Shown here: positions 1 through 64,000 of the stretch, piece after piece
Layout of the letters: each line of letters opens with the position of its first letter
How positions within the stretch are numbered: position 1 is the stretch's first letter
Translations under genes and position numbers: made by a program
The notes under the pieces: model-generated
Databases searched by the model: none
What the model was told of the DNA's origin: nothing
The model's input: the letters and a program-made list of their open reading frames with translations, nothing else
Origin: Anaerolineae bacterium
GTDB taxonomy: Bacteria; Chloroflexota; Anaerolineae; Epilineales; Epilineaceae
NCBI GenBank assembly: GCA_038913135.1
Contig: JBCLES010000005.1
Coordinates: 12,216 to 76,215, forward strand
Length of the DNA stretch: 64,000 nt
Reading direction: 5' to 3'

Positions 1-520
1 TGTTCGCGCCGTGGGAGACAATACCGGCCTGCGCGAACTCGATCGCCGCGCCTCGAATTGTCGCCGCCGAGCCTGCCTCGTCTTCGATCTGAATCCCGTC
101 CCAATCGCCCGGGCTCTTCACGGGCCGATCGGAAGTGAATACGACATCGCCGGCGGCCGCCCCCTCAACCGAAAGCGTGCCGTCGACGTTCAGCCCTTCG
201 CTCTCGCCGAAGATGAGTGTGACTCCCGACGGGATGGTGAGCGTCGCGCCGGACTCGACCTTCAGCGAGCACGTAATCATGTGGTAGACGCCGGGCGCAA
301 GGCTCAAGACGCCGATTATCGAGCCGCGATCCGTCAATCCGCCCTCCAGGCAGAGATCCACCGGATCCTGGCTGGGCGACGAAGTGACGGCAGGTGATTC
401 AAGCCTCGGTGTCGAGGCGCGGGCCGGCCCGCCGAATTCGGTGGTCGTCGCTGTTACCAGCAATGCGACGCCGAGTGCGACGACGAGACGGCGCGCGCCG
501 TCGGATCGACATGCAGTCAT
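1..520 (-). CDS. secreted right-handed parallel beta-helix repeat protein (N-terminal part; continues past window start)
   Basis: Absent from the ORF track because it is truncated. ATG at 520-518 with GGAG upstream; that frame has no stop down to base 2 (173 codons). Translation MTACRSDGARRLVVALGVALLV... is signal-like, followed by GATLTIPSGVTLIFGESEGLNVDGTLSVEG..GDVVFTS..PGDWDGIQI, a beta-helix-like periodicity. Confidence 0.6.
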   Translation of the reverse strand, partial: MTACRSDGARRLVVALGVALLVTATTTEFGGPARASTPRLESPAVTSSPSQDPVDLCLEGGLTDRGSIIGVLSLAPGVYHMITCSLKVESGATLTIPSGVTLIFGESEGLNVDGTLSVEGAAAGDVVFTSDRPVKSPGDWDGIQIEDEAGSAATIRGAAIEFAQAGIVSHGAN

Positions 521-685
521 CAGTTTTCTTCTCCAGGTTCAGACGCGAAGCAGAGGGATCAATAAGAAAGAGTCCGCGATGCAGCCAATCATAGCGCCGC
601 CATCGGTGCGGCGACGATGGTACCATGGGGTTGCCACGGCCTTCAAGGCGACTCGGTCGAAGGCTGACCCGATCAGGTGGTCCCT

Positions 686-3600
686 TCAGGCAGCGTCCTC
701 GACCCTAAGGCTTACGGTTCGACTGGCGCCATCTTCGCTCATCGTCACGCCGTATACCGTGTCGGCCGATTCTACCGTGGCTCTATTGTGGGTGATGATC
801 ACTATCTGCACGAACTCGGACAGCTCTCTCAGCGCCGATCGGAAGCGGTCAACGTTCGCTTCATCGAGCGCGGCGTCAACCTCATCCAACACTACGAACG
901 GCGTTCCGCTGGCCTGAAGTAGTGCGAAGACAAGGGCGACTGCTGTTATCGCCCGTTCGCCGCCCGAAAGAAGCCCGAGCGGTTGAGGGCGTTTGCCGGG
1001 CGGCCGCGCGATGATCTCGACGCCAGAGCCGCCTTCCTCGTCGACCTCGATCTTCAGCGAGGCATCTCCGCCTCCAAAGAGCTTCGGAAACACGTTGCGA
1101 AACGCCTTGGACACCGTTTCGAAAGTGACTACGAATCTTTCCTCCATCTGGGAATCGAGTTGTGCGAGCGCGACTTCGAGGTCCTTTCTCGCCGCTTCGA
1201 GGTCCTCGAGCTGCACCTGCAGCTCTCGGTGGTGCTCGGCGGTCTCTTCGTATGCTGCCAGCGCCTCGCGATCGATCGCGCCGATTTGCCGCAGCTCGCG
1301 CCTCAGATCGCCAATCCGTCGCTCGAGGCCTTCCGGCAGCTCGACGATGCTCGAGATCACATCGTCGCTACCCATGTCGACACCGCTCTCTAGAATAGTC
1401 AACTGCTCGATTGTTCCCGGCGGGAGCTCGACGATCTCGCCGTCTGCCGTCAACTGCTCCGACAGCCTCTCCATTCGATCTCCAGCTCGCGACACCTGAA
1501 GCCTGGCTTCGGCCAAACGCGACTCGAGGCCGGCGGCGCGCCGTCGAATGTCCTCGAGTTCGGCCGAGCGCTCGCGATGAACGTCGCGTCCCGTTCGGAC
1601 GGCGGCTTCTCGCGCTGCCAGCTCTGCTTCTACTTCCGCCAGGGTGCTGCCTTCGACTTCCGTATGCCGGCGGTCGCTCTCTATCCGCACTACAGTGGCC
1701 TCGATCGCCTGATCGAGTTCGAGGCCCCGCCCTTCTTCGAGCGCCTTTCGAGCCGCCGATGCATCTGCGTCTCGCTTGGCCGCCGCCAGCTCGGCAGCGA
1801 GCCCCGCTACCCTTTGGGCCAGTGCGGCCGCGCGCACGCTCGTCTCAGCGACTCCTTCACGCGCGGCGGAGAGGTCGATGGACTCTACTGCCTCTCTTGC
1901 CTCGGAGATCCGTTGGTGGGCTGTCGAATTGCGATTCGCTTCTTCGCTCGCGCTCGTTTCAAGTTTCGCGTTCTGCTCGTCAAGAACGATGATCGCTTGC
2001 CCGATCTGTTCAAATGCTTCCACCGACCATTCGTGCTCCCGTGCCGCTCTTTGGTATGCCTCACGCGCCTCGTCGAGTGCAGCCGCATGCACAAGCCCCT
2101 CTCGCTCGGCCACCGATCGTTCTTCGACTCGCAACCCGAGTTCGGCCTCGGCATGCAGGCGCTCGGCCAGGTGAGTGTCGACAGCGCCCGCGGTCGACCG
2201 CTCAGCTTCGTCCATTGCCTGCAGTTTCGCGGGCAGCTCGCGGCGTTCCCTGGCGAGTGTGAGCAGCTCCCGCGTCCCTCCACCTACGATCACCGTGCCC
2301 CGTCTATCTATTCGTATGCCCTGACGGGTGACGACCACATCGGGTCCGTCGCTCGAATCGAGTGCAGCGAATGCGCTCGCGATGTCGGCTGCGAAGGCAA
2401 TTCCCCCAAGCGCAGCGCCGACTACATCCGGCGCGCCTTGCGCGGGGCGTACGATGTCGCCCGGCAAGCGCAGCATTCGTCCGACTTTGACCGACCTCTG
2501 GCCCCTTTCGCCATCAACCGCGACAAGGGCCGCTTCCGCGCCGGTCAAACCCGCCAGTGCTTCAAGCGACGCGATCAGCGAAGGCCGATCGGCGACCACG
2601 ATCGCGGACGAGAGCGTGCCAAGGGCGACCGCGACCGCGATCTCCCACCCCGCGTCGACCTCGATCAGCTCGGCTAGTGTGCCGAACACGACGGCATCAT
2701 TCGCAGCGCGAACGGCGTCGACAAGATCGGCTGGTGCATCGAGTTCCGAGAATACGGATTCAAGCGACTCTGCCCGGGCCACGAGCGCCAGCCGATCCGC
2801 TCTGGATTCTGAATGGCGCTCGCGCGCCTCGGTGAGCGTCGCTTCGGCCGCGCGCAACGCTGTTTCGGCTTTGGCGACGGCCTCTCTAGTCACACCGAGG
2901 CGCTCTTCGCCCATGTCGCGCTTGGCCTGCGCAGCGTCTCGGGCGGCTGTTGCGGCCGGCAGGTGGAGCGCCCCTTTATCTTTTCGGTCCTCGGATGCCT
3001 CCAACTCGGCCATGCGTGCCGCACGCAAGTTCTGGAGCCCGTCGATCCGGGCGGCATGAGCCGCAATCGAAGCGCCGAGCGCCATTTCCTCAGCGCGCAA
3101 ACGTTCTAGTTCGTCCAACTTGCCCTGGGCCTCGGCCTCGAGTGCCCGGAGTCGAGTCTCCGCTTCGGCGCGCTCGTTCAACGCTTCATCGCGTGTCGCC
3201 GCTGCTGAATCATAGGCCGCCTTCAGCTGCGCCAGTCTTATCACTTCTGAATCACTGCTCGCCTCTTCTCCGCGGTTGCGTTCGATCTCCGCTCGTCGCG
3301 AACGCAGACCCTCCAGACGCGTTGATTCGACAGCAAGCTGCTGGCGTAACTCGGCTAAGCCTGCGACGATCGCATCCCTCCGCGAGCGCAACGCCGCCAG
3401 CTCCGTCTCCGTTTTTTCGGCTTCAATTTCCGTTGACTTGACGCCCGACTCCGCTTCCGCGGCGCGTGCCTGAATCGCCTCGAGACTGGCGCTCAATTCG
3501 GTCTGAGCCAGCAGCGCCGTCGCGAGGACCGAACGCTCGCGATGATAGCGGTGCCCATACCATGTGGTAAGAAGGCCGGCGAGCTCCTCAGAAAGCTCCT

Positions 3601-4249
3601 TGTGCATCGATGCTCGTTCCGCCAACCTTGCCATTCTGCGCAGTCGCGGACCGATATCGGCAAGGAGATCTCGCACTCGGGTCAGGTTCTCGTCACAATT
3701 CTCGAGCTTCTTCAGGGTACGCTCGGCCTGCCTTTGAAGCGGGGCGATCCCCGCAGCCTCTTCGATCAAACCACGCCGATGCGAGGGCCGCATCGAAAGG
3801 AAGCTGTCGACGAGCCCCTGGCCGATGACCGTATAGTCCCCTTGGCCGAGTGCCCCGCCGATCAGATCCAGGACGTCTTGGCGACGAACGCGCGCTTCGT
3901 TGATGAAATAGTTGGACGCTCCGTCCCGCTGCACACGACGAGTGATAGCGACTTCGGCGAAATCTAGGCCGCCTCCGATGTCACCGTCGGAGTTGTCGAT
4001 CACCAGCGTGACTTCGGCTAGGCCTCCCCGGGCTCTGCGCTCCGTGCCCGCGAAGATCATTTCTTCGGCACTTCGAGCTCGAAGGGTGCTGGATCGGCCC
4101 TCGCCGAGAACCCAGCGAACGGCATCCGCCACGTTTGATTTCCCGCTGCCGTTCGGGCCGACGATCGCCGTAACACCGCCGGGGAACACCAGGCGAGTTC
4201 GGATGGCGAAGCTCTTGAAGCCCAGGAGCGAGAGCTCCTTGATCCGCAT
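686..4249 (-). CDS. smc: chromosome partition protein Smc
   Basis: MRIKELSLLGFKSF..VGPNGSGKSNVADAVRWVLGE Walker A head, long coiled-coil middle, C-terminal LSGGERAITAVALVFAL..VLDEVDAALD signature/Walker B. Start taken at the MRIKEL Met (4249) rather than the track start at 4267. Confidence 0.95.
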   Translation of the reverse strand: MRIKELSLLGFKSFAIRTRLVFPGGVTAIVGPNGSGKSNVADAVRWVLGEGRSSTLRARSAEEMIFAGTERRARGGLAEVTLVIDNSDGDIGGGLDFAEVAITRRVQRDGASNYFINEARVRRQDVLDLIGGALGQGDYTVIGQGLVDSFLSMRPSHRRGLIEEAAGIAPLQRQAERTLKKLENCDENLTRVRDLLADIGPRLRRMARLAERASMHKELSEELAGLLTTWYGHRYHRERSVLATALLAQTELSASLEAIQARAAEAESGVKSTEIEAEKTETELAALRSRRDAIVAGLAELRQQLAVESTRLEGLRSRRAEIERNRGEEASSDSEVIRLAQLKAAYDSAAATRDEALNERAEAETRLRALEAEAQGKLDELERLRAEEMALGASIAAHAARIDGLQNLRAARMAELEASEDRKDKGALHLPAATAARDAAQAKRDMGEERLGVTREAVAKAETALRAAEATLTEARERHSESRADRLALVARAESLESVFSELDAPADLVDAVRAANDAVVFGTLAELIEVDAGWEIAVAVALGTLSSAIVVADRPSLIASLEALAGLTGAEAALVAVDGERGQRSVKVGRMLRLPGDIVRPAQGAPDVVGAALGGIAFAADIASAFAALDSSDGPDVVVTRQGIRIDRRGTVIVGGGTRELLTLARERRELPAKLQAMDEAERSTAGAVDTHLAERLHAEAELGLRVEERSVAEREGLVHAAALDEAREAYQRAAREHEWSVEAFEQIGQAIIVLDEQNAKLETSASEEANRNSTAHQRISEAREAVESIDLSAAREGVAETSVRAAALAQRVAGLAAELAAAKRDADASAARKALEEGRGLELDQAIEATVVRIESDRRHTEVEGSTLAEVEAELAAREAAVRTGRDVHRERSAELEDIRRRAAGLESRLAEARLQVSRAGDRMERLSEQLTADGEIVELPPGTIEQLTILESGVDMGSDDVISSIVELPEGLERRIGDLRRELRQIGAIDREALAAYEETAEHHRELQVQLEDLEAARKDLEVALAQLDSQMEERFVVTFETVSKAFRNVFPKLFGGGDASLKIEVDEEGGSGVEIIARPPGKRPQPLGLLSGGERAITAVALVFALLQASGTPFVVLDEVDAALDEANVDRFRSALRELSEFVQIVIITHNRATVESADTVYGVTMSEDGASRTVSLRVEDAA

Positions 4250-4291
4250 GGCGCGGCAGTATACCACACCGCCATGCGCCGCTTATGGGTA

Positions 4292-4300
4292 TGCTATACT
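4292..4300 (+). promoter_or_regulatory. candidate extended -10 promoter (TGcTATACT) for the GT2 gene
   Basis: TGCTATACT lies 26 nt upstream of ATG 4326, with GGAGG at 4316-4320 as RBS. No good -35 element. Sits in the divergent smc/GT2 intergenic region. Confidence 0.3.
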
Positions 4301-4325
4301 CCGCGCCCCTGGCACGGAGGCGCAT

Positions 4326-5039
4326 ATGTCTGACGCCAATCCGCGCGTCGATGTAGTCATCCCGGTCTACAACGAAGAGCACGTGCTCGCCAATTCGATC
4401 GTTGCGTTGCGCGCCCACCTAGCGGAGAATCTTCCGTACTCGTGGCGCGTTGTGATCGCCGACAATGCTTCCGTAGATGGCACTCGCCGCGTTGGGGAAG
4501 CGATCGCTGCTGACCATCATGACGTCACGTACCTCTACCTTGACCAGAAGGGGCGTGGCCGGGCGCTGAAGCGCGCATGGAGCCAGAGCGATGCCGACGT
4601 CGTCGCCTACATGGACGTCGACCTGTCGACCAACCTCGACTCCTTCAGGCCTCTGGTCGAGCATATCATCGACGGCTCTCACGACATCGCGATCGGGTCA
4701 CGCCTCAAGCGCGGCGCCCGTGTTACAAGGCAATGGAAGCGCGAATTCATCTCGCGTGGCTATAACCTGCTGATCAAGGCGATGTTCCCGCGACGCACCT
4801 TCTCCGACGCCCAATGCGGTTTCAAAGCAATCAGCCGGTCTGCCGCCGACGCCTTGCTTCCTCTGGTCGAGAACAACGAATGGTTCTTCGATAGCGAGCT
4901 TCTGCTGCGCGCGGAACAAGCCGGGTACCTCATCGCCGAAGTGCCCGTCGAATGGATCGAAGATCTCGACAGCCGCGTGAAAGTAGTCGCGACCGCCATG
5001 GAAGACGTGAAGGGTTTATTGCGGGTCCGATTGTCGTGA
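4326..5039 (+). CDS. family 2 glycosyltransferase (dolichyl/polyprenyl-phosphate sugar transferase-like)
   Basis: [31 protein letters not shown] (DxD). Start set at ATG 4326 (MSDANPRVD) with GGAGG RBS. The longer track ORF from 3912 overlaps smc antisense. Confidence 0.85.
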
Positions 5040-5085
5040 AACTCTCGAGGCGCAGAATAGTGCGCGTACCCGTGGTGCAGGCGCC

Positions 5086-5598
5086 GTGCCGTTGACACAC
5101 ATCGACGCCGAAGGCAAGGCGTCGATGGTCGACATCGGAGATAAGCCGATCAGCGCACGCTCAGCGGTGGCTCGCGGGAAAATCCGGATGTTGCCCGCGA
5201 CAGTGGCCGCCATTACCTCGGGGACGGCTCCGAAGGGCGATGTTCTCGCGGCGGCCCGCCTGGCCGGAATTCAAGCCGCCAAATCGACTTCCGATTTGAT
5301 CCCACTGTGCCACATAGTGCCGCTCGACTCGGTGCGCGTCGACATTGAACATACATCGAACGACGGCTTCCTAGTCGTTGCCCGAGTGACGTGCACAGGC
5401 AGGACCGGAGTCGAGATGGAGGCCTTGACGGCCGTTTCCGTAGCGCTTCTCACGCTATACGACATGGCCAAGTCGATGGACGAGTCGATGGTTATCGAGC
5501 GAATCGAGCTTGTCGAGAAAGTGGGGGGTGTCCGCGGTGATTGGCGGCGAGACGACTTGGGCGGCGACTCATCGGATGTGAGCAGCCCGAATGGCTGA
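5086..5598 (+). CDS. moaC: cyclic pyranopterin monophosphate synthase MoaC
   Basis: [66 protein letters not shown]. Full-length MoaC pattern; GTG start. Confidence 0.9.
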
Positions 5599-6682
5599 GC
5601 TGAGCTTTCAAACGCGGGATGGTCTGACCGTTCCTGCGGAGATCTCGACTTGGCGGAGTTCTGCCGGAGAGACGCTCGAGTGCACTTCGCTTCCATTCGA
5701 CCCTGACTCGATCGAGAGTTCGGAGCGGTCGATTTGGCGATATCGAGCCATGCTTCCGGTTCCAGACAACGTAGCGCCGGTCACATTGGGCGAAGGGTGG
5801 ACGCCACTCGTCGAGGCGTCGCTGGTCGGCATTCCGATCAAGGCAAAGCTGGAGTTCGTCCAACCGACCGCATCTTATAAGGATCGCGGCTCCGCCCTGC
5901 TCGCGGCGATGCTCCAGCATTCCGGTGTGAAGAATGCCGTCGAGGACAGTTCAGGCAACGCCGCGGCAAGCCTTGCGGCATATGCTTCGCGAATAAATAT
6001 GCCGATCAAGCTCTTTGTTCCCGGCGAAACGGCCGGCGGTGTAAGGGTTCGCCAGGCGATCGCATACGGCGCGGAGGTCGATGCCGCGGCCACGACGCGC
6101 AGTGAAGCCGCGGCGCGAGCGCAGGCGGCGATCTCAGGCTCGACCGCCTACGCGAGTCATGTCTACAGCCCGTACTTTCTCGCGGGCCAGATGACTCTGG
6201 CTTGGGAGATTTGGGAGGACTGCGGCGTGCCGAACAGTATTATTGTTCCCGTGGGACACGGCATTCTTCTTTTGGGCCTGCACCGCGGCTTCAAGGCTCT
6301 GCTAGCGGCCGGCTTGATCGATACCATGCCACGGCTTTTCGGCGTTCAGTCCAGAGACTGCGGTCCGATCTACCATGCTTACATGCGCGGTGCGAAGAAG
6401 ACCTTTCCCTCTGTGTCGGGCAATTCCATCGCCACAAGCATCTCAGTCGACGATCCTCCTCGTGGCCGCGACGTTCTTGCGGCCGTGCGCGAGACGGGCG
6501 GTACGATGATCAGTGTCAACGATTCGGAGATCCGCAGGGGAATGTCGCTGGTGGCCAATCTCGGGTGGTACGTCGAGCCGGCGTCCGCAGCTGCGGTTGC
6601 GGGAGTCGTCAAGCTGGACAAGCTGCTTCCGGTCGACGGTACGGTGGTCGTTCCGCTGACGGGGAGCGGTCTCAAGCTATAA
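5591..6682 (+). CDS. threonine synthase-like PLP-dependent enzyme (Trp-synthase beta fold)
   Basis: [31 protein letters not shown] (PLP Lys)..DSSGNAA motifs. Overlaps the moaC stop by 8 nt. Confidence 0.65.
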
Positions 6683-6762
6683 GGGACGCCCAACCACTTG
6701 AAGTCCAGTGCGAATCAAAACGATCGGCGAGCCTTCTTCGACAGCGGGGCTAGGAGCGAGCG

Positions 6763-7821
6763 GTGATCCGGAGCAAAGTCGGCAAGACATCACAGGAGAT
6801 CCGTCTCACTCAGATGGCGGCCTGTGCAGGGTGAGCATCCAAGATGGGCCCTGAGGCCTTGGCGCACGTGATGCGCCCATTATTGGACCTGTTTCCCCTA
6901 CAAGATTATCCCGATCTTCTTCTCGGGATCGAAGGCGCCGATGACGCTGCAGTCTGGCGAATTTCGGACGACTTGGCGTTGGTGGTGACAACGGATTTCT
7001 TCACCCCGATCGTCGACGACCCATATGACTTCGGTGCTATAGGCGCGGCCAACGCAATGAGTGACGTCTTCGCCATGGGCGGGCAGGTCATACTCGCTCT
7101 GAACCTTCTGGCGCTGCCTGAGAATCTTGATCCTGAAGTTGGCGCGAGAATTGTGCTCGGCGGCGCCGAGACTGTTCGAAGTGCGGGCGGTGTGGTTGCC
7201 GGGGGGCACAGTGTGAACGATCCGGAGCCGAAATATGGCCTGGCCGTAGTCGGCCGCGTTCATCCGGATCGGATTCTCAGAAAGTCAGGCGCACGTATCG
7301 GCGACCGGCTGGTTCTGACTAAGCCGCTCGGCACCGGCCTCATCTCGACCGCACTTAAGCGCGATCTTGCGGATCCCTCTGACGTCAGCGCGGCAATCGC
7401 CTCGATGCGCGCCTTGAACGCCGAAGCCGGTCGCTTGGCCGTCGAGCACGGCGCTTCGGCTGCCACCGACATAACGGGCTTTGGGCTGATAGGCCACGCG
7501 CTAGAGATCGCCGGCCGGAGCGAGATGCGACTGTGCTTCGACATCGATAGCATTCCGCTTCTCGCCGGAGCGCTCACAGCGGCTCTGGCGGACTGCGCGC
7601 CGGGGGGGACCGCCCGCAATCGTGAGGCATACTCGGCCGAGGTAACTGGACTCGACCTGCTTGCCGACGGATGGTCCGACGTGCTATTCGACCCCCAGAC
7701 ATCGGGCGGACTCCTGATCGCTCTTCCACCGGCGAAGGTCGACGGATTCCTCGACGACTTCGGCGGCGAAGCTACGTTGATCGGAGAGGTCGCAGCCGGC
7801 TCGGGCATCGAGCTCCGATGA
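6763..7821 (+). CDS. selD: selenide, water dikinase SelD (selenophosphate synthetase), predicted selenocysteine at UGA 6832-6834
   Basis: Track ORF 6844..7821 is clearly SelD (DDAAV..TTDFFTPIVDDPYDFG..NAMSDVFAMGG..GGHSVND..LTKPLGTG). The same frame is open upstream to TAG 6751-6753. GTG 6763 follows AGGAG (6752-6756). The extension reads MIRSKVGKTSQEIRLTQMAACAG-U-ASKMGPEAL, matching E. coli [21 protein letters not shown] with U at the Cys17 position and K at Lys20. Confidence 0.8.
6846..6877 (+). promoter_or_regulatory. candidate bacterial SECIS region (two small hairpins downstream of the selD UGA)
   Basis: Hairpin 1 at 6846-6859: GGGCC/loop CUGA/GGCCU, starting 12 nt after the UGA. Hairpin 2 at 6861-6877: GGCGCA/loop CGUGA/UGCGCC, starting 27 nt after. 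Both lie in the distance range expected for SelB-binding stem-loops. Which one is functional, if either, is unknown. Confidence 0.4.
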
Positions 7822-7836
7822 TCAAGCGCGCAGAGG

Positions 7837-8655
7837 ATGGGTGAGCACATGACGGACGTGCCCGCCGATCGCTCCCTTGACTCCGGCGAGGCGCTCCAGC
7901 CGATCGAAGCGCTGGAAGATCGTCTCGATATCCATTTCTCCGATCGTGCGTTGATCCAGTGCGCCCTAACGCATCGCTCTTACCTCAACGAAGTGAGCGA
8001 CCCTTCCGTCGAAGACAACGAACGTCTCGAGTATCTCGGAGACGCCCTTCTCGGCTTTGCGGTCGCCGCGGACCTATACGCTTCCATGCCGGATGCGCCG
8101 GAGGGCGAGCTGACGGCGCTACGTTCCGCGCTGGTGCGCGCCTCGGCGCTGGCGGACTACGCTCGCGAGCTGCAGCTCGGCGAGCATCTGCGCATGGGCC
8201 GGGGCGAGGCCACCAGCGGGGGACGAGAACGCGACGGACTGCTCTGCGACGCATTCGAGGCCGTTCTCGGCGCGATTCTTGTCGAGCACGGAACCGAGGT
8301 CGCTAGGCGGCTGGCGCTGGACTTTGTCCGCCCGGAACTTGAGGACGTGATCGCCAAGCGTCGCGCTAAGGACGCCAAGAGCGCGCTGCAGGAGCACACG
8401 CAAGGACGGTGGCATCTCACGCCGATCTACGAGACCGTCGAAGAGTCCGGTCCGGATCATGACAAACGTTTCGTGGTCAGGGTCCTCGTCGGTGAGGAAG
8501 AGTTTGGGACTGGGCGCGGAGCTTCCAAGTCGGAAGCGGCTCGCTCGGCCGCACGGATTGCGCTGAACTCGATCTCCGAGCGCGAAGTACGGGATACCGC
8601 TAGAGGTTCAACGCGAGCGCCAGGCGACGTCGACCGAACTTTGGAGGAGCATTGA
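7837..8655 (+). CDS. rnc: ribonuclease III
   Basis: ALTHRSY..NERLEYLGDALLG signature, DAFEAVLGAI, and a C-terminal dsRBD (GPDHDKRFVVRV..G.GRGASKSEAARSAA). Confidence 0.93.
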   Translation: MGEHMTDVPADRSLDSGEALQPIEALEDRLDIHFSDRALIQCALTHRSYLNEVSDPSVEDNERLEYLGDALLGFAVAADLYASMPDAPEGELTALRSALVRASALADYARELQLGEHLRMGRGEATSGGRERDGLLCDAFEAVLGAILVEHGTEVARRLALDFVRPELEDVIAKRRAKDAKSALQEHTQGRWHLTPIYETVEESGPDHDKRFVVRVLVGEEEFGTGRGASKSEAARSAARIALNSISEREVRDTARGSTRAPGDVDRTLEEH

Positions 8656-9215
8656 CCCCAACCGACGGCCCTTCTAGAATCGACGGCGTGATCCCAGATT
8701 CAGAAAAGCCCCTGTCGGTAAGCTCCGACGCCTTCCGCTCAGCCATGCGCCGCTGGCCGAGCGGCGTCACGATCGTGACGATTGTCGAAGGCGTTCGCGG
8801 GCACGGCATGACGGCGAGCGCGTTTACCTCAGTGTCCGTCGACCCGCCACTTGTCCTCGTCGTAATCGACAAGCGTTGGCGATCACACGCCTTGATCGAG
8901 AGCAGCGGTTCCTTCTGCGTCAACATCCTGGCAGACGATCAGAGGGAATTGTCAGACCGCTTCGCCGGCCGCCACGGCGAGATAGAGGATCGCTTCTTCG
9001 ATCTCGACACGGGCGTGGCGACGACCGGGGCGCGTTACATTAGCGATGCTAACGCGTGGCTGGACTGCATTGTCGAGCAGACGGCGGTAGCCGGGGATCA
9101 CTCGATTTTCATCGGCCGCGTAGTCGCCTGCTCCGTAACCGCTGGTTCAAGCGGACCGCTGATCTACCACGATGGCGACTATCGCCGTTTGGCGGGCGCC
9201 GGCCTACCGGATTGA
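8652..9215 (+). CDS. flavin reductase family protein (FMN-binding split barrel)
   Basis: FRSAMRRWPSGVTIVT..GMTASAFTSVSVDPPLVLVVI..SFCVNIL. TTG start overlaps the rnc stop (TTGA). Confidence 0.75.
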   Translation: MTPTDGPSRIDGVIPDSEKPLSVSSDAFRSAMRRWPSGVTIVTIVEGVRGHGMTASAFTSVSVDPPLVLVVIDKRWRSHALIESSGSFCVNILADDQRELSDRFAGRHGEIEDRFFDLDTGVATTGARYISDANAWLDCIVEQTAVAGDHSIFIGRVVACSVTAGSSGPLIYHDGDYRRLAGAGLPD

Positions 9216-9244
9216 TCCGGGCGGCCGAGCATGCGAAAGACGCT

Positions 9245-10213
9245 ATGGTTTCATCAGACACCGCAGTCGCATTGGACACTGCAATTAATTTGAACACTGT
9301 GTCGGGGAATCGGGGCGTCGTCCTCGTCTTCGTCGATGGAGTCGGTGTCGGCGAGGACGACGGCTACACCAATCCTCTAGCCGCGCTCGACATTCCAGCG
9401 ATAGATCTCATCTGCGGTGGCCGTCCGGTCTACGGCGCGACGGGGTCTGCCGCCGGGATCGATGCACTGCTCGGTGTCGCCGGGCTGCCGCAGAGCGGGA
9501 CAGGTCAAACCGCCCTGCTGACCGGCGTGAACGCTTCGGCAGCCATCGGAAGGCATTTCGGCCCGTACGCCAATGCCGAGTTGCGCGACATCCTTGAACA
9601 AGGTTCACTTTGGCTGCGCGTGCTCGCCAGTGGTGGACGAGCGGTATTCGCGAACGCTTACCCCAGCCGGATGGTCGCGGAGGCGGCAGCCGGCGGCGGG
9701 CGGCTGGGAGCGTTCGCACGCTCGGCGGCGCTCGCGGGTGTCAAGCTCCGCGGCCCGGATGACCTCACGGCGGGCAATGCTATCGCGGCCGACATTGTTG
9801 GCGGATGGTGGAAAGGACGCGGCGGCTTGCCCAGCAGAGCGGAAGATGATCCGATTGCCGTCGGCGAACGCTTAGCGGAAATGGCGCATCGGAGCACCCT
9901 GACCGTTTTCGAGTGCTTTCTAACAGACGTGGCCGGGCACCGGATGGATCGGGCGCTGGCTGATCGGATGCTGGTCCGGATCGACCGCATGCTCGCCGGC
10001 CTTTTGTCGGCTCTCGACAGTGACTATTCGATCGTGCTAGTCAGCGACCATGGGAACGTCGAGGACATGAGCCACGCAAGGCACACCGCAAACCCTGCGA
10101 TCTTCGGCTGGCACGGTCCGGGTCCAGGTCAAGACCGACCCATTCGCTCTCTGACGGACGTGGCGCCTGGGATCCTCGAACAGCTCTTCGGTTCGGGCTA
10201 CAAAAACTCCTAG
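9245..10213 (+). CDS. alkaline-phosphatase-superfamily metalloenzyme (phosphopentomutase / cofactor-independent PGM-like)
   Basis: LPQSGTGQTALLTG and VLVSDHGN metal-site-like motifs. Start set at ATG 9245 (MVSSDT), because the longer track ORF from 9056 overlaps the flavin reductase gene. Confidence 0.5.
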   Translation: MVSSDTAVALDTAINLNTVSGNRGVVLVFVDGVGVGEDDGYTNPLAALDIPAIDLICGGRPVYGATGSAAGIDALLGVAGLPQSGTGQTALLTGVNASAAIGRHFGPYANAELRDILEQGSLWLRVLASGGRAVFANAYPSRMVAEAAAGGGRLGAFARSAALAGVKLRGPDDLTAGNAIAADIVGGWWKGRGGLPSRAEDDPIAVGERLAEMAHRSTLTVFECFLTDVAGHRMDRALADRMLVRIDRMLAGLLSALDSDYSIVLVSDHGNVEDMSHARHTANPAIFGWHGPGPGQDRPIRSLTDVAPGILEQLFGSGYKNS

Positions 10214-10920
10214 GGCGTCGACGAATCGGTCGAAGGTACGAACGGCGGCGACGCGATCGGCGGATTCCACAACGAAGGCGCCGCAGCGGGCGACAGGTAG
10301 TCTTCGATCGCCCAGCCGACGTTGCCCAGGGAGTCCAGCAGACGCCACCATCGCGTACCGCTTATGTCCTCAGGTTCGCCGCTAACCTTAAGGAATTCGC
10401 CCTCGGTTACGATGCGAATTGTTGCCGTATCAAGTCCGGGTCCGAATCGATAACGCATGCCGAAACCGTCCGTCCCGACGACTTCGACGTAGCCGCCATC
10501 GACCAGGCTCGGCGGCCGGTTCGCCTCAGATGCCTGTGAAACGTCGGTGTCCGCGGTGGGACTTGCCAGCGTCACCGCTGTGGCTAAGGTGCCCATGTTC
10601 GCCTGGGCGGTCGCGATCGATGGGAAAGTTGGGGCGGCGCCGGCAACCATCGTCGGCGCGCGCGAAGTCGCCGAAGTGACGACTGTCGATGTCGCCGCGA
10701 CGGCTGTGCCGCCCTCAGGGGCGATCGCCGCGTCAGGCTCTGGGCCGAAGAACAGGTAGAGGGTGGCGATCAGCACGGCTACAAGAAGCATCGCCGCCGC
10801 GGCCTGGACGCTTATGCCGCCGGGAAGAGTCGGGCCGGATGCGCCCTGCGTCGGTGGCTCATCTTCGAAACCGTCGTAGTCGTAGTCGCTCACAGCGGCC
10901 CTCCAATGGGTCGAGCGCAT
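10210..10920 (-). CDS. membrane-anchored protein with C-terminal SH3b-like domain
   Basis: Start taken at MRSTHW (10920). One TM segment (AAAMLLVAVLIATLYLFF), an Ala/Thr/Ser-rich linker, then a C-terminal GYVEVVGTDGFGMRYRFGPG..RWWRLLDSLGNVGWAIEDYL, which is SH3b-like. Confidence 0.55.
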   Translation of the reverse strand: MRSTHWRAAVSDYDYDGFEDEPPTQGASGPTLPGGISVQAAAAMLLVAVLIATLYLFFGPEPDAAIAPEGGTAVAATSTVVTSATSRAPTMVAGAAPTFPSIATAQANMGTLATAVTLASPTADTDVSQASEANRPPSLVDGGYVEVVGTDGFGMRYRFGPGLDTATIRIVTEGEFLKVSGEPEDISGTRWWRLLDSLGNVGWAIEDYLSPAAAPSLWNPPIASPPFVPSTDSSTP

Positions 10921-11155
10921 GAAGCGCGCACGTGACGAATCCGGACCTACCTTCAACGGATCGCCCGTCGGCGTCGACCGACGCAGCGGCGCAGTATACG
11001 ATCCTACCGACAGGCCGTCAACGCGAACAGGTAGAACATCACGCCGAGCGGCGATTGACGCACGCCTGGCGGCCAAATACAATCCACTTGGAAGTGACTT
11101 GACATATCGAGGACGGCGAGCACTCTCACGAAGTGGCTGGAGGCAAGGTGACGGA

Positions 11156-12943
11156 ATGAACCATGGACAGCGAATGGCGCCGCTTTGCCCATCAGTGGTT
11201 CTCGCCAGCGTGCTCGTATTCTCCGGCGCCTACAGAGCCTCGGCGCAGGAAGGTCAGCCGGAAGACCAGGGCGAAGGGCCGACTCCGACAGTAGACAGTG
11301 GCGTCCAGATCGCAACGCGGCTGGATGCGATTCTGAGTTCCATGTACTCAATCGTTTCCTACGCAGATGCAGGGGCGTGGCAAGAGGCGGACGAGTCATT
11401 CAACGGCTTGTTGGACGCCCTCGACGTACATCGCGAGCCGCTCAAGGCGGCTGTCCCGGATTCGGCCCCGGCCGTCTTCGCTGAAATCGACGCCCTGCTC
11501 ATTGATCTTGATGGCGCGCTTTCGGCCGAGGACCTGATCCGGATCAGGGCGATAAACGGACTCGTGGAGTCCGGTCTTTCACGTCTCGCCCCGATAGTGC
11601 GGTCAAGCGCGTCGGGTAGCCCGGCAGCCGATGTCGCGCTCGAGTGGCGCGAAACGGCTTCCAGGATTTACGGATTGGCCGATGCATCGCTCTGGCGTGA
11701 TATGCGCAACGTCGCGATTGAACTGATCGAGGATGTCGACCAGCGGTCAGGAATAGTCCGCGCGGCGCTGGGCGTTGAGCGCGAGCTCGATCTGGAGAGG
11801 ATCAGCGTCTTCGCGCTACGGCTCCGAGCGGCGGCCCTCGATCAATCGGATGCCGAAGCAGCGCGCGCCGCAACTCATTTCGACCGAGCGCTCGATCAGC
11901 TCATGCAGGGTCTTGGCCTCATCGCAACCCCAACGCCAAGACCGGCGGATCAAAGCCTCGCTCGTTTCCGAGGATTCGAGGTCGAGGGCGCACTGGGCGA
12001 GACTGTCGTCGTGCCGATCAAGGCGGAAGGCGTTCCGCGCATCGGACTTGGCGCCTTCGCGATCCGAGCGCTTTGGAGTCCTTCAGCCCTGGCGTTGGTG
12101 GAAGTCAGGCCGGGAGAGGGTAGTCACGGACTGCGCAACGAGGCTTCGGAAGGCCGGGTTGACCTGAGTCTGCCGCAGGCGCCTCTTGGTCCGGGAGGGG
12201 ACGCGATAGTCGCAAGCCTCGTCTTCGAAGTTATCGGCGATGCAATTGAACCGCGCGACTACCTACCGCGAGACGTCATCGATTCGGTGCAGGCTGCTGT
12301 GAGCGAATCCGTTTCACTGGTCAAGCTCGGAGATCTGCCCAAGGCAGCGTCCGAGGTCAGCCGCGCACACGACGCCTTTGTCGGAGGCCATGACGTTCCC
12401 GGCAGCGCCTACCAGCTCTTCGCAGCCGAAGGCGGCAGTGAATCAATCGAACGCCGGTTTTTGGCCGCATTGATGCTGCTGAGCATGCCGGATCCCGCGC
12501 CGTCCGATGAAGTCGTCGTCGCCCTCGCGCTTATCCAGAGCGAGTTCTCTCAGGCGATCCAGCGGCATCTGGAGAGGATCTCGAAAGAAGGTGCGATACC
12601 GATCCTGATCGATACCGTCGAAGCCAAGGACGCTTCCGGATTGTCGATGAAGATGCGCGACGGTGTGGCAGGGCAGATCTCGATTGTCGACCGCCAGCGC
12701 TTGGAGTCGGACGTTCCGACGCCTGGTGTTAATGCTGCAGCGCTCGAGGGTCTTGAGCTTGGACTCGTCACTCCGCCTCCGCTCGACGAGCTCGAATCCA
12801 CCTTTGGCCGTGAAGTTGAAAACACACGTCAGGCGGGAAGATCAGGTCCGCAGGCCCTCTTGATCGCCATCGGGGCCGCCGCAGTGATCGCTGCTCTCGC
12901 TGCCGCGGTGATGGCACGCAAAGGCGGCCCCGCGGAGGATTGA
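11156..12943 (+). CDS. secreted, C-terminally membrane-anchored hypothetical protein (possible cohesin-like domain)
   Basis: ATG 11156 after GGAGG. Signal-like MNHGQRMAPLCPSVVLASVLVFSGAYRASA. Middle segment VVVPIKAEGVPRIGLGAFAIRALWSPSALALVEV resembles cohesin-type folds (weak). C-terminal TM ALLIAIGAAAVIAALAAAVMARKG. Confidence 0.5.
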   Translation: MNHGQRMAPLCPSVVLASVLVFSGAYRASAQEGQPEDQGEGPTPTVDSGVQIATRLDAILSSMYSIVSYADAGAWQEADESFNGLLDALDVHREPLKAAVPDSAPAVFAEIDALLIDLDGALSAEDLIRIRAINGLVESGLSRLAPIVRSSASGSPAADVALEWRETASRIYGLADASLWRDMRNVAIELIEDVDQRSGIVRAALGVERELDLERISVFALRLRAAALDQSDAEAARAATHFDRALDQLMQGLGLIATPTPRPADQSLARFRGFEVEGALGETVVVPIKAEGVPRIGLGAFAIRALWSPSALALVEVRPGEGSHGLRNEASEGRVDLSLPQAPLGPGGDAIVASLVFEVIGDAIEPRDYLPRDVIDSVQAAVSESVSLVKLGDLPKAASEVSRAHDAFVGGHDVPGSAYQLFAAEGGSESIERRFLAALMLLSMPDPAPSDEVVVALALIQSEFSQAIQRHLERISKEGAIPILIDTVEAKDASGLSMKMRDGVAGQISIVDRQRLESDVPTPGVNAAALEGLELGLVTPPPLDELESTFGREVENTRQAGRSGPQALLIAIGAAAVIAALAAAVMARKGGPAED

Positions 12944-13051
12944 GCTTGCGGCGAAGGACCGTTGTGACCCATAGGTGGACGAGAGTTCCCGATCGCGGAG
13001 CAGTCAGCCCGACGACTTATCCCGACCAGAAATCCCGACTGCGGGAAGCTT

Positions 13052-13525
13052 CTATAGCCGCGTTCGTTCCCACGGATAGACGATCCAGGCTTCCGTCCGG
13101 CCTACACACAGGTCGGGTCCATCGCCCGGATACAGTGATGCGCTCGGCTTGAAGTGCAGGACAGCTACGATCGGGAATCCTCCAGCCGCTGCGACTAGCT
13201 CGCGCACCGCGACCGCGGTCCTACCGGTATCCCACACGTCGTCTACTACGAGGACACGCTTGCCGGCCAGCGCTCCGTCCTTGGGGAAACTCAGGATCTC
13301 GAAGGAATCGGCGCGATCCTCGCCCGTGTAGCCTGCGGCCGAAGTCATCTCCACCTCACGCCGGTCGAGCGCCTGCGCGATCAGTGCTGCCGGTATGAGG
13401 CCGCCGCGAGCTATAGCCAGGATGACATCGAATTGCTCACTTTCCGCTTGGCGCGCGAGTTCTACCGACAGCACAACGATCTGCTCCCACGACAGAACAG
13501 TCCGAGCGCTCGCCTCGACACTCAC
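13052..13525 (-). CDS. phosphoribosyltransferase (purine PRTase-like)
   Basis: PRPP-binding motif RVLVVDDVWDTGRT. About 157 aa, the size of small Gpt/Hpt-like enzymes. GTG start overlaps the upstream stop (GTGA). Confidence 0.7.
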   Translation of the reverse strand: MSVEASARTVLSWEQIVVLSVELARQAESEQFDVILAIARGGLIPAALIAQALDRREVEMTSAAGYTGEDRADSFEILSFPKDGALAGKRVLVVDDVWDTGRTAVAVRELVAAAGGFPIVAVLHFKPSASLYPGDGPDLCVGRTEAWIVYPWERTRL

Positions 13526-13905
13526 CCTTCAAGCTCCGGCACCTTGCGGGTGACGAGCCTTCCGGATCGGAGCCAATCCGCCAAGTCGGAGGACGTCAGA
13601 TCGATCGCAAGGCGCAGAGGAACCGATCCAATCGTCGAAAGGTCGGTGCGCAAAGCTTCTGTCGGGACCGTGAACGGACGCTCGCCGTTCACGGCCCGGG
13701 TAAAAGCCATCAGGGTCGGCATCGCCCTGAAACCGAGCACTATCGGAAGAGCTTGATCGATCTCCAAGAGGCAGAATCGCCAGGAGAACGTACTCACGTC
13801 GCCAATTCCGGACTCGTCTTCCGGACCGCCGACTCCGACGAGGTAGATCGGTCCGGAAAGCTCGGCAGCGGCTTCTTCGGCCGAGCTCAGATCGATGAGC
13901 TTCAC
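13522..13905 (-). CDS. hypothetical protein (127 aa)
   Basis: ORF in the operon between the membrane protein and the PRTase. I prefer GTG 13905, which overlaps the upstream TGA (GTGA), over the track start at 13953. No recognisable motif. Confidence 0.45.
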   Translation of the reverse strand: MKLIDLSSAEEAAAELSGPIYLVGVGGPEDESGIGDVSTFSWRFCLLEIDQALPIVLGFRAMPTLMAFTRAVNGERPFTVPTEALRTDLSTIGSVPLRLAIDLTSSDLADWLRSGRLVTRKVPELEG

Positions 13906-14414
13906 GGCGACGTTGGCTCCAACTCGCCGAACGAGATAGTGCGCAAACGCCAAGTGCCATCCGCTTGCTCGACCGTTGCCCGTATCAGTGCGGGCGGCGC
14001 GCTCGAATACGTCGCAATCGCTTCGATGGACAGCGCCTCAAGCGCCAATCCTGAACCTGACACGGATTCCGCGCTTCGCAGCTCCACGGTCTCGAAGCCG
14101 TCGAAGAACCTGCGGGCAGAGAAGATTTGGACCACGTCGTCCTCGGATGTCGCCGCGAGCGCTTCAACGGAGTAGAGCCGGTGCGCCGCCAAAGTCTCGA
14201 ACGTACGACCGTGATCCATATACCGTTGGACCACCTCCACAGCCGCCCTCTGTGCGAAGACACCGCTCCGACCAACTGAGAAGAGAGCTGCGCCCAACGC
14301 GATAGTGAAGAAAACGAGGCCCCCCATCACCAAGTAGATCAGCGCGATCTTCTGCTGTGCGACGTTTGCGCTTTTCCGGATCGATCGCTCCCCTTTTGAA
14401 TCTTCGGCGTTCAT
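13902..14414 (-). CDS. single-pass membrane protein, hypothetical
   Basis: N-terminal TM IALIYLVMGGLVFFTIALGAALF followed by a roughly 110-aa soluble domain. High GC3 coding signal; first gene of a 3-gene overlapping operon. Confidence 0.5.
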   Translation of the reverse strand: MNAEDSKGERSIRKSANVAQQKIALIYLVMGGLVFFTIALGAALFSVGRSGVFAQRAAVEVVQRYMDHGRTFETLAAHRLYSVEALAATSEDDVVQIFSARRFFDGFETVELRSAESVSGSGLALEALSIEAIATYSSAPPALIRATVEQADGTWRLRTISFGELEPTSP

Positions 14415-14441
14415 TCGACCTCCGATCGACGGGCGTAGGGC

Positions 14442-14498
14442 GAGTCGGCTACCTCCGACTCACCACAGAGATATAATCCGCCGCCCCAAAGGAGTCGG
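14442..14498 (+). promoter_or_regulatory. inverted repeat GAGTCGG-N6-CCGACTC plus a third GAGTCGG copy over the chrA RBS; perfect TATAAT in between
   Basis: GAGTCGG at 14442-14448, CCGACTC at 14455-14461, TATAAT at 14472-14477, and GGAGTCGG at 14491-14498 (contains SD GGAG, 7 nt before ATG 14502). Confidence 0.3.
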
Positions 14499-14501
14499 AC
14501 C

Positions 14502-15056
14502 ATGCCGGATGGTCTTCGCATGCTCTTGGACATTTTGATCACCTTCACCCGGGTTGGAATCTTCGGTTTCGGTGGTGGTCCGTCCATGATCCCGCTCCTC
14601 CAGGAGGAAGTCGTGGATGTGCGCGGCTGGATCGATGCCCGCGAATTCGTCGATCTGCTTGCGATGGGCAACGTTCTGCCCGGACCGATCACCACGAAGC
14701 TCGCAGCCGTGATCGGCCACCGTCTTGCCGGAACACCCGGAGCGGTCGCCGGAATTGTCGGTCTCACTTTGCCGACCGCCGCCATGATGATTGGCCTGGC
14801 CGCGATCGCCGTCGAAGTCGCCGGCAGTCCGCGGGCTGCCGGAGCCCTCAGAGCCGCACGACCCGCCGTCGTTGCGATGCTCGCCTGGACGGCTTGGATC
14901 GTCGGTGCTGCCTCATCCGACGGGCTGGATGCTCGCGGTATTGCTTGGTTCGCCGGGATTGCGATCGCCTCCTTTGCGCTTCTGACATGGGGCAATGCGC
15001 ACCCCGCGTTGGTGATCGTAATCGCGGCCATCGTCGGTGCGCTCTTCCTCAGTTAG
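14502..15056 (+). CDS. chrA: short-chain chromate ion transporter (CHR family, single domain)
   Basis: ITFTRVGIFGFGGGPSMIPLLQEEVV..W....EFVDLLAMGNVLPGPITTKLA is the CHR signature. 184 aa, i.e. a half-size monodomain form. Confidence 0.8.
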   Translation: MPDGLRMLLDILITFTRVGIFGFGGGPSMIPLLQEEVVDVRGWIDAREFVDLLAMGNVLPGPITTKLAAVIGHRLAGTPGAVAGIVGLTLPTAAMMIGLAAIAVEVAGSPRAAGALRAARPAVVAMLAWTAWIVGAASSDGLDARGIAWFAGIAIASFALLTWGNAHPALVIVIAAIVGALFLS

Positions 15057-15064
15057 TTTCAGAC

Positions 15065-16555
15065 TCAGCCGAGACGGAACGGATCGATCGGCCGATCGCC
15101 TGTATAGACAATTACGCTCTTCTGCTCCGTGAAGTCGTCCAGTGCGTCCAGGGACACTTCGCGGCCCCAGCCGGATTGCTTGAAGCCGCCGAAAGGCGTG
15201 CCGGGAAAGACCGTGAAGGGTTGATTGATCGTCACGACACCGCTCTTAATCAGCCCGGCAACGCGATGCGCTCGGCCGACGTCGCGCGTCCAAATGGTCG
15301 AAGTCAACCCATAAACCACATCGTTCGCGGCCTCGACGACTTCGCGCTCGTCGTCGAATGGGATGATCGTCGCGACAGGGCCGAAGATCTCCTCTTGCGC
15401 GACGCGCATGTCGTTGGTGCAGTTGACAAGCGCTGTCGGCTCCAGGAAATTGCCGGCGGAATGCCCTTTGACAACGGCGCGACTCCCACCTAGAGCGACA
15501 TCCGCCCCGGCCTCCCGTCCTGCTTCGATGTAGCCTTCTACCCGTTTGAGGTGCGCCGGCGTGATAAGGGAGCCAATATGTGTAGCAGGATTCATCGGAT
15601 CGCCGACTTGAAGCTTGCCCGCGAGAGTGATGAAGCGCTCGACGAAGGCGTCATGGACTGAGCGTTGAACGAAGATCCGGCTGCGTGCGTCGCAGGATTG
15701 GCCCGCACAGTTGTAGATCGACCACACCGAACTTGGAACGGCGGAGTCCAGATCCGCGTCTTCGAAGATAATGGCCGGACTCTTGCCCCCGAGCTCAAGC
15801 GATACCCGCCGGAAGTCAGTGCGGGCCGCGTCAAGAATCAGGCGTCCGACTTCCGTCGACCCGGTGAAGCTGACCTTGTTCACGCCCGGATGCGCGGCTA
15901 GCGCTGCGCCCGTGGTCGGTCCGTCGCCGGTAACTACATTGATCGTCCCTTCAGGGAATCCCGCTTCCGTAGCGAGTTCAGCCAGGAAGATCGCCGACAG
16001 CGGTGATTCTTCGGCCGGTTTGATAACCACGGTGTTGCCGGCGGCTAGAGCCGGCGCGACTTTCCGCAGCGTGAGCATGAGTGGATAGTTCCACGGCACG
16101 ATGAGTCCGCATACACCCATTGGTTCGCGCAAGGTGTAGTTCAGAAAGCCGAACGGTGTTAGGTGCGTTTGCCCATCGATCTTGGTCGACGCACCGGCGA
16201 AGAACTCGAGCTCTGAGATCCCCTGAAGAATCTCCGCGCGGACGGACGAGACTGCCTTGCCGATGTCGCGCGCCTCGATCGTCACAAGTTCGTCGAGATT
16301 AGCCATAAGTAGGTCCGCCAGCGCCATCATCGTTCGATTGCGCTTCTGGCCGTTCACGCGCGCCCAACCTTTGGTGAACGACCCGCGCGCCGCCGCTACC
16401 GCCGCGTCGACGTCCTCCGGCCCGCCGAAAGCTGCCGACGCTAAGGTTTCGCCCGTGGCCGGATTCACGCTGTCGAAGCGTTTGCCGGCTCTAGCCTCCA
16501 CGGCTTCGTTGCCGATGATCAACTGATAGTCGCGCCGCTCGATGTCGATGCCCAT
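15065..16555 (-). CDS. NAD(P)-dependent aldehyde dehydrogenase
   Basis: VSLELGGKSP and NCAGQSCDA (catalytic Cys) motifs; EEIFGPV. 496 aa. Confidence 0.92.
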   Translation of the reverse strand: MGIDIERRDYQLIIGNEAVEARAGKRFDSVNPATGETLASAAFGGPEDVDAAVAAARGSFTKGWARVNGQKRNRTMMALADLLMANLDELVTIEARDIGKAVSSVRAEILQGISELEFFAGASTKIDGQTHLTPFGFLNYTLREPMGVCGLIVPWNYPLMLTLRKVAPALAAGNTVVIKPAEESPLSAIFLAELATEAGFPEGTINVVTGDGPTTGAALAAHPGVNKVSFTGSTEVGRLILDAARTDFRRVSLELGGKSPAIIFEDADLDSAVPSSVWSIYNCAGQSCDARSRIFVQRSVHDAFVERFITLAGKLQVGDPMNPATHIGSLITPAHLKRVEGYIEAGREAGADVALGGSRAVVKGHSAGNFLEPTALVNCTNDMRVAQEEIFGPVATIIPFDDEREVVEAANDVVYGLTSTIWTRDVGRAHRVAGLIKSGVVTINQPFTVFPGTPFGGFKQSGWGREVSLDALDDFTEQKSVIVYTGDRPIDPFRLG

Positions 16556-16638
16556 GGTCGCCCTCGCCTCGTATTGATCGGATTTGTCTGGGGATTACGG
16601 CGCTTGTCGCCGTCCGTGAAGGCCTTGCTGCGGCTCTC

Positions 16639-17841
16639 TCAATCGATGTTTTCGAAGATCATCGCGACGCCTTGACCCACTCCAACGCACATGGTCGCCA
16701 AGCCGTAGCGTCCACCGCGGCGCTTGAGTTCGTGCAGGAGAGTCGTGATGATCCGCGCGCCTGAGCAGCCGAGTGGATGCCCGAGCGCGATTGCGCCGCC
16801 ATTGACGTTCACCCGTTCGGAATCCAGCCCCAGCGCATCGATTACCGACAGCGCTTGGACGGCGAAGGCCTCGTTCAACTCGACGAGGTCGATCTGGGAG
16901 ATGTCTAGTCCAGCCCGCCTGAGCGCCTTCTTTGTCGCGGGAATAGGTCCGAAGCCCATCGTACGCGGATCGACCCCAGCGACAGCCGAGGCCACGACCC
17001 GAGCGAGAGGCCGCATTCCAGCGCTCTCGGCGGCCACGCTATCAGCGATCAGCAGTGCGGCCGCGCCGTCGTTCAAGCTGCTCGAATTGCCCGCGGTCAC
17101 GCTTCCTCCGCTCCGAAAGACGGGCTTCAGACGGGCTAGCGCTTCAAGCGAAGTCTCACTTCGCGGCCCCTCGTCCGTCAAGATGACACTGGAGCTTCCT
17201 TTTCGACCCTTAACGGAGACCGGCACTATCTCGGCGTCGAACCGGCCCTCAGCCTGCGCCGCCAGAGCTCGCCGATGGCTTTCCAGCGCGAATCCGTCCT
17301 GACGCTCACGCGTTATACCGGTCTCCGCTTGGATGTTCTCAGCGGTCTCGCCCATGCTTTCGAGCGGGATCAAAGCTTCCATGAGCGGATTGGGATAACG
17401 CCATCCAAGCGACGTATCCCACGCCGTCTTGGAGCCAAGCTGATACGCGTTCTCTGCCTTCGGAAGTGACAGCGGAGCGCGCGACATGCTCTCGACGCCG
17501 CCGACGACCACGAAGTCGCCGTCGCCCGCCGCAACCGTTCGTGCAGCCATCTGCGCTGCGTCCAAACTCGAACCGCAAAGGCGATTGATGGTCGTTCCGG
17601 GCACAGAGTAAGGCAGGCCAGCCAGAAGAGCAATCATGCGCGCCACGTTGCGATTGTCTTCGCCGGCCTGATTGGCGCAGCCGAAATAAACGTCCTCGAT
17701 CGATTCGGGTTCGACACCGGTCCGCTCGATAAGCGCCGCCACTACGATCGCGCCGAGATCATCCGGCCGAACGCTCGCAAGCACACCGCCCACGCGCCCG
17801 ATGGGGGTCCGGACGGCATCGACGACGACGGCCTGCCTCAT
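16639..17841 (-). CDS. acetyl-CoA C-acetyltransferase (thiolase II)
   Basis: [12 protein letters not shown] (active Cys), [32 protein letters not shown]. Confidence 0.93.
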
Positions 17842-18269
17842 GGAGCCGTCCTTTCGCCATTTGCTCTTCGGCCGTTTTCGGCATCGATCCGTGAAGGCTC
17901 GAAGCCCGGATCGGCAAGCGGATCCACCCTCGGCTCGACCATCGAGTCCGGCTCCTCCACCACCGGAGCGACCATCGAGTCCGGCTCCTCCACCACCGGA
18001 GCGACCATCGAGTCCGGCTCCTCCGACTCCGGCAAGGCAGAATCGGCCGTCGATTCCATCTCCGACTCGGCGTTCGACTCCACCTCCGGTTCAGATCTCG
18101 GCGAGCTCCGCTCGTGGAGCCGCCGCATGTCCACCTCCAGTCCTTCCAGCCGATTGGCAAGCTGTCGCATCTGCGCGTACTGGGCCACCATCCAGGCTAA
18201 CAAAGCAAGTGGGAGCGCGAAAAGAAGCACCAAGGCCGCGGCCAACAAGAGCAGCTCGTTTCCGATCAT
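17838..18269 (-). CDS. small membrane protein with acidic tandem-repeat tail
   Basis: Start taken at [26 protein letters not shown] (18269), 4 nt after the upstream stop. Coiled segment, then [11 protein letters not shown] x2 plus EEPDSMVEP. Its stop overlaps the thiolase start. Confidence 0.55.
17938..18024. repeat. 33-bp perfect tandem repeat, 2.6 copies, inside the small membrane protein gene
   Basis: ACCATCGAGTCCGGCTCCTCCACCACCGGAGCG at 17938-17970 and 17971-18003 (identical). A third partial copy runs 18004-18024. Confidence 0.95.
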
Positions 18270-18273
18270 CGGG

Positions 18274-18987
18274 TTACTCCCACGTCGCGCCGGCCGCGGC
18301 CATCCGCCGTAGGAGTGGCGCGGCGCGGAATCGATCGTCGCCGTGTTCGGCGGCGAGGGCGTCAAGTGTTGCGACGATGTCGCGGGCACCGACAAGATCA
18401 CACCAAGCCAGCGGGCCGCGGGGATAGCCGGTGCCAAGGCGCATCGCGGTATCGATGTCGTGCGCCGACGCCACACCCTCCATCACCGCGAACGCAGCCT
18501 CATTGGCAAGGCACGCGACCACGCGGGCCACCACGAGGCCGCCTCCGTCACCGACAAAGACCGGCTCATGCCCTAGCGCTAACCATAGATCCGTCGCCTG
18601 GTCTACGGCCGCATCGCTGGTCTGGATCGCGCGGGCCATCTCCACGGTTTTGCGCTCTCCGCATGGTACGAGAAGCCCGAAGCCCACGCCGCGCTCAGGC
18701 CGTGACATCGACGCCGCAGCCGACGTGGCCGAGGTCGCGTGGCAGCAAACGCAGAGGATGGCTTGAGGCCGCATCATTCGCTCGCCGGCGGCGAGTGCTT
18801 CGCGTTGATCCGGCGACATAACCACATTCGCATCGATGACGGCATCGGCCGCGGCGAAGGACGCCTGAACATCGGCCGCTGATGCAGAGCGCGTAACGTG
18901 CATCCCGGCCGCCGTCGCGCGCTCTTCTAGATGCGCCGCGAGCCGCGAGTCATCCGGCCCAAGGATGGTGATCGCGTCTACTTTCAT
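18274..18987 (-). CDS. 3-hydroxyacyl-CoA dehydrogenase-like protein with degenerate NAD-binding N-terminus
   Basis: C-terminal half matches the HBD family (DIDTAMRLGTGYPRGPLAWCDLVGARDIV). The N-terminus MKVDAITILGPDDS lacks the GxGxxG motif found in the adjacent bona fide hbd. Confidence 0.6.
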   Translation of the reverse strand: MKVDAITILGPDDSRLAAHLEERATAAGMHVTRSASAADVQASFAAADAVIDANVVMSPDQREALAAGERMMRPQAILCVCCHATSATSAAASMSRPERGVGFGLLVPCGERKTVEMARAIQTSDAAVDQATDLWLALGHEPVFVGDGGGLVVARVVACLANEAAFAVMEGVASAHDIDTAMRLGTGYPRGPLAWCDLVGARDIVATLDALAAEHGDDRFRAAPLLRRMAAAGATWE

Positions 18988-19616
18988 GCATGTGCCCCGG
19001 CGCGTGATTGCGCGATTATCCCGCGCAGAACTGCCGGCCGCTGTGCCCCTACCAGCAAACGATCAAAGATCACTAAGGCCGGCACTGCGCGAAGCGACAG
19101 CCGCTCAGCTTCGAGCCGGTCCGGGGCAAGCGCTTCGTCCACGGCCGACGGGCTGAGCGCATTCATTAGGCCTTCTTCGCACCTGCCGCCAGCGGCGCGG
19201 CCCACGATAGAACTGACCACCGCGGGACTCGCTATGTCTTCCCCATCCAGGAAGCGCGCCTTGAAGAGAGCCTCGTTAACCGCTGATTCGGCTGAAGGGA
19301 GGGCGCGTCTGACGTGCAACGCGGCGGCGGCCGCGATCCGAGAGTCTATTGGCCACTCCGGCCGGACCATGGTCCAGCCGAAGTCGGCGGCGCCGATCGC
19401 CGCCACCCGAGGCCAGTCGGCCACGAAACGGGCGGCGTGCATCCTTCGCTCCGCCGTGGGAAGATCGGACACTCGTCCTGCGAGTGGCAGAACACGCCAG
19501 CGGACCGACACATCTTGCTCGACCGCTCTGAACGCCGCGGCTTGGAGCGCGGAGTGAGGGCAGGCGTGATCGATGAAGACTTCGATCAACATTCCCGAGC
19601 GCTCAGCCGTCGCCAT
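18984..19616 (-). CDS. DsbA-like thioredoxin-fold protein (CPHS motif)
   Basis: EVFIDHACPHS at the position of the DsbA CxxC motif, but with the second Cys replaced by Ser. About 210 aa. Overlaps both neighbours. Confidence 0.5.
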   Translation of the reverse strand: MATAERSGMLIEVFIDHACPHSALQAAAFRAVEQDVSVRWRVLPLAGRVSDLPTAERRMHAARFVADWPRVAAIGAADFGWTMVRPEWPIDSRIAAAAALHVRRALPSAESAVNEALFKARFLDGEDIASPAVVSSIVGRAAGGRCEEGLMNALSPSAVDEALAPDRLEAERLSLRAVPALVIFDRLLVGAQRPAVLRGIIAQSRAGAHA

Positions 19617-20478
19617 ATTCGTAATACCCTCGGCCAGACTTCCGGCCCAATCGGCCGCTTTCGACCATCATTCGCTGGATCGGATGCGGCCTGAAACGAG
19701 GTTCCCCGAAGAACCCTTCGAAGACCGAGCGCGCCGCCGCATAGTTGATATCGATGCCGATCAGGTCCATCAGCTGGAAGGGCCCCATTGGGAAACCGGC
19801 ATCGCGAACCACCCGATCGATGGTATCGACCCCTGCAACCCCGTCGCCGAACAAGCGCAGCGCTTCACCGTAGAATGGGCGCGCGACGCGGTTCACAACA
19901 AAGCCCGGAGTGTCTTTGACCTCGACGGGCGTTTTGCCCCAGGCCTTGGCGATGCCGATGACCGCAGCGACGACTTCAGGGTCACTCTCAGGGCCGCGGA
20001 CGACTTCGACAAGCGCCATGAGGGGTGCGGGGTTGAAGAAATGCATGCCGCAAACTCGGCCCGGGTGGTTCAGCCCGCCGGCGATCGCACCGACGGAAAG
20101 AGTAGAAGTGTTGGTAGCCAGTAGCGCTTCGTCGTCGACGATAGTTTCCAGTTCTGCGAAGAGCTTCCGCTTCAAGTCGATCACTTCGGGAGCGGCTTCG
20201 ATCACCAAGCCACACCCACCGAAAGCAGCCAGATCGGTGCTGGTAGTGATTCGCGCATGCGCCGCGCTGGCGGCGGCGCTCTCCATCCGCCCCTTCTCCG
20301 CTGCGCGGCTGAGGAATGCGCCGATGCTATCGTGCGCCTTGGCCACGGCACTTGGGTCGATGTCGTAGAGAACGGTGGGATGACCGGCGACCGCTGCCAC
20401 CTGGGCGATCCCAGCGCCCATGGTTCCCGAGCCGACTACTCCGACCTCGAGAGCATCGCCCGGGGTGAAGCGCTTCAT
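19603..20478 (-). CDS. hbd: 3-hydroxybutyryl-CoA dehydrogenase
   Basis: VGVVGSGTMGAGIAQV Rossmann motif, NTSTLSV, HFFNPAPLM, PGFVVNR, MGPFQLMDLIGID. Confidence 0.92.
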   Translation of the reverse strand: MKRFTPGDALEVGVVGSGTMGAGIAQVAAVAGHPTVLYDIDPSAVAKAHDSIGAFLSRAAEKGRMESAAASAAHARITTSTDLAAFGGCGLVIEAAPEVIDLKRKLFAELETIVDDEALLATNTSTLSVGAIAGGLNHPGRVCGMHFFNPAPLMALVEVVRGPESDPEVVAAVIGIAKAWGKTPVEVKDTPGFVVNRVARPFYGEALRLFGDGVAGVDTIDRVVRDAGFPMGPFQLMDLIGIDINYAAARSVFEGFFGEPRFRPHPIQRMMVESGRLGRKSGRGYYEYGDG

Positions 20479-21233
20479 CGACCGCTGAATCGGGGTGGAC
20501 GCTTTTCGAGAAATGCCGCTATGCCCTCTCGATGATCCTCGGTCCCGCCGGCGATCTCCTGCAGCATAGCCTCGTATGCCAACGATTCGTCCAATCCCAT
20601 GCCCAAAGCGCGATTCATCGCGCGCTTGGTAAGGCCGAGGGCTTTGGTCGGCGCCGCCGCGAGCGACGCCGCGAGTTCTGCGACGGCGCCATCGAAGGCC
20701 TCGGCTTCGACTACCCGATTGACCATACCTGCGTCGAGCGCCTCGGAGGCCGTCAGTCGCCCGCCCGTAGCGTAGAGTTCATATGCGCGGGCGAAGCCGA
20801 GCATGCGCGGAAGAAACCAGGTCGAACCGCTGTCGGGAACGAGGCCGACGCCGGCGAACGCCATCACGAACGACGCCTTCTCACTTGCTATCCGGATGTC
20901 GCAAGCCAGCGCGACGCTGGCCCCAGCGCCGGCTGCCACCCCGTTGACGGCTCCGATCACGGGCTTCTCAATCGATCTGAGCGAGCTGATGATCCGATTG
21001 TAGGTGGTCTCGAGGTGCTCGCGGAAGGACATCCCGCCGCCCTCTTCTTCGCTTCGAGCGCGGATGGCGCTCAGGTCCTGACCGGCGCTGAAAGCTCTTC
21101 CTGCGCCTGTGATCACGATGCAGCGAGCGTCTCCATCGCGGCTCGCCGCCTTGAGCGCGGCGGAGAATTGCTCCAGCATCTCGTCGTTGAAGGCGTTGAG
21201 CGTATCAGGCCGATTGAGCGTGATCGTCGCCAC
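20475..21233 (-). CDS. enoyl-CoA hydratase/isomerase family protein (5' end uncertain)
   Basis: ITLNRPDTLNAF..VITGAGRAFSAGQDL..AVNGVAAGAG crotonase fold. The family-typical N-terminal residues (IRYELADG) are encoded upstream of GTG 21233 but without a canonical start codon. Confidence 0.85.
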   Translation of the reverse strand: MATITLNRPDTLNAFNDEMLEQFSAALKAASRDGDARCIVITGAGRAFSAGQDLSAIRARSEEEGGGMSFREHLETTYNRIISSLRSIEKPVIGAVNGVAAGAGASVALACDIRIASEKASFVMAFAGVGLVPDSGSTWFLPRMLGFARAYELYATGGRLTASEALDAGMVNRVVEAEAFDGAVAELAASLAAAPTKALGLTKRAMNRALGMGLDESLAYEAMLQEIAGGTEDHREGIAAFLEKRPPRFSGR

Positions 21234-21401
21234 CCCGTCGGCAAGCTCGTATCGGATGGTGTCGTTGATGGCTCGAGCCTCCTCGGGTCACGGGAACAAC
21301 TGGTGTTGCTCCGGCCGCGGGCCCGGATTCTAGCATGCTGCCGAAGGGCCGTCACGCACTCGCCGGCCCTTGAATTAGAAAACTGTAGGCGGTGGCGACG
21401 C

Positions 21402-22175
21402 TCAGCGTCCAGTCCACTCCGGAGGCCGCTTCTCGATGAAGGCGCGCATGCCCTCGCGCTGATCTTCGGTCGCGAAGAGTAGGTAAAAATTCCGGCGCTC
21501 GGTCAATAAGCCGCGGTCGAGATAATCGTCTACTACGGCGTTGACGGCCTGCTTCGCAAGCCTAACGGCGATCCTGGGCTTGGAAGCAATCTCTCGCGCC
21601 AGTGTCTGCGCCTCGTGGAGATATGTCTCGACGGGCACGACTCGGTTGACCAAGCCGGCGGATAGGGCTTCCGCGGCTGTAATCGGCCGGCCGGTGAGTA
21701 CGATCTCCATCGCGCGCGCCTTACCTAGCGCTTGGGTGAGCCTCTGGGTGCCGCCCGCACCCGGCATGACGCCGATGTTGATTTCCGGTTGTCCGAATCG
21801 CGCCGTTTCGGAGGCGATGATCATGTCGCACATCATCGCGGTTTCACAGCCGCCTCCCAGCGCCCATCCGCTAACCGCGGCGATCACCGGCTTCGAGATC
21901 TTTCGGATCCTGTCCCATGTTGCGAACATGTCACGCTCGATCTGATCGACCACCGTGGACTCGGCCATCGCGCCGATGTCGGCGCCGGCTGCGAAGGCAC
22001 GCTCATCGCCGGTCACTACTATCGCGCCAACCGAATCATCGGCATCGAGCGCCTCGAGCGCCTCGACGAGCCGGCCGATCAGCGCCGGGCTCAACGCATT
22101 CAACTTGTCTGGGCGATTGAAGCGAATGGTCGCGATCGGGGCGTCGACGTCCACGATCACAAGGTCGGTCTCCAT
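21402..22175 (-). CDS. enoyl-CoA hydratase (crotonase)
   Basis: IRFNRPDKLNAL..VVTGDERAFAAGADI..AVSGWALGGGCE..FGQPEINIGVMPGAGGTQRL. Confidence 0.92.
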   Translation of the reverse strand: METDLVIVDVDAPIATIRFNRPDKLNALSPALIGRLVEALEALDADDSVGAIVVTGDERAFAAGADIGAMAESTVVDQIERDMFATWDRIRKISKPVIAAVSGWALGGGCETAMMCDMIIASETARFGQPEINIGVMPGAGGTQRLTQALGKARAMEIVLTGRPITAAEALSAGLVNRVVPVETYLHEAQTLAREIASKPRIAVRLAKQAVNAVVDDYLDRGLLTERRNFYLLFATEDQREGMRAFIEKRPPEWTGR

Positions 22176-22223
22176 CCGGATCCGTCTCCTGGCGCGGGGT
22201 GGGTGCTTTGCGATTGTGCTAAT

Positions 22224-22517
22224 CTAGAACTTGGCGGGCAGTGACCCAAGCGCCCGGGCGATCGGCCCTGCGAACACGGTCAATATCGCTCCGGTCGTGA
22301 ATCCGATGCCGAAGGTGATGAGTAGATCATCGGGATCGGTCTTGAACGAATCCGACACTCGCCCGGCTATTCCCGTGGCAGCCGCGATCGAGGCCAAGTT
22401 GGTGATAGGGGGCCCGACGAGAGCTTCGCCGTCGATGGCCGTCCGGCCGCGCATCAGGATCCGGCCGGTTATAACGCCGCTGAGACATCCGATTCCGAGG
22501 ATCAAATTGCGCTTCAT
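22224..22517 (-). CDS. small membrane protein, hypothetical
   Basis: 97-aa ORF with hydrophobic segments (ILGIGCLSGVITG; ITFGIGFTTGAILTVFAGPIA). Occupies an otherwise unassigned gap. Confidence 0.4.
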   Translation of the reverse strand: MKRNLILGIGCLSGVITGRILMRGRTAIDGEALVGPPITNLASIAAATGIAGRVSDSFKTDPDDLLITFGIGFTTGAILTVFAGPIARALGSLPAKF

Positions 22518-22530
22518 TCACGGAAGTCCT

Positions 22531-23925
22531 TTGGCCAAGAGCCTGCCGGAAGTCGTCAGAAGATCGATTATCGCCGTCGCAGCCCCGACGGGTCAAGGCG
22601 AGCGTCGTGGGGGATACCGCGGCGAGTTCGTCGTCGCGGTCGCGCTCTCGTGCGGCATTGTCTTGGGAGTCGCGGGTTGCGCCACGGATACGGATCGAGA
22701 CGCTACGCCACCTGACCAAGCGCTTCTTCAGCCCGCGGCGGGCAGGGCGATCGAGATCGAAGAATCCGGCGATGGGACTATGGCGGCAAGTTCTCCTTCG
22801 AAGGCGGCGTCGATTGCAGGCATCCGAGCCAGCGCGACCACCGTGCGTCCGACTCAGCCAACTTTCACACCCGGGGCAAGTGCGACGGACCTGGCCGTCG
22901 CGAAGGCCGAGCCGAGCGCGACGCCGACACTGAGAGCAACTCCGGTTCAAGCAGCAGCTCGCGCCACTCCATCCGGATCAAACCACATGATCCCCGGCGT
23001 CCTGCATACGTGGCAGAAGTGGAACAATTGCGGCCCATCGTCGCTCATGATGGCCCTCTCGGCCTTCGGCAACGTGCTCGATCAGCTCGAAATCGCGGCA
23101 GTTCTCAAGCCGGATCGCGAGGACACCAACGTCTCACCGGAAGAGCTGGCGGACTTTGTTCATGGGCAGGGGTTGAAGGCGATCGTGCGCCCGAATGGCG
23201 ACGCCGACATAGCCCGAGCGCTGGTCGCGGCAGGTATTCCAGTCATCGCGGAACAGTGGATCGACGTAGATGGGCGCGGTGAAATGGGCCACTATCGCGT
23301 CCTCGTCGGATACGACAATCGTACGGGCGAAGTTGTCGCGATGGACAGTTACTACGGTGCAAACCGGCGCCTGCCGTACGCTGTGCTCGAATCGGAGTGG
23401 CGGCCGTTCTCCGGGGTCTACGTAGCCGTTTACGACGAAACGCAGGCAGCGGCCCTAGCGTCGGCGATCGGCGGCGATATCGATGAGCGTGCAGCGTGGG
23501 CCCGCGCCGCCGAACGTGCGCTGGCGTGGACGGGCGCCAGTCCTGAAGACGTGTGGTCTTGGTTCGTGCTGGGCGAGGCCCGATCGCGCATCGGTGACGC
23601 TGCCGGCTCGGTCGAAGCTTTCGAGCGCGCCAACGCGATCGGCTTGCCGGTGCGCGCGTATTGGTACCAATTCGGCTTCGCGCTCGCGCTTCACAGCCTT
23701 GGCGAATACGAACGCCTGATCGCCCATGCCGACGCCACCATCGCAACCATGCAGGGCGAAAACCTTGAGGAGTGGCATACCTGGCGCGGTTTGGCGCTCG
23801 CGGGACTCGGACGTACGGACGAGGCGCGCGCATCCTTCGAACGGGCGCTCGCGTTCAACCCGAACCATGCAGCGGCTCAGAGAGCGCTCTTAGAGATAGG
23901 AGCCGTAGCTCCTGAGGGCGGATGA
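22531..23925 (+). CDS. lipoprotein with peptidase C39-like domain and TPR repeats
   Basis: Lipobox LGVAGC after the basic n-region. QKWNNCGPSSLMMAL (Cys) ...GHYRVLVGYD (His) gives a C39-like papain-fold pattern. C-terminal TPR-like repeats. The first in-frame start clear of the minus-strand gene is TTG 22531. Confidence 0.6.
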   Translation: MAKSLPEVVRRSIIAVAAPTGQGERRGGYRGEFVVAVALSCGIVLGVAGCATDTDRDATPPDQALLQPAAGRAIEIEESGDGTMAASSPSKAASIAGIRASATTVRPTQPTFTPGASATDLAVAKAEPSATPTLRATPVQAAARATPSGSNHMIPGVLHTWQKWNNCGPSSLMMALSAFGNVLDQLEIAAVLKPDREDTNVSPEELADFVHGQGLKAIVRPNGDADIARALVAAGIPVIAEQWIDVDGRGEMGHYRVLVGYDNRTGEVVAMDSYYGANRRLPYAVLESEWRPFSGVYVAVYDETQAAALASAIGGDIDERAAWARAAERALAWTGASPEDVWSWFVLGEARSRIGDAAGSVEAFERANAIGLPVRAYWYQFGFALALHSLGEYERLIAHADATIATMQGENLEEWHTWRGLALAGLGRTDEARASFERALAFNPNHAAAQRALLEIGAVAPEGG

Positions 23926-24959
23926 CGTCTTCGCCCCTCTCTGAGGGGTGGCGCCTTAGCGGCTTCGACCTCGAGTGGCCGACCGATTGGAGCCGACGTT
24001 TCGGGACAGAGCGACCGATCATCCTCGAGATCGGCTTTGGCCGAGGCGAATTCCTCCTGCACCTGGCGCGCACGTTTCCTTTGGCGGGCATCGTCGGCGT
24101 AGAGGTGTCGAACCACTCGCTCGACGCGATGGAGCGCCGGCTGGTGCGCGGTGCCGCGGACAACGTCCGCGTGGTCCATGCTGAAGCGGAGATGGCGCTT
24201 CACCATCTATTCGCGCCGGAAGGGCTCGCGGCCATCCACATCAACTTTCCGGATCCGTGGTTCAAGAAACGCCATCAGCGGCGCCGGGTGATGCAACGCG
24301 ACACGCTAGACGCGATGGTCAGCCGGCTTGTCTGTGGCGGCCACCTGACTTTGGCGACCGACATCCGGGACTACGCGGTGTTTGCCGCTGAGCTATTGGA
24401 TGCGACGCCGGGACTCGACAACCGGCTCGGATCGGCGTGGACGCATTCGATCGCCGGTCGGTCGCCGACCAAATACGAGCGGCGTGGGCTAGCGGCCGGC
24501 CGGCTAGGACACTATTTCTCCTATCGACGCAATGCTGAGCCGGCGCCCGACGTGCCGGTCGCTGAGGAGTTGGATATGCCGCACATCGGATTCGAAGGAT
24601 CGATCGATCTGGACGCCGTCGTCTCGCGCTTCGAGCCGTTCGAATTCGAGCACGGCGGGACACACGCAAGTGTGCTGGGTGCGTATCGCGGTCGCCGATC
24701 GGTGCTGTTCGAAGTCTTCGTCCACGAGCCGACCATTGCCCAGCGCGTCGCGATCGGGCTGCGCACGCTCGACGATGGTCGGGCCACGCTCGGCCTTTCC
24801 CGGATCGGTCTCGTGCGACCGACGCCCGGAGTTCATCTGGCCGTCGCGCGGCTCTCCGAATGGCTTACCGCGACGGTGCCGGGCGTGAAAATCGCCGAAG
24901 ATCGGGTCTCGGTTGCGCGCGACGCTAGGCCAAACGCTGCCGACCTAGATTTGGCCTGA
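23922..24959 (+). CDS. trmB: tRNA (guanine-N7)-methyltransferase TrmB with ~120-aa C-terminal extension
   Basis: ILEIGFGRGEFLLHLA..GVEV....INFPDPWFKKRHQRRR core. 345 aa, longer than typical. ATGA overlap with the upstream gene. Confidence 0.85.
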   Translation: MTSSPLSEGWRLSGFDLEWPTDWSRRFGTERPIILEIGFGRGEFLLHLARTFPLAGIVGVEVSNHSLDAMERRLVRGAADNVRVVHAEAEMALHHLFAPEGLAAIHINFPDPWFKKRHQRRRVMQRDTLDAMVSRLVCGGHLTLATDIRDYAVFAAELLDATPGLDNRLGSAWTHSIAGRSPTKYERRGLAAGRLGHYFSYRRNAEPAPDVPVAEELDMPHIGFEGSIDLDAVVSRFEPFEFEHGGTHASVLGAYRGRRSVLFEVFVHEPTIAQRVAIGLRTLDDGRATLGLSRIGLVRPTPGVHLAVARLSEWLTATVPGVKIAEDRVSVARDARPNAADLDLA

Positions 24960-25314
24960 ATGGAGCGACGGACGAGTCTGCCGGAGAGAAAATGACGGTT
25001 ACGGCGCCGGGCAACCGACCGAGTGCTGGCTAATCTCATACGGTGGGCAGTTTACCGGCGCGCCGTTCTTTGACATATATTGCACGGATTGCGACTCATG
25101 AGGAGCGCTGGCGGGTGACATCTTGATGCGCAGAAGCGAACGCCTGACTCAACATGCGGTGCGCGCCACGCCTTACAGAGCGCAACGGCGCACTCATGCA
25201 GGACGAGGCGGGCACGGCTCCTCGCCGCTTCAAGTCGCTTTATCGGGGGCCAAAATGAAATTTAGGGATGGTCGGGAGCAGCGCAGCCTCTCCAGCCGCC
25301 GGAGCAGCACCGCA

Positions 25315-26550
25315 ATGCGGAAGGAAGGGGATAGGTCACGTAAGGCGTTGCGCGCAGTTGTTGCGCTGGTACCTTTCTTCGTGCTCACCAGCTCCGAAGT
25401 GCGGGCGGATGAGCCCACCATTGAAGTCGTTGAGTCCTGGTTCGCGGGGGATGGCCATATTGTGCACGTGGCTGCAGTGATTCGGAACAGCGGGCCTGGT
25501 TACGTCGGGAATCTCATGAGCCGCGTCCGGCTGTCTCGCGCGGGCGAGGTGTACTTCGAAATGGATAGCGAGCCGATCAAGACGGTGCTCGCACCGGGTG
25601 AGGAGACGGTCGTTGCGGATTTCGGGCCCATGTGGAGGGCCCCTGACGACTGGGAGCATCCTCCAGACGTCGTGGAATTCTTGATCGAGGGAGACAATGT
25701 ACGACAAGAGGATTACCCGTATGCTCAAGATCCTGAAGTGATCAGCGTCGAAATGCTTCCTGAAGTTGAAACCCGCTTCGCCTCCCGCTTCGTTCGGCTG
25801 AGCGGCGAACTCCGCAACAACAGTAACGTAACATATCGGTCTGGATATCCACGCGCCGGGCGCGCGGAGGCAGTCAAGGCTGTCATTGTTCTTTACGGTG
25901 ACGGCAGGATCGTGGGAGCCGAGCGCCTGGAGACAATCGGTGGGCATTTGGAATCGGGCTCGTCACTCTTATTCGACGATGGAGCAATATCGACAGGTAT
26001 GCCTGACACGAGTCGAATCTTCACGGCTGCGGAGCCCCTTGAGTACGATTCACTCCCGCTGAGGCTGTCGGTGCGGCGCGTCCGCTGGGGTGTCGAAATG
26101 ATCGACGAATGTGGACTCGAGACGCCGCCATGCCGAAGGCTCGTGGTTGAGGTAGATATATCCAACGACTCGGACGTTGATGCGGAGATCGATACGCTCG
26201 TCGGGCTTCGACTACAACGTGGAAGGGTGTGGACAGGAGTAGCGTGTCCGATCATGCTCGTCAAGAGCGGCGACACTACCTCTTGCAGGATTCGCCTGTC
26301 GGGCTGGTGGCCTTCGGGAACTGTTCTCGTGCGCGCAATGCCAAGCATTGATGACATCGAATTCGTATCCATACACACAGCTTCTTGGGCGACAACTCGA
26401 GACCCCGCGCACGCATCGATGGGCCAGAAAGGGCTAACCTGTTATCGACCACAACGCGTCAGAACGCCGCACGTCAAGGGCGCGTACGCAGTGTTCCTCC
26501 CCTTTGTTCAGGCCTCTGCACCACTTTTCTGTACGAGTGTCATAGATTGA
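25315..26550 (+). CDS. secreted hypothetical protein (orphan)
   Basis: Signal-like MRKEGDRSRKALRAVVALVPFFVLTSSEVRA/DEP. No recognisable domain. The start could also be 25255 or 25123. The region looks lower in GC than its flanks. Confidence 0.5.
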   Translation: MRKEGDRSRKALRAVVALVPFFVLTSSEVRADEPTIEVVESWFAGDGHIVHVAAVIRNSGPGYVGNLMSRVRLSRAGEVYFEMDSEPIKTVLAPGEETVVADFGPMWRAPDDWEHPPDVVEFLIEGDNVRQEDYPYAQDPEVISVEMLPEVETRFASRFVRLSGELRNNSNVTYRSGYPRAGRAEAVKAVIVLYGDGRIVGAERLETIGGHLESGSSLLFDDGAISTGMPDTSRIFTAAEPLEYDSLPLRLSVRRVRWGVEMIDECGLETPPCRRLVVEVDISNDSDVDAEIDTLVGLRLQRGRVWTGVACPIMLVKSGDTTSCRIRLSGWWPSGTVLVRAMPSIDDIEFVSIHTASWATTRDPAHASMGQKGLTCYRPQRVRTPHVKGAYAVFLPFVQASAPLFCTSVID

Positions 26551-26837
26551 TGGCCCATGGGGCCGGATCCTCCCTTGGGAGCAGCACAGGCGCGCACCCG
26601 TCGAGTGGGCCGAGCCTCGGCCGTCCCCTTCGTCACCTTCTCCAGCAGCGCTGGTAGAAGTCTCCTTCAAATACCCGGCGCCATTTCCCTCAACGGTCGT
26701 CGCATCGCCGCGATCGCCCTCAATCAACATGATCCGTATGCCCGCTCGATCACGTCTGGCCTCCAGCCCGGCATCACGACCACTCAATTGCTGTTCTACT
26801 TGGGCAAAACTTAGGTACCGACGCCGGGCCGAATACT

Positions 26838-28556
26838 TCAATCAGTTGAGCCGTCGGGTCCATCGCCTCGCCCGGCCAGGTGCCTCTTGACGCGCCCCTT
26901 CACGCCCTTGATTGCCCCGATGCTGGAGCGTATCGCCATTCGGGTGAGCGAGCGCGCGAACGAAATCGCCTCGAGATCGACGATCTGCGCTACAAGCAGG
27001 TAGAGGGATCCGCCGACCACGCCGCCGATCGCGAGCCGCGCAACCCCATCGCCGAAGACGCCGCCCGGGACCGGAAGCGACAGGGGGAGGCGCGCGATGA
27101 CCAAGGTCATCCCTGCGAGCATAATCCCGCCGGCCAAGCCGGCGCGCCACGCGGTCGCCCAGAGTGCCCGACCGCCTAGGCGCCCCAGCCTGCGGTGCAG
27201 GATCATCAGCGCGATGACGAGTTCGAAAGTGATCGCGATCGAGTTGGCGAGCGCGAGCCCCGCCACGGCGAGCGGACCCACGAGCGCATAGGCTAGTGCG
27301 ATGTTCACGATCATCGTCGCCACGCCGATGAAGAGCGGTGTGAGCGTGTCCTTCTGCGCATAGAACATCCGCGCTACGACTTCGAATGTGACGTGTCCGA
27401 CAAGGCCGAGCGCGAACATCTGGAGTGCCACGCGCGTGGCCTCGGCCGCCTCGACGTCGAAACGACCCGTCTGGAGCAGAACCGCGATCACCGGGCCGGC
27501 GAGTGCCCAAAGCGCTATGGAGGCCGGGACCGTGAGAGCGATCATCACGCGCAGCGCCGTGCCCGCCGTATCGCGCAAGGCTGCACGATCGCCGCGGGCT
27601 GCGAGTTCCGCAAGCGTCGGAAACACGACTGTCGCGATTGCTGTTCCCAAGACAGTCTGCGGCATCTGAGCGATCACCCAGGCGTAGTTCAGCGCTGCGA
27701 CCGAACCCGCCTCGATCTGGCTAGCCAAGCGCGTGTTCACGACGAGAACGGAGAACCACACCGTGCCAAGGCTGATGATCCGAGGCCACATCAGCCCGAT
27801 GACCTGCCTCACGCCGGGATCGCCCAAGCTCAATATCGGATGCCAGCGGTATCCTCGCCGTAGGAGCGAAGGCACCTTCACGACGAGATGGCCTATCGCA
27901 CCGAGGACGACCCCCCACGCCAGACCGCGTACACCTAATGTCGGCGCCAAGAACAGCGCGCCGAACAGGATGCCGCCGTTGTAGACGATCGGTGCGATCG
28001 CAGGCGTCAGGAAATGCTGGAAGGCGTTGAGCATCCCCATCTGGATGCCGGACGCGGCGAATATCACCGTGCTTCCAAGGATGATCCGCATCAGGGTCGC
28101 CGTCAGAGCATGCTGCTCGTGAGTGAAACCAGGTGCGATGATCGGCGCGATGATCGGGGCGGCGATCGCCGCGGCAGCGGCGAGCACCGCGGTCACTACG
28201 AGCGCGAGGTTCGTCACGGCGCTTGCCAGTCGCCACGGTCCAACGTCGTCTTCGTCATCGTTCAACGCGCCCGCGAACACGGGCAGGAAGGCGGTCACAA
28301 GCGCGCCGCCCGCGATCAACATGAATAGAAGATCCGGTACTTTAAATGCCGCGAGATAAGCCTCGTACTCAGCCGAAACGCCGAAGCGATGCGATATCGC
28401 TCGCTCGCGAAGCAGTCCTACGACTTTTGAAGCGACGAAGGCGGCCATCACAAGAACCGAAGAACGTGTCATGTGGGCGCCGCGGGCGGTGGCATCCTTG
28501 CGCTCAGCTGTGCTCTGCGCGCCGGCGCCACGTCCGCGATTCGTGCTGTGGGACAT
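26838..28556 (-). CDS. murJ: lipid II flippase MurJ (MviN family), copy 1
   Basis: SKVVGLLRERAISHRFGVSAEYEAYLAAFKVPDLLFMLIAGGALVTAFLPVF plus about 14 TM segments. Start set at ATG 28556 (GAGG 8 nt upstream). Confidence 0.85.
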   Translation of the reverse strand: MSHSTNRGRGAGAQSTAERKDATARGAHMTRSSVLVMAAFVASKVVGLLRERAISHRFGVSAEYEAYLAAFKVPDLLFMLIAGGALVTAFLPVFAGALNDDEDDVGPWRLASAVTNLALVVTAVLAAAAAIAAPIIAPIIAPGFTHEQHALTATLMRIILGSTVIFAASGIQMGMLNAFQHFLTPAIAPIVYNGGILFGALFLAPTLGVRGLAWGVVLGAIGHLVVKVPSLLRRGYRWHPILSLGDPGVRQVIGLMWPRIISLGTVWFSVLVVNTRLASQIEAGSVAALNYAWVIAQMPQTVLGTAIATVVFPTLAELAARGDRAALRDTAGTALRVMIALTVPASIALWALAGPVIAVLLQTGRFDVEAAEATRVALQMFALGLVGHVTFEVVARMFYAQKDTLTPLFIGVATMIVNIALAYALVGPLAVAGLALANSIAITFELVIALMILHRRLGRLGGRALWATAWRAGLAGGIMLAGMTLVIARLPLSLPVPGGVFGDGVARLAIGGVVGGSLYLLVAQIVDLEAISFARSLTRMAIRSSIGAIKGVKGRVKRHLAGRGDGPDGSTD

Positions 28557-28802
28557 TTCAACGACCTCGCTACAGGACCGGGCCCTTGTGATGGGGCAGA
28601 GTTTCGAACGGCGCGGCATGGTACGGGTGAGCGATCGGGTGGGCAACGAAATCAAATTTTCAAGCGAACACGCATGCTTGGACCGACTCGACGCGGAGGG
28701 GCGTGAACTGCGCGATCCCTTGACCGGGTTCGGGCGCGGGTGCTACGTTCTTAATCGCCGCCGACCGCCTGGTTCGGCGCAGCTTGCGCAGGAGTAGGAA
28801 CG

Positions 28803-30257
28803 GTGGAGACCAACAAGATCGAACAGGCCAGGCTCAGCGGGGCCGACATGCCTGAAGTGATGGACACGATCCTTCAGACGATCGGGGAGACACCGCTGAT
28901 TCGCTTGCAGAACATCGGAACCGGTGTCGTTCCCGAAGTTCTTGTCAAGGTCGAATTCTTCAATCCGGGGGGCTCCGTCAAGGATCGAATCGGGGTGTCG
29001 ATCCTCGACGACTACGAACGCCGCGGCATTCTGAAGCCCGGCGGCACCATTGTTGAGTCGACTTCGGGCAACACCGGGGTCGGGCTTGCGATCGCGGCTG
29101 CCCTGCGCGGCTACAACGCCATCTTCGTTATGCCCGACAAGATGTCGGACGAGAAGATCAGATTGCTGCGCGCCTTCGGAGCGCGCGTCGTCATCACACC
29201 GACGGCGGTCGAGCCGGACGATCCGCGATCGTATTACTCCGTGGCCAAGCGGCTTGTCGAAGAGACGCCCAACGCCGTTCTGGCGAATCAGTATCACAAT
29301 CCCGCTAACCCTGAAGCACATTATCTATCGACCGGGCCTGAGATATGGCGCCAAACCTCGGGCCACGTCACGCACTTCATCTGCTGCCTCGGGACCGGCG
29401 GGACAATCAGCGGCGTCGGCCGTTACCTGAAAGAGAAGAATCCCCTCATTCAAATCGTGGGCGTCGATCCGGTCGGCTCCGTCTTACACGACTACTTCTA
29501 CACCGGCGTCATGCCTCCGGCCCAATCCTACAAAGTCGAAGGCATCGGCGAAGACTTCCTGCCTTCGACTACCGACTTCAGCGTGGTTGACGACGTTGTT
29601 CAGGTGATGGATGGCGAGTCGTTCAGGATGGCGCGTCGGCTCGTGCGTGAAGAGGGCATGTTCGTCGGCGGATCTTGCGGCAGTGCGCTCGCAGGCGCCC
29701 TCAACTACATTGCGGATCACGAGCTTGGTCCTGAAGCCGTTGTCGTCGTCTTGCTCCCCGACTCCGGGAGCCGTTATTTGAGCAAGCTTTTCGACGATGA
29801 TTGGATGCGTGAGAACGGCTTCCTCACAGCTGGTCGCGTCAGCGGCTTCGTATCGGATGTCATCGCCGCTCGCGGACATCGCGACGTTATCAGCGTCCTA
29901 CCATCGGCATCGCCGCGCGACGTCGTCGCGCTGATGAAGGCCAATGGGATCTCGGAGCTGCCGGTCCTCGGTGAGGACGGCGACGTACGCGGGATAGTGC
30001 GCGAAATCGACCTTCTTTCCAGGATGCTCGACGCGCCGTCGAACGGGTCCGCGAGCTTGGACGTCTCGCATGCAACTATCGAGCCGATAATCAGCAATCG
30101 AGTCGCGGTCGTTCAGCCGGGTACGACGCTCAGCGTGCTCGGTAAGATCTTCAGTGAGACCGGGCTTGTGGTCGTGCGCGACGAAGGGCGTGTATCAGAC
30201 GTTCTGACCAAGATCGATCTTATCGACTATCTGACAGACAATTTGGAAGGCCGCTGA
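28803..30257 (+). CDS. cystathionine beta-synthase / cysteine synthase-type PLP enzyme with C-terminal CBS-domain pair
   Basis: GETPLIRL..FFNPGGSVKDRIG (PLP Lys)..TSGNTGVGLA..GTGGTISG, followed by two CBS domains (VISVLPSASPRDVVALMKANGISELPVL; VAVVQPGTTLSVLGKIF). Confidence 0.88.
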   Translation: METNKIEQARLSGADMPEVMDTILQTIGETPLIRLQNIGTGVVPEVLVKVEFFNPGGSVKDRIGVSILDDYERRGILKPGGTIVESTSGNTGVGLAIAAALRGYNAIFVMPDKMSDEKIRLLRAFGARVVITPTAVEPDDPRSYYSVAKRLVEETPNAVLANQYHNPANPEAHYLSTGPEIWRQTSGHVTHFICCLGTGGTISGVGRYLKEKNPLIQIVGVDPVGSVLHDYFYTGVMPPAQSYKVEGIGEDFLPSTTDFSVVDDVVQVMDGESFRMARRLVREEGMFVGGSCGSALAGALNYIADHELGPEAVVVVLLPDSGSRYLSKLFDDDWMRENGFLTAGRVSGFVSDVIAARGHRDVISVLPSASPRDVVALMKANGISELPVLGEDGDVRGIVREIDLLSRMLDAPSNGSASLDVSHATIEPIISNRVAVVQPGTTLSVLGKIFSETGLVVVRDEGRVSDVLTKIDLIDYLTDNLEGR

Positions 30258-31090
30258 TGAGCGGTCCCCACGCAGCGGAATTGGTCGACCTCCGGATCAT
30301 CCCGCTGGAGCGCATCACACCGCATGAGGACCATGACGAGCGCCGTATCGCGGCACTCGCCGAACGGATCCAGCGCGACGGTGTTTTACGGAATCCGCCA
30401 ATTGTCGCGCCGCTCGACGAGCATAATTTCGTCGTTTTGGACGGGGCTAATCGCACGTCGGCACTTCGCTTTCTCGATTATCCGCACGCCGTCGTTCAGG
30501 TAGTCGATTACTCAGCCGTCGAACTCTCCACCTGGAATCATCTGGTGATCGATCTTCAAGGCTACGAGCTCGCTTCGGGTATCGCGGGATTGGATGAGGT
30601 GCAACTAGTTCCGTCCAGCAAAGAACCGTCCGGGGAAGACCTGAATAGTGGATCAGCGCTCGGTTCCGTGGTGTTGCCGGACGGTCGAATCCTCGACTTG
30701 ATCGGCGAAGGTACGCTTCTCGAACGTGTCGAATTGCTTCGAAGCGTGGTCTCGATCTACAATGGGCGCTCTGACATTCACCGCGTTCAGGGTGCCGACA
30801 TCGGATCAGCATGCGCGGACCATGCGCAGGTAGCGGGCATCATCGTTTTCCCGCGTTTCACTCCGGCTGACGTGCTTTCGATAGTCAGCGCCGGATCGTT
30901 CCTCCCCTCGGGCATCTCCAGGCATGTCATCCCCGGTCGGGCCCTGCGCATCAACTACACTCTTGCCGATCTGGCAGCCGATATCGACACCGACGAGAAG
31001 AATCGGTCACTTCAAACCTGGTTCCGGCGCAAGCAACAGGCAAGGGAGATCCGCTACTATGAAGAGCCGACCATCCTCTTCGACGAGTAA
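30257..31090 (+). CDS. ParB/sulfiredoxin-fold protein, possible free serine kinase (SerK/SbnI-like)
   Basis: IPLERITPHEDHDERRI....LRNPPIV....VVLDGANRTSAL is the ParB/Srx N-terminal domain pattern. ATGA overlap with the PLP enzyme stop. Functional call is inference only. Confidence 0.5.
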   Translation: MSGPHAAELVDLRIIPLERITPHEDHDERRIAALAERIQRDGVLRNPPIVAPLDEHNFVVLDGANRTSALRFLDYPHAVVQVVDYSAVELSTWNHLVIDLQGYELASGIAGLDEVQLVPSSKEPSGEDLNSGSALGSVVLPDGRILDLIGEGTLLERVELLRSVVSIYNGRSDIHRVQGADIGSACADHAQVAGIIVFPRFTPADVLSIVSAGSFLPSGISRHVIPGRALRINYTLADLAADIDTDEKNRSLQTWFRRKQQAREIRYYEEPTILFDE

Positions 31091-31123
31091 AGCGCTGCAG
31101 CGCGAAGCGAGATCAAAAAGACC

Positions 31124-31474
31124 ATGAGCGATCAACCAGCCGGCATGACGACGAGCGAAGCGAGCACGGTCGAAGAAGCGGCAATCGAATCTGAGATCCG
31201 TGAAGCGCTGCGCCAGGTCGTCGATCCGGAGATCAACATCGATATCGTCTCACTCGGGCTGATTCGAGAGATCGTAAGGGACGGCACTGGCACCGAGGTG
31301 CGGATGATTCTGACGACACCGTTTTGCCCATACGCCGGAACGCTCGTTCAACAGACAAAGGACATGACCCGCTCCGTTACGGGCGGCGATGTTCGGGTTG
31401 TCTTGCTGGACGAGCCCGTGTGGTCGCCCGAGCTGATGGAAGGCGGCGATTGGTCGGAGTGGGGGCTCGTCTAG
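31124..31474 (+). CDS. DUF59/SufT-like Fe-S assembly protein
   Basis: IREALRQVVDPEINIDIVSLGLIREI....MILTTPFCPYAG, the classic DUF59 (MIP18/SufT) pattern. Confidence 0.85.
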   Translation: MSDQPAGMTTSEASTVEEAAIESEIREALRQVVDPEINIDIVSLGLIREIVRDGTGTEVRMILTTPFCPYAGTLVQQTKDMTRSVTGGDVRVVLLDEPVWSPELMEGGDWSEWGLV

Positions 31475-31491
31475 TTCCGAGCGCAGCTCCG

Positions 31492-34400
31492 TCAACGCAA
31501 CTCTGTGGCGTCGCTGGTCTCCGTGATGTCGGATTCCGACCACGGCAGGTAGATTGTGGCCCGTTCGGTCGGCACCGCCGTCATTGCTGTCACCGTAGGA
31601 CTAGGGGTCGACGTTGTGGGCGGCGGCGTCACTCCGCCGGGCGTCGAAGTGGGAACTACGGTCGAAGTGGCCGTGGGAAACCCTCTCGGCTCCGTCGAAA
31701 CGCTGACGAAATGGCCATCGCGCGTGATCGTGCGCGCCGTCATTCTGCGCAGCGCCTCGATGTCGATCCCACCCGGGAACTCCGACTCATGGACGCTCCA
31801 TGCGCCGCTAGCGCCTACGGAAACGTTGATCGACGTTCTGGGACGGCCGACTGAATCGAGGAGGACCGTGATCGTCGTATGTGGCGGACCGACGCCGTGG
31901 ACCAGGTTCGCTTCATAGTCGAGGGCTATCGATAGCGGAGGGATAAGGAGCGCGGCGACGGAGGCTGCAAAGGGATCGCCGGCGGGATGTAAGCTCAAGG
32001 TTTGTCCCGGCAGATTGATCCCCGTGGCCGGATCGTCGCTCAGAAGAACTGTTTCGAACCCTCCGAGAGTGTCCGTCCGCGTCGACGAGCGCGCGATCTC
32101 TTCGCCGGAGTTCGAGAGCTTGAGCGCATACGCTTCAAGCGGCGCGGCGATGCCGCGAACGATTCCAGCCGCGATCTCGATCTCCAATCGGGCGATGGTC
32201 GCGCGCACCCAAGTTCGATGCCCTCGCGGGTCATCGGCGCTGGCATCGACAATCGTGCCTGCGGGCAGAGCACCTATTCCCGGCAGTTGAACGGCGAAGG
32301 ATCCATCGGAGGCTGCAGGGGCGCCGATCGGAGTCCACCGTTCTACGCCCGGCTCTTGGACTGTCACGACGACGGGCGCACCCGGAACCGCCCTGCCGAA
32401 TACGCTTCGTGTGGCAGCCGAGATGGTGGTTGAGATCGGTGCTACCACCGTCAAGGCCATCTCGGTCACACCTGACGACTCACTGCTCCATTCCGCTCTG
32501 ACAGTGTCACCGCTCGCCAGCCTGTAAGAGGAGCTTTCCGGCAGCACTATCGCGAAGCGTCCATCGGAATCGGCCATTGAAACCGCCGAGGCGACTGAGA
32601 TGCCTTCGCGCTCCGCGCCGATATGGACGTTGACTCCGGGACCCGCAAAGCCGGAAATGGAGTGTCCTCGAGACTGAACCGCCAATAGAGGCATTCGACG
32701 TCCGATCTCGAACCGATCGCCATCCGGAGAGGTGTAGCGGGCTTGCACAATATCGCCGCCGGACACGTCGAAACGCTCGCCGACGGCCGTCTCGTACTCC
32801 GGCGTGCCCGTGCGTTCAACGCTCGCTTCGATTCGACCGCCGCCAAGTCCCCGCTCGTCGATCGCCGTGACGCTGACCTCGCCTTCACGTGGCGCCTCAC
32901 CGAACACCAGGTCGCGCATCGGATCGGCGTCAACGCTGATTGACGGAATGGTAACGCTCAACTCGCGCCCGGCCGACTCGATACGGAGCCTGTTCCCCGG
33001 TAGAAGGCGAACCGCTGACCCTTCGCGACTGCGGAGGGTGAGTTCGAAAGCACCTGATAGGTCGGCAGCGCCTTCGGCAAAACCTCTGAGATCGTCCTCC
33101 GAATCTAGGGCAGCGACGATACGCTCGCCCGGCCGAGCGTGCCCCTTGACTATTCCCAGCACGATGTCGAGAGAGAGCCGCCACGCTGAGTCGTGTTCTA
33201 AGAACGTGACACCGCCCAACTTCACGGCAGCGTCGACGTGATCTCCGGCGCTTATCTCCTCACCGGCGAAGACGCCTGCGAAAGTGCCGTCCATGGCCGA
33301 GACCAGCTCGATTTCGGCTCTCGGCGCTTCGGGGGCGCCGAGTTTCAGGCGAACTGTGCGACCCGGAGCCGTCACGCCTCGGATACCGTTCGTCTCCGGG
33401 TTGGCGTCGACGATGAGGGGAGGGGTCTCGACCTCCGTCCAGCCCGAGTCGACGCCAACCCGGAGAAGGTCGCCCGCCAATATTGGAACGGGAAGGCCAA
33501 AGGCGTCTCGCAAATCGAGTAGCCAATCGCAGCGAGCACAACCGGCCACCGCGAATCCGGCGGTCGGCGGCACCGCGGACTGTGCTTGGCCGATCGTGAA
33601 GCCTTGACGCACAAGCTCAGCTTCGATCCGCTGACCGCCGATTCCGGCTCCGGCGACGTCGGAGCCGCCGAGTTCGACCTCGATGTCAGGCACGACCCAG
33701 GGCAACGCCACTTTCGCCCGCTCGCTCAGGTCCATTGCTACGAAGCCTGAATCACCCGCCTCGATGCCTTCCGGCGGCGAGAGCGCGAACCTGCCTGAAG
33801 CGTCGGTCGGAATGTGCCAAGGAGTCCAGCCCTCGGCGCTTCGAATTCCTACTTCGACGTGCCAGTCGGCGAGGGCTGATCCCGAAATGCGACCCCGTTC
33901 CGGATCGACGTCCACGACCAGGCTGGGAATCACAAACGAAAGCGGTTCGGCCCGCCCGAGCCACGCGATGAGGAGATCGTCGCCCGCGCGCAGCCTGAAC
34001 CTTTCGCCGTCCCTGCGCCTCAAAGAAAGCTCGAAACGGCCCAGCGCGTCGGCGGTACCGCTCGCATCGGCGACCGAACGTCCACTTTCGTCGCGCACGG
34101 TCCCCGCGACCGTCGCGCCCGGCGGAGACAGGCCGGAAAGGCGATCAGCTCCAAGTGTCGCAGTGACGCGCTCGGCAAGGGCCCGGCTCCTGAATGCCAT
34201 GACGGCACTCTTAGCGACGATCTCCACAGGCGTCTCAGGGCGAAGGTCGATGACATCCGTCATGTCGAGGGTGAAGACGCCGGCCTCAGCTACGTTGAAA
34301 CTGCTAGTCGCCGCTGTTCCATCCGGTCTCCGCGCACGTGCGATGTACCGCCCGGAGCGATCGATTGTGCCGACCACGGTATCGTCCGCAGGCACCACGC

Positions 34401-34818
34401 GAGCGCTGGCATCAGGCGCGACGCCGGCCGCGATCGATCGGCCGTCCACGGTTATCGTCAATCGCTCACCCGCGCGGATTGGATGGACGGCGCCGTCCGC
34501 GCCGCGGACTACCACATCGATCGCTGCGTCGCCGACACGACTGGCCTCGCCTTCGGCTATTGGAGCGTGCCGGCCGACGCCGCCGACGAAGATGCCCACG
34601 CTGACTCCCGCTGTCGACGTCACTCGGACGGTGGGAGTGCCGATGAGAACGTCGGCCGTCGGCGAAACTGCCTGCCCGGAAACCACCTTTGCGCTCAGGA
34701 TCGCGATCGGCGCGAATGCAGCCGCGAGCAGCATCTGCGCGATGATCCGCGCGTCCGCAGCGGGCAAGCGAAGCCGACGTCTTTGCGATTTCACACGTGC
34801 ATTATCCCAGTTCGTCAA
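31492..34818 (-). CDS. large secreted repeat protein (>=8 uncharacterised ~90-110-aa modules), Pro/Thr-rich C-terminal linker
   Basis: N-terminal signal-anchor RRRLRLPAADARIIAQMLLAAAFAPIAILSA. Recurring module such as RLRAGDDLLIAWLGRAEPLSFVIPSLVVDVDPERGRISG / LLPGNRLRIESAGRELSVTIPSISVDADPMRDLVFG / ILAGDLLRVGVDSGWTEVETPPLIVDANPETNGIRG. TTG start; GTG 34794 is an alternative. Confidence 0.7.
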   Translation of the reverse strand: MTNWDNARVKSQRRRLRLPAADARIIAQMLLAAAFAPIAILSAKVVSGQAVSPTADVLIGTPTVRVTSTAGVSVGIFVGGVGRHAPIAEGEASRVGDAAIDVVVRGADGAVHPIRAGERLTITVDGRSIAAGVAPDASARVVPADDTVVGTIDRSGRYIARARRPDGTAATSSFNVAEAGVFTLDMTDVIDLRPETPVEIVAKSAVMAFRSRALAERVTATLGADRLSGLSPPGATVAGTVRDESGRSVADASGTADALGRFELSLRRRDGERFRLRAGDDLLIAWLGRAEPLSFVIPSLVVDVDPERGRISGSALADWHVEVGIRSAEGWTPWHIPTDASGRFALSPPEGIEAGDSGFVAMDLSERAKVALPWVVPDIEVELGGSDVAGAGIGGQRIEAELVRQGFTIGQAQSAVPPTAGFAVAGCARCDWLLDLRDAFGLPVPILAGDLLRVGVDSGWTEVETPPLIVDANPETNGIRGVTAPGRTVRLKLGAPEAPRAEIELVSAMDGTFAGVFAGEEISAGDHVDAAVKLGGVTFLEHDSAWRLSLDIVLGIVKGHARPGERIVAALDSEDDLRGFAEGAADLSGAFELTLRSREGSAVRLLPGNRLRIESAGRELSVTIPSISVDADPMRDLVFGEAPREGEVSVTAIDERGLGGGRIEASVERTGTPEYETAVGERFDVSGGDIVQARYTSPDGDRFEIGRRMPLLAVQSRGHSISGFAGPGVNVHIGAEREGISVASAVSMADSDGRFAIVLPESSSYRLASGDTVRAEWSSESSGVTEMALTVVAPISTTISAATRSVFGRAVPGAPVVVTVQEPGVERWTPIGAPAASDGSFAVQLPGIGALPAGTIVDASADDPRGHRTWVRATIARLEIEIAAGIVRGIAAPLEAYALKLSNSGEEIARSSTRTDTLGGFETVLLSDDPATGINLPGQTLSLHPAGDPFAASVAALLIPPLSIALDYEANLVHGVGPPHTTITVLLDSVGRPRTSINVSVGASGAWSVHESEFPGGIDIEALRRMTARTITRDGHFVSVSTEPRGFPTATSTVVPTSTPGGVTPPPTTSTPSPTVTAMTAVPTERATIYLPWSESDITETSDATELR

Positions 34819-34875
34819 TGCATCCGCAATAGAAGCCGCGCAGCTTTGGCTGGGCCAGTGTCGGCATTGGCCCTG

Positions 34876-35901
34876 TCAAGACCTGCGGCTGATCGCGGCG
34901 TGCGCAAGATCGACAAGAATTTGGGTCTCGCCAGGGTCCAACGGAACGCGGTTCAGGGCTGCTACGGCTAAATCAACGTAGCGGGCCGCCTCGCCTTCCG
35001 CGAAGTGCTTGGCGCCCGCGGCCTCGATGTGCTCGAGCACGCTGTCGGCCTCCGATTCCGGGGCTCCGGCTGCCCAGAAACGACGGATTGCGTTGCCGGC
35101 GCTAGGTTCGTTGAGCGCGAATACAATCGGCAGCGATTTCTTCCCACGACGCAAGTCATTTCCCGCCGGCTTGCCGATCAGCCCGGCAGACCCCCAAAGT
35201 CCGAGGACATCGTCCCGAACTTGGAACGCCACCCCAATCGCCTCGCCGGCATCTGTCAGAGCGTCCACAGAAGCGGCATCGGCGCCCCCAAGCCGCGCCC
35301 CGATTCCAGCTGCGGCGCCCAACAACGCCCCTGTCTTGCGCTCGACCATCCCGAAGTATTCGTCGACGCCAACGTCGTCCCGACCCTCGAACACGAGGTC
35401 TAGGAATTGTCCTTCCGACAGGCGGATGCATGCGCGATCATATTGGGTATTGATATCGAGTCGAACCTCGGTTTCGATGCCTTCAATCGACGCAAGCACG
35501 TGTCGAGCGATCGAGAAGAGCGTGTCCCCAGCCCCGATCGCTTGGGCATCACCTATCTCTGTCCAGAGCGCGGGTCGACCGCGGCGCACGCGGTCGCGGT
35601 CCTGGAGATCATCATGGATCAACGAAAATTCGTGTGTGAGCTCGATGGCGGCGGCGGCCTGCTCCGCACTCAGCTTGGAGCCGCCAACGGCGGCGCAAGC
35701 GGCGAGGCACAGCGATGGGCGAACTCCCTTCCCGCGCCGTCCGTCATCCACACGCCCGTCGATAGACGTGTAGCCGACGTGATAGCTGAGCCATCCGTAG
35801 AGCTGAGCAACCGAAGCATCGGGTGGCTCGAGAGCGCGACGCATTGTTCTTTCGACGCCTTCGAGACCCGGGCCGGACCACTCCGGCGCGCTGTTAGCCA
35901 T
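34876..35901 (-). CDS. polyprenyl (geranylgeranyl) diphosphate synthase
   Basis: First Asp-rich motif LIHDDLQDRD and second FQVRDDVLG. 341 aa. Confidence 0.9.
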   Translation of the reverse strand: MANSAPEWSGPGLEGVERTMRRALEPPDASVAQLYGWLSYHVGYTSIDGRVDDGRRGKGVRPSLCLAACAAVGGSKLSAEQAAAAIELTHEFSLIHDDLQDRDRVRRGRPALWTEIGDAQAIGAGDTLFSIARHVLASIEGIETEVRLDINTQYDRACIRLSEGQFLDLVFEGRDDVGVDEYFGMVERKTGALLGAAAGIGARLGGADAASVDALTDAGEAIGVAFQVRDDVLGLWGSAGLIGKPAGNDLRRGKKSLPIVFALNEPSAGNAIRRFWAAGAPESEADSVLEHIEAAGAKHFAEGEAARYVDLAVAALNRVPLDPGETQILVDLAHAAISRRS

Positions 35902-36928
35902 GCTTCACGATGAGCTTCGCTTTCCGAAGGGACGCAAGGTCCGGCGCGCCGAGAGCGAACATCGCCGCTTGCAACGTGCGCTTAAGCGCGACGATCCGCA
36001 GCTCGACTTCGGCGGTCGACACAGTCGCTGCTCGCAAGAACTGGCCGGCAAGCCCGGCCGCGTCGGCGCCGAGCGCGATCGACTTCGCGACGTCTACGCC
36101 GTCGCGAATGCCGCCGCTGGCGAACAGAATCGCATCCGGGACGAGTTCATGGATCTGACGCAGGCATTCGACGGTCGGTGTGCCCCATCCGACGAAGGCT
36201 GCCGCGACCTCCCGATCGACTTCCGAAGCAGCTCTATGTTTCTCCACTTCGCTCCAGCTTGTGCCCCCCGCGCCGGCGACATCGATCGCGGCAACGCCGG
36301 CATCGACGAGCTGACGGGCGACTTCGCCCGTGATCCCCCAGCCGACCTCTTTGGCAATGATCGGGACTTCGAGTTCCCGCGCGACCGCCTCGATCCGACC
36401 CAGGATGCCGGCCCACCGGGTATCGCCTTCCGGCTGTACGGCCTCCTGGAGCGCGTTCAGGTGCAGAATGAGGGCATCGGCCTCGATCATGTCGACCGCC
36501 GCTCGGCATTGCTCGACACCGTAACCGAGGTTGAGTTGGGCGGCGCCGAGGTTGGCGAAGAGCGCAACGTTGGGAGCAAACCGGCGAATTTGGAAGCTGG
36601 TCGCGAGCTCCTCCGCTTCGAGGGCGGCCCGCTGCGATCCCACGCCCATCGCGATGCGTTCGGACTGCGCGGCTTCGGCCAGGCGTTCGTTTATTGGACC
36701 TAGTCCGTCAGCCCCACCGGTCATCGACGAGATCAAGAGCGGCGCGGCAAGACGCCGCCCGAACAGAACCAAGGACATGTCGATCTCGCCAAGATCGATC
36801 TCAGGAAGCGCACGATGCTCGAAGCGCAGCGAATCAAAGCCGGCGCTCACGCCCGAAGTGACCGGTTGATCAAGGTTGATGCGAACGTGGTCGAGCTTGC
36901 GAGTCGCTGTCGAACGGGTTTGGCTCAT
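35894..36928 (-). CDS. fni: type 2 isopentenyl-diphosphate delta-isomerase (FMN-dependent)
   Basis: RKLDHVRI....[16 protein letters not shown]....[13 protein letters not shown]...[18 protein letters not shown]. Overlaps the GGPP synthase start by 8 nt. Confidence 0.9.
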
Positions 36929-37024
36929 CGAGCGCTCGAATTGGCATGCTGATGCTGTCCGGAAGTCTGACGCAGTCGAGTATGAAGTCGGCAGGAAAGG
37001 AGGTCAACCTCATAACGCTTTCCA

Positions 37025-37053
37025 TTGACGCATCTCGGCCGCGCACGTATCAT
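37025..37053 (+). promoter_or_regulatory. near-consensus sigma-70-type promoter for the ACP gene
   Basis: TTGACG (37025-37030), 17-nt spacer, TATCAT (37048-37053). AGGAG at 37081-37085 and ATG at 37096. Confidence 0.6.
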
Positions 37054-37095
37054 GTACCGCCCGCGTTCGGTTTGCGCCCTAGGAGATGAGACGGC

Positions 37096-37350
37096 ATGGC
37101 GAGCGCCGAAGAGACCTTTCAGCGTGTACAGGACATCGTCGCGCAGCATTTCGACGTCGATGCTTCCGAAGTATCACTCAATACGAACTTCCGTGACGAC
37201 ATGGATGCCGACTCGCTCGATCTGGCCGAGTTGATCATGTATTTCGAAGAGAAGTTCGAAGTCGGCACCATCAGCGAGGACGATGCGTCGACGATCGCCA
37301 CTGTCGGCGACGCCGTCAACTATCTTTCGAACGCGCTCGCGACCAACTGA
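37096..37350 (+). CDS. acpP: acyl carrier protein
   Basis: FRDDMDADSLDLAELIMYFEEKFEV carries the phosphopantetheine-attachment DSL motif. 84 aa. Confidence 0.88.
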   Translation: MASAEETFQRVQDIVAQHFDVDASEVSLNTNFRDDMDADSLDLAELIMYFEEKFEVGTISEDDASTIATVGDAVNYLSNALATN

Positions 37351-37440
37351 ACTACTTGGCGCGCTGAAGTGATGAGCGTTTGCCGGTAGCCATAATGCAC
37401 GCTCGAATCTTAGTCGCAATCACTTCGCACCGGTCCGCGC

Positions 37441-39531
37441 GTGCATGATGGTCAAGAGGATGTGAGTTCGGGCCTTTCAACCGAGCCACGGGTCATCGGC
37501 GTAGATGTCGGCGGGACTTTTACCGACTTCGCGCTGGTCGATCATCGGCCCTCGACGCTGACCATGCTCAAGGTGGCGTCGACCCCCAGCGACCCGGCGA
37601 AAGCGGTACTCGCCGGTCTTGACGGGTTGGACCCCGGGCGCACGGCATCGGTCGCGCACGGGACGACCGTGGCGACCAACGCGCTACTTGAACGGCGGGG
37701 TGCAAGGGTCGCGTTCGTGACCACGGCGGGCTTCGGCGACCTGTTGCGCCTGGGCCGCGGAGATCGGTCTGCCCTCTACTCGCTTACTCCGGAAAACCGG
37801 CCAAGTCTAGTGTTGGACAGCGACATACACGAGGTGGCCGAGCGTCTCGGAGCCGACGGCGGCGTGCTCAAGGCGCTAACCGATGCGGAGGCACTCCGTG
37901 TGGCCGAAGCTGTGGCAGCGTCAGGCGCCGAATCGATCGCGATCTGCTTCTTGCACGCATATGTGACCGACGAGCACGAACGCAAGGTCGCGGCCGCTAT
38001 CGTGGCCGCTCTAACGACTCGCGGTCGGCTGGATGTACCCGTTGCCTTCTCCTTCGACGTCCTGCCTGAGATGCGCGAATTCGAACGCGCCAGCACGACC
38101 GTCATGAACGCTTACTTGGCGCCACCGATGCGCGGCTATATCGAGCGACTTGCGGCTGGAGCACGCCCGCGCCGGCTGATGATCATGGGTTCCCACGGTG
38201 GCACGCTTCTGCCGAAGCGAGCTGCCGACAAGCCGATCGCCACTCTTCTATCCGGTCCGGCGGCCGGAGTCGCGGGGGCGTTGTACGTTGCCGAGCGCTG
38301 CGGCGTTCGCTCTATCCTCACCTTTGATATGGGCGGCACTTCGACCGACGTCGCGGTTTGTGACGGCGCGATGCCGCTCGTCGCCCGCTCGATAGTCGAC
38401 GGCTTCCCGATCAGTCGGGAAATGTTGGATGTGCACACTGTTGGCGCAGGCGGCGGATCGATCGTGCGCGCCGACGAGGTCGGGGCATTGCGTGTCGGAC
38501 CCGAAAGCGCCGGCGCCGATCCTGGTCCCGCATGCTACGGCCGCGGCGGCATCTACCCGACTATCACTGACGCTCACGCCGTGTTGGGTCGGCTGCCGGA
38601 AGGATTGCGCTTGGGCGACGGCCCCGGATCGGTCAGTGTTGACCCGGCGGCGGCGAGACAGGCGCTTTCGCCGATCGCAGAGCGGCTCGGGATCGGGGTC
38701 CAGGAGACCGCGCTCGTCGCCCTTCGCGTCGTCGAGAGCAACATGGAGCGCGCCCTCAGGAATATGACGATCGAGCGCGGGATCGACCCTTCGGAACTCA
38801 CGCTTGTCGCTTTCGGCGGCGCAGGACCTCTGCATGCATGTGCGCTCGCCGAAACGCTCGGCATCAGGTCGATCGTCCTTCCGACCTCGCCGGGAGCTTT
38901 GTCGGCGCTGGGCTTGCTCGTGTCGCCGCGAGCCTCGAGCGCCGCGCGCACAGTCCTGCGCCGCGGTGTCGGCCGATCAGCCTTCGAAGTGACCTATGAC
39001 GAGCTTGATCGGTCTGTTCTCGACGAACTGTTCGGTGACCTTGAAGACCGGCGCCTGAGGGCGGAGGCAGAGGCGGACGTGCTTGTGCTGCATGAAGCTG
39101 ATCTGCGCTACACCGGCCAATCATGGGAAATTACGGTTCCGTGGCTCATTGGAGAAACCGTGGGTGCTGTCTCAAAACGCTTTGAGGCGGAGCACTTCCA
39201 GCGCTATGGCTTCCGAAGCGATGGCTCGGCGACTGAAGTCGTGACCCTGCGTTCCCGTGCCCGGATGCCTCGTCCTCCGGACCTGCCAAGGGCAGTCGTT
39301 TCGAACGTTAAGTCCGGGCCGCCGTATCGCGCCGCAGTTGTGAACGATTCCGGACGTAGTATCGACTGCCGCGTTGTGGCGCGATCGGATATTTTGGTGA
39401 AAGATGCCTTGGATGGTCCGGCGATCATTACGCAGGCCGACTCTACCGCCTGGCTGCCGGAAGGTTGGCGGGCGCGGACGCTCGATTCCCTCGATATCTT
39501 GTTGGAGCGGCGGGCAAGCCAAGGAGTATGA
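37441..39531 (+). CDS. hydantoinase/oxoprolinase A-family protein (HyuA-like)
   Basis: IGVDVGGTFTDFALVD, HGTTVATNALLERRG, FDMGGTSTDV, GAGGGSI, AFGGAGPLHA. No HyuB partner is adjacent. Confidence 0.88.
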   Translation: MHDGQEDVSSGLSTEPRVIGVDVGGTFTDFALVDHRPSTLTMLKVASTPSDPAKAVLAGLDGLDPGRTASVAHGTTVATNALLERRGARVAFVTTAGFGDLLRLGRGDRSALYSLTPENRPSLVLDSDIHEVAERLGADGGVLKALTDAEALRVAEAVAASGAESIAICFLHAYVTDEHERKVAAAIVAALTTRGRLDVPVAFSFDVLPEMREFERASTTVMNAYLAPPMRGYIERLAAGARPRRLMIMGSHGGTLLPKRAADKPIATLLSGPAAGVAGALYVAERCGVRSILTFDMGGTSTDVAVCDGAMPLVARSIVDGFPISREMLDVHTVGAGGGSIVRADEVGALRVGPESAGADPGPACYGRGGIYPTITDAHAVLGRLPEGLRLGDGPGSVSVDPAAARQALSPIAERLGIGVQETALVALRVVESNMERALRNMTIERGIDPSELTLVAFGGAGPLHACALAETLGIRSIVLPTSPGALSALGLLVSPRASSAARTVLRRGVGRSAFEVTYDELDRSVLDELFGDLEDRRLRAEAEADVLVLHEADLRYTGQSWEITVPWLIGETVGAVSKRFEAEHFQRYGFRSDGSATEVVTLRSRARMPRPPDLPRAVVSNVKSGPPYRAAVVNDSGRSIDCRVVARSDILVKDALDGPAIITQADSTAWLPEGWRARTLDSLDILLERRASQGV

Positions 39532-39646
39532 CGCACAACATCGGGTTTGGGTTATCAACACATTACCGCCAGGCCGTATCTCCGGTACCAGAACGCACGT
39601 TTTATCAACCGGCGTGCACACCACGCTCGTACGCTGAGGAGAGGGT

Positions 39647-42600
39647 ATGTCGGTCCTGCGCGCGCAGCTGCTCGGCTCGCCACAGGTCACGATCGAAGGA
39701 AGGTCGGTGGAGCTCGGTACCGGGCGGATCCGCGCCGTGCTCTGTTTCCTGCTCGCGACCCGTCAGTTTCATTCACGGGAGCGGCTGGCCGCATTCTTCT
39801 GGCCGGATGTGCCGGAGAAGAACGCGCTGGCTTCTTTGCGTACGGCCTTGTACGAGCTTCGCCGAGCGCTGGGAACGGAATCCTCGGGGGTTCTTGTCAT
39901 CGAGCGCGGACGCGTCGGTATCGAGCCGACAGTCGATATCGATCTGGATCTGGCGCGGCTCGAAGCGATTGGCGAATGTGGGTTCGAGGCCACCCTAGAG
40001 CAGCTGGAGGCGGCCACCGCCGTTTGGCGGGGACCGCTGCTGGATGGCGTTTCGGTGCCGGACGCCTACGACTTTGACGATTGGGTGTTTCTCGAACGCG
40101 AGCGGCTCCACCAGCTCTACATCAGCGCTCTGTGCCGTGCCGCCGAACAGCATGCGGAGCATGGGCACTTTGACCGAGCGATCGACGCGGCGCGGCGTGT
40201 TCTCGCGGTCGATCCATTGCGTGAAGAGATTCATCGAGCGCTGATGCGCTACCTCGCGCAAGATGGCCAGCGGGCAGCGGCGTTGGCGCAATATAAGGTT
40301 TGCGAAGCGCGGCTGCGCAGTGAACTCGATGTGGAACCCCTTGCCTCGACACGAAAGCTCTACGAACGCATTGCGGCCGACGAGCGGCTCGATGTGGACT
40401 CAGACGGCCCATCGCCCATAGCTCGCGCCGCGGCCGATCGAAGTCGAAGGGCAAGCCGACTGGTCATTGGCGTCGACTCGCCGTTCGAAGAGCAATCCGG
40501 CGTGCCCTTCGTGGGCCGAGGCTTTGAGCGGCAGGTGCTTCGGCAGGCGTGGGTTGCTGCAGCGGCGGGCAGGGGATCGTTCGTCCTCGTCGCCGGCGAA
40601 GCGGGCATCGGCAAGACGCGGCTGGTCTCGGATCTGATTTCGAGCGCCTCCGACGCCGGTCGAGTGCTTTTCGGTCGCTGTTGGGAATCGACCATCGCTG
40701 AGCCTTACGGCCCGGTCCTGGACGCTTTCCGCTCTTCGAGCCCGCCTCTGGACTTCGCGGCGCTTGATCTGCCTTCGGTGTGGTTCAGGGAGCTTGCCAG
40801 GCTGTTGCCGGAACTCGAGCCGCTTCTCGAAGGTGAAAGCTCTGGGCCTCTTGACGGAGTCAGGGATCGTGATCGCCTTTTTGAAGGCGTGCGGGCGGCA
40901 CTCAGGGCCATGTGCTCGGATCGGCCGATCCTCCTCGTGGTCGATGACATACACTGGGCAGACGAGACATCTTTGAGCCTGATCGCTCACGTTGCGCGCG
41001 GTGCAAATGACATGCACCTCTTGATCGTCGCGCTCAGCAGGGATGAGCATTTCCCGACGGCCCGGCAGCCTCAGCTCAGAGCGCTCGAAGCATGCGGTCG
41101 ACGGCTCGACGTGCGACCTCTGGATTCAGCGGACGCAGCTGAACTCGTGCGGGTGATGTCGGCATCGCGCGAACTGCCCGCGCGTTTCGGCGCAAGGATC
41201 CATGAACGGAGCGGTGGCAACCCATTCTTCCTGGTCGAGACGCTGCATGCGCTGTTCGACCAGCGGTCCGTCGAACGCGACGAAGACGGGCGATGGACCA
41301 CCACTCCCGGCTCAGCCGCCGCGGACTATGCCGCTCTACCGATGCCTGAGCGCGTCGGCCACATCGTCGACTCCAGACTCGATCGCCTGGATGATGACTC
41401 GCGGCGCCTGCTTGAATGCGCTGCTGTACTTCGCAGGGGCTTTGGCTTCGAACTTATACAGCGGTTGTCCGGCCTGGAAGTCCGCGAAGGCCTTGATGCG
41501 CTCGACGCGTTGCTGATGCACGGTCTGATCGAGGAAGCTGGAGAGGAAGGGCTGGAAGCGCAATTCGACTTTCATCATGCGCTCGTGCGCGAGCGGGTAT
41601 ACAGCAGCCTTTCCGGTGCGCGGCGTCAGCACCTGCACCGACAAGTTGCCGGTCGGCTTGAAACGGATCAGCCGGAGGCGCCGGACCGCGTCGCGTACCA
41701 TTACCTCCGCGGCGGCGACAGGCGACGAGCGTGCGAATGGTCATTGCGGGCCGGCGAATCTGCCATGGCCGTCTATGCGCACGAGGATGCCCTTTCGCAC
41801 TTTCGAACCGCGTCTCAGCTGGCCGCTCACGCGGAAGAAGAGTTGGCCGCGGACGCGGGTGCCGGAGATGCGGCCGCTGGACTTGGACGCCCTGCCGAAG
41901 CCGTCGAACACTATCTTTCCGCCCTCGATCATGCTGCGACGCCGGAAACGCGAGCGGACTTGTTGCGGCGAATCGGTCGATCACATGAGCGCCAGGGTGC
42001 TTTCGACGATGCGATCATAGCTTTCGAGAGCGCGCGCACCGCGCTTCGGGGGCGGTCGGTCTCTCTCGAAGCCGTTCGCATCGCAGATGGCTTAGCTACG
42101 GTCTATGTCAGGCTCGGCCGGATAGATCAGGCCCGGGCGTTGTGTCAAGATGCCCTCACGCTTCTTGAAATGTGCGACAGGCTTGGGGCCGAAGATCACG
42201 ACAAGGCTGAAGCTTGGGTGCGCAATACGCTCGGAATGGCTTGTCTACACGGCGATAGATATCCGGAGGCGATCGAGAGCCTTACCCGCAGTCTTGAGCT
42301 GAAGCGCGGGTTGAAGGATCGGCTTGGTGAGGCTACTTTGTTGAACAATCTCGGGGTGGTGCACTATCACGCCGGACGGGACGACGAGGCGCGCCAACGG
42401 TATTCCGAGAGCCTTGAAATCAAGGCGTCGATTGGGGACCTATACGGCCTCGCGATCGGATACACCAACCTGGCCTTGATCGAAACCCATCTGGGCCTTC
42501 TGGATGACGCGGACCTAAATCTCAAGGCAGCACGTCGGGCGGCCGAGGACGTGCGGGCCATCTGGTTACACCCTGAAATCCATCGGATCGGGGCACAACT

Positions 42601-42964
42601 TGCACTGGCCAGAAACGATCTGGGCACGGCGCGGTGCGAAGCGCAGAGGGCATTGGAGCAAGCGGAGTCACTAGGCGTGCCGGCGTTCATCGGCGTTGCT
42701 TATCGTGTGCTTGGCCAAGTCTGCGCCGCCGACGGCGAGGACGACGAGGTCGCCGGAGCACACTTTGAGACCAGCATGGCCGTGTTCGAAATGCTCGAGA
42801 ATCGGCACGAGATGGCCAAAACGCAGGCCGCGCTGGGCGCTTCGCTCCTCGGCTCCGGCAAAGGCGATGCTGCGATCCCACATCTCCAGGCGGCGCTCGA
42901 GGTGTTTCGGAGCGCGGGTGCCGAAGGTCGTGCCGAGCGGATCCAAGTTCTGCTCCGACGATAA
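39647..42964 (+). CDS. SARP/BTAD-family transcriptional regulator fused to a STAND AAA ATPase and TPR repeats
   Basis: N-terminal winged-helix plus BTAD (WRGPLLDG..DFDDWVFLERERL..REEIHRALMRYLAQDGQRAAALAQY), Walker A GEAGIGKTRL, Walker B LLVVDDIHWAD, and a TPR-rich C-terminal half. Confidence 0.85.
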   Translation: MSVLRAQLLGSPQVTIEGRSVELGTGRIRAVLCFLLATRQFHSRERLAAFFWPDVPEKNALASLRTALYELRRALGTESSGVLVIERGRVGIEPTVDIDLDLARLEAIGECGFEATLEQLEAATAVWRGPLLDGVSVPDAYDFDDWVFLERERLHQLYISALCRAAEQHAEHGHFDRAIDAARRVLAVDPLREEIHRALMRYLAQDGQRAAALAQYKVCEARLRSELDVEPLASTRKLYERIAADERLDVDSDGPSPIARAAADRSRRASRLVIGVDSPFEEQSGVPFVGRGFERQVLRQAWVAAAAGRGSFVLVAGEAGIGKTRLVSDLISSASDAGRVLFGRCWESTIAEPYGPVLDAFRSSSPPLDFAALDLPSVWFRELARLLPELEPLLEGESSGPLDGVRDRDRLFEGVRAALRAMCSDRPILLVVDDIHWADETSLSLIAHVARGANDMHLLIVALSRDEHFPTARQPQLRALEACGRRLDVRPLDSADAAELVRVMSASRELPARFGARIHERSGGNPFFLVETLHALFDQRSVERDEDGRWTTTPGSAAADYAALPMPERVGHIVDSRLDRLDDDSRRLLECAAVLRRGFGFELIQRLSGLEVREGLDALDALLMHGLIEEAGEEGLEAQFDFHHALVRERVYSSLSGARRQHLHRQVAGRLETDQPEAPDRVAYHYLRGGDRRRACEWSLRAGESAMAVYAHEDALSHFRTASQLAAHAEEELAADAGAGDAAAGLGRPAEAVEHYLSALDHAATPETRADLLRRIGRSHERQGAFDDAIIAFESARTALRGRSVSLEAVRIADGLATVYVRLGRIDQARALCQDALTLLEMCDRLGAEDHDKAEAWVRNTLGMACLHGDRYPEAIESLTRSLELKRGLKDRLGEATLLNNLGVVHYHAGRDDEARQRYSESLEIKASIGDLYGLAIGYTNLALIETHLGLLDDADLNLKAARRAAEDVRAIWLHPEIHRIGAQLALARNDLGTARCEAQRALEQAESLGVPAFIGVAYRVLGQVCAADGEDDEVAGAHFETSMAVFEMLENRHEMAKTQAALGASLLGSGKGDAAIPHLQAALEVFRSAGAEGRAERIQVLLRR

Positions 42965-43101
42965 GTCTCATCCAGGAACGCTGCCGACATATGGGATCGC
43001 TGCTCGGGAGTGCCGTTCGATGTAGCTGCTCAATCTCGGCACATATTAGCGCCGCTGAGTATCGGCGCTCACGATCGTCCCTCCGCATAGCTTGAGGGCA
43101 T

Positions 43102-45147
43102 ATGCCCAACGCACTTCGCGAATCGAATTCGCCGTACCTCCTTCAGCACGCCGACAATCCCGTCGAGTGGATGGAGTGGGGAAGCCCTGTATTCGAGACG
43201 GCCCGAAGTCTCGATCGGCCCATTCTGTTGTCGATCGGCTACTCCGCCTGTCACTGGTGCCACGTGATGGCCCACGAATCTTTCGAAAACAATGAAATCG
43301 CAGCCGTCATGAACGAGAATTTCGTCAACGTGAAGGTGGATCGCGAAGAGCGGCCCGACATCGACGCGGTCTATATGAACGCTGTGCAAGCGATGACCGG
43401 CCACGGGGGATGGCCGCTGACGGTATTCCTCACGCCTGCGGGCGAACCGTTCTACGGCGGCACATACTTCCCGCCGACCAGCAGACATGGCATGGTCGGC
43501 TTCGAAGAGCTCCTGATGGGGGTTGCAGAAGCGTGGCGAGGTCGACGTGACGAAGTGCAGGCCAGCGCGGAGGGGCTCGTCGGGCTGCTCCGTAAATCGG
43601 CTGCAAGTAAGGCGCAAGTCGCTATCACGCGTGATGCCATCGACCGCGCGGCTCACGCCATGCTCCGATCGATTGACCAAATGCATGGCGGGTTCGGCGG
43701 TCATCCGAAGTTCCCAAACGCTGCGAACCTGCGCTTTCTGCTCATGCACGGCGCACGAACGGGAGATCCGAACGCTATCGCTGCGGTCTCCGCGGCGATG
43801 GACGGCATGTCGGCCGGCGGGATCCTCGATCAGCTCGGCGGCGGCTTCCATCGCTACTCGGTTGATGCTTCGTGGACGGTTCCGCACTTCGAGAAGATGC
43901 TTTACGACAATGCGCAGCTCATCGACCTCTTGGTCGCAACGTGGTCCGTCACCGGCCACGATCGATTCTTGGCGGTCGCGGACGGCGTCGTCGATTGGGC
44001 ATTGTCCGAAATGGTGGGTCCTGAAGGCGGCTTCTTCGCGACCCAAGACGCCGATACATCCGACGGCGAAGGGTACTTTTTCTCCTGGTCGCGGGCGGAA
44101 CTCGACGATGCGTTGGGCGCCGAACTCGGCGCGCTCGCGGCTACATGGTACGGAGTTTCTGACCACGGCACGTTCGAGCGCGGCAGGAGCGTCCTGACGC
44201 GAAGCCGCTCCGCGGATCAGCTTGCAGCCGACCGGGGCGTCTCAACGGAAGCCCTTCACGCGGATCTCGAAGTGATAAGATCGCGACTGCTTGACGCGCG
44301 CGACAGGCGGGAGCGGCCGGCTACCGACACCAAAGTTGTCACTGAGTGGAACGGACTCATGATCGACGCCCTTGCGCGCGGCGCGGTGCTGACGGGGCGC
44401 GAAAAGTGGCTCGAAGCCGCTCGCCGAGCTGCGGACTTCGTCCTCGGGCCGATGCGCGACTCGGACGGCGAGCTGGTGCATAGCTGGCGCGAGGGTCGTT
44501 CCGGCGGCCCGGCGTTCCTTGAGGATTACATGGTGATGGCGCGCGCCGCGGTTTCACTTTGGAATGCGGACTTCGATCCCCAGTGGTTGGAAGCCGCATG
44601 GTCGCTCACCCGAACCGGGCTGGATAGGTTTGGCGATGACGGCGAGCCAGGAGTCCTACTGCGCAGGAGCGGGACGCTCCACGAGACGCTGATCATAGAG
44701 GAGCGCGAGATCGGCGACGGATCTACACCGAGCGGCAATGCGCTGGCAGCAGACGTATTGTGGCGCCTTGGCGCTTTGCTCCAGGATCCTGGGCTCATAG
44801 AACGCTCAGAGCGGATCGTCGAACACGGACTCGCCATCGCCGCAAACACTCCTCTGGCGGTCGGAGCGTCGCTCAGCGTCGCGACTGAATTGGTCGACGG
44901 TATTCGCGAAATAGCGGTGTTCAGCCCTGGCGGCCATGACGACCCGCTACTCAGAGCCGCGCGCGGGGCGTTGACTCCCGGTGTGGTCGTGGCGTGGTCG
45001 CCGGGACCGGTAGAATCGCATATGGTGCCCTGGCTTGCCGGGCGTCCGATGCCGAACGGCAGACCGGTCGCCTATGTTTGCTCAGACATGACTTGCGGAC
45101 CGCCGATCCATGATACGCTCGACTTGCTGGCAGCTCTGCGCGTGTAA
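43102..45147 (+). CDS. yyaL: thioredoxin-domain protein YyaL (DUF255 plus six-hairpin glycosidase-like domain)
   Basis: YLLQHADNPVEWMEWG....ILLSIGYSACHWCHVMAHESFEN....GGWPLTVFLTP...KMLYDNAQL. Confidence 0.88.
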   Translation: MPNALRESNSPYLLQHADNPVEWMEWGSPVFETARSLDRPILLSIGYSACHWCHVMAHESFENNEIAAVMNENFVNVKVDREERPDIDAVYMNAVQAMTGHGGWPLTVFLTPAGEPFYGGTYFPPTSRHGMVGFEELLMGVAEAWRGRRDEVQASAEGLVGLLRKSAASKAQVAITRDAIDRAAHAMLRSIDQMHGGFGGHPKFPNAANLRFLLMHGARTGDPNAIAAVSAAMDGMSAGGILDQLGGGFHRYSVDASWTVPHFEKMLYDNAQLIDLLVATWSVTGHDRFLAVADGVVDWALSEMVGPEGGFFATQDADTSDGEGYFFSWSRAELDDALGAELGALAATWYGVSDHGTFERGRSVLTRSRSADQLAADRGVSTEALHADLEVIRSRLLDARDRRERPATDTKVVTEWNGLMIDALARGAVLTGREKWLEAARRAADFVLGPMRDSDGELVHSWREGRSGGPAFLEDYMVMARAAVSLWNADFDPQWLEAAWSLTRTGLDRFGDDGEPGVLLRRSGTLHETLIIEEREIGDGSTPSGNALAADVLWRLGALLQDPGLIERSERIVEHGLAIAANTPLAVGASLSVATELVDGIREIAVFSPGGHDDPLLRAARGALTPGVVVAWSPGPVESHMVPWLAGRPMPNGRPVAYVCSDMTCGPPIHDTLDLLAALRV

Positions 45148-45236
45148 GCGCGAGACGGCAGCGTCGTGGGCGGTTCAGTCGTCGAGGTCATCCAAAAGCC
45201 GGATAATCTCGCTTTCCCGGCGCCCGGATCTGGACC

Positions 45237-46244
45237 TCATTCATCCCAGTCGTCGTCCAAGTCCGGGTCCAGATCCTGATCGTCACCTAGCGGATTCGAC
45301 CAATAGTCCATATCGCCTTCGCCGAGCGCCACGGTGGCCAGAGCTTCGTCGATCGCGTCGACTTCATCCTCGTCTAAGGCCTCCTTGGCTAAACGCTCTA
45401 GGATTCCGCGTGCGGAACCGCCTCCGATCTCGCCGAGCGCCCAAATCGCTTCCATCCTGAGCTCATGGTCTTCCTCGGAGGCGAGGCGGGCAAGAAGCGG
45501 GGTCGCCTCTCTCAGTGCCAGCTCGCCCGCCGCACGAGCAGCTTCGAAGCGCAGCTCGGCGTCATCGTCGTCGAGCCCCAATAGAACGTCTTCGCTCCAC
45601 TTTTCATCCGCGGAATGACCCATCGCCCGCAGCGCGCCGGCTCTGAGCTCGGCCTCGTTCGATCGAACACCGGCTTCAATGAGCGGCGAGACCACCGACT
45701 CCCCGGAGTAGCCAAGCGACTCAAGGGAGCGACGCCGGACATCGACGTCCTCGCCCTCGTCCTCGAATGCATCGACAAGGGCCACGATGGTCGGGGCTAT
45801 CCTATCGGCCGAAATCAATCCGAGCTCGGCCCTTTCGATGAACGCGCCGAGCGCCGCGCCTGCCCGCGCGCGCACTTTGGCCGCGGAATCGCCCTTCAGC
45901 ATCGCGACGAAACGCGGGATGAGTCGCGGCGCGGTGCTCTCCCACAGCCCATCGATAGCCGCGGAGCGGACGATATGATCGTCATCATCCAGCAGAGAAT
46001 CGAACAGCGGTGCGAACTCTAGGTGGACGTCCGCCTCAGCAGTCTCTACAAGCGTCTTGGCGATGTGCTGCCTGATTTCGGGCTCGAAGGCGGGCATGAG
46101 ACTCCGCCATCGATCGAGCTCATCCGCGGTGGCGTGCGATAGATGGCCGACGATCCCTGCCGAACCTACGCCTGTCCGCTCACCGAGCTGTGCGATCGCG
46201 CCATCGAAATCGCGCTCGGTCGAAAGCTCGTCCCATTCGCTCAT
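45237..46244 (-). CDS. HEAT-repeat protein with highly acidic C-terminus
   Basis: Repeated xVRxxAAxALGxxG-type helices (VRSAAIDGLWES; KVRARAGAALGAF; LRAGALRAMGHS; LRMEAIWALGEIGG). Start ATG 46244 overlaps the rseP stop (ATGA). Confidence 0.65.
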   Translation of the reverse strand: MSEWDELSTERDFDGAIAQLGERTGVGSAGIVGHLSHATADELDRWRSLMPAFEPEIRQHIAKTLVETAEADVHLEFAPLFDSLLDDDDHIVRSAAIDGLWESTAPRLIPRFVAMLKGDSAAKVRARAGAALGAFIERAELGLISADRIAPTIVALVDAFEDEGEDVDVRRRSLESLGYSGESVVSPLIEAGVRSNEAELRAGALRAMGHSADEKWSEDVLLGLDDDDAELRFEAARAAGELALREATPLLARLASEEDHELRMEAIWALGEIGGGSARGILERLAKEALDEDEVDAIDEALATVALGEGDMDYWSNPLGDDQDLDPDLDDDWDE

Positions 46245-47527
46245 GGGCTTCCGACCGACCCGACGCCGAACACCTCGCTGACCGTTATCCACAATACAAG
46301 TCCGATCACGACAACGATGCCTACGATATGAACAAGCTCCTCGCGTCGCGGTTCAAGCCGCCGGCCTCGAAGGGCTTCCATGGCGATGAAGACAAGGCGA
46401 CCGCCGTCGAGGCCGGGAATGGGCAGCAGGTTGAAGATGGCAAGGTTGATCGAGAGCATAACCATGAAGCCGAGCAGCGGCGCAGTGCCCGCCTCGCCGG
46501 CTTCGCGTCCCAGGCGCGCGATGCCGACCGGACCAGCGAGATCCGCTTCGAGCGACCCAGTTATCATCTGTCCCAGCCCGTCGATTATCAGCCCCGTGAG
46601 CTCGATAGAGCGGCCGGCGCCGTAAGCTAGCGCAGCGAAAGGACCAAGTTTCTCCTGGAAGCCGAGCGAATCGATATAGACGCCGATCGTGCCGTCATCC
46701 GGAGTCACTTCGACCTCGATAACCTCGACTGCAGCGCCGGCTTCGGACCGCAGAACGATCGCCTGCTCGCCTGCTTGGGGTCCAACTTCTGAGTCGACGA
46801 CGAGGTCGCCGGTTCTCAAAGCGTTCTCGCTACCGGCAACTTGAACGCTGCTTACCTGCCAGGCATCGAAGCCACCGAGTGACGTCGGCTGAGTCTCGAA
46901 TTGGTCCGGCACATCGACATACAGTGTCGAATCGAGACCGCGAATCAACGTGAGCTGCAACGCCGATGCACCAGCCCCCTGTGCCGCGTCCATCAAGGCC
47001 TTCATCGCGGGCGTCGCGCGCGAGTCTTCTTCGACAGGTATGGCCGCGAGCGGCTGGCCATCTATGGCTACGAGGATATCGCCTTCGAGGACTCCGGCCA
47101 TCGCCGCCGGCTGATCCTCGATGATCCCTGCGATCCTGACGGTCTCATCGGACGCGACCTCGATCGGGGAGCCGTACACCCAACCCAGGCCGGCGAGGAG
47201 AATGGCGGCGAACAAGATGTTCGCGATCGGTCCCGCCAACAGCACTATGGCCCGCCCGCCGGCACTTGCGGATAGAAATCCGCCCTCTAGATCGGCATCG
47301 TCCATCCCGGGCAACTTAACGAAGCCGCCTAGGGGCAACCAATTGAGCGTGTACTCCGTCTCACCGATGGTGAAGAGCCGGGCCATCCGGGGAGGAAAAC
47401 CAATCCCGAATTCTTCAACTCGAATGCCGTTGAGCTTGGCCAGGACGAAGTGGCCGAATTCGTGTACGAGGACTAGCGGGAACAGTGAGACAAAGAAATA
47501 GAGCGCTGTGATCAGAGCGTCGGGCAT
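46241..47527 (-). CDS. rseP: RIP metalloprotease RseP (site-2 protease, M50)
   Basis: LVLVHEFGHFVLAKLNGI (HExxH), PDZ region, NLAIFNLLPIPGLDGG. Start set at MPDALITALYFF (47527). Confidence 0.9.
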   Translation of the reverse strand: MPDALITALYFFVSLFPLVLVHEFGHFVLAKLNGIRVEEFGIGFPPRMARLFTIGETEYTLNWLPLGGFVKLPGMDDADLEGGFLSASAGGRAIVLLAGPIANILFAAILLAGLGWVYGSPIEVASDETVRIAGIIEDQPAAMAGVLEGDILVAIDGQPLAAIPVEEDSRATPAMKALMDAAQGAGASALQLTLIRGLDSTLYVDVPDQFETQPTSLGGFDAWQVSSVQVAGSENALRTGDLVVDSEVGPQAGEQAIVLRSEAGAAVEVIEVEVTPDDGTIGVYIDSLGFQEKLGPFAALAYGAGRSIELTGLIIDGLGQMITGSLEADLAGPVGIARLGREAGEAGTAPLLGFMVMLSINLAIFNLLPIPGLDGGRLVFIAMEALRGRRLEPRREELVHIVGIVVVIGLVLWITVSEVFGVGSVGSP

Positions 47528-47651
47528 AAGTTCAGGAGTCCTCGAGCACGTCAGGGCGCTGCCGGTCGAATCGAGCAATGATACCAGCCCCGCCGCGACC
47601 GAGAAAAGACGCGCATGCTATACTTTTCGCCCTCACCCACAGGTGACCACG

Positions 47652-48767
47652 ATGACGGATGAACTACCGCGCGAGCGGCTCGAACGTGCAGAGGCGCGTT
47701 ACGAGGAATTGATTACGTCGCTCGGCACACCTGAGGTGGCGAGCGACTCAGACCGTTTGCGCGAGATCGGACAGGAGCAGGCGACGCTAGAGCCGCTCGT
47801 CGAGCGGTGGCGCTCGTTTCGTTCTCTGGAGCAGGAGCTAGCTGAGTCTAGACAGCTCCTTGGAGATGCGGTCGACTATGACATGCGCTCGCTGGTGGAA
47901 GCTGAGATTGAAGCGCTCGAGCCGCGCCTTCTTGAACTTAGCGAGGAAATCGCCGAGCGCCTGATCCCAACCGATCCCAACGACGCTCGTGATGTGATCG
48001 TAGAGATCCGCGCCGGCGCAGGCGGCGACGAGGCCGCTCTCTTCGCGTCCGATCTTCACAGGATGTACATCCGATATGCCGAAAACACAGGTTGGAAGGT
48101 AGAGACTCTCAGCTCCAGCCCGATCGGCATCGGCGGCATGAAGGAGATCATCTTCTCGGTGCAAGGGCGCGGTGCCTACTCCAAGCTCAAATGGGAGAGC
48201 GGTGTCCACCGTGTGCAGCGGGTTCCACAGACGGAGACTTCAGGCCGGATTCACACTTCTACGGCTACGGTCGCAGTCTTGCCGGAGGTGGACGAGGTGG
48301 AGGTCAATGTGCCTGAGTCGGACATCCGAATCGATGTCTTCCGTTCGTCGGGCCCAGGCGGTCAATCGGTCAACACAACGGATTCGGCCGTGCGCTTGAC
48401 CCATCTCCCGTCTGGAATAGTAATCAGTTGCCAGGACGAGAAGTCTCAGCTCCAGAATCGTCGTAAGGCAATGCAGGTGCTGCGCGCCAAGCTTCATCAA
48501 GTCGAAACCGATCGTCAGAACGCGCAGCGGGGCGATGTCCGCCGGGGCATGGTCGGTTCGGGCGATCGCTCCGAGAAGATCAGGACATACAACTTCTCGC
48601 AGAGCAGAATCACGGATCATCGTATCGGATTCTCGACATATCGCTTACCCGAGGTGTTGGCTGGGGACATTGCCGAACTCATCGGTGAGTTATCGCTGGC
48701 GGAGCGGGCGGAGCGTCTCGCGCAGGCGCGCGAAGGCGCCGTCGAAACCGTGCCGGCCCAGGGCTAA
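47652..48767 (+). CDS. prfA: peptide chain release factor 1
   Basis: RVQRVPQTETSGRIHTS (PxT tripeptide region) and SSGPGGQSVNTTDSAVRLTH (GGQ). Start ATG 47652 (MTDELPRERL). Confidence 0.93.
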   Translation: MTDELPRERLERAEARYEELITSLGTPEVASDSDRLREIGQEQATLEPLVERWRSFRSLEQELAESRQLLGDAVDYDMRSLVEAEIEALEPRLLELSEEIAERLIPTDPNDARDVIVEIRAGAGGDEAALFASDLHRMYIRYAENTGWKVETLSSSPIGIGGMKEIIFSVQGRGAYSKLKWESGVHRVQRVPQTETSGRIHTSTATVAVLPEVDEVEVNVPESDIRIDVFRSSGPGGQSVNTTDSAVRLTHLPSGIVISCQDEKSQLQNRRKAMQVLRAKLHQVETDRQNAQRGDVRRGMVGSGDRSEKIRTYNFSQSRITDHRIGFSTYRLPEVLAGDIAELIGELSLAERAERLAQAREGAVETVPAQG

Positions 48768-48830
48768 GGTCGGGCGATAAACCCGGAAAGGCATGCGAGC
48801 ACGGCCGTTTCCGGCGACGGTGAACTAACC

Positions 48831-49715
48831 GTGGCATCCGTCGTGCGTCGAGTGCGAACACAGCTATCGCGCGACGGTGCCGATTACGGTGCTGATACCG
48901 GCGAACGGATGGCCGAATGGATCGTCGGACACGTTCTCGAAATCGAACACAGCGACTTGATCGTCCGCGCCAACGAGCTGTTCCCGCCCGAAGCTTCTGC
49001 CCAACTCGAATCTCTCGTCGCACGATTGATTGAAGGCGAACCATTCGCTTACGTCGTGGGCCAGACCGACTTCCTTGATCTTACCCTCATGGTTGGGCCT
49101 GGCGCCCTCATCCCCAGGCCGGAGACGGAAGGGCTGGCGGAATGGGCTATCGGGCGGACACCATCCGTTGGCCAGCCGCGTGTCCTCGACGTAGGGACAG
49201 GCGTTGGCCCCCTTGCGCTCTCGATCGCGCGCGCGCGACCCAACGCGATCGTGCATGCGACCGATCGATCACGGATCGCGCTCGATTTAGCGGTTTCGAA
49301 CGCAGAACGGCTCGGACTGACCCGGTCGATAGCCTGGCACCATACCGATCTCTTGCCTGAAGGGCACGAACTGTATGACGTGGTAGTGGCCAACCTTCCC
49401 TACGTGGGATTCGATGAAATCGCGCTCGTCGCGCCCGAGGTGCTGCTACACGAGCCCCATGAGGCGTTGTTCGCCGGTCCGGATGGCCTTGCATTAATCG
49501 AGCGCCTGCTCAACCGTCTACCCGATCGGATCGCCGCCGAAGCGGCAGTCGGACTGGAGATCGGCTGGCGCCAAGGACCGTCCGTGGTAAAGCTGGCGAG
49601 GGCGGCCTTCCCGTCAGCGCGCGTTCAATTGCGCGCCGATCTTGCAGGACGAGTCCGCTACGTTCTCATAGACATCGACCCAAAGGGCGCTTTTGACGAC
49701 GCCCCGGCCAGATGA
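48831..49715 (+). CDS. prmC: release factor glutamine methyltransferase PrmC/HemK
   Basis: VLDVGTGVGPLAL (SAM site) and VVANLPYV (NPPY-type motif). Located immediately after prfA. Confidence 0.85.
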   Translation: MASVVRRVRTQLSRDGADYGADTGERMAEWIVGHVLEIEHSDLIVRANELFPPEASAQLESLVARLIEGEPFAYVVGQTDFLDLTLMVGPGALIPRPETEGLAEWAIGRTPSVGQPRVLDVGTGVGPLALSIARARPNAIVHATDRSRIALDLAVSNAERLGLTRSIAWHHTDLLPEGHELYDVVVANLPYVGFDEIALVAPEVLLHEPHEALFAGPDGLALIERLLNRLPDRIAAEAAVGLEIGWRQGPSVVKLARAAFPSARVQLRADLAGRVRYVLIDIDPKGAFDDAPAR

Positions 49716-50872
49716 ATCGAATGCGCGGGCTGACGATCGGCATTGACGCGAGCCGTAGCGCAACCGAACGGCCGACCGGCACTGAGCGATACTCGACTGA
49801 AGTCGTCAGGAACATGCTCGAGATCGGCGAACGGCACAGCTGGAGACTCTATCGAAGGAACACGGCGGAGTTCGAGGATAGCCTATGTGTCGGCAGGCCG
49901 AACGTCGAATTCGTCGTTATGTCCGCGCCTCGTTTCTGGACTCACACCCGACTTGCATGGGAGATTCTTCGCCGGCCGCCCGATGTGCTCTTCATCCCGG
50001 CTCACGTGATGCCGTGGCGGGTATCAGTCCCGACTGTCGTGACGGTCCATGATCTCGGCCATGCCGCATTTCCTTCGACTCACACCCTCACTCAACGTCT
50101 CTACCTCGAGATGACGACCCGGCATCATGTTTCCAGAGCAGCACACCTGATCGCCGATTCAGCCTCGACGGCGGAAGATCTCGAACGCCGCTACGGCGCC
50201 GATCCGGCGCGCGTGTCGGTGGTTCACCTAGGAGTCGACCCGCATTTCTCACCGGCAAAGTCGTCAGAGATCGAGGGGATAAGGCACAAGCTCGATTTGC
50301 CTGAAGGCTCCGACTACATCCTCCACGTGGGCACGCTTCAGCCGCGTAAGAATCTGTTGCGTCTGCTCGGAGCTTTCGCCCGCATTGCGACCGATTATCC
50401 TAAGCTCTCGCTAGTCCTCGCCGGCGGTCCGGGCTGGGGCGCCGAGGACTACGTCGGCCATGCGCGGCTGCTGGGCATCGAAAGTCGCGTGCTCTTCCCG
50501 GGTTACGTCGCCGAAGCAGATCTGGCGGCGCTTTACTCGGGCGCGCTGATCGTGGTAGTTCCCAGCCTCTACGAAGGCTTCGGTTTGCCGGTCCTCGAGG
50601 CCATGGCCTGCGGGGCGCCGGTGGCGACCGGAAGGGGTTCGAGCATACTGGAGGTGGCCGGTGACGCTGCCCTCTTCTTCGACCCGCTGCAGGTGGAATC
50701 GATTGCTGCGACTCTGCGCGAAGCGATCGAAAGTCCTTCGGAACGCAGCCGCCTCGCGCGCATCGGCGTCGAGCGCGCCGCGAGCTTCACCTGGCGTCGC
50801 TGCGCGCGGCAGACGCTCGACATACTTGAGCAGATCGGTGGTTCAGGCTACAGAAGTCGAAGGGCGTCGTGA
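49712..50872 (+). CDS. GT4-family (GT-B) glycosyltransferase
   Basis: LHVGTLQPRKN...VVVPSLYEGFGLPVLEAMACGAPV (E-x7-E). ATGA overlap with prmC. Confidence 0.85.
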   Translation: MNRMRGLTIGIDASRSATERPTGTERYSTEVVRNMLEIGERHSWRLYRRNTAEFEDSLCVGRPNVEFVVMSAPRFWTHTRLAWEILRRPPDVLFIPAHVMPWRVSVPTVVTVHDLGHAAFPSTHTLTQRLYLEMTTRHHVSRAAHLIADSASTAEDLERRYGADPARVSVVHLGVDPHFSPAKSSEIEGIRHKLDLPEGSDYILHVGTLQPRKNLLRLLGAFARIATDYPKLSLVLAGGPGWGAEDYVGHARLLGIESRVLFPGYVAEADLAALYSGALIVVVPSLYEGFGLPVLEAMACGAPVATGRGSSILEVAGDAALFFDPLQVESIAATLREAIESPSERSRLARIGVERAASFTWRRCARQTLDILEQIGGSGYRSRRAS

Positions 50873-52005
50873 CGCGACCTTCCGACGAAGGCGCGAAACG
50901 ACTGCTCGTCGTCAAGCTTGCCGATTTCGGCGACGCGCTTCTGACTACGCCGGCGATCGCCGCGCTACGCGAAGCCTTTCCCAATTCAACCATCGACGTC
51001 CTGACAACGCCAGCCGGTGCCTCTGTCTTCGGTCACACCGGCTCGCTCGTCGACGACATCATCGTCTTCGAGTCGCAGCCCTTCTTGCGGCGGTTGCCGA
51101 CTGCCGCCGCTATCTTGCGCGCTTCAAAGCTCGCACGCGTGCTCCGATCGCGTCGCTATGACGCTGTGCTTTCCATGCACTCGCTGGTCACGCGCCGCGG
51201 TGCTTTGAAGCACGCGGCACTGGCGATCGTGAGCGGTGCGAAGCGCCGCGTTGGACTGGTGGCGCCCGGGTCCCTGCGTGGATGGTATCTGACGGATAGC
51301 GCGGTCGATGCGGGCTATGACAACTCGCACGTCGCATCCTCCATGCTCGCGGTCGCCGGCGCGCTGGCTCCGTCCATCGAGCGTACAGAGGCGCTGTGGC
51401 CGGCATTGTTCGAGCCGGGAGAACAGGCGCACGGCACCGCGGAAGTGCTGATTCAATCGCTGGATGCCGGCGATAGGCCCATTGTGGCAATCCATCCCGG
51501 CTGCGGTCCTTACAGTAAAGCGCGGCGCTGGCCCAAAGAGAGGTTTGCCGGGCTTGCCGGCCGGCTTGCCGAAGAAGGAATTCTGCCGATTGTTATCGGT
51601 GGACCTGATGACGAAACGGCCGAAGTGGTCAGCCTATGTTCGGCGCCGGTTGTCGATCTAGGAGGTCGAACCGACCTCGCCACGCTGGGCGCATTGCTGG
51701 GTCGCGTGGCAGCATATGTCGGCAACGACAGCGGGGTGTCGCATCTTGCGGTCGCGATGGGCGCACCGAGCGTTGTGGTTTTTGGTCCATCGAACGAAGT
51801 TGCGTGGGGCCCATGGTCGCCGCGTGCGCCTACCAAGGTCGTTTCGATCGCCGTACCATGCCGTCCGTGCATCTACGTCGGGCATCGCCTAGGGGAGCCC
51901 AAAGGCTGTCCGACACGGGACTGCCTGCGTTGGCTTGACATCGATGCCGTGCTCGACGCCGTGCACGCGGTGACCGGATTCACAACGTCATCCATTGCTC
52001 AATGA
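50869..52005 (+). CDS. GT9-family glycosyltransferase (heptosyltransferase-like)
   Basis: RLLVVKLADFGDALLTTPAIAALREAFP, IHPGCGPYSKARRWP, YVGNDSGVSHLAVAMGAPSVVVFGPS. GTGA overlap with the GT4 gene. Confidence 0.85.
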   Translation: MTRPSDEGAKRLLVVKLADFGDALLTTPAIAALREAFPNSTIDVLTTPAGASVFGHTGSLVDDIIVFESQPFLRRLPTAAAILRASKLARVLRSRRYDAVLSMHSLVTRRGALKHAALAIVSGAKRRVGLVAPGSLRGWYLTDSAVDAGYDNSHVASSMLAVAGALAPSIERTEALWPALFEPGEQAHGTAEVLIQSLDAGDRPIVAIHPGCGPYSKARRWPKERFAGLAGRLAEEGILPIVIGGPDDETAEVVSLCSAPVVDLGGRTDLATLGALLGRVAAYVGNDSGVSHLAVAMGAPSVVVFGPSNEVAWGPWSPRAPTKVVSIAVPCRPCIYVGHRLGEPKGCPTRDCLRWLDIDAVLDAVHAVTGFTTSSIAQ

Positions 52006-52076
52006 TCTTGACATAAGGAAATTATGACTCCGATTGCCGGTGGCGCACCAGAATCTCACGGACGAGAGCTCGCCGA

Positions 52077-53081
52077 ATGATCTCATCCGAGCGGGCGCTG
52101 ACGATCTTCTCGGCGATCAGCCGCCTTCGCGTGTTGGTGGTCGGGGATCTATTTCTCGACGAATACTTGATCGGGCGAGCGGAAAGGCTGAGCAGGGAAG
52201 GCCCAGTTCCGGTGTTGGCCTTCGATCGCCGTTCGATCATGCCGGGCGGCGGCGCAAACCCGGCTCGCAACACTGCCGGATTGGGCGCGCGAACCGCACA
52301 AGTCGGCGTGATTGGAGACGATGTCGCTGGCTCAGAGTTGCGCCAGGCCCTAGAGGCGACGGGGGTGACAACGTCCGGGATCATTGTTGATCCTTCGCGG
52401 CCGACTACGCAGAAGACAAGAATTGTGGCCGAGGGTCTGGCGGCGCCGCAGCAGGTGGCTCGGATCGATCGTCGTGACCCGAGGACACTTGCACCAGATA
52501 TTCAGCGCTCCGTTGTCGAAGCGGTCGTTGAAGGTTCGGCGGAAGCGGACGTCGTGATAGTCTCGCATTATCGCTGCGGAGTAGTCACTGATTCCGTGGC
52601 CGACGCCGTACGCGCTTCTCGCTCCAAGGATGCGCTGATCTGCGTTGATGCCCAGGGCGACCTAGAACGATTCACCAGCTTCGATGTCGTTCGCATTGGA
52701 CGGGCGGATGCCGAAAGCGCGCTCGGCCGCCCTCTGGAGAACGAAGCGGCGATAGCCATGGCCGCGCGTGAGGTCCAACGCTCTTTGGGAGCGCGCCTGG
52801 TTATGCTCGGCCGTGGCTCGCTTGGCACGAGCATCGCCGAGGACGTTGGTTACGCCTTGATCCCGCCGCTCAACGTGAGTGAAGTCTTCGACGTATCGGG
52901 CGCGGGCGACACGATGATCGCCGTTTCCGCGCTCGCGATAGCGGCGGGAGCGTCGACACGCGAGGCTGTCGATCTCGCCCACGCCGGAGCCGCGTCCGTA
53001 ATCCGCCGACTCGGAGTAGCCGCTCCCAGCGCCGCCGAGATAATGTTCGAGATTCATGCTGCGCGAGCGAACGGCTCATGA
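52077..53081 (+). CDS. hldA: D-glycero-beta-D-manno-heptose-7-phosphate kinase (RfaE domain I, PfkB family)
   Basis: RVLVVGDLFLDEYLIGRAERLSREGPVPVL at the N-terminus and DVSGAGDTMIA (PfkB signature 2). Confidence 0.8.
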   Translation: MISSERALTIFSAISRLRVLVVGDLFLDEYLIGRAERLSREGPVPVLAFDRRSIMPGGGANPARNTAGLGARTAQVGVIGDDVAGSELRQALEATGVTTSGIIVDPSRPTTQKTRIVAEGLAAPQQVARIDRRDPRTLAPDIQRSVVEAVVEGSAEADVVIVSHYRCGVVTDSVADAVRASRSKDALICVDAQGDLERFTSFDVVRIGRADAESALGRPLENEAAIAMAAREVQRSLGARLVMLGRGSLGTSIAEDVGYALIPPLNVSEVFDVSGAGDTMIAVSALAIAAGASTREAVDLAHAGAASVIRRLGVAAPSAAEIMFEIHAARANGS

Positions 53082-53626
53082 CGCTAGGCTCGAACGCCGG
53101 AGATTACGATCCAACCATGCCGATTCCGGCCGCCGGTGGTCTCCGCAAACGCATTCTGAGCCTTGAAGAAGCCGTAAACAGGCGGGAGGAGTGGCGGCGG
53201 AAAGGTCTCCGCGTCGTCCTTACCAACGGTTGTTTCGATTTGATTCATGTGGGCCACGCTAGATATCTCGGCGCGGCGCGAGCACTCGGCGATCGTCTCG
53301 TCGTCGCGCTGAACGACGATGCCTCCGTTGAGGTGCGCAAGGGGGTCGGCCGCCCGATCATCGTCGAAGCCGAGCGAGCTGAGCTCCTGGCCTCCCTTCG
53401 TATGGTCGATGCCGTCACCATCTTCGCGGACCGAACCGCTGAAGGCGTAGTTGCAGCTATCCGGCCCGACATCTACACCAAAGGCGGGGACTATGGAGGG
53501 TGCGCAGGGGAGCCACCGGAGGCGCTCGTCGCGGCCGCGCTTGGCGCCGAGATCCGCTATCTCGAATTCGTGGAAGGCCGCTCCACCCGCCAGTTGATCG
53601 AACGTATCCGAGCTGGTCGATTGTGA
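53078..53626 (+). CDS. hldC: D-glycero-beta-D-manno-heptose-1-phosphate adenylyltransferase (RfaE domain II)
   Basis: VVLTNGCFDLIHVGHARYL (HxGH nucleotidyltransferase motif), then VALNDD.S......GRPI. ATGA overlap with the kinase gene. Confidence 0.8.
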   Translation: MTLGSNAGDYDPTMPIPAAGGLRKRILSLEEAVNRREEWRRKGLRVVLTNGCFDLIHVGHARYLGAARALGDRLVVALNDDASVEVRKGVGRPIIVEAERAELLASLRMVDAVTIFADRTAEGVVAAIRPDIYTKGGDYGGCAGEPPEALVAAALGAEIRYLEFVEGRSTRQLIERIRAGRL

Positions 53627-55266
53627 GCGAGACGGAGTACACGGCCGCACCTTCGGAAGTATCCCCGCCCCCCACTGCGTCCCAAGGAATTGTCGCGGCC
53701 GCATCGGTGCTCGCGCTCGGCAATCTTGCGAGCAGATTGTTTGGCTTCATTCGTGATCGGGTGCTCGCCACTACCTACGGCCCCGGCGAAGCTCTGAGCA
53801 CTTTTCTGATCGCGTCGAAAGTGCCGATGCACCTCTATACTCTTTTGATCGGCGGACAGCTCAGTGCGGCGCTCGTGCCGGTGCTTGCCGGATATCGGGA
53901 TCGCGATAGGGCAGCGTTCGGCCGGGCGGCGAGCGCCATCCTGAGCGCCGCCGCTTTGGCCACGGGCATCGCGATGCTCGGCATAATAGTCTTCGCCGAG
54001 CCCATTGCTTCATGGTTGGCAGTCGGATTCGGCGAGGCGGGAGCGCAGCGGATGGCGCTGATGCTCAAACTGATGGCGCCATCTGCGGTTCTCTTTGGCG
54101 CCGGGGGCGTCCTAACCGCGCTCTTACTATCTCGCGAGCGCTTTGCTGTCCCGGCCATCGCGGGCGCGATTTACAACGTCGGGATGATAACGGCAGTGAT
54201 CGCGTTGCGCGGACGGCTCGGGCCGATGGCGATGCCTCTGGGAGTCGCGTTCGGAGCGGCCGGCCAACTGGCCATCCTCTGGTACGGCGTTGGGCGGTCC
54301 GGCGTGAGCCTTCATCCCGCGGGTCCCGCACACCCTGCCGTCCGCCGTATCCTGGTGCTCTATGCTCCGATCGCGGCAGGACTTGTCGTGACCGACATCT
54401 TCCTGCCGTCGCTGGACGGGCGTTGGTCGACGCTTGCCGGACCGTCGGCGCGCTCCCTGCTCGAGCTCGCTACTCGCCTTGTTCAATTTCCCCATGGTTT
54501 CATCTCGGTGGCGATTTCGCTCGCCATCTTGCCGGCCCTGTCGGGGGCGCATGCTCGCGGCGACGAAAAGCGGTTCGCAACGACCCTAGCGCGCGGAGTG
54601 CGCCTTGTCCTAGCGCTGTCCATCCCAGCCGCCGTCGGCCTCGCGGTGCTCGCGGAGCCTTTGGCAGGTGCGGCGTTTCAGGCCGGCGCCTTCGGCGATG
54701 CCGATCGGACGGGAGTTGCCGTCGCGCTGATCGCATATCTGATCGGCTTGCCGTTCGCCGCCGTCGATTGGCCGTTGAACTACGCCTTCTATGCTCGCGG
54801 CCGAACTTGGATTCCCGCGCTGGTCGGCGTGTTCAGCGTCGGCGCATGGATCGGCGTCGCGTGGGCTATCACAGTGCGCGATTTCTTCTCACTGCCGCCG
54901 GAGTATCTGTTCGTGGGACTCGCGCTGGCGGACAGTGCCAAACATGCCCTGCATGCTCTCGTCATGTTCGCACTATCCCGCAGATTGATCGGCGCTGACG
55001 CCACGCAGGGAATCTGGCGGACAATCTCTCGGGCAAGCGTGGCTGCTGCTGCGATGGGCGTCACGGTATGGTGGATTGACGGCTGGCTGATGACTGTGCT
55101 GCCTTCTGGGACTGTAGGCTGGTTGACCCGCAGCGCCGTTGGAGCGTTGATCGGAGGCGGCCTGTACGCATCCCTTGCGGTAGTGCTTGGCGATCGCGAG
55201 ATCATCGGCTTGGGCCAAGTCGTCAAGGATCGGTTCCTTGCTCGATCCGCTTCCGACGGCGTATAA
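53623..55266 (+). CDS. murJ: lipid II / glycan flippase MurJ family, copy 2
   Basis: LGNLASRLFGFIRDRVLATTYGPGEALSTFLIASKVPMHLYTLLIGGQLSAALVPVL plus multiple TM segments. GTG 53623 overlaps the hldC stop (GTGA). The track start at 53500 lies inside hldC. Confidence 0.8.
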   Translation: MSETEYTAAPSEVSPPPTASQGIVAAASVLALGNLASRLFGFIRDRVLATTYGPGEALSTFLIASKVPMHLYTLLIGGQLSAALVPVLAGYRDRDRAAFGRAASAILSAAALATGIAMLGIIVFAEPIASWLAVGFGEAGAQRMALMLKLMAPSAVLFGAGGVLTALLLSRERFAVPAIAGAIYNVGMITAVIALRGRLGPMAMPLGVAFGAAGQLAILWYGVGRSGVSLHPAGPAHPAVRRILVLYAPIAAGLVVTDIFLPSLDGRWSTLAGPSARSLLELATRLVQFPHGFISVAISLAILPALSGAHARGDEKRFATTLARGVRLVLALSIPAAVGLAVLAEPLAGAAFQAGAFGDADRTGVAVALIAYLIGLPFAAVDWPLNYAFYARGRTWIPALVGVFSVGAWIGVAWAITVRDFFSLPPEYLFVGLALADSAKHALHALVMFALSRRLIGADATQGIWRTISRASVAAAAMGVTVWWIDGWLMTVLPSGTVGWLTRSAVGALIGGGLYASLAVVLGDREIIGLGQVVKDRFLARSASDGV

Positions 55267-55322
55267 TCGCCCTGTTTGCGATCGCTCGCCTTTCTGGTGT
55301 CAGCGCCGTCTTCGGAGAAACC

Positions 55323-55607
55323 ATGTCCCGCAAGTCGTCTCGACAAAGCCGCGCTCCCCGAAAGCCGGCTGTACCACGCGCGCCCGGCGCTACGGCCACA
55401 AGCGCTCGTTCGGCGCGGCCGATCGCGGCTGCAGCCCCTGTTGCCGCGGCGACATACGACGATAATCTTCCCGCGACATACAAGCACGTCGCGCGCGATC
55501 TTCGCCGCATCCTTGTCCTTGGTGTGGCGATGTTCGCGTTGATCTACGCTTCGACGCTCGTCGCGAACTCGCTCGGCTCGAATTTCGTCATCGACATCTT
55601 TCGCTGA
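55323..55607 (+). CDS. small basic protein with C-terminal TM, hypothetical
   Basis: 94 aa. Arg/Ala/Pro-rich N-terminal half, then ILVLGVAMFALIYASTLVA. Last gene of the co-directional string. Confidence 0.4.
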   Translation: MSRKSSRQSRAPRKPAVPRAPGATATSARSARPIAAAAPVAAATYDDNLPATYKHVARDLRRILVLGVAMFALIYASTLVANSLGSNFVIDIFR

Positions 55608-55610
55608 TCG

Positions 55611-56375
55611 CTAGCCGACGACGATCGGCTCCACAACCGTGTGATCCAGATCGGCTTGGCCGACGCAGTTAACTTCAGATTCGTCGAGTTTCGCCAGCGC
55701 GAACCGGGCAATAATCTGAGCGATCAGGCCCGCCAGGCTGCTGCCGGATAAAGCGAAGGCGAGGGTGCTGGTCAAGGCGAACGCAGCCGACCTCGCAGCC
55801 GGTCGAGAGTAATGCCGTGAGCCCACCGATTCCCTGGTCGCTGGGTTCGACCAGCCCTCAATTCCGAGCAGGACGACCGCCAGCCACATCGCCGGACCGA
55901 CGCCGCCGGATTCGGGCGAACCGAATCCCGTGTCGAGCGCAGCAGCCCGAAACAGAGCCCAGTGGAGCTCGAACTCGAGAGCCCGCCTGAGAAGCTCGAC
56001 TAGCTTGTCGCGACCGATGTCGCCCTCGCGCGCCGCTTGTAAAAGCCTCGACGCTCCTACCGTCGGTCGCCAATCGTTCTCCCACGCGGAGATGAGCAAG
56101 CAAGCTAGTAACCCCAGTATCACGCCCGTACCGATGGGGACCATAGGTCGAGCAGGAACGTCGAGCCCCATATGTCCGACGCTCGGAACGACTCGGAGCG
56201 AAACGGCGGCGATAGGAATGCCGGCCAGATAGAGTGTCTCAGCCCATCGGCGGATCTCTGGCCTGTCGCCGCTCGGTGACCGGCCTCGGGTCCACTGCCA
56301 GGCACGGGCGGCCGAGTGAAGCGCCAGCATGAGAAGTATCCAGGCCATAGGGTGCATCAGCGCTTCAGAGATCAT
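55611..56375 (-). CDS. polytopic membrane protein, hypothetical (weak CPBP-protease-like motif)
   Basis: About 6 hydrophobic segments. LEFELHWALFR loosely resembles the CPBP EExxxR motif. Overlaps the upstream gene stop. Confidence 0.45.
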   Translation of the reverse strand: MISEALMHPMAWILLMLALHSAARAWQWTRGRSPSGDRPEIRRWAETLYLAGIPIAAVSLRVVPSVGHMGLDVPARPMVPIGTGVILGLLACLLISAWENDWRPTVGASRLLQAAREGDIGRDKLVELLRRALEFELHWALFRAAALDTGFGSPESGGVGPAMWLAVVLLGIEGWSNPATRESVGSRHYSRPAARSAAFALTSTLAFALSGSSLAGLIAQIIARFALAKLDESEVNCVGQADLDHTVVEPIVVG

Positions 56376-58639
56376 GGCGCGGTGGGGGTGCGAGTTCCGA
56401 CCACAGTCGCCGTTCCAACCGTTCTTGATGAGTTCGGGGAGGCGGCGGACTCGCTGGTCGCGTCGGGCGTTGGCTCACGCTCGACGACAAGCCTGGCCAG
56501 AACCCAGCCCTCCAATCCGGTGGCGGCTATCCGAACCTTTAGCCAATCGCCATCCGGGTTGCGTTCCAGAATGAGCATTCGATCCCCGCGCCGAAGGTCG
56601 GATACCTGTGCCGATGAAGTGTCCGGCTCAGACCTGAGCGCAGCCTGAGCGAACTCTACCTCCGCGTCCCACTCCGCTTCCGGGATGACGGTACCGGCAC
56701 CTGCCTCGGTCGTTGCGCCGATACGGATCGGTGCGCGCACTACACCGACCTCATCGCTGGGTGGCGGAGATGTCGAATACGACTCAGGCGTCGGGAGAAC
56801 TCGTAGGACAACCGTGGTGGGAGTTGGGCTCGGCGGTGGCGCCGGCGCGACCGAGACCGGCAGCGGAACTCCTATTGCCGCCAAAGCGCCCTCTCCCGTA
56901 ACTAAGTCGACGCGAAGGCCGTACTCGCCTTCGCTTGAAGGCGCTTTGAAATTGAATGAAGCATCCTCGACCGGCTGAAGCGCTTCCTCGACAACCCGGC
57001 CTTCGGGATCGACGAGCTGCCACCTGAGGAGATAGTCGATCTGGGCCGCTTCGGCCTCACCGGACTCCAAGAAATTCGATACGAGACTCCAGACCCGTGG
57101 ATCTCCCGCAGCGCTAACGCCGTCGAGCGCGAGTCGACCAAGCCGATAGTGAGCTGCGACTTCGAAGGCCGGCGCAAGTCCTTCGGCATCGTTGAGCCAA
57201 ACGACGTGGCGCCTTCGGTTGGCGTCCCAATAGCTGAACCGCCACATTCCTGTCGCCTGATCGCGGCCAAGCTCAGCTGCGCCGATCGCCGGAAGCTCAA
57301 CAGTGGTTTCGACGCCTGGCGAGAGCCTGCGCGGAGCGTCGGAACGAGCCATATCGAGCACGTGCGTCAGGGCCTCGCCGAAGCCGACTCTGACCACTTC
57401 GTCCTCGTACGTGTCACGGCCCCAGACCGGTAAAGCTAGCTGCAGGCGCCGTCGATCCACTTGTTGAAGTGCCCATCGGACCATCGAATCAAGAGTCGTG
57501 ACTTCAATTGGTCTATCGTCGGGGAGTCGAATGCGCACGGAGGCGACCGAGCCCAGACGGCGCCAGTCGACGGCGCCGGGGTCCCAGCTTTCCCCATCGA
57601 AGCGCGGCATCGGGACGACGACCACCAGTTCGATGCCGCGCTCTTGGAGATCTCGGCTCAGCCGGCCGACCATGTCGGCGTATGCTCGAAAGAGGTCGTC
57701 CGGCACGCCCTGATAGTCGAGCACGATCCCGTCGACCCGATCTTCCAACGCGATGCGCACGACCTGCTCGCGGTGTCGGCGCCGAGCTTCGGGCTGGATA
57801 AGCATGTTCGTCACAAGGTCATCCCGAACGCGCGGCCCGTCCATGTCGTCGATAAGCGCCGTTCGGCGGACGGAGATAGGAAGGGGCGGATTTGGCCTGC
57901 GCTCCACTGTCCCCTGATCGTCCGCGAGTCGATAGCTCCTGAGCTCGACGGAAGGCAGCTCAGCGGCTGCGGCCGGCATGCGGGCAGGAGGCGGAAGCAG
58001 TACCGCGCTCACCTCTGTCGCACCGCTTCTGGCCATCGTCACTACGACCGGATCGGGGACGAAATCTCCGAGCGGAAGCAGAATCCGGATCCGATTCGCC
58101 GAAGTGAACTCCGGCGCGAGCCAACGCCAGTGCTCGCCATCCCACCCGTAAGGATCTACGAAAGGTTGGGCGTCAGCCCCGATTGGCAAAGACGCACTGA
58201 GGCGAGCCTCGACTGGCGCAGGGCCGCGCACATCCAATCGGTATGCGACGCTGATGGGCATCTGCCCGGCTGGGAGCGGATCGACGCCTCGCGGAAGGTC
58301 GCTTCGTGTCCAAAGTGAGATTCGGCTCTGGCGCAATATCGCGCGACTAGAGATCTCCAAGCTTGCCGAATCATCGCCGCGCACCGGGATTTGGATGCTC
58401 GCTCCGCTCACCACTCGAGCATGGCCACGAGCCGCTATGCGCCGGACGAGAGAGACGGGCGGTAGAACCAGCGAGGCGATAACGAGAATCGGAAGAGCGA
58501 TCAAAGCGACGCGACGCGCGATTTCAGGATTCTGCAATTTGTTGAAGGCGCTCTCCAAAGCGCCGCGCACGGCGACGATTGCGCTCCCAATGCCACCTGG
58601 AAGACGGCTCAACTCCGGATCGACGCGCTCTTCGCTCAC
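56372..58639 (-). CDS. membrane-anchored envelope protein; central GH18-like region (weak) and C-terminal SH3b-like domain
   Basis: N-terminal [31 protein letters not shown] sits at the position of the GH18 DGxDxDxE motif. C-terminal [38 protein letters not shown] is SH3b-like. Confidence 0.5.
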
Positions 58640-58802
58640 GCAATCACCCTTTTGGTGGAACGAAACGTTGCCCTGTCTCGGCCCAAGTTCGACGAACCCG
58701 CCGAGGCTTCACCGTCGGCCGACGCATACGGCGATCCACCGCACACCTCAATGTCCGAACCAATAGCACTCTCGAGCGCCGCGACGCCTGTGCCGGCCGT
58801 AT

Positions 58803-60110
58803 TCATTGCTTGGCCGCAAGCGCTGCAGCGATCACGCCAACGATCCAGCCGGCGACCACTCGCTTGGGGCCGCTTAGAGAACGCGAAGAACCGTCGGCGC
58901 CCAACATGAGCACGTTGGTCTCACGGTCGCCGAATCCGGCAGGAATTTGGTTGGCGATAACAAGATCGAGGTTCTTCGCTTCAAACTTCCGCCTGGCTTC
59001 CGCCTCAAGATCGTGGGTCTCGGCAGCAAAGCCTACTATGAACGGTCGCAAAGTGTCTGCAGCCCGTGTTCCCATCTCTTCGGCGATGGCGCCGAGAACA
59101 TCCTGCGTCCTTTCGAGCTCGAGAGTCAATCGGTCGCGACCCATCTTCTTGAGTTTGCCAGGGTGCGTGACCGCAGGGGTGAAATCCGCGACGGCGGCCG
59201 CCATGATGATCACATCGGCGGAGCTTGAGGCCTCGAGAACAGCTTCGGCAAGCGATTTGGCGCTTTCGACATCGACGACTTCCACACCGCGAAGCGACGG
59301 CCGATCAACCGGACCGAGCACGAGTACGACATCGGCGCCGGCATCGCGCGCCGCTTCCGCGAGCGCAATCCCCATCCTGCCGGTCGATCGGTTCGAAATG
59401 AAGCGCAGCGGGTCGATCGACTCACGGGTAGGGCCGGCGCTGATAAGAACCGTTCGACCATCGAGCACTCCGCCGCGCGATAGTCTCCAGCGCAGCGCAT
59501 CGACAATCGCTTGAGGCTCCTCCATTCTGCCCAAGCCCATCTTACCCGATGCGAGACGACCTTCGACCGGGCCGACAAAGTAGACGCCGCGTGAATGCAA
59601 GGTTGCGACGTTGGCTTGTGTCGCCGGGTGAGACCACATTTCCGGCTCCATCGCCGGGGCTACGACGAGTGGTGCATTGAGCGCGAGCGCCGTCGTCGTA
59701 AGGGCATCGTCGGCCCTGCCGAGTGCTAGGCGCGCGATCGTGTCTGCCGTCGCGGGCGCGACGAGCATGAGATCAGCTTCGCGCGACAATTGGATGTGGT
59801 CCATGCCCGACGGATCGGCCGGCTTCCAGAGATCGGCCGAAATCGGGCGGTGTGTAATCGCCTGGAAGGCGATCGGGCGGATGAATTCTGCCGCGCTACG
59901 CGTCATAACGACGTCCACCACAGCCTTCGCGCGAACGAGGCGGCTTGTCAAGTCGATGGCTTTGACGGCGGCGATAGAGCCGGTGACGCCAAGGACGATT
60001 GACATCCCCGCGAGCGGATCCGCAATCGGGACCACGGCAGGATCGAGCTCGTCGCCGCGACCAGGGGATGAGTTCCCGCCTGCCTCATCGTCGGCCCCTT
60101 CACGACTCAC
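58803..60110 (-). CDS. coaBC: bifunctional phosphopantothenoylcysteine decarboxylase / phosphopantothenate-cysteine ligase
   Basis: [17 protein letters not shown] (flavoprotein domain), [33 protein letters not shown] (CoaB). GTG 60110 overlaps the coaX stop (GTGA); ATG 60005 is an alternative start. Confidence 0.9.
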
Positions 60111-60910
60111 TGTGATTCGCGTTCCATTTGAGAGATGAGCCGCAATCCATTGAGGACCAGGCGCGGCTCGATCGCATCGATCCGAGGCACGAGCGGCGCC
60201 AGGGTGCCCGACCATCCACCGGTGGCGACGACCGTTGCACGGCCGTCGTCCTTGGTCTCGAGCTCTCTATCGATCGCCCGAAGCAAGTGGTTGATTGCCG
60301 CGGCATGACCTAGAAGGGCGCCTGAGCGCATGCTTTGGGCGGTCGTCCGACCGATCAACGCTATATCGCCCGGCTCCAGCGCAATTCGAGGCAGCCGAGC
60401 GCCGGCACGGGCGAGCGCATCGGCCGCAATCCCGACGCCGGGCGCTATCGCTCCGCCTATCAGCCGATCGGCAACGTCGACTACGCTGATTGTAGTCGCG
60501 GTGCCGAAGTCGACGACGACGACCGGAGTGCCGAATTGGTCCCGCGCCGCAACGCAAGCTGCCAGACGATCTGGGCCGAGCGAAGTCGCAGGATCGTAAA
60601 CGATTTCCAAGCCGCTCTTGACTCCCGGACTCAGAAGGATCGGCTCGACGCCGAACTCGGAGCGCGCAAGTTCGACCATTACGGCGACGAGTTCCGGCAC
60701 GACGCTTGACAGAACGACGCCGTCGACCTCACGGAACTCATGGCCGTCGCGCTTGAGGAGCGCCCCGAGCAACACGCCGTATTCGTCAGCCGTTCGACGC
60801 CTATCGGTTGAGATACGCCACTCGCCGATCCAGTTCGGGTCGCGCCACAAACCGGCCGTGACGTTGCTGTTGCCGACATCCAAGATCAGGAGCATATCTT
60901 CTCGCGGCAC
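60107..60910 (-). CDS. coaX: type III pantothenate kinase
   Basis: LLILDVGNSNVTAGLW, VVVDFGTATT, and GGWSG near the C-terminus. Confidence 0.88.
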   Translation of the reverse strand: MPREDMLLILDVGNSNVTAGLWRDPNWIGEWRISTDRRRTADEYGVLLGALLKRDGHEFREVDGVVLSSVVPELVAVMVELARSEFGVEPILLSPGVKSGLEIVYDPATSLGPDRLAACVAARDQFGTPVVVVDFGTATTISVVDVADRLIGGAIAPGVGIAADALARAGARLPRIALEPGDIALIGRTTAQSMRSGALLGHAAAINHLLRAIDRELETKDDGRATVVATGGWSGTLAPLVPRIDAIEPRLVLNGLRLISQMERESQ

Positions 60911-60936
60911 GTTCGGAACGACGCCGGATGCAACAA

Positions 60937-60960
60937 GGGCGCGCCGGATGCGGCGCGCCC
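60937..60960 (-). terminator. GC-rich hairpin downstream of tRNA-fMet (candidate intrinsic terminator)
   Basis: GGGCGCGCC (60937-60945), 6-nt loop, GGCGCGCCC (60952-60960): a perfect 9-bp stem. On the minus strand it is followed by TTGTTGCATCC. Confidence 0.45.
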
Positions 60961-60967
60961 AAGTTCA

Positions 60968-61041
60968 GGTAGCGGGGGCAGGACTCGAACCTGCGACCTT
61001 CGGGTTATGAGCCCGACGAGCTGCCTCTGCTCCACCCCGCA
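60968..61041 (-). tRNA. tRNA-fMet (CAT), initiator
   Basis: Minus strand UGCGGGG-UG-GAGC..; anticodon loop CUCAUAA. Three G:C pairs (GGG/CCC) close the anticodon stem and positions 1:72 are unpaired (U.U). T-loop UUCGAGU. The 3' end reads ACC then U. Confidence 0.88.
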
Positions 61042-61101
61042 TCGAGGAACGGGAAGTATACGGGCCGCTAAGGGTTGGTCAAGCTCAGGCAACACGCAGC
61101 C

Positions 61102-61623
61102 TCACGCCATTTTTCGGGAAGCGTTCGGCTCGATGTACTTGCGCCAGCGCTCGTCGCCTTCGCTGATCGCGACGAAGGCCACGGCGACATAACGGGGCGG
61201 GCAAGGGGTTGAGCGGAGCTGCATCCCGGCTTGTGCCGGCGTCCGTCCGCCCTTCCTAAGATTGCAGCGCAGGCAAGCCGCGACGAGATTTTGCCACGTT
61301 CGCCGTCCGCCGTGTGAGCGCGGCACAACATGGTCGATAGTGAGCTCGTTTCGGGCGGTTGACGCTCCGCAATACTGGCAAGCGTAACCGTCCCGAGCGA
61401 GGATCCCGCGACGCGTGACCGGGAATGGGAATCGATACGGCACGCGCACATAGGCCACTAGTCGGATGACAGTCGGACGCGGCAACGAAAGGGATTCGGA
61501 GCTTATCCGACCCTCGCGCGCTTCGATCAGCTGCGCTTTGTCCTTTATCAGCAACACGATCGCACGCCGTTCAGAAACGACGTTCAACGGCGCGAATGAG
61601 GCGTTGAGGACCAGAACCGACAT
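61102..61623 (-). CDS. HNH endonuclease (COG1403-type, widely conserved small form)
   Basis: VLVLNASFAPLNVV... N-terminal domain, then CQYCG....LTIDHVVPRSHGG..TWQNLVAACLRCNLRKG, the HNH/zinc-ribbon motif. Confidence 0.88.
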   Translation of the reverse strand: MSVLVLNASFAPLNVVSERRAIVLLIKDKAQLIEAREGRISSESLSLPRPTVIRLVAYVRVPYRFPFPVTRRGILARDGYACQYCGASTARNELTIDHVVPRSHGGRRTWQNLVAACLRCNLRKGGRTPAQAGMQLRSTPCPPRYVAVAFVAISEGDERWRKYIEPNASRKMA

Positions 61624-61730
61624 CGCTCACGGTCTCCACGATGTAGATAACGCCCTTACGTCCCAAGGGCGTGTACTTCGATGATGACGCGCGAAAGTAT
61701 AGCGTTCTGATCGGGCCGTACAACGAACAA

Positions 61731-61759
61731 CGCCGCCACCAGAAATGCTGGCGGCGGCG
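61731..61759 (-). terminator. hairpin downstream of the last array tRNA (candidate terminator of the tRNA array)
   Basis: 12-bp stem with one A.C mismatch (61731-61742 pairs with 61748-61759), 5-nt loop. On the minus strand it is followed by TTGTTCGTTG. Lies 35 nt past the tRNA-Leu 3' end. Confidence 0.4.
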
Positions 61760-61793
61760 GTCGACTGAGGTGCTCAAAGTAACCGGTGCAGAA

Positions 61794-61880
61794 TGGTGCC
61801 GAGGGTGGGACTCGAACCCACACGGGTATAACCCCACGCGAGTTTGAGTCGCGCGCGTCTGCCAGTTCCGCCACCTCGGC
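61794..61880 (-). tRNA. tRNA-Leu (CAA)
   Basis: GCCGAGG acceptor, anticodon stem CGCGA/UCGCG, loop CUCAAAC, long variable arm (class II), T-loop UUCGAGU. CCA is encoded. Confidence 0.92.
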
Positions 61881-61927
61881 CGATTGTGAATGGCGATCGG
61901 CGCCGCAAGTCCTGCGGCATCGACGTA

Positions 61928-61999
61928 AGCCCACGGGCGGGATTGAACCGCCGACCTCGTTCTTACCAAGAACGCGCTCTACCACTGAGCTACGTGGGC
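61928..61999 (-). tRNA. tRNA-Thr (GGT)
   Basis: GCCCACG-UA-GCUC-AGUGGUA-GAGC; anticodon stem CGUUC/GAACG, loop UUGGUAA; T-loop UUCAAUC. CCA not encoded. Confidence 0.9.
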
Positions 62000-62036
62000 A
62001 GTGCGGTGCTGCCGGATACTCAAAACGGCACCACCA

Positions 62037-62114
<78 letters not shown>

Positions 62115-62157
62115 AAACGCATACGTGACACCCCCCTTGCAGACGTTGGTGTCACAG

Positions 62158-62231
<74 letters not shown>

Positions 62232-62372
62232 TCGAATCTTCGAACACTAAACCGAATAAAGTGGACAAGAGCGAACACAGACTCCGGCTGAGTTTCCAGC
62301 CGAATGGGCACTGGACTTCGACGAGCGTTCCGAATACCGAACTATCTGATGCCAACCGCCGGTCCATCTTAA

Positions 62373-62449
<77 letters not shown>

Positions 62450-62571
62450 TTTTTCCGCTCCGCCTGCATGTAGCTGTGTCGTTCTCAAGCTGTGCCGTAG
62501 TTTAGCCGTGTTGTGTTGTCGTGCCATGAAACTGTGCCGCAAAGATCAGATTGGCGTCGATCCTACGCTTC

Positions 62572-62645
<74 letters not shown>

Positions 62646-62683
62646 ATGCCGCTCTAGGATCCGGTCGCTGTCACGATCTCCGA

Positions 62684-62756
<73 letters not shown>

Positions 62757-62803
62757 GCTACTTCTGCATCACGCACCCTAGTCAAAACCGATGCGTCCGC
62801 GAG

Positions 62804-62877
62804 GGAGACCAACGGGGCTCGAACCCGCGACCTCCTGATCCACAATCAGGTGCTCTGCCAACTGAGCTATGATCTCC
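62804..62877 (-). tRNA. tRNA-His (GTG) with encoded G-1
   Basis: G(-1) precedes the GAGAUCA acceptor and faces C73; anticodon stem CCUGA/UCAGG, loop UUGUGGA; T-loop UUCGAGC. Confidence 0.9.
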
Positions 62878-62883
62878 GCGAAG

Positions 62884-62957
62884 TGGGCGATCCAGGATTT
62901 GAACCTGGGACCTCTCCCTTATCAGGGGAGTGCTCTAACCAACTGAGCTAATCGCCC
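62884..62957 (-). tRNA. tRNA-Ile (GAT)
   Basis: GGGCGAU acceptor; anticodon stem CUCCC/GGGAG, loop CUGAUAA; T-loop UUCAAAU. Lies only 6 nt from tRNA-His. Confidence 0.92.
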
Positions 62958-62968
62958 TAACGCCTAGG

Positions 62969-63041
62969 CTCCACCGACTGGACTCGAACCAGTAACCCTC
63001 CGGTTAACAGCCGGATGCTCTGCCAATTGAGCTACGGTGGA
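62969..63041 (-). tRNA. tRNA-Asn (GTT)
   Basis: UCCACCG acceptor; anticodon stem UCCGG/CCGGA, loop CUGUUAA; discriminator G73; T-loop UUCGAGU. Confidence 0.92.
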
Positions 63042-63084
63042 AGGTGCGTGGCCACGTCGTCTCTGGAACGTGTGGCCACACGAG

Positions 63085-63157
63085 TGCCGAGGCCCAGACT
63101 TGAACTGGGGACTCCCTGATTTTCAGTCAAGTGCTCTACCAACTGAGCTACCTCGGC
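63085..63157 (-). tRNA. tRNA-Phe (GAA)
   Basis: GCCGAGG acceptor; anticodon stem CUUGA/UCAGG, loop CUGAAAA; T-loop UUCAAGU. Confidence 0.92.
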
Positions 63158-63160
63158 CCA

Positions 63161-63231
63161 AGGCCACGGCCGGAATCGAACCGGCGATGAGGGTTTTGCA
63201 GACCCTTGCCTTGCCACTTGGCTACGTGGCC
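63161..63231 (-). tRNA. tRNA-Cys (GCA)
   Basis: GGCCACG acceptor, U73 discriminator, A13.A22-type D-stem; anticodon stem AGGGU/ACCCU, loop CUGCAAA. Lies 3 nt from tRNA-Phe. Confidence 0.92.
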
Positions 63232-63236
63232 GGGAG

Positions 63237-63324
63237 CGGAGAGGGAGGGATTCGAACCCTCGACGGGCTTGCGCCCGCAACGGCTTAGCAGGCCGCTCCA
63301 TTACCAGGCTATGGTAACCTCCCC
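63237..63324 (-). tRNA. tRNA-Ser (GCT)
   Basis: GGGGAGG acceptor (G3.U70), 3-bp D-stem; anticodon stem GCGGC/GCCGU, loop CUGCUAA; 18-nt variable arm (GCGGGC/GCCCGU); T-loop UUCGAAU. Lies 5 nt from tRNA-Cys. Confidence 0.88.
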
Positions 63325-63351
63325 ACGATCTTCTCTTGTTAAGGTCACTGA

Positions 63352-63425
63352 TGGCTGGGGGACAGGGACTCGAACCCCGACCTACTGATCCAGAGTCAGT
63401 TGTACTACCGTTATACTATCCCCCA
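63352..63425 (-). tRNA. tRNA-Gln (CTG)
   Basis: UGGGGGA acceptor (U1:A72), G73; anticodon stem ACUGA/UCAGU, loop CUCUGGA. CCA is encoded. Confidence 0.92.
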
Positions 63426-63456
63426 AAAAAATCGCGGCTAGCCGAAGGTTGGCCGC
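63426..63456 (-). terminator. canonical intrinsic terminator inside the tRNA array (between tRNA-Glu and tRNA-Gln)
   Basis: Minus strand: 10-bp stem (63456-63447 pairs with 63434-63443, two G.U pairs), UUC triloop, then GAU plus a U run (7 T, the last being tRNA-Gln nucleotide 1). Confidence 0.6.
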
Positions 63457-63459
63457 AAG

Positions 63460-63532
63460 TAGCCCCTACGGGATTCGAACCCGTGTCTCCGCCTTGAGAG
63501 GGCGGTATCCTAGGCCTCTAGACGAAGGGGCC
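63460..63532 (-). tRNA. tRNA-Glu (CTC)
   Basis: GGCCCCU-UC-GUCU-AGAGGCCUAGG..., very similar to the E. coli tRNA-Glu scaffold; anticodon stem CCGCC/GGCGG, loop CUCUCAA. Positions 1:72 read G.U. Confidence 0.9.
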
Positions 63533-63575
63533 AAGACCTGACGATCCAACATGTTGGCCCGCGCCAAGGCCGGAG

Positions 63576-63603
63576 ATTCTAATGCGCGACCCGAGAGTGT
63601 CAA
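63576..63603 (-). promoter_or_regulatory. near-consensus sigma-70-type promoter inside the array, upstream of tRNA-Glu
   Basis: Minus strand TTGACA (63603-63598), 16-nt spacer, TAGAAT (63581-63576). A 43-nt leader follows, containing the 12-bp palindrome CCAACATGTTGG, before tRNA-Glu +1. Confidence 0.6.
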
Positions 63604-63623
63604 AGCTGCCGGGTCGCGGCAGG

Positions 63624-63697
63624 TGGCGGCGGTTGGACTTGAACCAACGACCTAGCGATTATGAGCCGCTCGCTCTGACCACCTGAGCTACGCCGCC
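63624..63697 (-). tRNA. tRNA-Met (CAT), elongator type (tRNA-Ile2/lysidine not excluded)
   Basis: GGCGGCG acceptor fully paired; anticodon stem AGCGG/UCGCU, loop CUCAUAA. Lacks the initiator GGG/CCC feature. The 3' end reads ACC then U. Confidence 0.85.
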
Positions 63698-63713
63698 ATG
63701 TGAAGCAATCATA

Positions 63714-63785
63714 TACCCCCGGCAGGACTCGAACCTGCGCACCCGGCTCCGGAGGCCGGTGCTCTATCCTCTGAGCTACGGGGGC
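63714..63785 (-). tRNA. tRNA-Arg (CCG)
   Basis: GCCCCCG acceptor (1:72 reads G.U); anticodon stem CCGGC/GCCGG, loop CUCCGGA; T-loop UUCGAGU. First gene of the array. Confidence 0.9.
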
Positions 63786-64000
63786 GCACCCGGAGGCGAT
63801 GGGATCATACCCCCAATTCTGTCTAGTCCGCCATCTATCTCAGGGCGGACGAACCGCCCCGGCCGGTCCTGGCCTGGCGTGTGTCGCACGCCTTCACCGG
63901 ACCTGCTGCGGCGGGACCGAACGTCGGTTCCGCGAAGCGGAAGCGGTTTGCCCGGCCCACCCGCCTTGCTGCCGTGGTCGCCTCGCCTGCGTGCGGCCGT

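Follow-up and report, generated by a model that had tools for sequence, protein, structure and literature searches.

Catalysis by Escherichia coli selenophosphate synthetase (SelD) is known from established biochemistry to require a loop containing residue 17, cysteine or selenocysteine (Sec), and Lys20. Forms with Sec include those of Aquifex aeolicus (crystallised as Sec13Cys, PDB 2yye/2zod), Pasteurellales, many Clostridia and Deltaproteobacteria. In the recoding signal of E. coli fdhF, the minimal hairpin starts 11 nt past the UGA and has GU at +23/+24. Among bacterial selenoproteins, SelD ranks second in how widely it is distributed (PMC1794560, PMC4561486, PMC13188914). Sec is found in 19% of prokaryotic SelD genes, "always in the same position" (PMC4561486). 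Hence, the existence of bacterial SelD variants with Sec in place of Cys, asserted in a preliminary description of the locus studied here, agrees with the literature. For the hairpin itself, the bacterial SECIS (bSECIS) model specifies a loop of 3-9 nt, an upper stem of 4-16 bp and a minimum free energy of -7.5 kcal/mol or lower (PMC13188914). In the same model, one of the first two loop nucleotides is G, in most cases with G or U next to it on the 3' side, and the distance from UGA to loop is 16-37 nt (PMC13188914).

Here, we describe a selD gene in a 64-kb stretch of DNA that was analysed as a whole (the window). Like Sec-containing bacterial SelD proteins, the product matches TIGR00476, has the AIRS and AIRS_C domains and carries a single Sec site in an N-terminal G-x-G-U/C-x-x-K loop. 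As in those genes, a SECIS hairpin, predicted here, lies within the coding sequence just past the UGA. There are also differences from other Sec-type SelD. They are details at the level of the lineage: the window's protein has a CxxU arrangement (Cys at -3) in place of UxC, and a further small hairpin separates the UGA from the GU-loop hairpin, which begins 26 nt past that codon. E. coli SelD (PDB 3u0o) shares Lys20 and the IRLTQ...GAG loop with the window's protein. However, the E. coli protein has Cys17 where the window has UGA, and so needs no SECIS. The predicted signal resembles the fdhF SECIS and the bSECISearch consensus in being a coding-sequence stem-loop past the UGA, with a small apical loop containing G then U. 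Unlike in fdhF, the GU lies at +37/+38, close to the upper limit of the 16-37 nt spacing that the model permits. The gene is an unannotated addition to the Sec-type SelD class. Since that class is already well documented, there is little new in the finding itself. We put the probability that residue 24 of the product, a 352-residue selenophosphate synthetase starting at GTG 6763, is selenocysteine at roughly 93%.

The selD reading frame

The selD frame is open from a TAG at 6751-6753 to the stop at 7819-7821. Its sole break is a TGA at 6832-6834. The features discussed below are as follows.

6752-6756, plus strand: AGGAG, a Shine-Dalgarno-like sequence with a 6-nt spacer to GTG 6763; the GGAG core is invariant in the relatives L083 and L085
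6763-7821, plus strand: full selD coding sequence, 352 codons and a TGA stop, with an internal UGA as predicted Sec24 codon (matches TIGR00476 and PDB 3u0o)
6763-6831, plus strand: the first 23 codons, which ORF callers overlook and in which the glycine-rich catalytic loop begins (IRLTQMAACAG)
6823-6825, plus strand: Cys21 codon TGT, at -3 relative to the predicted Sec (CxxU motif)
6832-6834, plus strand: UGA, predicted Sec24 codon, at the position of E. coli SelD Cys17 by alignment
6841-6843, plus strand: Lys27 codon AAG, matching E. coli SelD Lys20 in the alignment
6844-6846, plus strand: internal Met28 codon ATG, taken by ORF and gene callers as the start, in our reading wrongly, to give a 325-aa product
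6846-6859, plus strand: hairpin 1, stem GGGCC/GGCCU and loop CUGA (6851-6854), starting 11 nt past the UGA; -7.0 kcal/mol
6861-6877, plus strand: hairpin 2, stem GGCGCA/UGCGCC and loop CGUGA (6867-6871, with G6868-U6869), the predicted SECIS apical hairpin; -9.0 kcal/mol

Read from the GTG, the extension translates as MIRSKVGKTSQEIRLTQMAACAG, followed by the UGA (read as *) and then ASKMGPEALAHV. The GTG start (6763-6765) is invariant in relatives. By contrast with the AGGAG ahead of this codon, inspection of the window sequence revealed no Shine-Dalgarno-like sequence ahead of ATG 6844. The preliminary description had placed the TAG, AGGAG, GTG, TGA and ATG codons and motifs at these coordinates, with the 6-nt spacer, and each position holds in the sequence. 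It had gone on to propose that selD is probably a selenoprotein gene with a UGA overlooked in the ORF track. Homology, the Sec/Cys pair, selection and the hairpin, described below, support that proposal. The window DNA is 63% GC, and at this composition an open upstream stretch of 27 codons is not significant by itself. Hence, the weight rests on homology.

Family membership and the catalytic loop

Judged by family match, the gene product is a selenophosphate synthetase (selenide, water dikinase). The extended protein, with Cys standing in for the UGA, scores 357.7 bits against TIGR00476 selD (cut-off 125) and covers model positions 1-309 of 311. Against NF002098 the score is 332.8 bits and the cut-off 299. 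The ORF starting at ATG 6844 aligns with TIGR00476 over model positions 16-309 only, with 334.3 bits. The upstream extension therefore brings back model positions 1-15 and adds 23 bits. The earlier claim that the glycine-rich N-terminal loop is lost when the extension is left out is consistent with this, because the missing 15 positions include that loop. The domain pair AIRS and AIRS_C (PF00586, PF02769) is recorded for the public protein P0001, which is the window's SelD, and for relatives.

The best match among solved structures is E. coli SelD (PDB 3u0o, E = 1e-70), with residues 11-348 aligned. Query residue 11 pairs with chain residue 4 of 3u0o. Hence, the UGA (residue 24) falls on Cys17 and K27 on Lys20, exactly the two correspondences that had been put forward for the TGA and the lysine following it. 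The Aquifex aeolicus SelD structure, a Sec-to-Cys mutant, aligns over the same SGC-AAK loop.

Cysteines flanking the predicted Sec follow a pattern across the family. A Cys at -3 is present in 29 of 105 distinct Sec-type SelD sequences, and none of these 29 also has Cys at +2. More broadly, Cys at -3 (CxxU/CxxC) and Cys at +2 (UxC/CxC) never occur together in 154 distinct SelD N-termini (L001-L165). Among the 154, 34 Sec-type sequences have Cys at neither position. The window's protein is of the CxxU type.

Sec and Cys codons across SelD loci

We examined the codon at the UGA position in about 160 SelD loci from several phyla, 80 taken from GTDB species genomes and 80 from metagenomes. None of the metagenome loci is above 56% identity, and they served solely to increase the numbers behind the Sec/Cys and hairpin comparisons. 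TGA stands at this position in 110 loci, and TGC or TGT in 50. TAA and TAG do not occur (0 loci). Forms with TGA come from Chloroflexota, Gemmatimonadota, Actinomycetota, Bacillota, Zixibacteria, Photobacterium and others. At the level of these aligned codons, a site that is either TGA or a Cys codon is the classical signature of a Sec/Cys pair.

We also scanned the window blindly for ORFs interrupted by TGA. The scan returned 283 candidates, and essentially all are ordinary stops or GC-rich noise. One in-frame TGA (25099-25101) lies 8 codons 5' of a 475-aa ORF without Pfam match, in the context CTDCDS-U-GALAG. The frame around it is open for 50 codons upstream. This arrangement is probably due to chance in GC-rich DNA.

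Conservation of the codons before the UGA

The window locus is identical in two NCBI metagenome assemblies, GCA_038913165.1 and GCA_038913205.1 (L081, L082). Loci L083/L084 and L085 encode SelD proteins with 78% and 76% identity to the window's, respectively, and keep the GTG, GGAG and TGA. Their upstream peptides are near-identical to that of the window. Loci L166-L168, at 63-68% SelD identity, also keep the extension and the TGA arrangement. In total, the TGA is kept in five lineage relatives spanning 63-78% SelD identity. The nearest named relatives of the protein are from Chloroflexota MAGs, at 49-54% identity.

Comparison of the window with L083 and L085 revealed 10-13 synonymous and 0-1 non-synonymous differences in the 23 upstream codons. 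For the rest of selD, the corresponding numbers are about 123-149 synonymous and 71-79 non-synonymous. The excess of synonymous changes before the UGA indicates that this stretch is translated in frame, and that it is more constrained than the remaining gene. By this measure, the 23 upstream codons are under strong purifying selection. The preliminary description had allowed that close homologues might all begin at the 6844 Met, with nothing conserved upstream. Instead, the 23 codons are conserved in close homologues.

These data bear on the possibility that ATG 6844 is the true start after all. The gene would then encode an N-terminally truncated SelD, and the upstream frame would be either a leader that is not translated or what is left of an N-terminus lost to pseudogenisation. 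Against this, the upstream codons are more strongly constrained than the rest of selD, and the same TGA recurs in 110 loci across phyla with TAA and TAG at 0. The shortened ORF does still score 334 bits on TIGR00476, and automatic gene callers do choose it (P0001, 325 aa). However, its product would be without model positions 1-15, which is to say without the glycine-rich loop bearing Cys/Sec17 and Lys20, and its start codon is the one without a Shine-Dalgarno-like sequence. We regard a start at ATG 6844 as very improbable and favour translation from GTG 6763 through the UGA.

Hairpins downstream of the UGA

The preliminary description had drawn attention to two small hairpins at the site where a SECIS element would be expected. 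Both exist, but they differ in how well they agree with the bSECIS model. Hairpin 2 (6861-6877) has a 6-bp stem and a UGA-to-loop distance of 32 nt, and fits all five published bSECIS constraints. Its z-score is -2.7, and 1 of 200 shuffled sequences folds equally well. The C and A around the GUG of its loop are unpaired, unlike the commonest pattern of the bSECIS model. Hairpin 1 (6846-6859) has no G in the first two loop positions and so fails the loop rule. Its energy as a 14-mer, -7.0 kcal/mol, also falls short of the model's limit, and reaches -7.5 kcal/mol, exactly the cut-off, when one flanking base is included on each side. Hairpin 1 is kept in six lineage members, and Sec-type genes have hairpins in its zone more often than Cys-type genes do. 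A reading of both hairpins as a terminator was rejected, as they are not terminator-like.

We compared the region downstream of the codon between Sec-type and Cys-type genes. At least 6 contiguous base pairs in the register of hairpin 2 are found in 43 of 104 distinct Sec-type sequences, versus 1 of 49 Cys-type sequences. The stem occurs in 27 distinct variants (for example GGCGCA/UGCGCC, GACGCA/UGCGUC, CGCACA/UGUGCG and CGCGCA/UGCGCG), with double-sided, compensatory changes among them. Pair 33-43, for instance, is GC in 45 cases, CG in 13 and AU in 6. A conserved Val codon always supplies the G-U at the centre of the loop in this register. The 17-nt hairpin sequence of the window recurs unchanged in L044 and L045, at only 49% protein identity. 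Folding energies of the 42 nt after the UGA differ in the same direction: -14.9 kcal/mol for Sec-type and -9.7 kcal/mol for Cys-type sequences at similar GC content (Mann-Whitney p = 6.5e-6). The shuffle z-scores for these 42 nt are -1.70 and -0.20, respectively (p about 1e-6). Phylogenetic relatedness among the sequences is a caveat to this comparison.

RNAalifold found no single consensus structure for the full set of 52 UGA-type sequences, because each lineage may place its hairpins in a different register. In Gemmatimonadota and Actinomycetota SelD, for example, hairpin 1 is extended instead. We therefore counted pairs for named registers in place of an RNAalifold consensus. For the two-hairpin structure, 66.5% of cells in the 52-sequence alignment are paired, versus 58.5% after shuffling (0 of 500 shuffles reach the observed value) and 29-46% when the partners are slid.

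Conservation of hairpin 2 is not uniform within the lineage. In L083, the closest relative outside the window's own assemblies, a synonymous CGC-to-CGA change creates a G-A mismatch in the hairpin (10018-10034 of that locus). The hairpin is weakened as a result: the 17-mer folds at -3.6 kcal/mol, or at -6.0 kcal/mol in a 20-nt context, versus -9.0 kcal/mol in the window. Across the three closest sequences, 6 of 13 hairpin codons are identical versus 25% gene-wide, so that synonymous suppression is only mild and carries no weight in our argument. Separately, hairpin 1 of L083 has gained an extra G-C pair through a synonymous UUG-to-CUG change.

On the evidence of these alignments and folds, hairpin 2 is, within the window's lineage, most likely the SECIS to which SelB binds. 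Hairpin 1 would have an auxiliary role at best, and may be the lower part of the recoding signal. The UGA-specific signature, GRCGCA-(S)GUN(M)-UGCGYC at +30 to +46, could aid the annotation of Sec-type SelD in metagenomes.

Decoding of the UGA

None of the window's 18 tRNA genes has a UCA anticodon (ARAGORN), and neither ARAGORN nor the Rfam tRNA-Sec family at gathering thresholds detected a tRNA-Sec in the 64 kb. Likewise, Pfam scans of 30 large ORFs in the window identified no selA or selB, and nine SelA/SelB proteins encoded at related loci, used as tblastn queries, had no match in the window at E <= 0.01. The preliminary description was therefore correct that selA, selB, selC and a tRNA with UCA anticodon are absent from this stretch. 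In lineage relatives, the 10-kb flanks of selD also contain no selA, selB or tRNA-Sec. With none of these genes in the window, the host's Sec-decoding trait has to be read from the gene itself: we infer from selD that selA, selB and selC lie elsewhere in the genome.

The 18 tRNA genes are arranged head-to-tail over about 2.8 kb (60968-63785, minus strand), an array that is unusually dense for a high-GC genome. It includes two tRNA-Met(CAU) and two tRNA-Pro genes. The window also encodes a class-I release factor (PCRF and RF-1 domains) followed by prmC (47508-49715). Pairing with prmC suggests that this release factor gene is prfA (RF1). The window does not encode RF2, SelB's competitor at UGA codons.

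Sec machinery that is out of sight within 64 kb would also suit a UGA decoded as some other amino acid, either through near-cognate read-through (Trp, Cys or Arg) aided by downstream structure, or through reassignment of the codon. Reassignment conflicts with the ordinary use of UGA as the stop codon of selD, moaC and rnc in this window, so UGA is not reassigned. Structure-stimulated, non-Sec read-through of UGA has a precedent in insect SPS1-UGA (PMC4561486), but here the UGA occupies the catalytic Cys/Sec site, where homologues carry only Cys codons. Moreover, UGA-type selD adjoins selA and selB in several other, related genomes, and the hairpin fits the SelB-type SECIS model. We give decoding without Sec very little credence and prefer Sec insertion at the UGA. 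An error in sequencing or assembly, whereby one changed base in a metagenome-assembled genome has turned the TGC or TGT of an ordinary Cys-type SelD into TGA, can practically be dismissed, as the TGA is identical in the separate assemblies GCA_038913165.1 and GCA_038913205.1, recurs in five relatives whose assemblies are independent and come from other samples, and is accompanied by the UGA-specific hairpin downstream. Together, the three alternatives (a start at ATG 6844, decoding without Sec and an erroneous base) account for the small share of probability left over by Sec24.

We infer Sec insertion and SelB binding at this selD by analogy, and the steps proposed are those of the established bacterial pathway (PMC13188914, PMC9312934, PMC1794560). 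During translation, SelB carrying Sec-tRNASec would bind hairpin 2 (6861-6877) through its GU apical loop, 32 nt past the UGA. The weaker hairpin 1 (6846-6859) may assist or form part of the lower stem. SelB would then deliver Sec to the UGA at 6832-6834, in place of termination by release factor 2. The predicted product would have Sec24 in the flexible, selenium-binding, glycine-rich N-terminal loop. This enzyme would supply selenophosphate to SelA, and possibly to other selenium traits. SelD would consequently be required for its own synthesis, a self-dependence known in organisms with Sec-type SelD.

Annotation of Sec-type SelD

The public protein for the window's SelD (P0001) is 325 aa long, and P0004 and P0021 are shortened likewise. 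In P0004 and P0021, the two database matches inspected, the sequence begins at the Met after the UGA. For about 90 of the best 120 database matches to the window's SelD, coverage of the full-length protein is limited to about 92%. Public gene calls thus appear to shorten Sec-type SelD at the N-terminus widely. In the public call for the window's SelD, and apparently in those for roughly three-quarters of the 120 relatives, the catalytic loop is lost and there is no selenoprotein flag. Hence, the practical value of the present reading is correction of the record. A UGA-type selD also implies a full Sec-decoding trait in the uncultured host, which is useful for metabolic reconstruction.

Genes around selD

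In the window, the gene order is moaC, a thrC-like gene for a PLP enzyme, selD with its UGA and rnc (5086-8655); in some genomes a fabF-like gene lies between selD and rnc. The order from moaC to rnc is conserved in L166, L167 and L168, down to 63% SelD identity. The thrC-like gene is not beside selD in L001-L080, the more distant loci from GTDB genomes. Threonine synthases are the best structural relatives of its product, which falls below the NCBIfam thrC cut-offs.

A functional link between the thrC-like gene and selD was considered and set aside as lineage synteny, because the pairing is present in the window's own lineage and absent in L001-L080. A bolder reading is that SelD of this lineage has a two-part SECIS subclass and that the cluster of moaC, the thrC-like gene and UGA-type selD reflects function, not plain synteny. 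The two-part signal may comprise a small proximal hairpin at the E. coli-like distance of 11 nt and, 26 nt past the UGA, a distal hairpin with a GU loop. As for the cluster, selenophosphate supply could be tied to molybdenum-cofactor or PLP-dependent selenium chemistry. We consider this combined reading unlikely and offer it as speculation.

The moaC stop overlaps the start of the thrC-like gene (ATGGCTGA at 5591-5598).

Follow-up and report, generated by a model that had tools for sequence, protein, structure and literature searches.

A candidate SerK/SbnI-type free L-serine kinase whose gene overlaps that of a cystathionine beta-synthase-type enzyme in an Anaerolineae bacterium

What is the role of a protein with a ParB/Srx-type N terminus whose gene overlaps that of a PLP-dependent enzyme, and does the latter use the product of the former? 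The question is raised by three plus-strand genes within a 64,000-nucleotide stretch of Anaerolineae DNA (the window). Open reading frames at the positions first given for them encode a 484-residue cystathionine beta-synthase (CBS)-type PLP enzyme with a GTG start (28803–30257), a 277-residue ParB/Srx-fold protein (30257–31090) and a 116-residue DUF59 (FeS_assembly_P) protein (31124–31474; PF01883, E = 3e-16). The original prediction was that the 277-residue protein is a serine kinase making O-phospho-L-serine (OPS), that the PLP enzyme is an OPS-dependent sulfhydrylase, and that the DUF59 protein acts in Fe-S assembly.

The junction between the first two genes, read directly from the sequence, is GCTGATGAGC, in which TGA (30255–30257) and ATG (30257–30259) make up a plus-strand TGATG stop/start overlap (30255–30259) with 1 nt shared, rather than the 4-nt ATGA overlap initially described; a 4-nt overlap is present in the relative L087. 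A GGAAGG Shine-Dalgarno-like run lies 8 nt upstream of the kinase ATG, and the DUF59 gene starts 34 nt beyond the final base of the stop codon of the kinase gene, exactly the gap that had been claimed. The trio is flanked upstream by a divergent murJ gene and downstream by a convergent 1108-residue open reading frame, both on the opposite strand, and thus constitutes a self-contained three-gene unit. No regulatory RNA was found upstream of the trio, the Rfam matches being tRNAs only, and promoter and terminator scans returned nothing above chance. The organism uses selenocysteine, as had been supposed, its SelD having an in-frame TGA at the catalytic position.

The 277-residue protein carries the motifs PHEDHDERR (residues 22–30) and VVLDGANRTSAL (residues 59–70). 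Its best NCBIfam matches are to SbnI (E = 1e-18) and SerK (E = 1e-9), both under the model cutoffs (NF033589, 67.7 bits versus a cutoff of 350, and NF053625, 37.9 bits versus 380, respectively). A family profile of its clade matches SbnI with an E value of 5e-29 (over positions 10–274 of the 277) and SerK with 9e-12, and in a search of PDB sequences the protein itself aligns along its whole length with SbnI and SerK; no canonical ParB appeared under E = 0.01 when PDB was searched with the family profile. In Foldseek comparisons using the AF2 model (pLDDT 90.5), the best nine matches are all SbnI or SerK (E = 1e-17 to 1e-14), with ~240–270 aligned columns and target-normalised TM scores of 0.68–0.82, and the matches include the E30A and E30Q mutant structures of SerK; matching to ParB, Noc and Srx is limited to ~80 N-terminal residues. 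The architecture is that of a ParB/Srx-fold N-terminal domain followed by a C-terminal domain specific to SerK and SbnI. Consistent with the earlier inspection by eye, Pfam finds no HTH behind the N-terminal domain, with a single weak ParB_N match (E = 0.026) below threshold. A canonical ParB/Noc protein, a nuclease and a CTP switch were considered as candidates and ruled out by fold, profile and the absent HTH (the Noc model TIGR04285 gives 17 bits versus a cutoff of 315).

With respect to catalytic residues, Glu24, present in 265 of 267 relatives, aligns with Glu20 of SbnI and Glu30 of SerK, while Asp62 aligns with SbnI Asp58 and SerK Asp69 and, like Gly63 and Arg66, is kept in 266 of the 267. 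Where the DGxHR motif has its His, the window protein has Asn65; of the same 267 sequences, 214 carry Asn here, 47 Thr and 2 His. According to PMC9641203, the kinase activity of SbnI requires Glu20 and Asp58 (there citing Verstraete 2018), and SbnI is bifunctional, being a transcription regulator as well as a kinase. The full-length fold and profile matches, together with the conserved catalytic Glu and Asp, indicate that the 277-residue protein is most likely a SerK/SbnI-type candidate free L-serine kinase, as was proposed, and not a chromosomal ParB or nuclease.

SbnI, from Staphylococcus aureus and S. pseudintermedius, makes OPS in an ATP-dependent manner for the fold-type-II PLP enzyme SbnA. 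It is the closest relative of the window kinase both by profile (5e-29) and by fold (Foldseek E = 9e-17, TM 0.82), and the two proteins share the HE Glu, the DG Asp, Arg66, W-x-H and G-x-T-R motifs and a C-terminal helix, although they are 20–21% identical and DGVHR of SbnI is DGANR in the window kinase. SbnI belongs to the staphyloferrin B siderophore cluster, whereas the window kinase lies outside any siderophore cluster and its family, unlike SbnI, has CBS, CysM-like enzymes, TrpB2, a PLP decarboxylase and SerA as partners. The ADP-dependent SerK of Thermococcus kodakarensis (TK0378) has the same two-domain fold (Foldseek E = 1e-15) and shares with the window kinase the catalytic Glu (E30) and the C-terminal TRHV(I/L)P motif, but is archaeal and 18% identical to it; SerK supplies OPS for cysteine synthesis, and clear bacterial homologues were not found (Makino et al.). 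The greater similarity of the 277-residue protein to SbnI suggests ATP, and not ADP as for SerK, as its probable phosphate donor. Since its scores fall under both equivalog cutoffs, it is an equivalog of neither protein and falls in a separate third clade.

No fewer than 580 species-level genomes contain this clade, which comprises 1862 clusters at 50% identity and is mostly from Chloroflexota. Its members are labelled in public databases as hypothetical or ParB-like only, in agreement with the suggestion that such a kinase goes without annotation in bacteria. Neighbouring genes were named via tblastn probes and precomputed gene calls, since longest-ORF prediction, in DNA of this GC content, masked CBS and gamma-lyase genes behind antisense and wrong-frame shadow ORFs. 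A CBS gene adjoins the kinase gene in 16–18 of 80 kinase-centred loci, a recurrence which argues that the pairing is not due to chance and bears out its predicted conservation. CBS-coupled kinases branch from several points of the kinase tree, on which the different partner types are interleaved. Such tight coupling, in 16–18 loci and at several tree positions, would have a simpler explanation if CBS itself used OPS.

Other relatives of the kinase lie within clusters containing CysO, CysM-like, MoeZ and JAB (Mec-like) genes, with JAB, CysO, CysM and MoeZ being the gene set of the OPS-dependent pathway of Mycobacterium tuberculosis (PMC3227635). In these clusters the JAB, ThiS, CysM-like and ThiF-rhodanese proteins are counterparts of M. 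tuberculosis Mec, CysO, CysM and MoeZ, and the CysM-like enzyme is 42% identical to M. tuberculosis CysM; the M. tuberculosis operon, however, has neither a dedicated serine kinase nor a DUF59 gene. The clusters pairing the kinase with a CysM-like enzyme are found in Chloroflexota, whereas one review calls such CysM enzymes actinobacteria-specific. TrpB2, a fold-type-II PLP enzyme that takes OPS (Busch 2014), adjoins the kinase in 10 of the 80 loci, and in one further arrangement (L081) lies upstream of a SerA::SerK fusion; it is absent from the window. A PLP decarboxylase represents a fourth partner class. Fusions of a SerA core to SerK are present in at least five clusters, with a class-V aminotransferase gene ahead of one of them (L089), and a JAB::SerK fusion in one cluster; the contigs with SerA::SerK fusions are mostly too short for context, L081 and L089 being the informative ones. 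About half of the 80 loci have no recognisable OPS-related neighbour, and in loci of the trio type CBS is the only candidate OPS consumer near the kinase.

The CBS-type enzyme combines a fold-type-II catalytic domain (PALP, E = 1e-80) with a C-terminal Bateman module of two CBS motifs and has Lys60 within SVKDR, TSGNTG at residues 87–92 and an EGIGEDF loop; the motifs and paired CBS domains noted at the outset are thus all present. It passes the TIGR01137 cutoff marginally (517.4 bits versus 510.25), and its best PDB match, over the full length, is the M. tuberculosis CBS Rv1077 (E = 1.5e-114), to which its catalytic domain is 54% identical and sister in a neighbour-joining tree. Rv1077, which is SAM-activated and heme-less, shares with it the Bateman architecture and the E-G-(I/V)-G-E-D-F loop, but does not lie beside a kinase gene and scores lower than the window enzyme on the cysteate-synthase model. 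It converts serine and homocysteine to cystathionine and does not use OAS (PMC9232105).

Two sets of observations bear on the substrate of the CBS-type enzyme. The first concerns the loop equivalent to that bearing Arg220 in CysM, a residue which reportedly has a role in OPS binding. The CBS-type enzyme has no basic residue at the Arg220 position and no loop insertion (EGIG-E-DF), while in the CysM-like partners of kinase relatives the segment matching ALRNMDE of CysM is EGL-K-HME, with Lys at Arg220 and a three-residue insertion, an alignment that rests on an ungapped BLASTP block, MAFFT having misplaced the gap around Arg220. An OPS signature in the CBS-type enzyme was accordingly rejected on the basis of this loop. 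The second concerns gene neighbours: viewed from the CBS side, a cystathionine gamma-lyase-family gene is the commonest neighbour (21 of 80 clade members), and the kinase follows in 7 of 67 close relatives. Kinase-linked and lyase-linked CBS enzymes have identical active-site motifs, and the nine columns that discriminate between them are all conservative, with none basic. The clade includes CapA-type cysteate synthase (9k2p among these), an enzyme of a phosphoserine-consuming pathway, and the CapA-model score of the window catalytic domain is ~98 bits above that of Rv1077. H165, R324 and the CapA/9k2p similarities were considered as a signature of kinase-linked CBS and set aside; they also occur in gamma-lyase-linked CBS and are therefore uninformative on substrate.

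Judged by its sequence, then, the enzyme looks like an ordinary CBS acting on serine and homocysteine and not like an OPS-using enzyme. Its proposed identity as an OPS-dependent sulfhydrylase is disfavoured by its grouping with the Ser-dependent Rv1077, by the lack of the CysM-type basic residue and insertion, and by a clade that pairs more often with a gamma-lyase-family gene and has the same motifs in both contexts. Phylogenetic placement, which had been suggested as a check, locates the enzyme beside Rv1077; taken together, the findings bring it close to a canonical CBS, the outcome that the original prediction had set against itself.

The DUF59 protein carries a conserved TTPFCPYAG cysteine motif and scores 61 bits on the SufT model TIGR02945 (cutoff 143). 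It is 67–77% identical to the DUF59 proteins of trio-type loci, and 53–56% identical to a DUF59 protein (L085) and a ThiS::DUF59 fusion (L084) in relatives. Its orthologues sit between a CysO (ThiS-like) carrier and a CysM-like enzyme, one of them being fused to CysO; it is CysO, and not suf genes, that they are linked with. The Fe-S role originally assigned to it finds no direct support in these data, in which relatives tie DUF59 to the CysO sulfur carrier.

The reading that we favour, with moderate confidence, is that the kinase makes OPS beside a genuine CBS and a CysO-associated DUF59 protein, and that OPS is consumed elsewhere. We infer that the 277-residue protein acts in the direction of converting L-serine to OPS, which would serve as activated serine for phosphoserine-dependent PLP enzymes. 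The Bateman-regulated CBS, translationally coupled to the kinase, would form cystathionine from homocysteine and serine, and the DUF59 protein would, as in relatives, be part of CysO sulfur-carrier machinery. The coupling of CBS, kinase and a CysO-type DUF59 suggests a cysteine-supply operon joining two branches, i.e. reverse transsulfuration via CBS and a phosphoserine route via the kinase. By analogy with the clusters in related genomes, the OPS sink would be a CysM-type OPS sulfhydrylase encoded elsewhere in the genome, probably outside the 64-kb window, within which no CysM-like, CysO/ThiS, MoeZ/ThiF-rhodanese, JAB, TrpB2, SerA or gamma-lyase gene was found.

The best surviving alternative, which we nevertheless regard as unlikely, is that the kinase passes OPS directly to the coupled CBS-type partner, which would employ OPS instead of serine as electrophile, with homocysteine, sulfide, sulfite or protein-bound sulfur, possibly on DUF59, as the nucleophile, so giving an ATP-driven entry into cysteine. 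The stop/start overlap and the recurrence of the pair in 16–18 of 80 loci, spread over several parts of the kinase tree, are consistent with such a transfer, as is the finding that, in the window and in trio-type loci, no fold-type-II PLP candidate for beta-replacement other than CBS lies near the kinase; the CysM-like and TrpB2 partner classes belong to OPS-using families, and the CBS clade is shared with CapA-type cysteate synthase, on whose model the window enzyme outscores Rv1077 by ~98 bits. Against this, the EGIGEDF loop is acidic at the Arg220 position, as in the Ser-dependent Rv1077, the kinase adjoins in 7 of 67 CBS relatives compared with a gamma-lyase-family gene in 21 of 80, the motifs of kinase- and lyase-linked members are identical, and at four loci (L084, L012, L022 and L117) a CysM-like enzyme is also present and is enough as an OPS sink. 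It is similarly doubtful that the Bateman-type CBS, perhaps with its whole clade, is a phosphoserine-dependent cystathionine/cysteine synthase that bypasses serine acetyltransferase; were it so, the DUF59 protein could, by analogy with CysO, be a carrier of protein-bound sulfur.

A second alternative is that the SerK-like protein runs in the serine-forming direction (OPS + ADP/AMP to serine + ATP/ADP), replacing SerB and feeding CBS. The SerA-core::SerK fusions, one of them after a class-V aminotransferase, mimic a SerC-SerA-SerB arrangement with the kinase as SerB, and an adjoining Ser-dependent CBS would use up the serine. According to the argument of a 2026 GapMind preprint, serB can be replaced by an SbnI-like fold, DUF1015 ('SerBK'); DUF1015, for which serine/OPS interconversion is proposed, lies beside serA, which parallels the SerA::SerK fusions, but it is a different family and a remote structural relative of SbnI, whereas the window kinase is related to SbnI and SerK directly at the sequence level. 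Thermodynamics disfavours the reverse reaction (equilibrium constant ~4e-4, as quoted with the same preprint), the CysM-like and TrpB2 neighbours consume OPS and not serine, with TrpB2 beside SerA::SerK in L081 fitting OPS supply, and both characterised relatives, SbnI and SerK, act as kinases; we consider SerB replacement highly improbable. Just as little credence is given to the 277-residue protein being no serine kinase at all but a ParB-like nucleotide switch or regulator, or a kinase for another small molecule, for instance threonine, homoserine or D-serine, a reading to which the dual role of SbnI, the change of the motif His to Asn or Thr and the half of loci without an informative neighbour lend themselves, but which must contend with the absence of an HTH or DNA-binding domain, with invariant catalytic Glu and Asp residues not expected of a pure switch, and with informative partners whose substrates derive from serine, three of them fold-type-II beta-replacement enzymes and a further one, SerA, on the OPS pathway.

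Under the favoured reading, in which OPS made by the kinase is used away from the trio, a CBS is not an OPS enzyme simply because the kinase gene lies next to its own. Free serine kinases have so far been known from two narrow settings, hyperthermophilic archaea (SerK) and a staphylococcal siderophore cluster (SbnI). Should the clade described here be a third group of this enzyme, OPS formed directly from serine would be widespread in bacteria as a currency of activated serine. The kinase clade would then identify where the OPS for CysO/CysM-type cysteine synthesis comes from outside actinobacteria and explain in physiological terms why TrpB2 prefers OPS, and it would close gaps in the automated reconstruction of cysteine and serine metabolism.

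The three genes proposed as a module lie on the forward strand exactly where the original prediction placed them, i.e. a PLP enzyme of 484 residues with a GTG start (28803-30257), a ParB/Srx-fold protein of 277 residues (30257-31090) and a DUF59 protein of 116 residues (31124-31474), and the motifs quoted from them are found in the sequences. Pfam assigns PALP and two CBS motifs to the first protein and FeS_assembly_P (DUF59) to the third; the 277-aa protein gave only a sub-threshold ParB_N match (E=0.026) and no HTH. The proposed coupling of the first two genes is borne out at their junction (GCTGATGAGC), although the stop and start codons overlap by a single base (TGATG) rather than as a four-base ATGA. 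The trio has MurJ upstream on the reverse strand and a 1108-aa ORF converging on it from downstream, which marks it off as a self-contained operon. A search for known RNA elements found none upstream of it, and no promoter or terminator consensus stood out above chance. Trio-type relatives, among them the MAGs GCA_964651245.1 and GCA_016710785.1, have a wider synteny in common (TrmB, MurJ, trio, polyprenyl synthase, FMN_dh). The convergent 1108-aa ORF (31492-34818, reverse strand) is Ala/Gly/Val/Ser/Thr-rich, and a stretch at its C-terminus is rich in Thr and Pro. It resembles a large protein that is secreted or displayed at the cell surface, and the related loci L087 and L088 do not have it at this position.

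By far the best reading of the 277-aa protein, and one that homology, predicted structure and gene context together make probable, is that it is a free L-serine kinase producing O-phospho-L-serine (OPS). Its top curated models are those of the staphylococcal and archaeal free serine kinases SbnI (1e-18) and SerK (1e-9), both far under their equivalog cutoffs, and the SbnI and SerK sequences in the PDB align with it along its whole length. A 45-member family profile matches SbnI at 5e-29 over positions 10-274 and SerK at 9e-12, with no canonical ParB at E<0.01. AlphaFold, given the family alignment, produced a high-confidence model (pLDDT 90.5), whose nine top Foldseek matches in the PDB are without exception SbnI or SerK (E 1e-17 to 1e-14; target-normalised TM 0.68-0.82), with matches to ParB, Noc and sulfiredoxin confined to the N-domain of ~80 residues. 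E24 aligns with SbnI E20 and with SerK E30, the residue substituted in the crystallised E30A and E30Q mutants, and D62 aligns with SbnI D58; a passage in PMC9641203 citing Verstraete 2018 states that SbnI kinase activity needs Glu20 and Asp58. H23, E24, D62, G63 and R66 are each kept in 265-266 of 267 family members, a count in which fusion proteins and remote representatives at 50% identity were included. The profile and structure comparison with SerK and SbnI, set beforehand as a test, thus gave a full-length match with the catalytic Glu and Asp retained. The window protein is only 20-21% identical to SbnI and 18% to SerK, and since it is as far from each as they are from one another, it represents a third clade.

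The family is large. A word-indexed search matched 1653 proteins, the few named among them being "hypothetical" or "ParB N-terminal domain-containing", and an exhaustive profile search returned 1862 clusters at E<=1e-3 and 444 at E<=1e-30. Relatives are encoded in at least 580 species-level genomes, most of them Chloroflexota (Anaerolineae, Thermoflexus, Ardenticatenales and Caldilineae), with some kinase-bearing MAGs labelled Comamonadaceae or beta-proteobacteria, Eisenbacteria and others. We found no published description of the family in the searchable literature, and the SerK paper describes bacteria as being without clear SerK homologues; the view that such a module is not normally annotated in bacteria holds for the kinase family, the names in use being only hypothetical or ParB-like.

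The PLP enzyme, by default assigned as a cystathionine beta-synthase (CBS), only just passes the CBS equivalog (517.4 against a cutoff of 510.25). Its closest solved relative is Rv1077, the M. tuberculosis Cbs (1.5e-114, full length including the Bateman module; 54% identity between catalytic domains), and in our tree the kinase-linked CBS enzymes form a single clade that is sister to Rv1077. Rv1077 makes cystathionine from Ser and homocysteine but not from OAS and homocysteine, OPS not being among the electrophiles compared (PMC9232105). At the CysM Arg220 loop the window enzyme has EGIGEDF, like EGVGEDF in Rv1077, whereas the CysM-like partners have Lys and a three-residue insertion. The PDB entry ranking second, 9k2p, scores 630 bits as a CapA-type cysteate synthase (cutoff 600), an enzyme of a pathway from L-phosphoserine to sulfonolipids (PMC11211663), because of which OPS is probably used within the wider CBS clade. 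On the CBS and CapA models the window catalytic domain is intermediate between the two references (TIGR01137 462, NF053679 402), the values for Rv1077 being 555 and 304.

Sampling from the CBS side covered 80 metagenomic loci encoding relatives 51-65% identical to the PLP enzyme. A SerK-like gene adjoins CBS in only 7 of the 67 with sufficient downstream sequence, and a CysM/JAB/ThiS/ThiF-rhodanese cluster without kinase is linked to about eight. In 21 of the 80 the adjacent gene encodes a Cys/Met-metabolism PLP protein of the cystathionine gamma-lyase family (PF01053, 519 bits in L137), mostly 18-126 nt downstream on the same strand; one locus (L117) holds the gamma-lyase-family gene, ThiS, CBS, SerK, CysM and JAB together. 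The motifs NQYHNP and (V/I)EGIGEDF are common to the CBS enzymes linked to the kinase (n=24) and to those linked to the lyase (n=16), and the two groups are separated by nine columns only, all conservative and none basic, with no sign of a substrate switch. The clade with Rv1077, the EGIGEDF loop, the lyase neighbours and the identical motifs do not support the proposed OPS-dependent partnership; that the CBS enzyme itself takes OPS, as the CapA match might suggest, is unlikely, and our best reading is a genuine homocysteine-using CBS.

The organism does use selenocysteine, as had been assumed: SelD (6814-7821, forward strand; TIGR00476, 334 bits against a cutoff of 125) has an in-frame TGA (6832-6834) at the catalytic Cys/Sec position, the reading continuing 5' of the called ATG through it (...IRLTQMAACAG*ASKMGPEAL...), and is therefore a selenoprotein. 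No link to the PLP enzyme was found, SelD lying 22 kb from the operon. Directly 5' of SelD is a threonine-synthase-like PLP enzyme (5591-6682, forward strand) that falls short of all curated ThrC cutoffs (at best 211 bits, cutoff 301). Eighteen tRNA genes are densely packed at 60968-63785 (reverse strand; Met x2, Leu, Thr, Pro x2, Val, Gly, Ala, His, Ile, Asn, Phe, Cys, Ser, Gln, Glu and Arg); neighbours mostly lie less than 150 nt apart, with one interval of ~750 nt, and the array lacks tRNA-Sec.

Among 80 kinase-centred loci the pairing with CBS recurs as predicted, a full-length CBS-type gene ending -166 to +3 nt from the kinase start in 16-18; no tie of this neighbour to OPS was found. A ThiS/CysM-like/ThiF-rhodanese set lies within ~2.5 kb in eight complete and five partial cases. 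TrpB2, whose enzymes are OPS-dependent according to the title of Busch 2014, adjoins the kinase gene in 10 of the 80. Precomputed calls give the order AspK, HomDH, Asd::JAB, SerK-like, ThiS, DUF59, PALP, ThiF-rhodanese in L085 and L086, and CBS, SerK-like, ThiS::DUF59 fusion, PALP, ThiF-rhodanese in L084. These clusters have the same gene set as the OPS-dependent Mec/CysO/CysM/MoeZ pathway of M. tuberculosis, in which CysM condenses O-phosphoserine with the CysO thiocarboxylate (PMC3227635). With M. tuberculosis CysM the short PALP partner shares 42% identity, and in an ungapped block (LKHMETAIVP vs LRNMDEGFVP) its Lys stands opposite Arg220. Fusions of the kinase domain to a phosphoglycerate-dehydrogenase core (at least five clusters; TIGR01327 338-382 bits, model positions 1 to ~310) and to a JAB/desampylase domain (one cluster) point the same way as the gene neighbours, and in L081 a TrpB2 gene is directly 5' of a SerA::SerK fusion. 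On the kinase tree partner types are interleaved, TrpB2 occurring in two distant clades, CBS at three or more positions and CysO/CysM at three, so that a single inherited accident does not account for the associations.

The kinase idea is thus strongly supported by profiles, fold, catalytic residues and neighbours, and generalises to a large unannotated family. About half of the kinase-centred loci have no informative neighbour, and the DGxHR His of SbnI and SerK is Asn in the window protein and Thr in some family members. That the protein is instead regulatory, or phosphorylates some other substrate, is very improbable, and just as improbable is a kinase running in reverse as a SerB substitute (compare the DUF1015 proposal).

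Several further arrangements were observed. In the SerA fusions (P0188, P0236, P0244, P0247 and P0253; L081, L089 and L090) the SerK-like domain replaces the usual C-terminal regulatory domains of phosphoglycerate dehydrogenase; the JAB fusion is P0152 (L082), and P0212 and P0240 have N-terminal extensions of ~190-250 aa, none with a family match. A group-II PLP decarboxylase gene (PF00282) directly follows the kinase gene in four of the 80 kinase-centred loci, and this two-gene unit is seen at L091:9001-11414 and also in L010, L015 and L027. The top curated match of the decarboxylase is DABA decarboxylase, far under cutoff, and the unit might convert phosphoserine to phosphoethanolamine by decarboxylation. 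Bateman proteins without a catalytic domain lie directly 5' of the SerK-like gene at L027:4079-4450 and L048:5618-5992. The JAB domain of L085 forms a fusion with aspartate-semialdehyde dehydrogenase, and genes for aspartate kinase and homoserine dehydrogenase precede it. Chloroflexota MAGs and metagenomes contain full Mec(JAB)/CysO/CysM-like/MoeZ-like clusters (L085:983-11361; L006, L021, L047, L133, L160 and L167), whereas a 2022 review restricts CysM of this type to actinobacteria.

The proposal that the DUF59 gene serves Fe-S assembly found no direct support, and assignment to the SUF-associated equivalog is ruled out by score (61 bits against a cutoff of 143). The protein is unusually conserved in trio-type loci (67-77% identity, the kinase 45-53%). 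Its orthologues elsewhere lie between CysO and CysM or in-frame after a ThiS-like Gly-Gly, which ties them to sulfur-carrier chemistry and suggests that DUF59 belongs to the CysO system. The fusion of CysO-like ThiS to DUF59 (L084:7071-7655), which may be processed by a JAB protease, has separate, adjacent counterparts in L085 (8430-9174) and L086.

Overall, the original observation is confirmed and its interpretation is half right: the kinase part is strongly supported, whereas comparative evidence does not support the OPS-dependent CBS partner; for trio, kinase family and CBS alike, function is assigned from homology and gene context. CysM, CysO, MoeZ, JAB, TrpB2, SerA and gamma-lyase were not found in the 64-kb window, so the OPS consumer is probably encoded elsewhere in the genome. 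The trio resembles a cut-down version of the larger L084 and L117 clusters, and would constitute a cysteine-supply operon in which a true CBS feeds the reverse transsulfuration branch and a free serine kinase supplies OPS for the phosphoserine route, together with a CysO-associated DUF59 protein.
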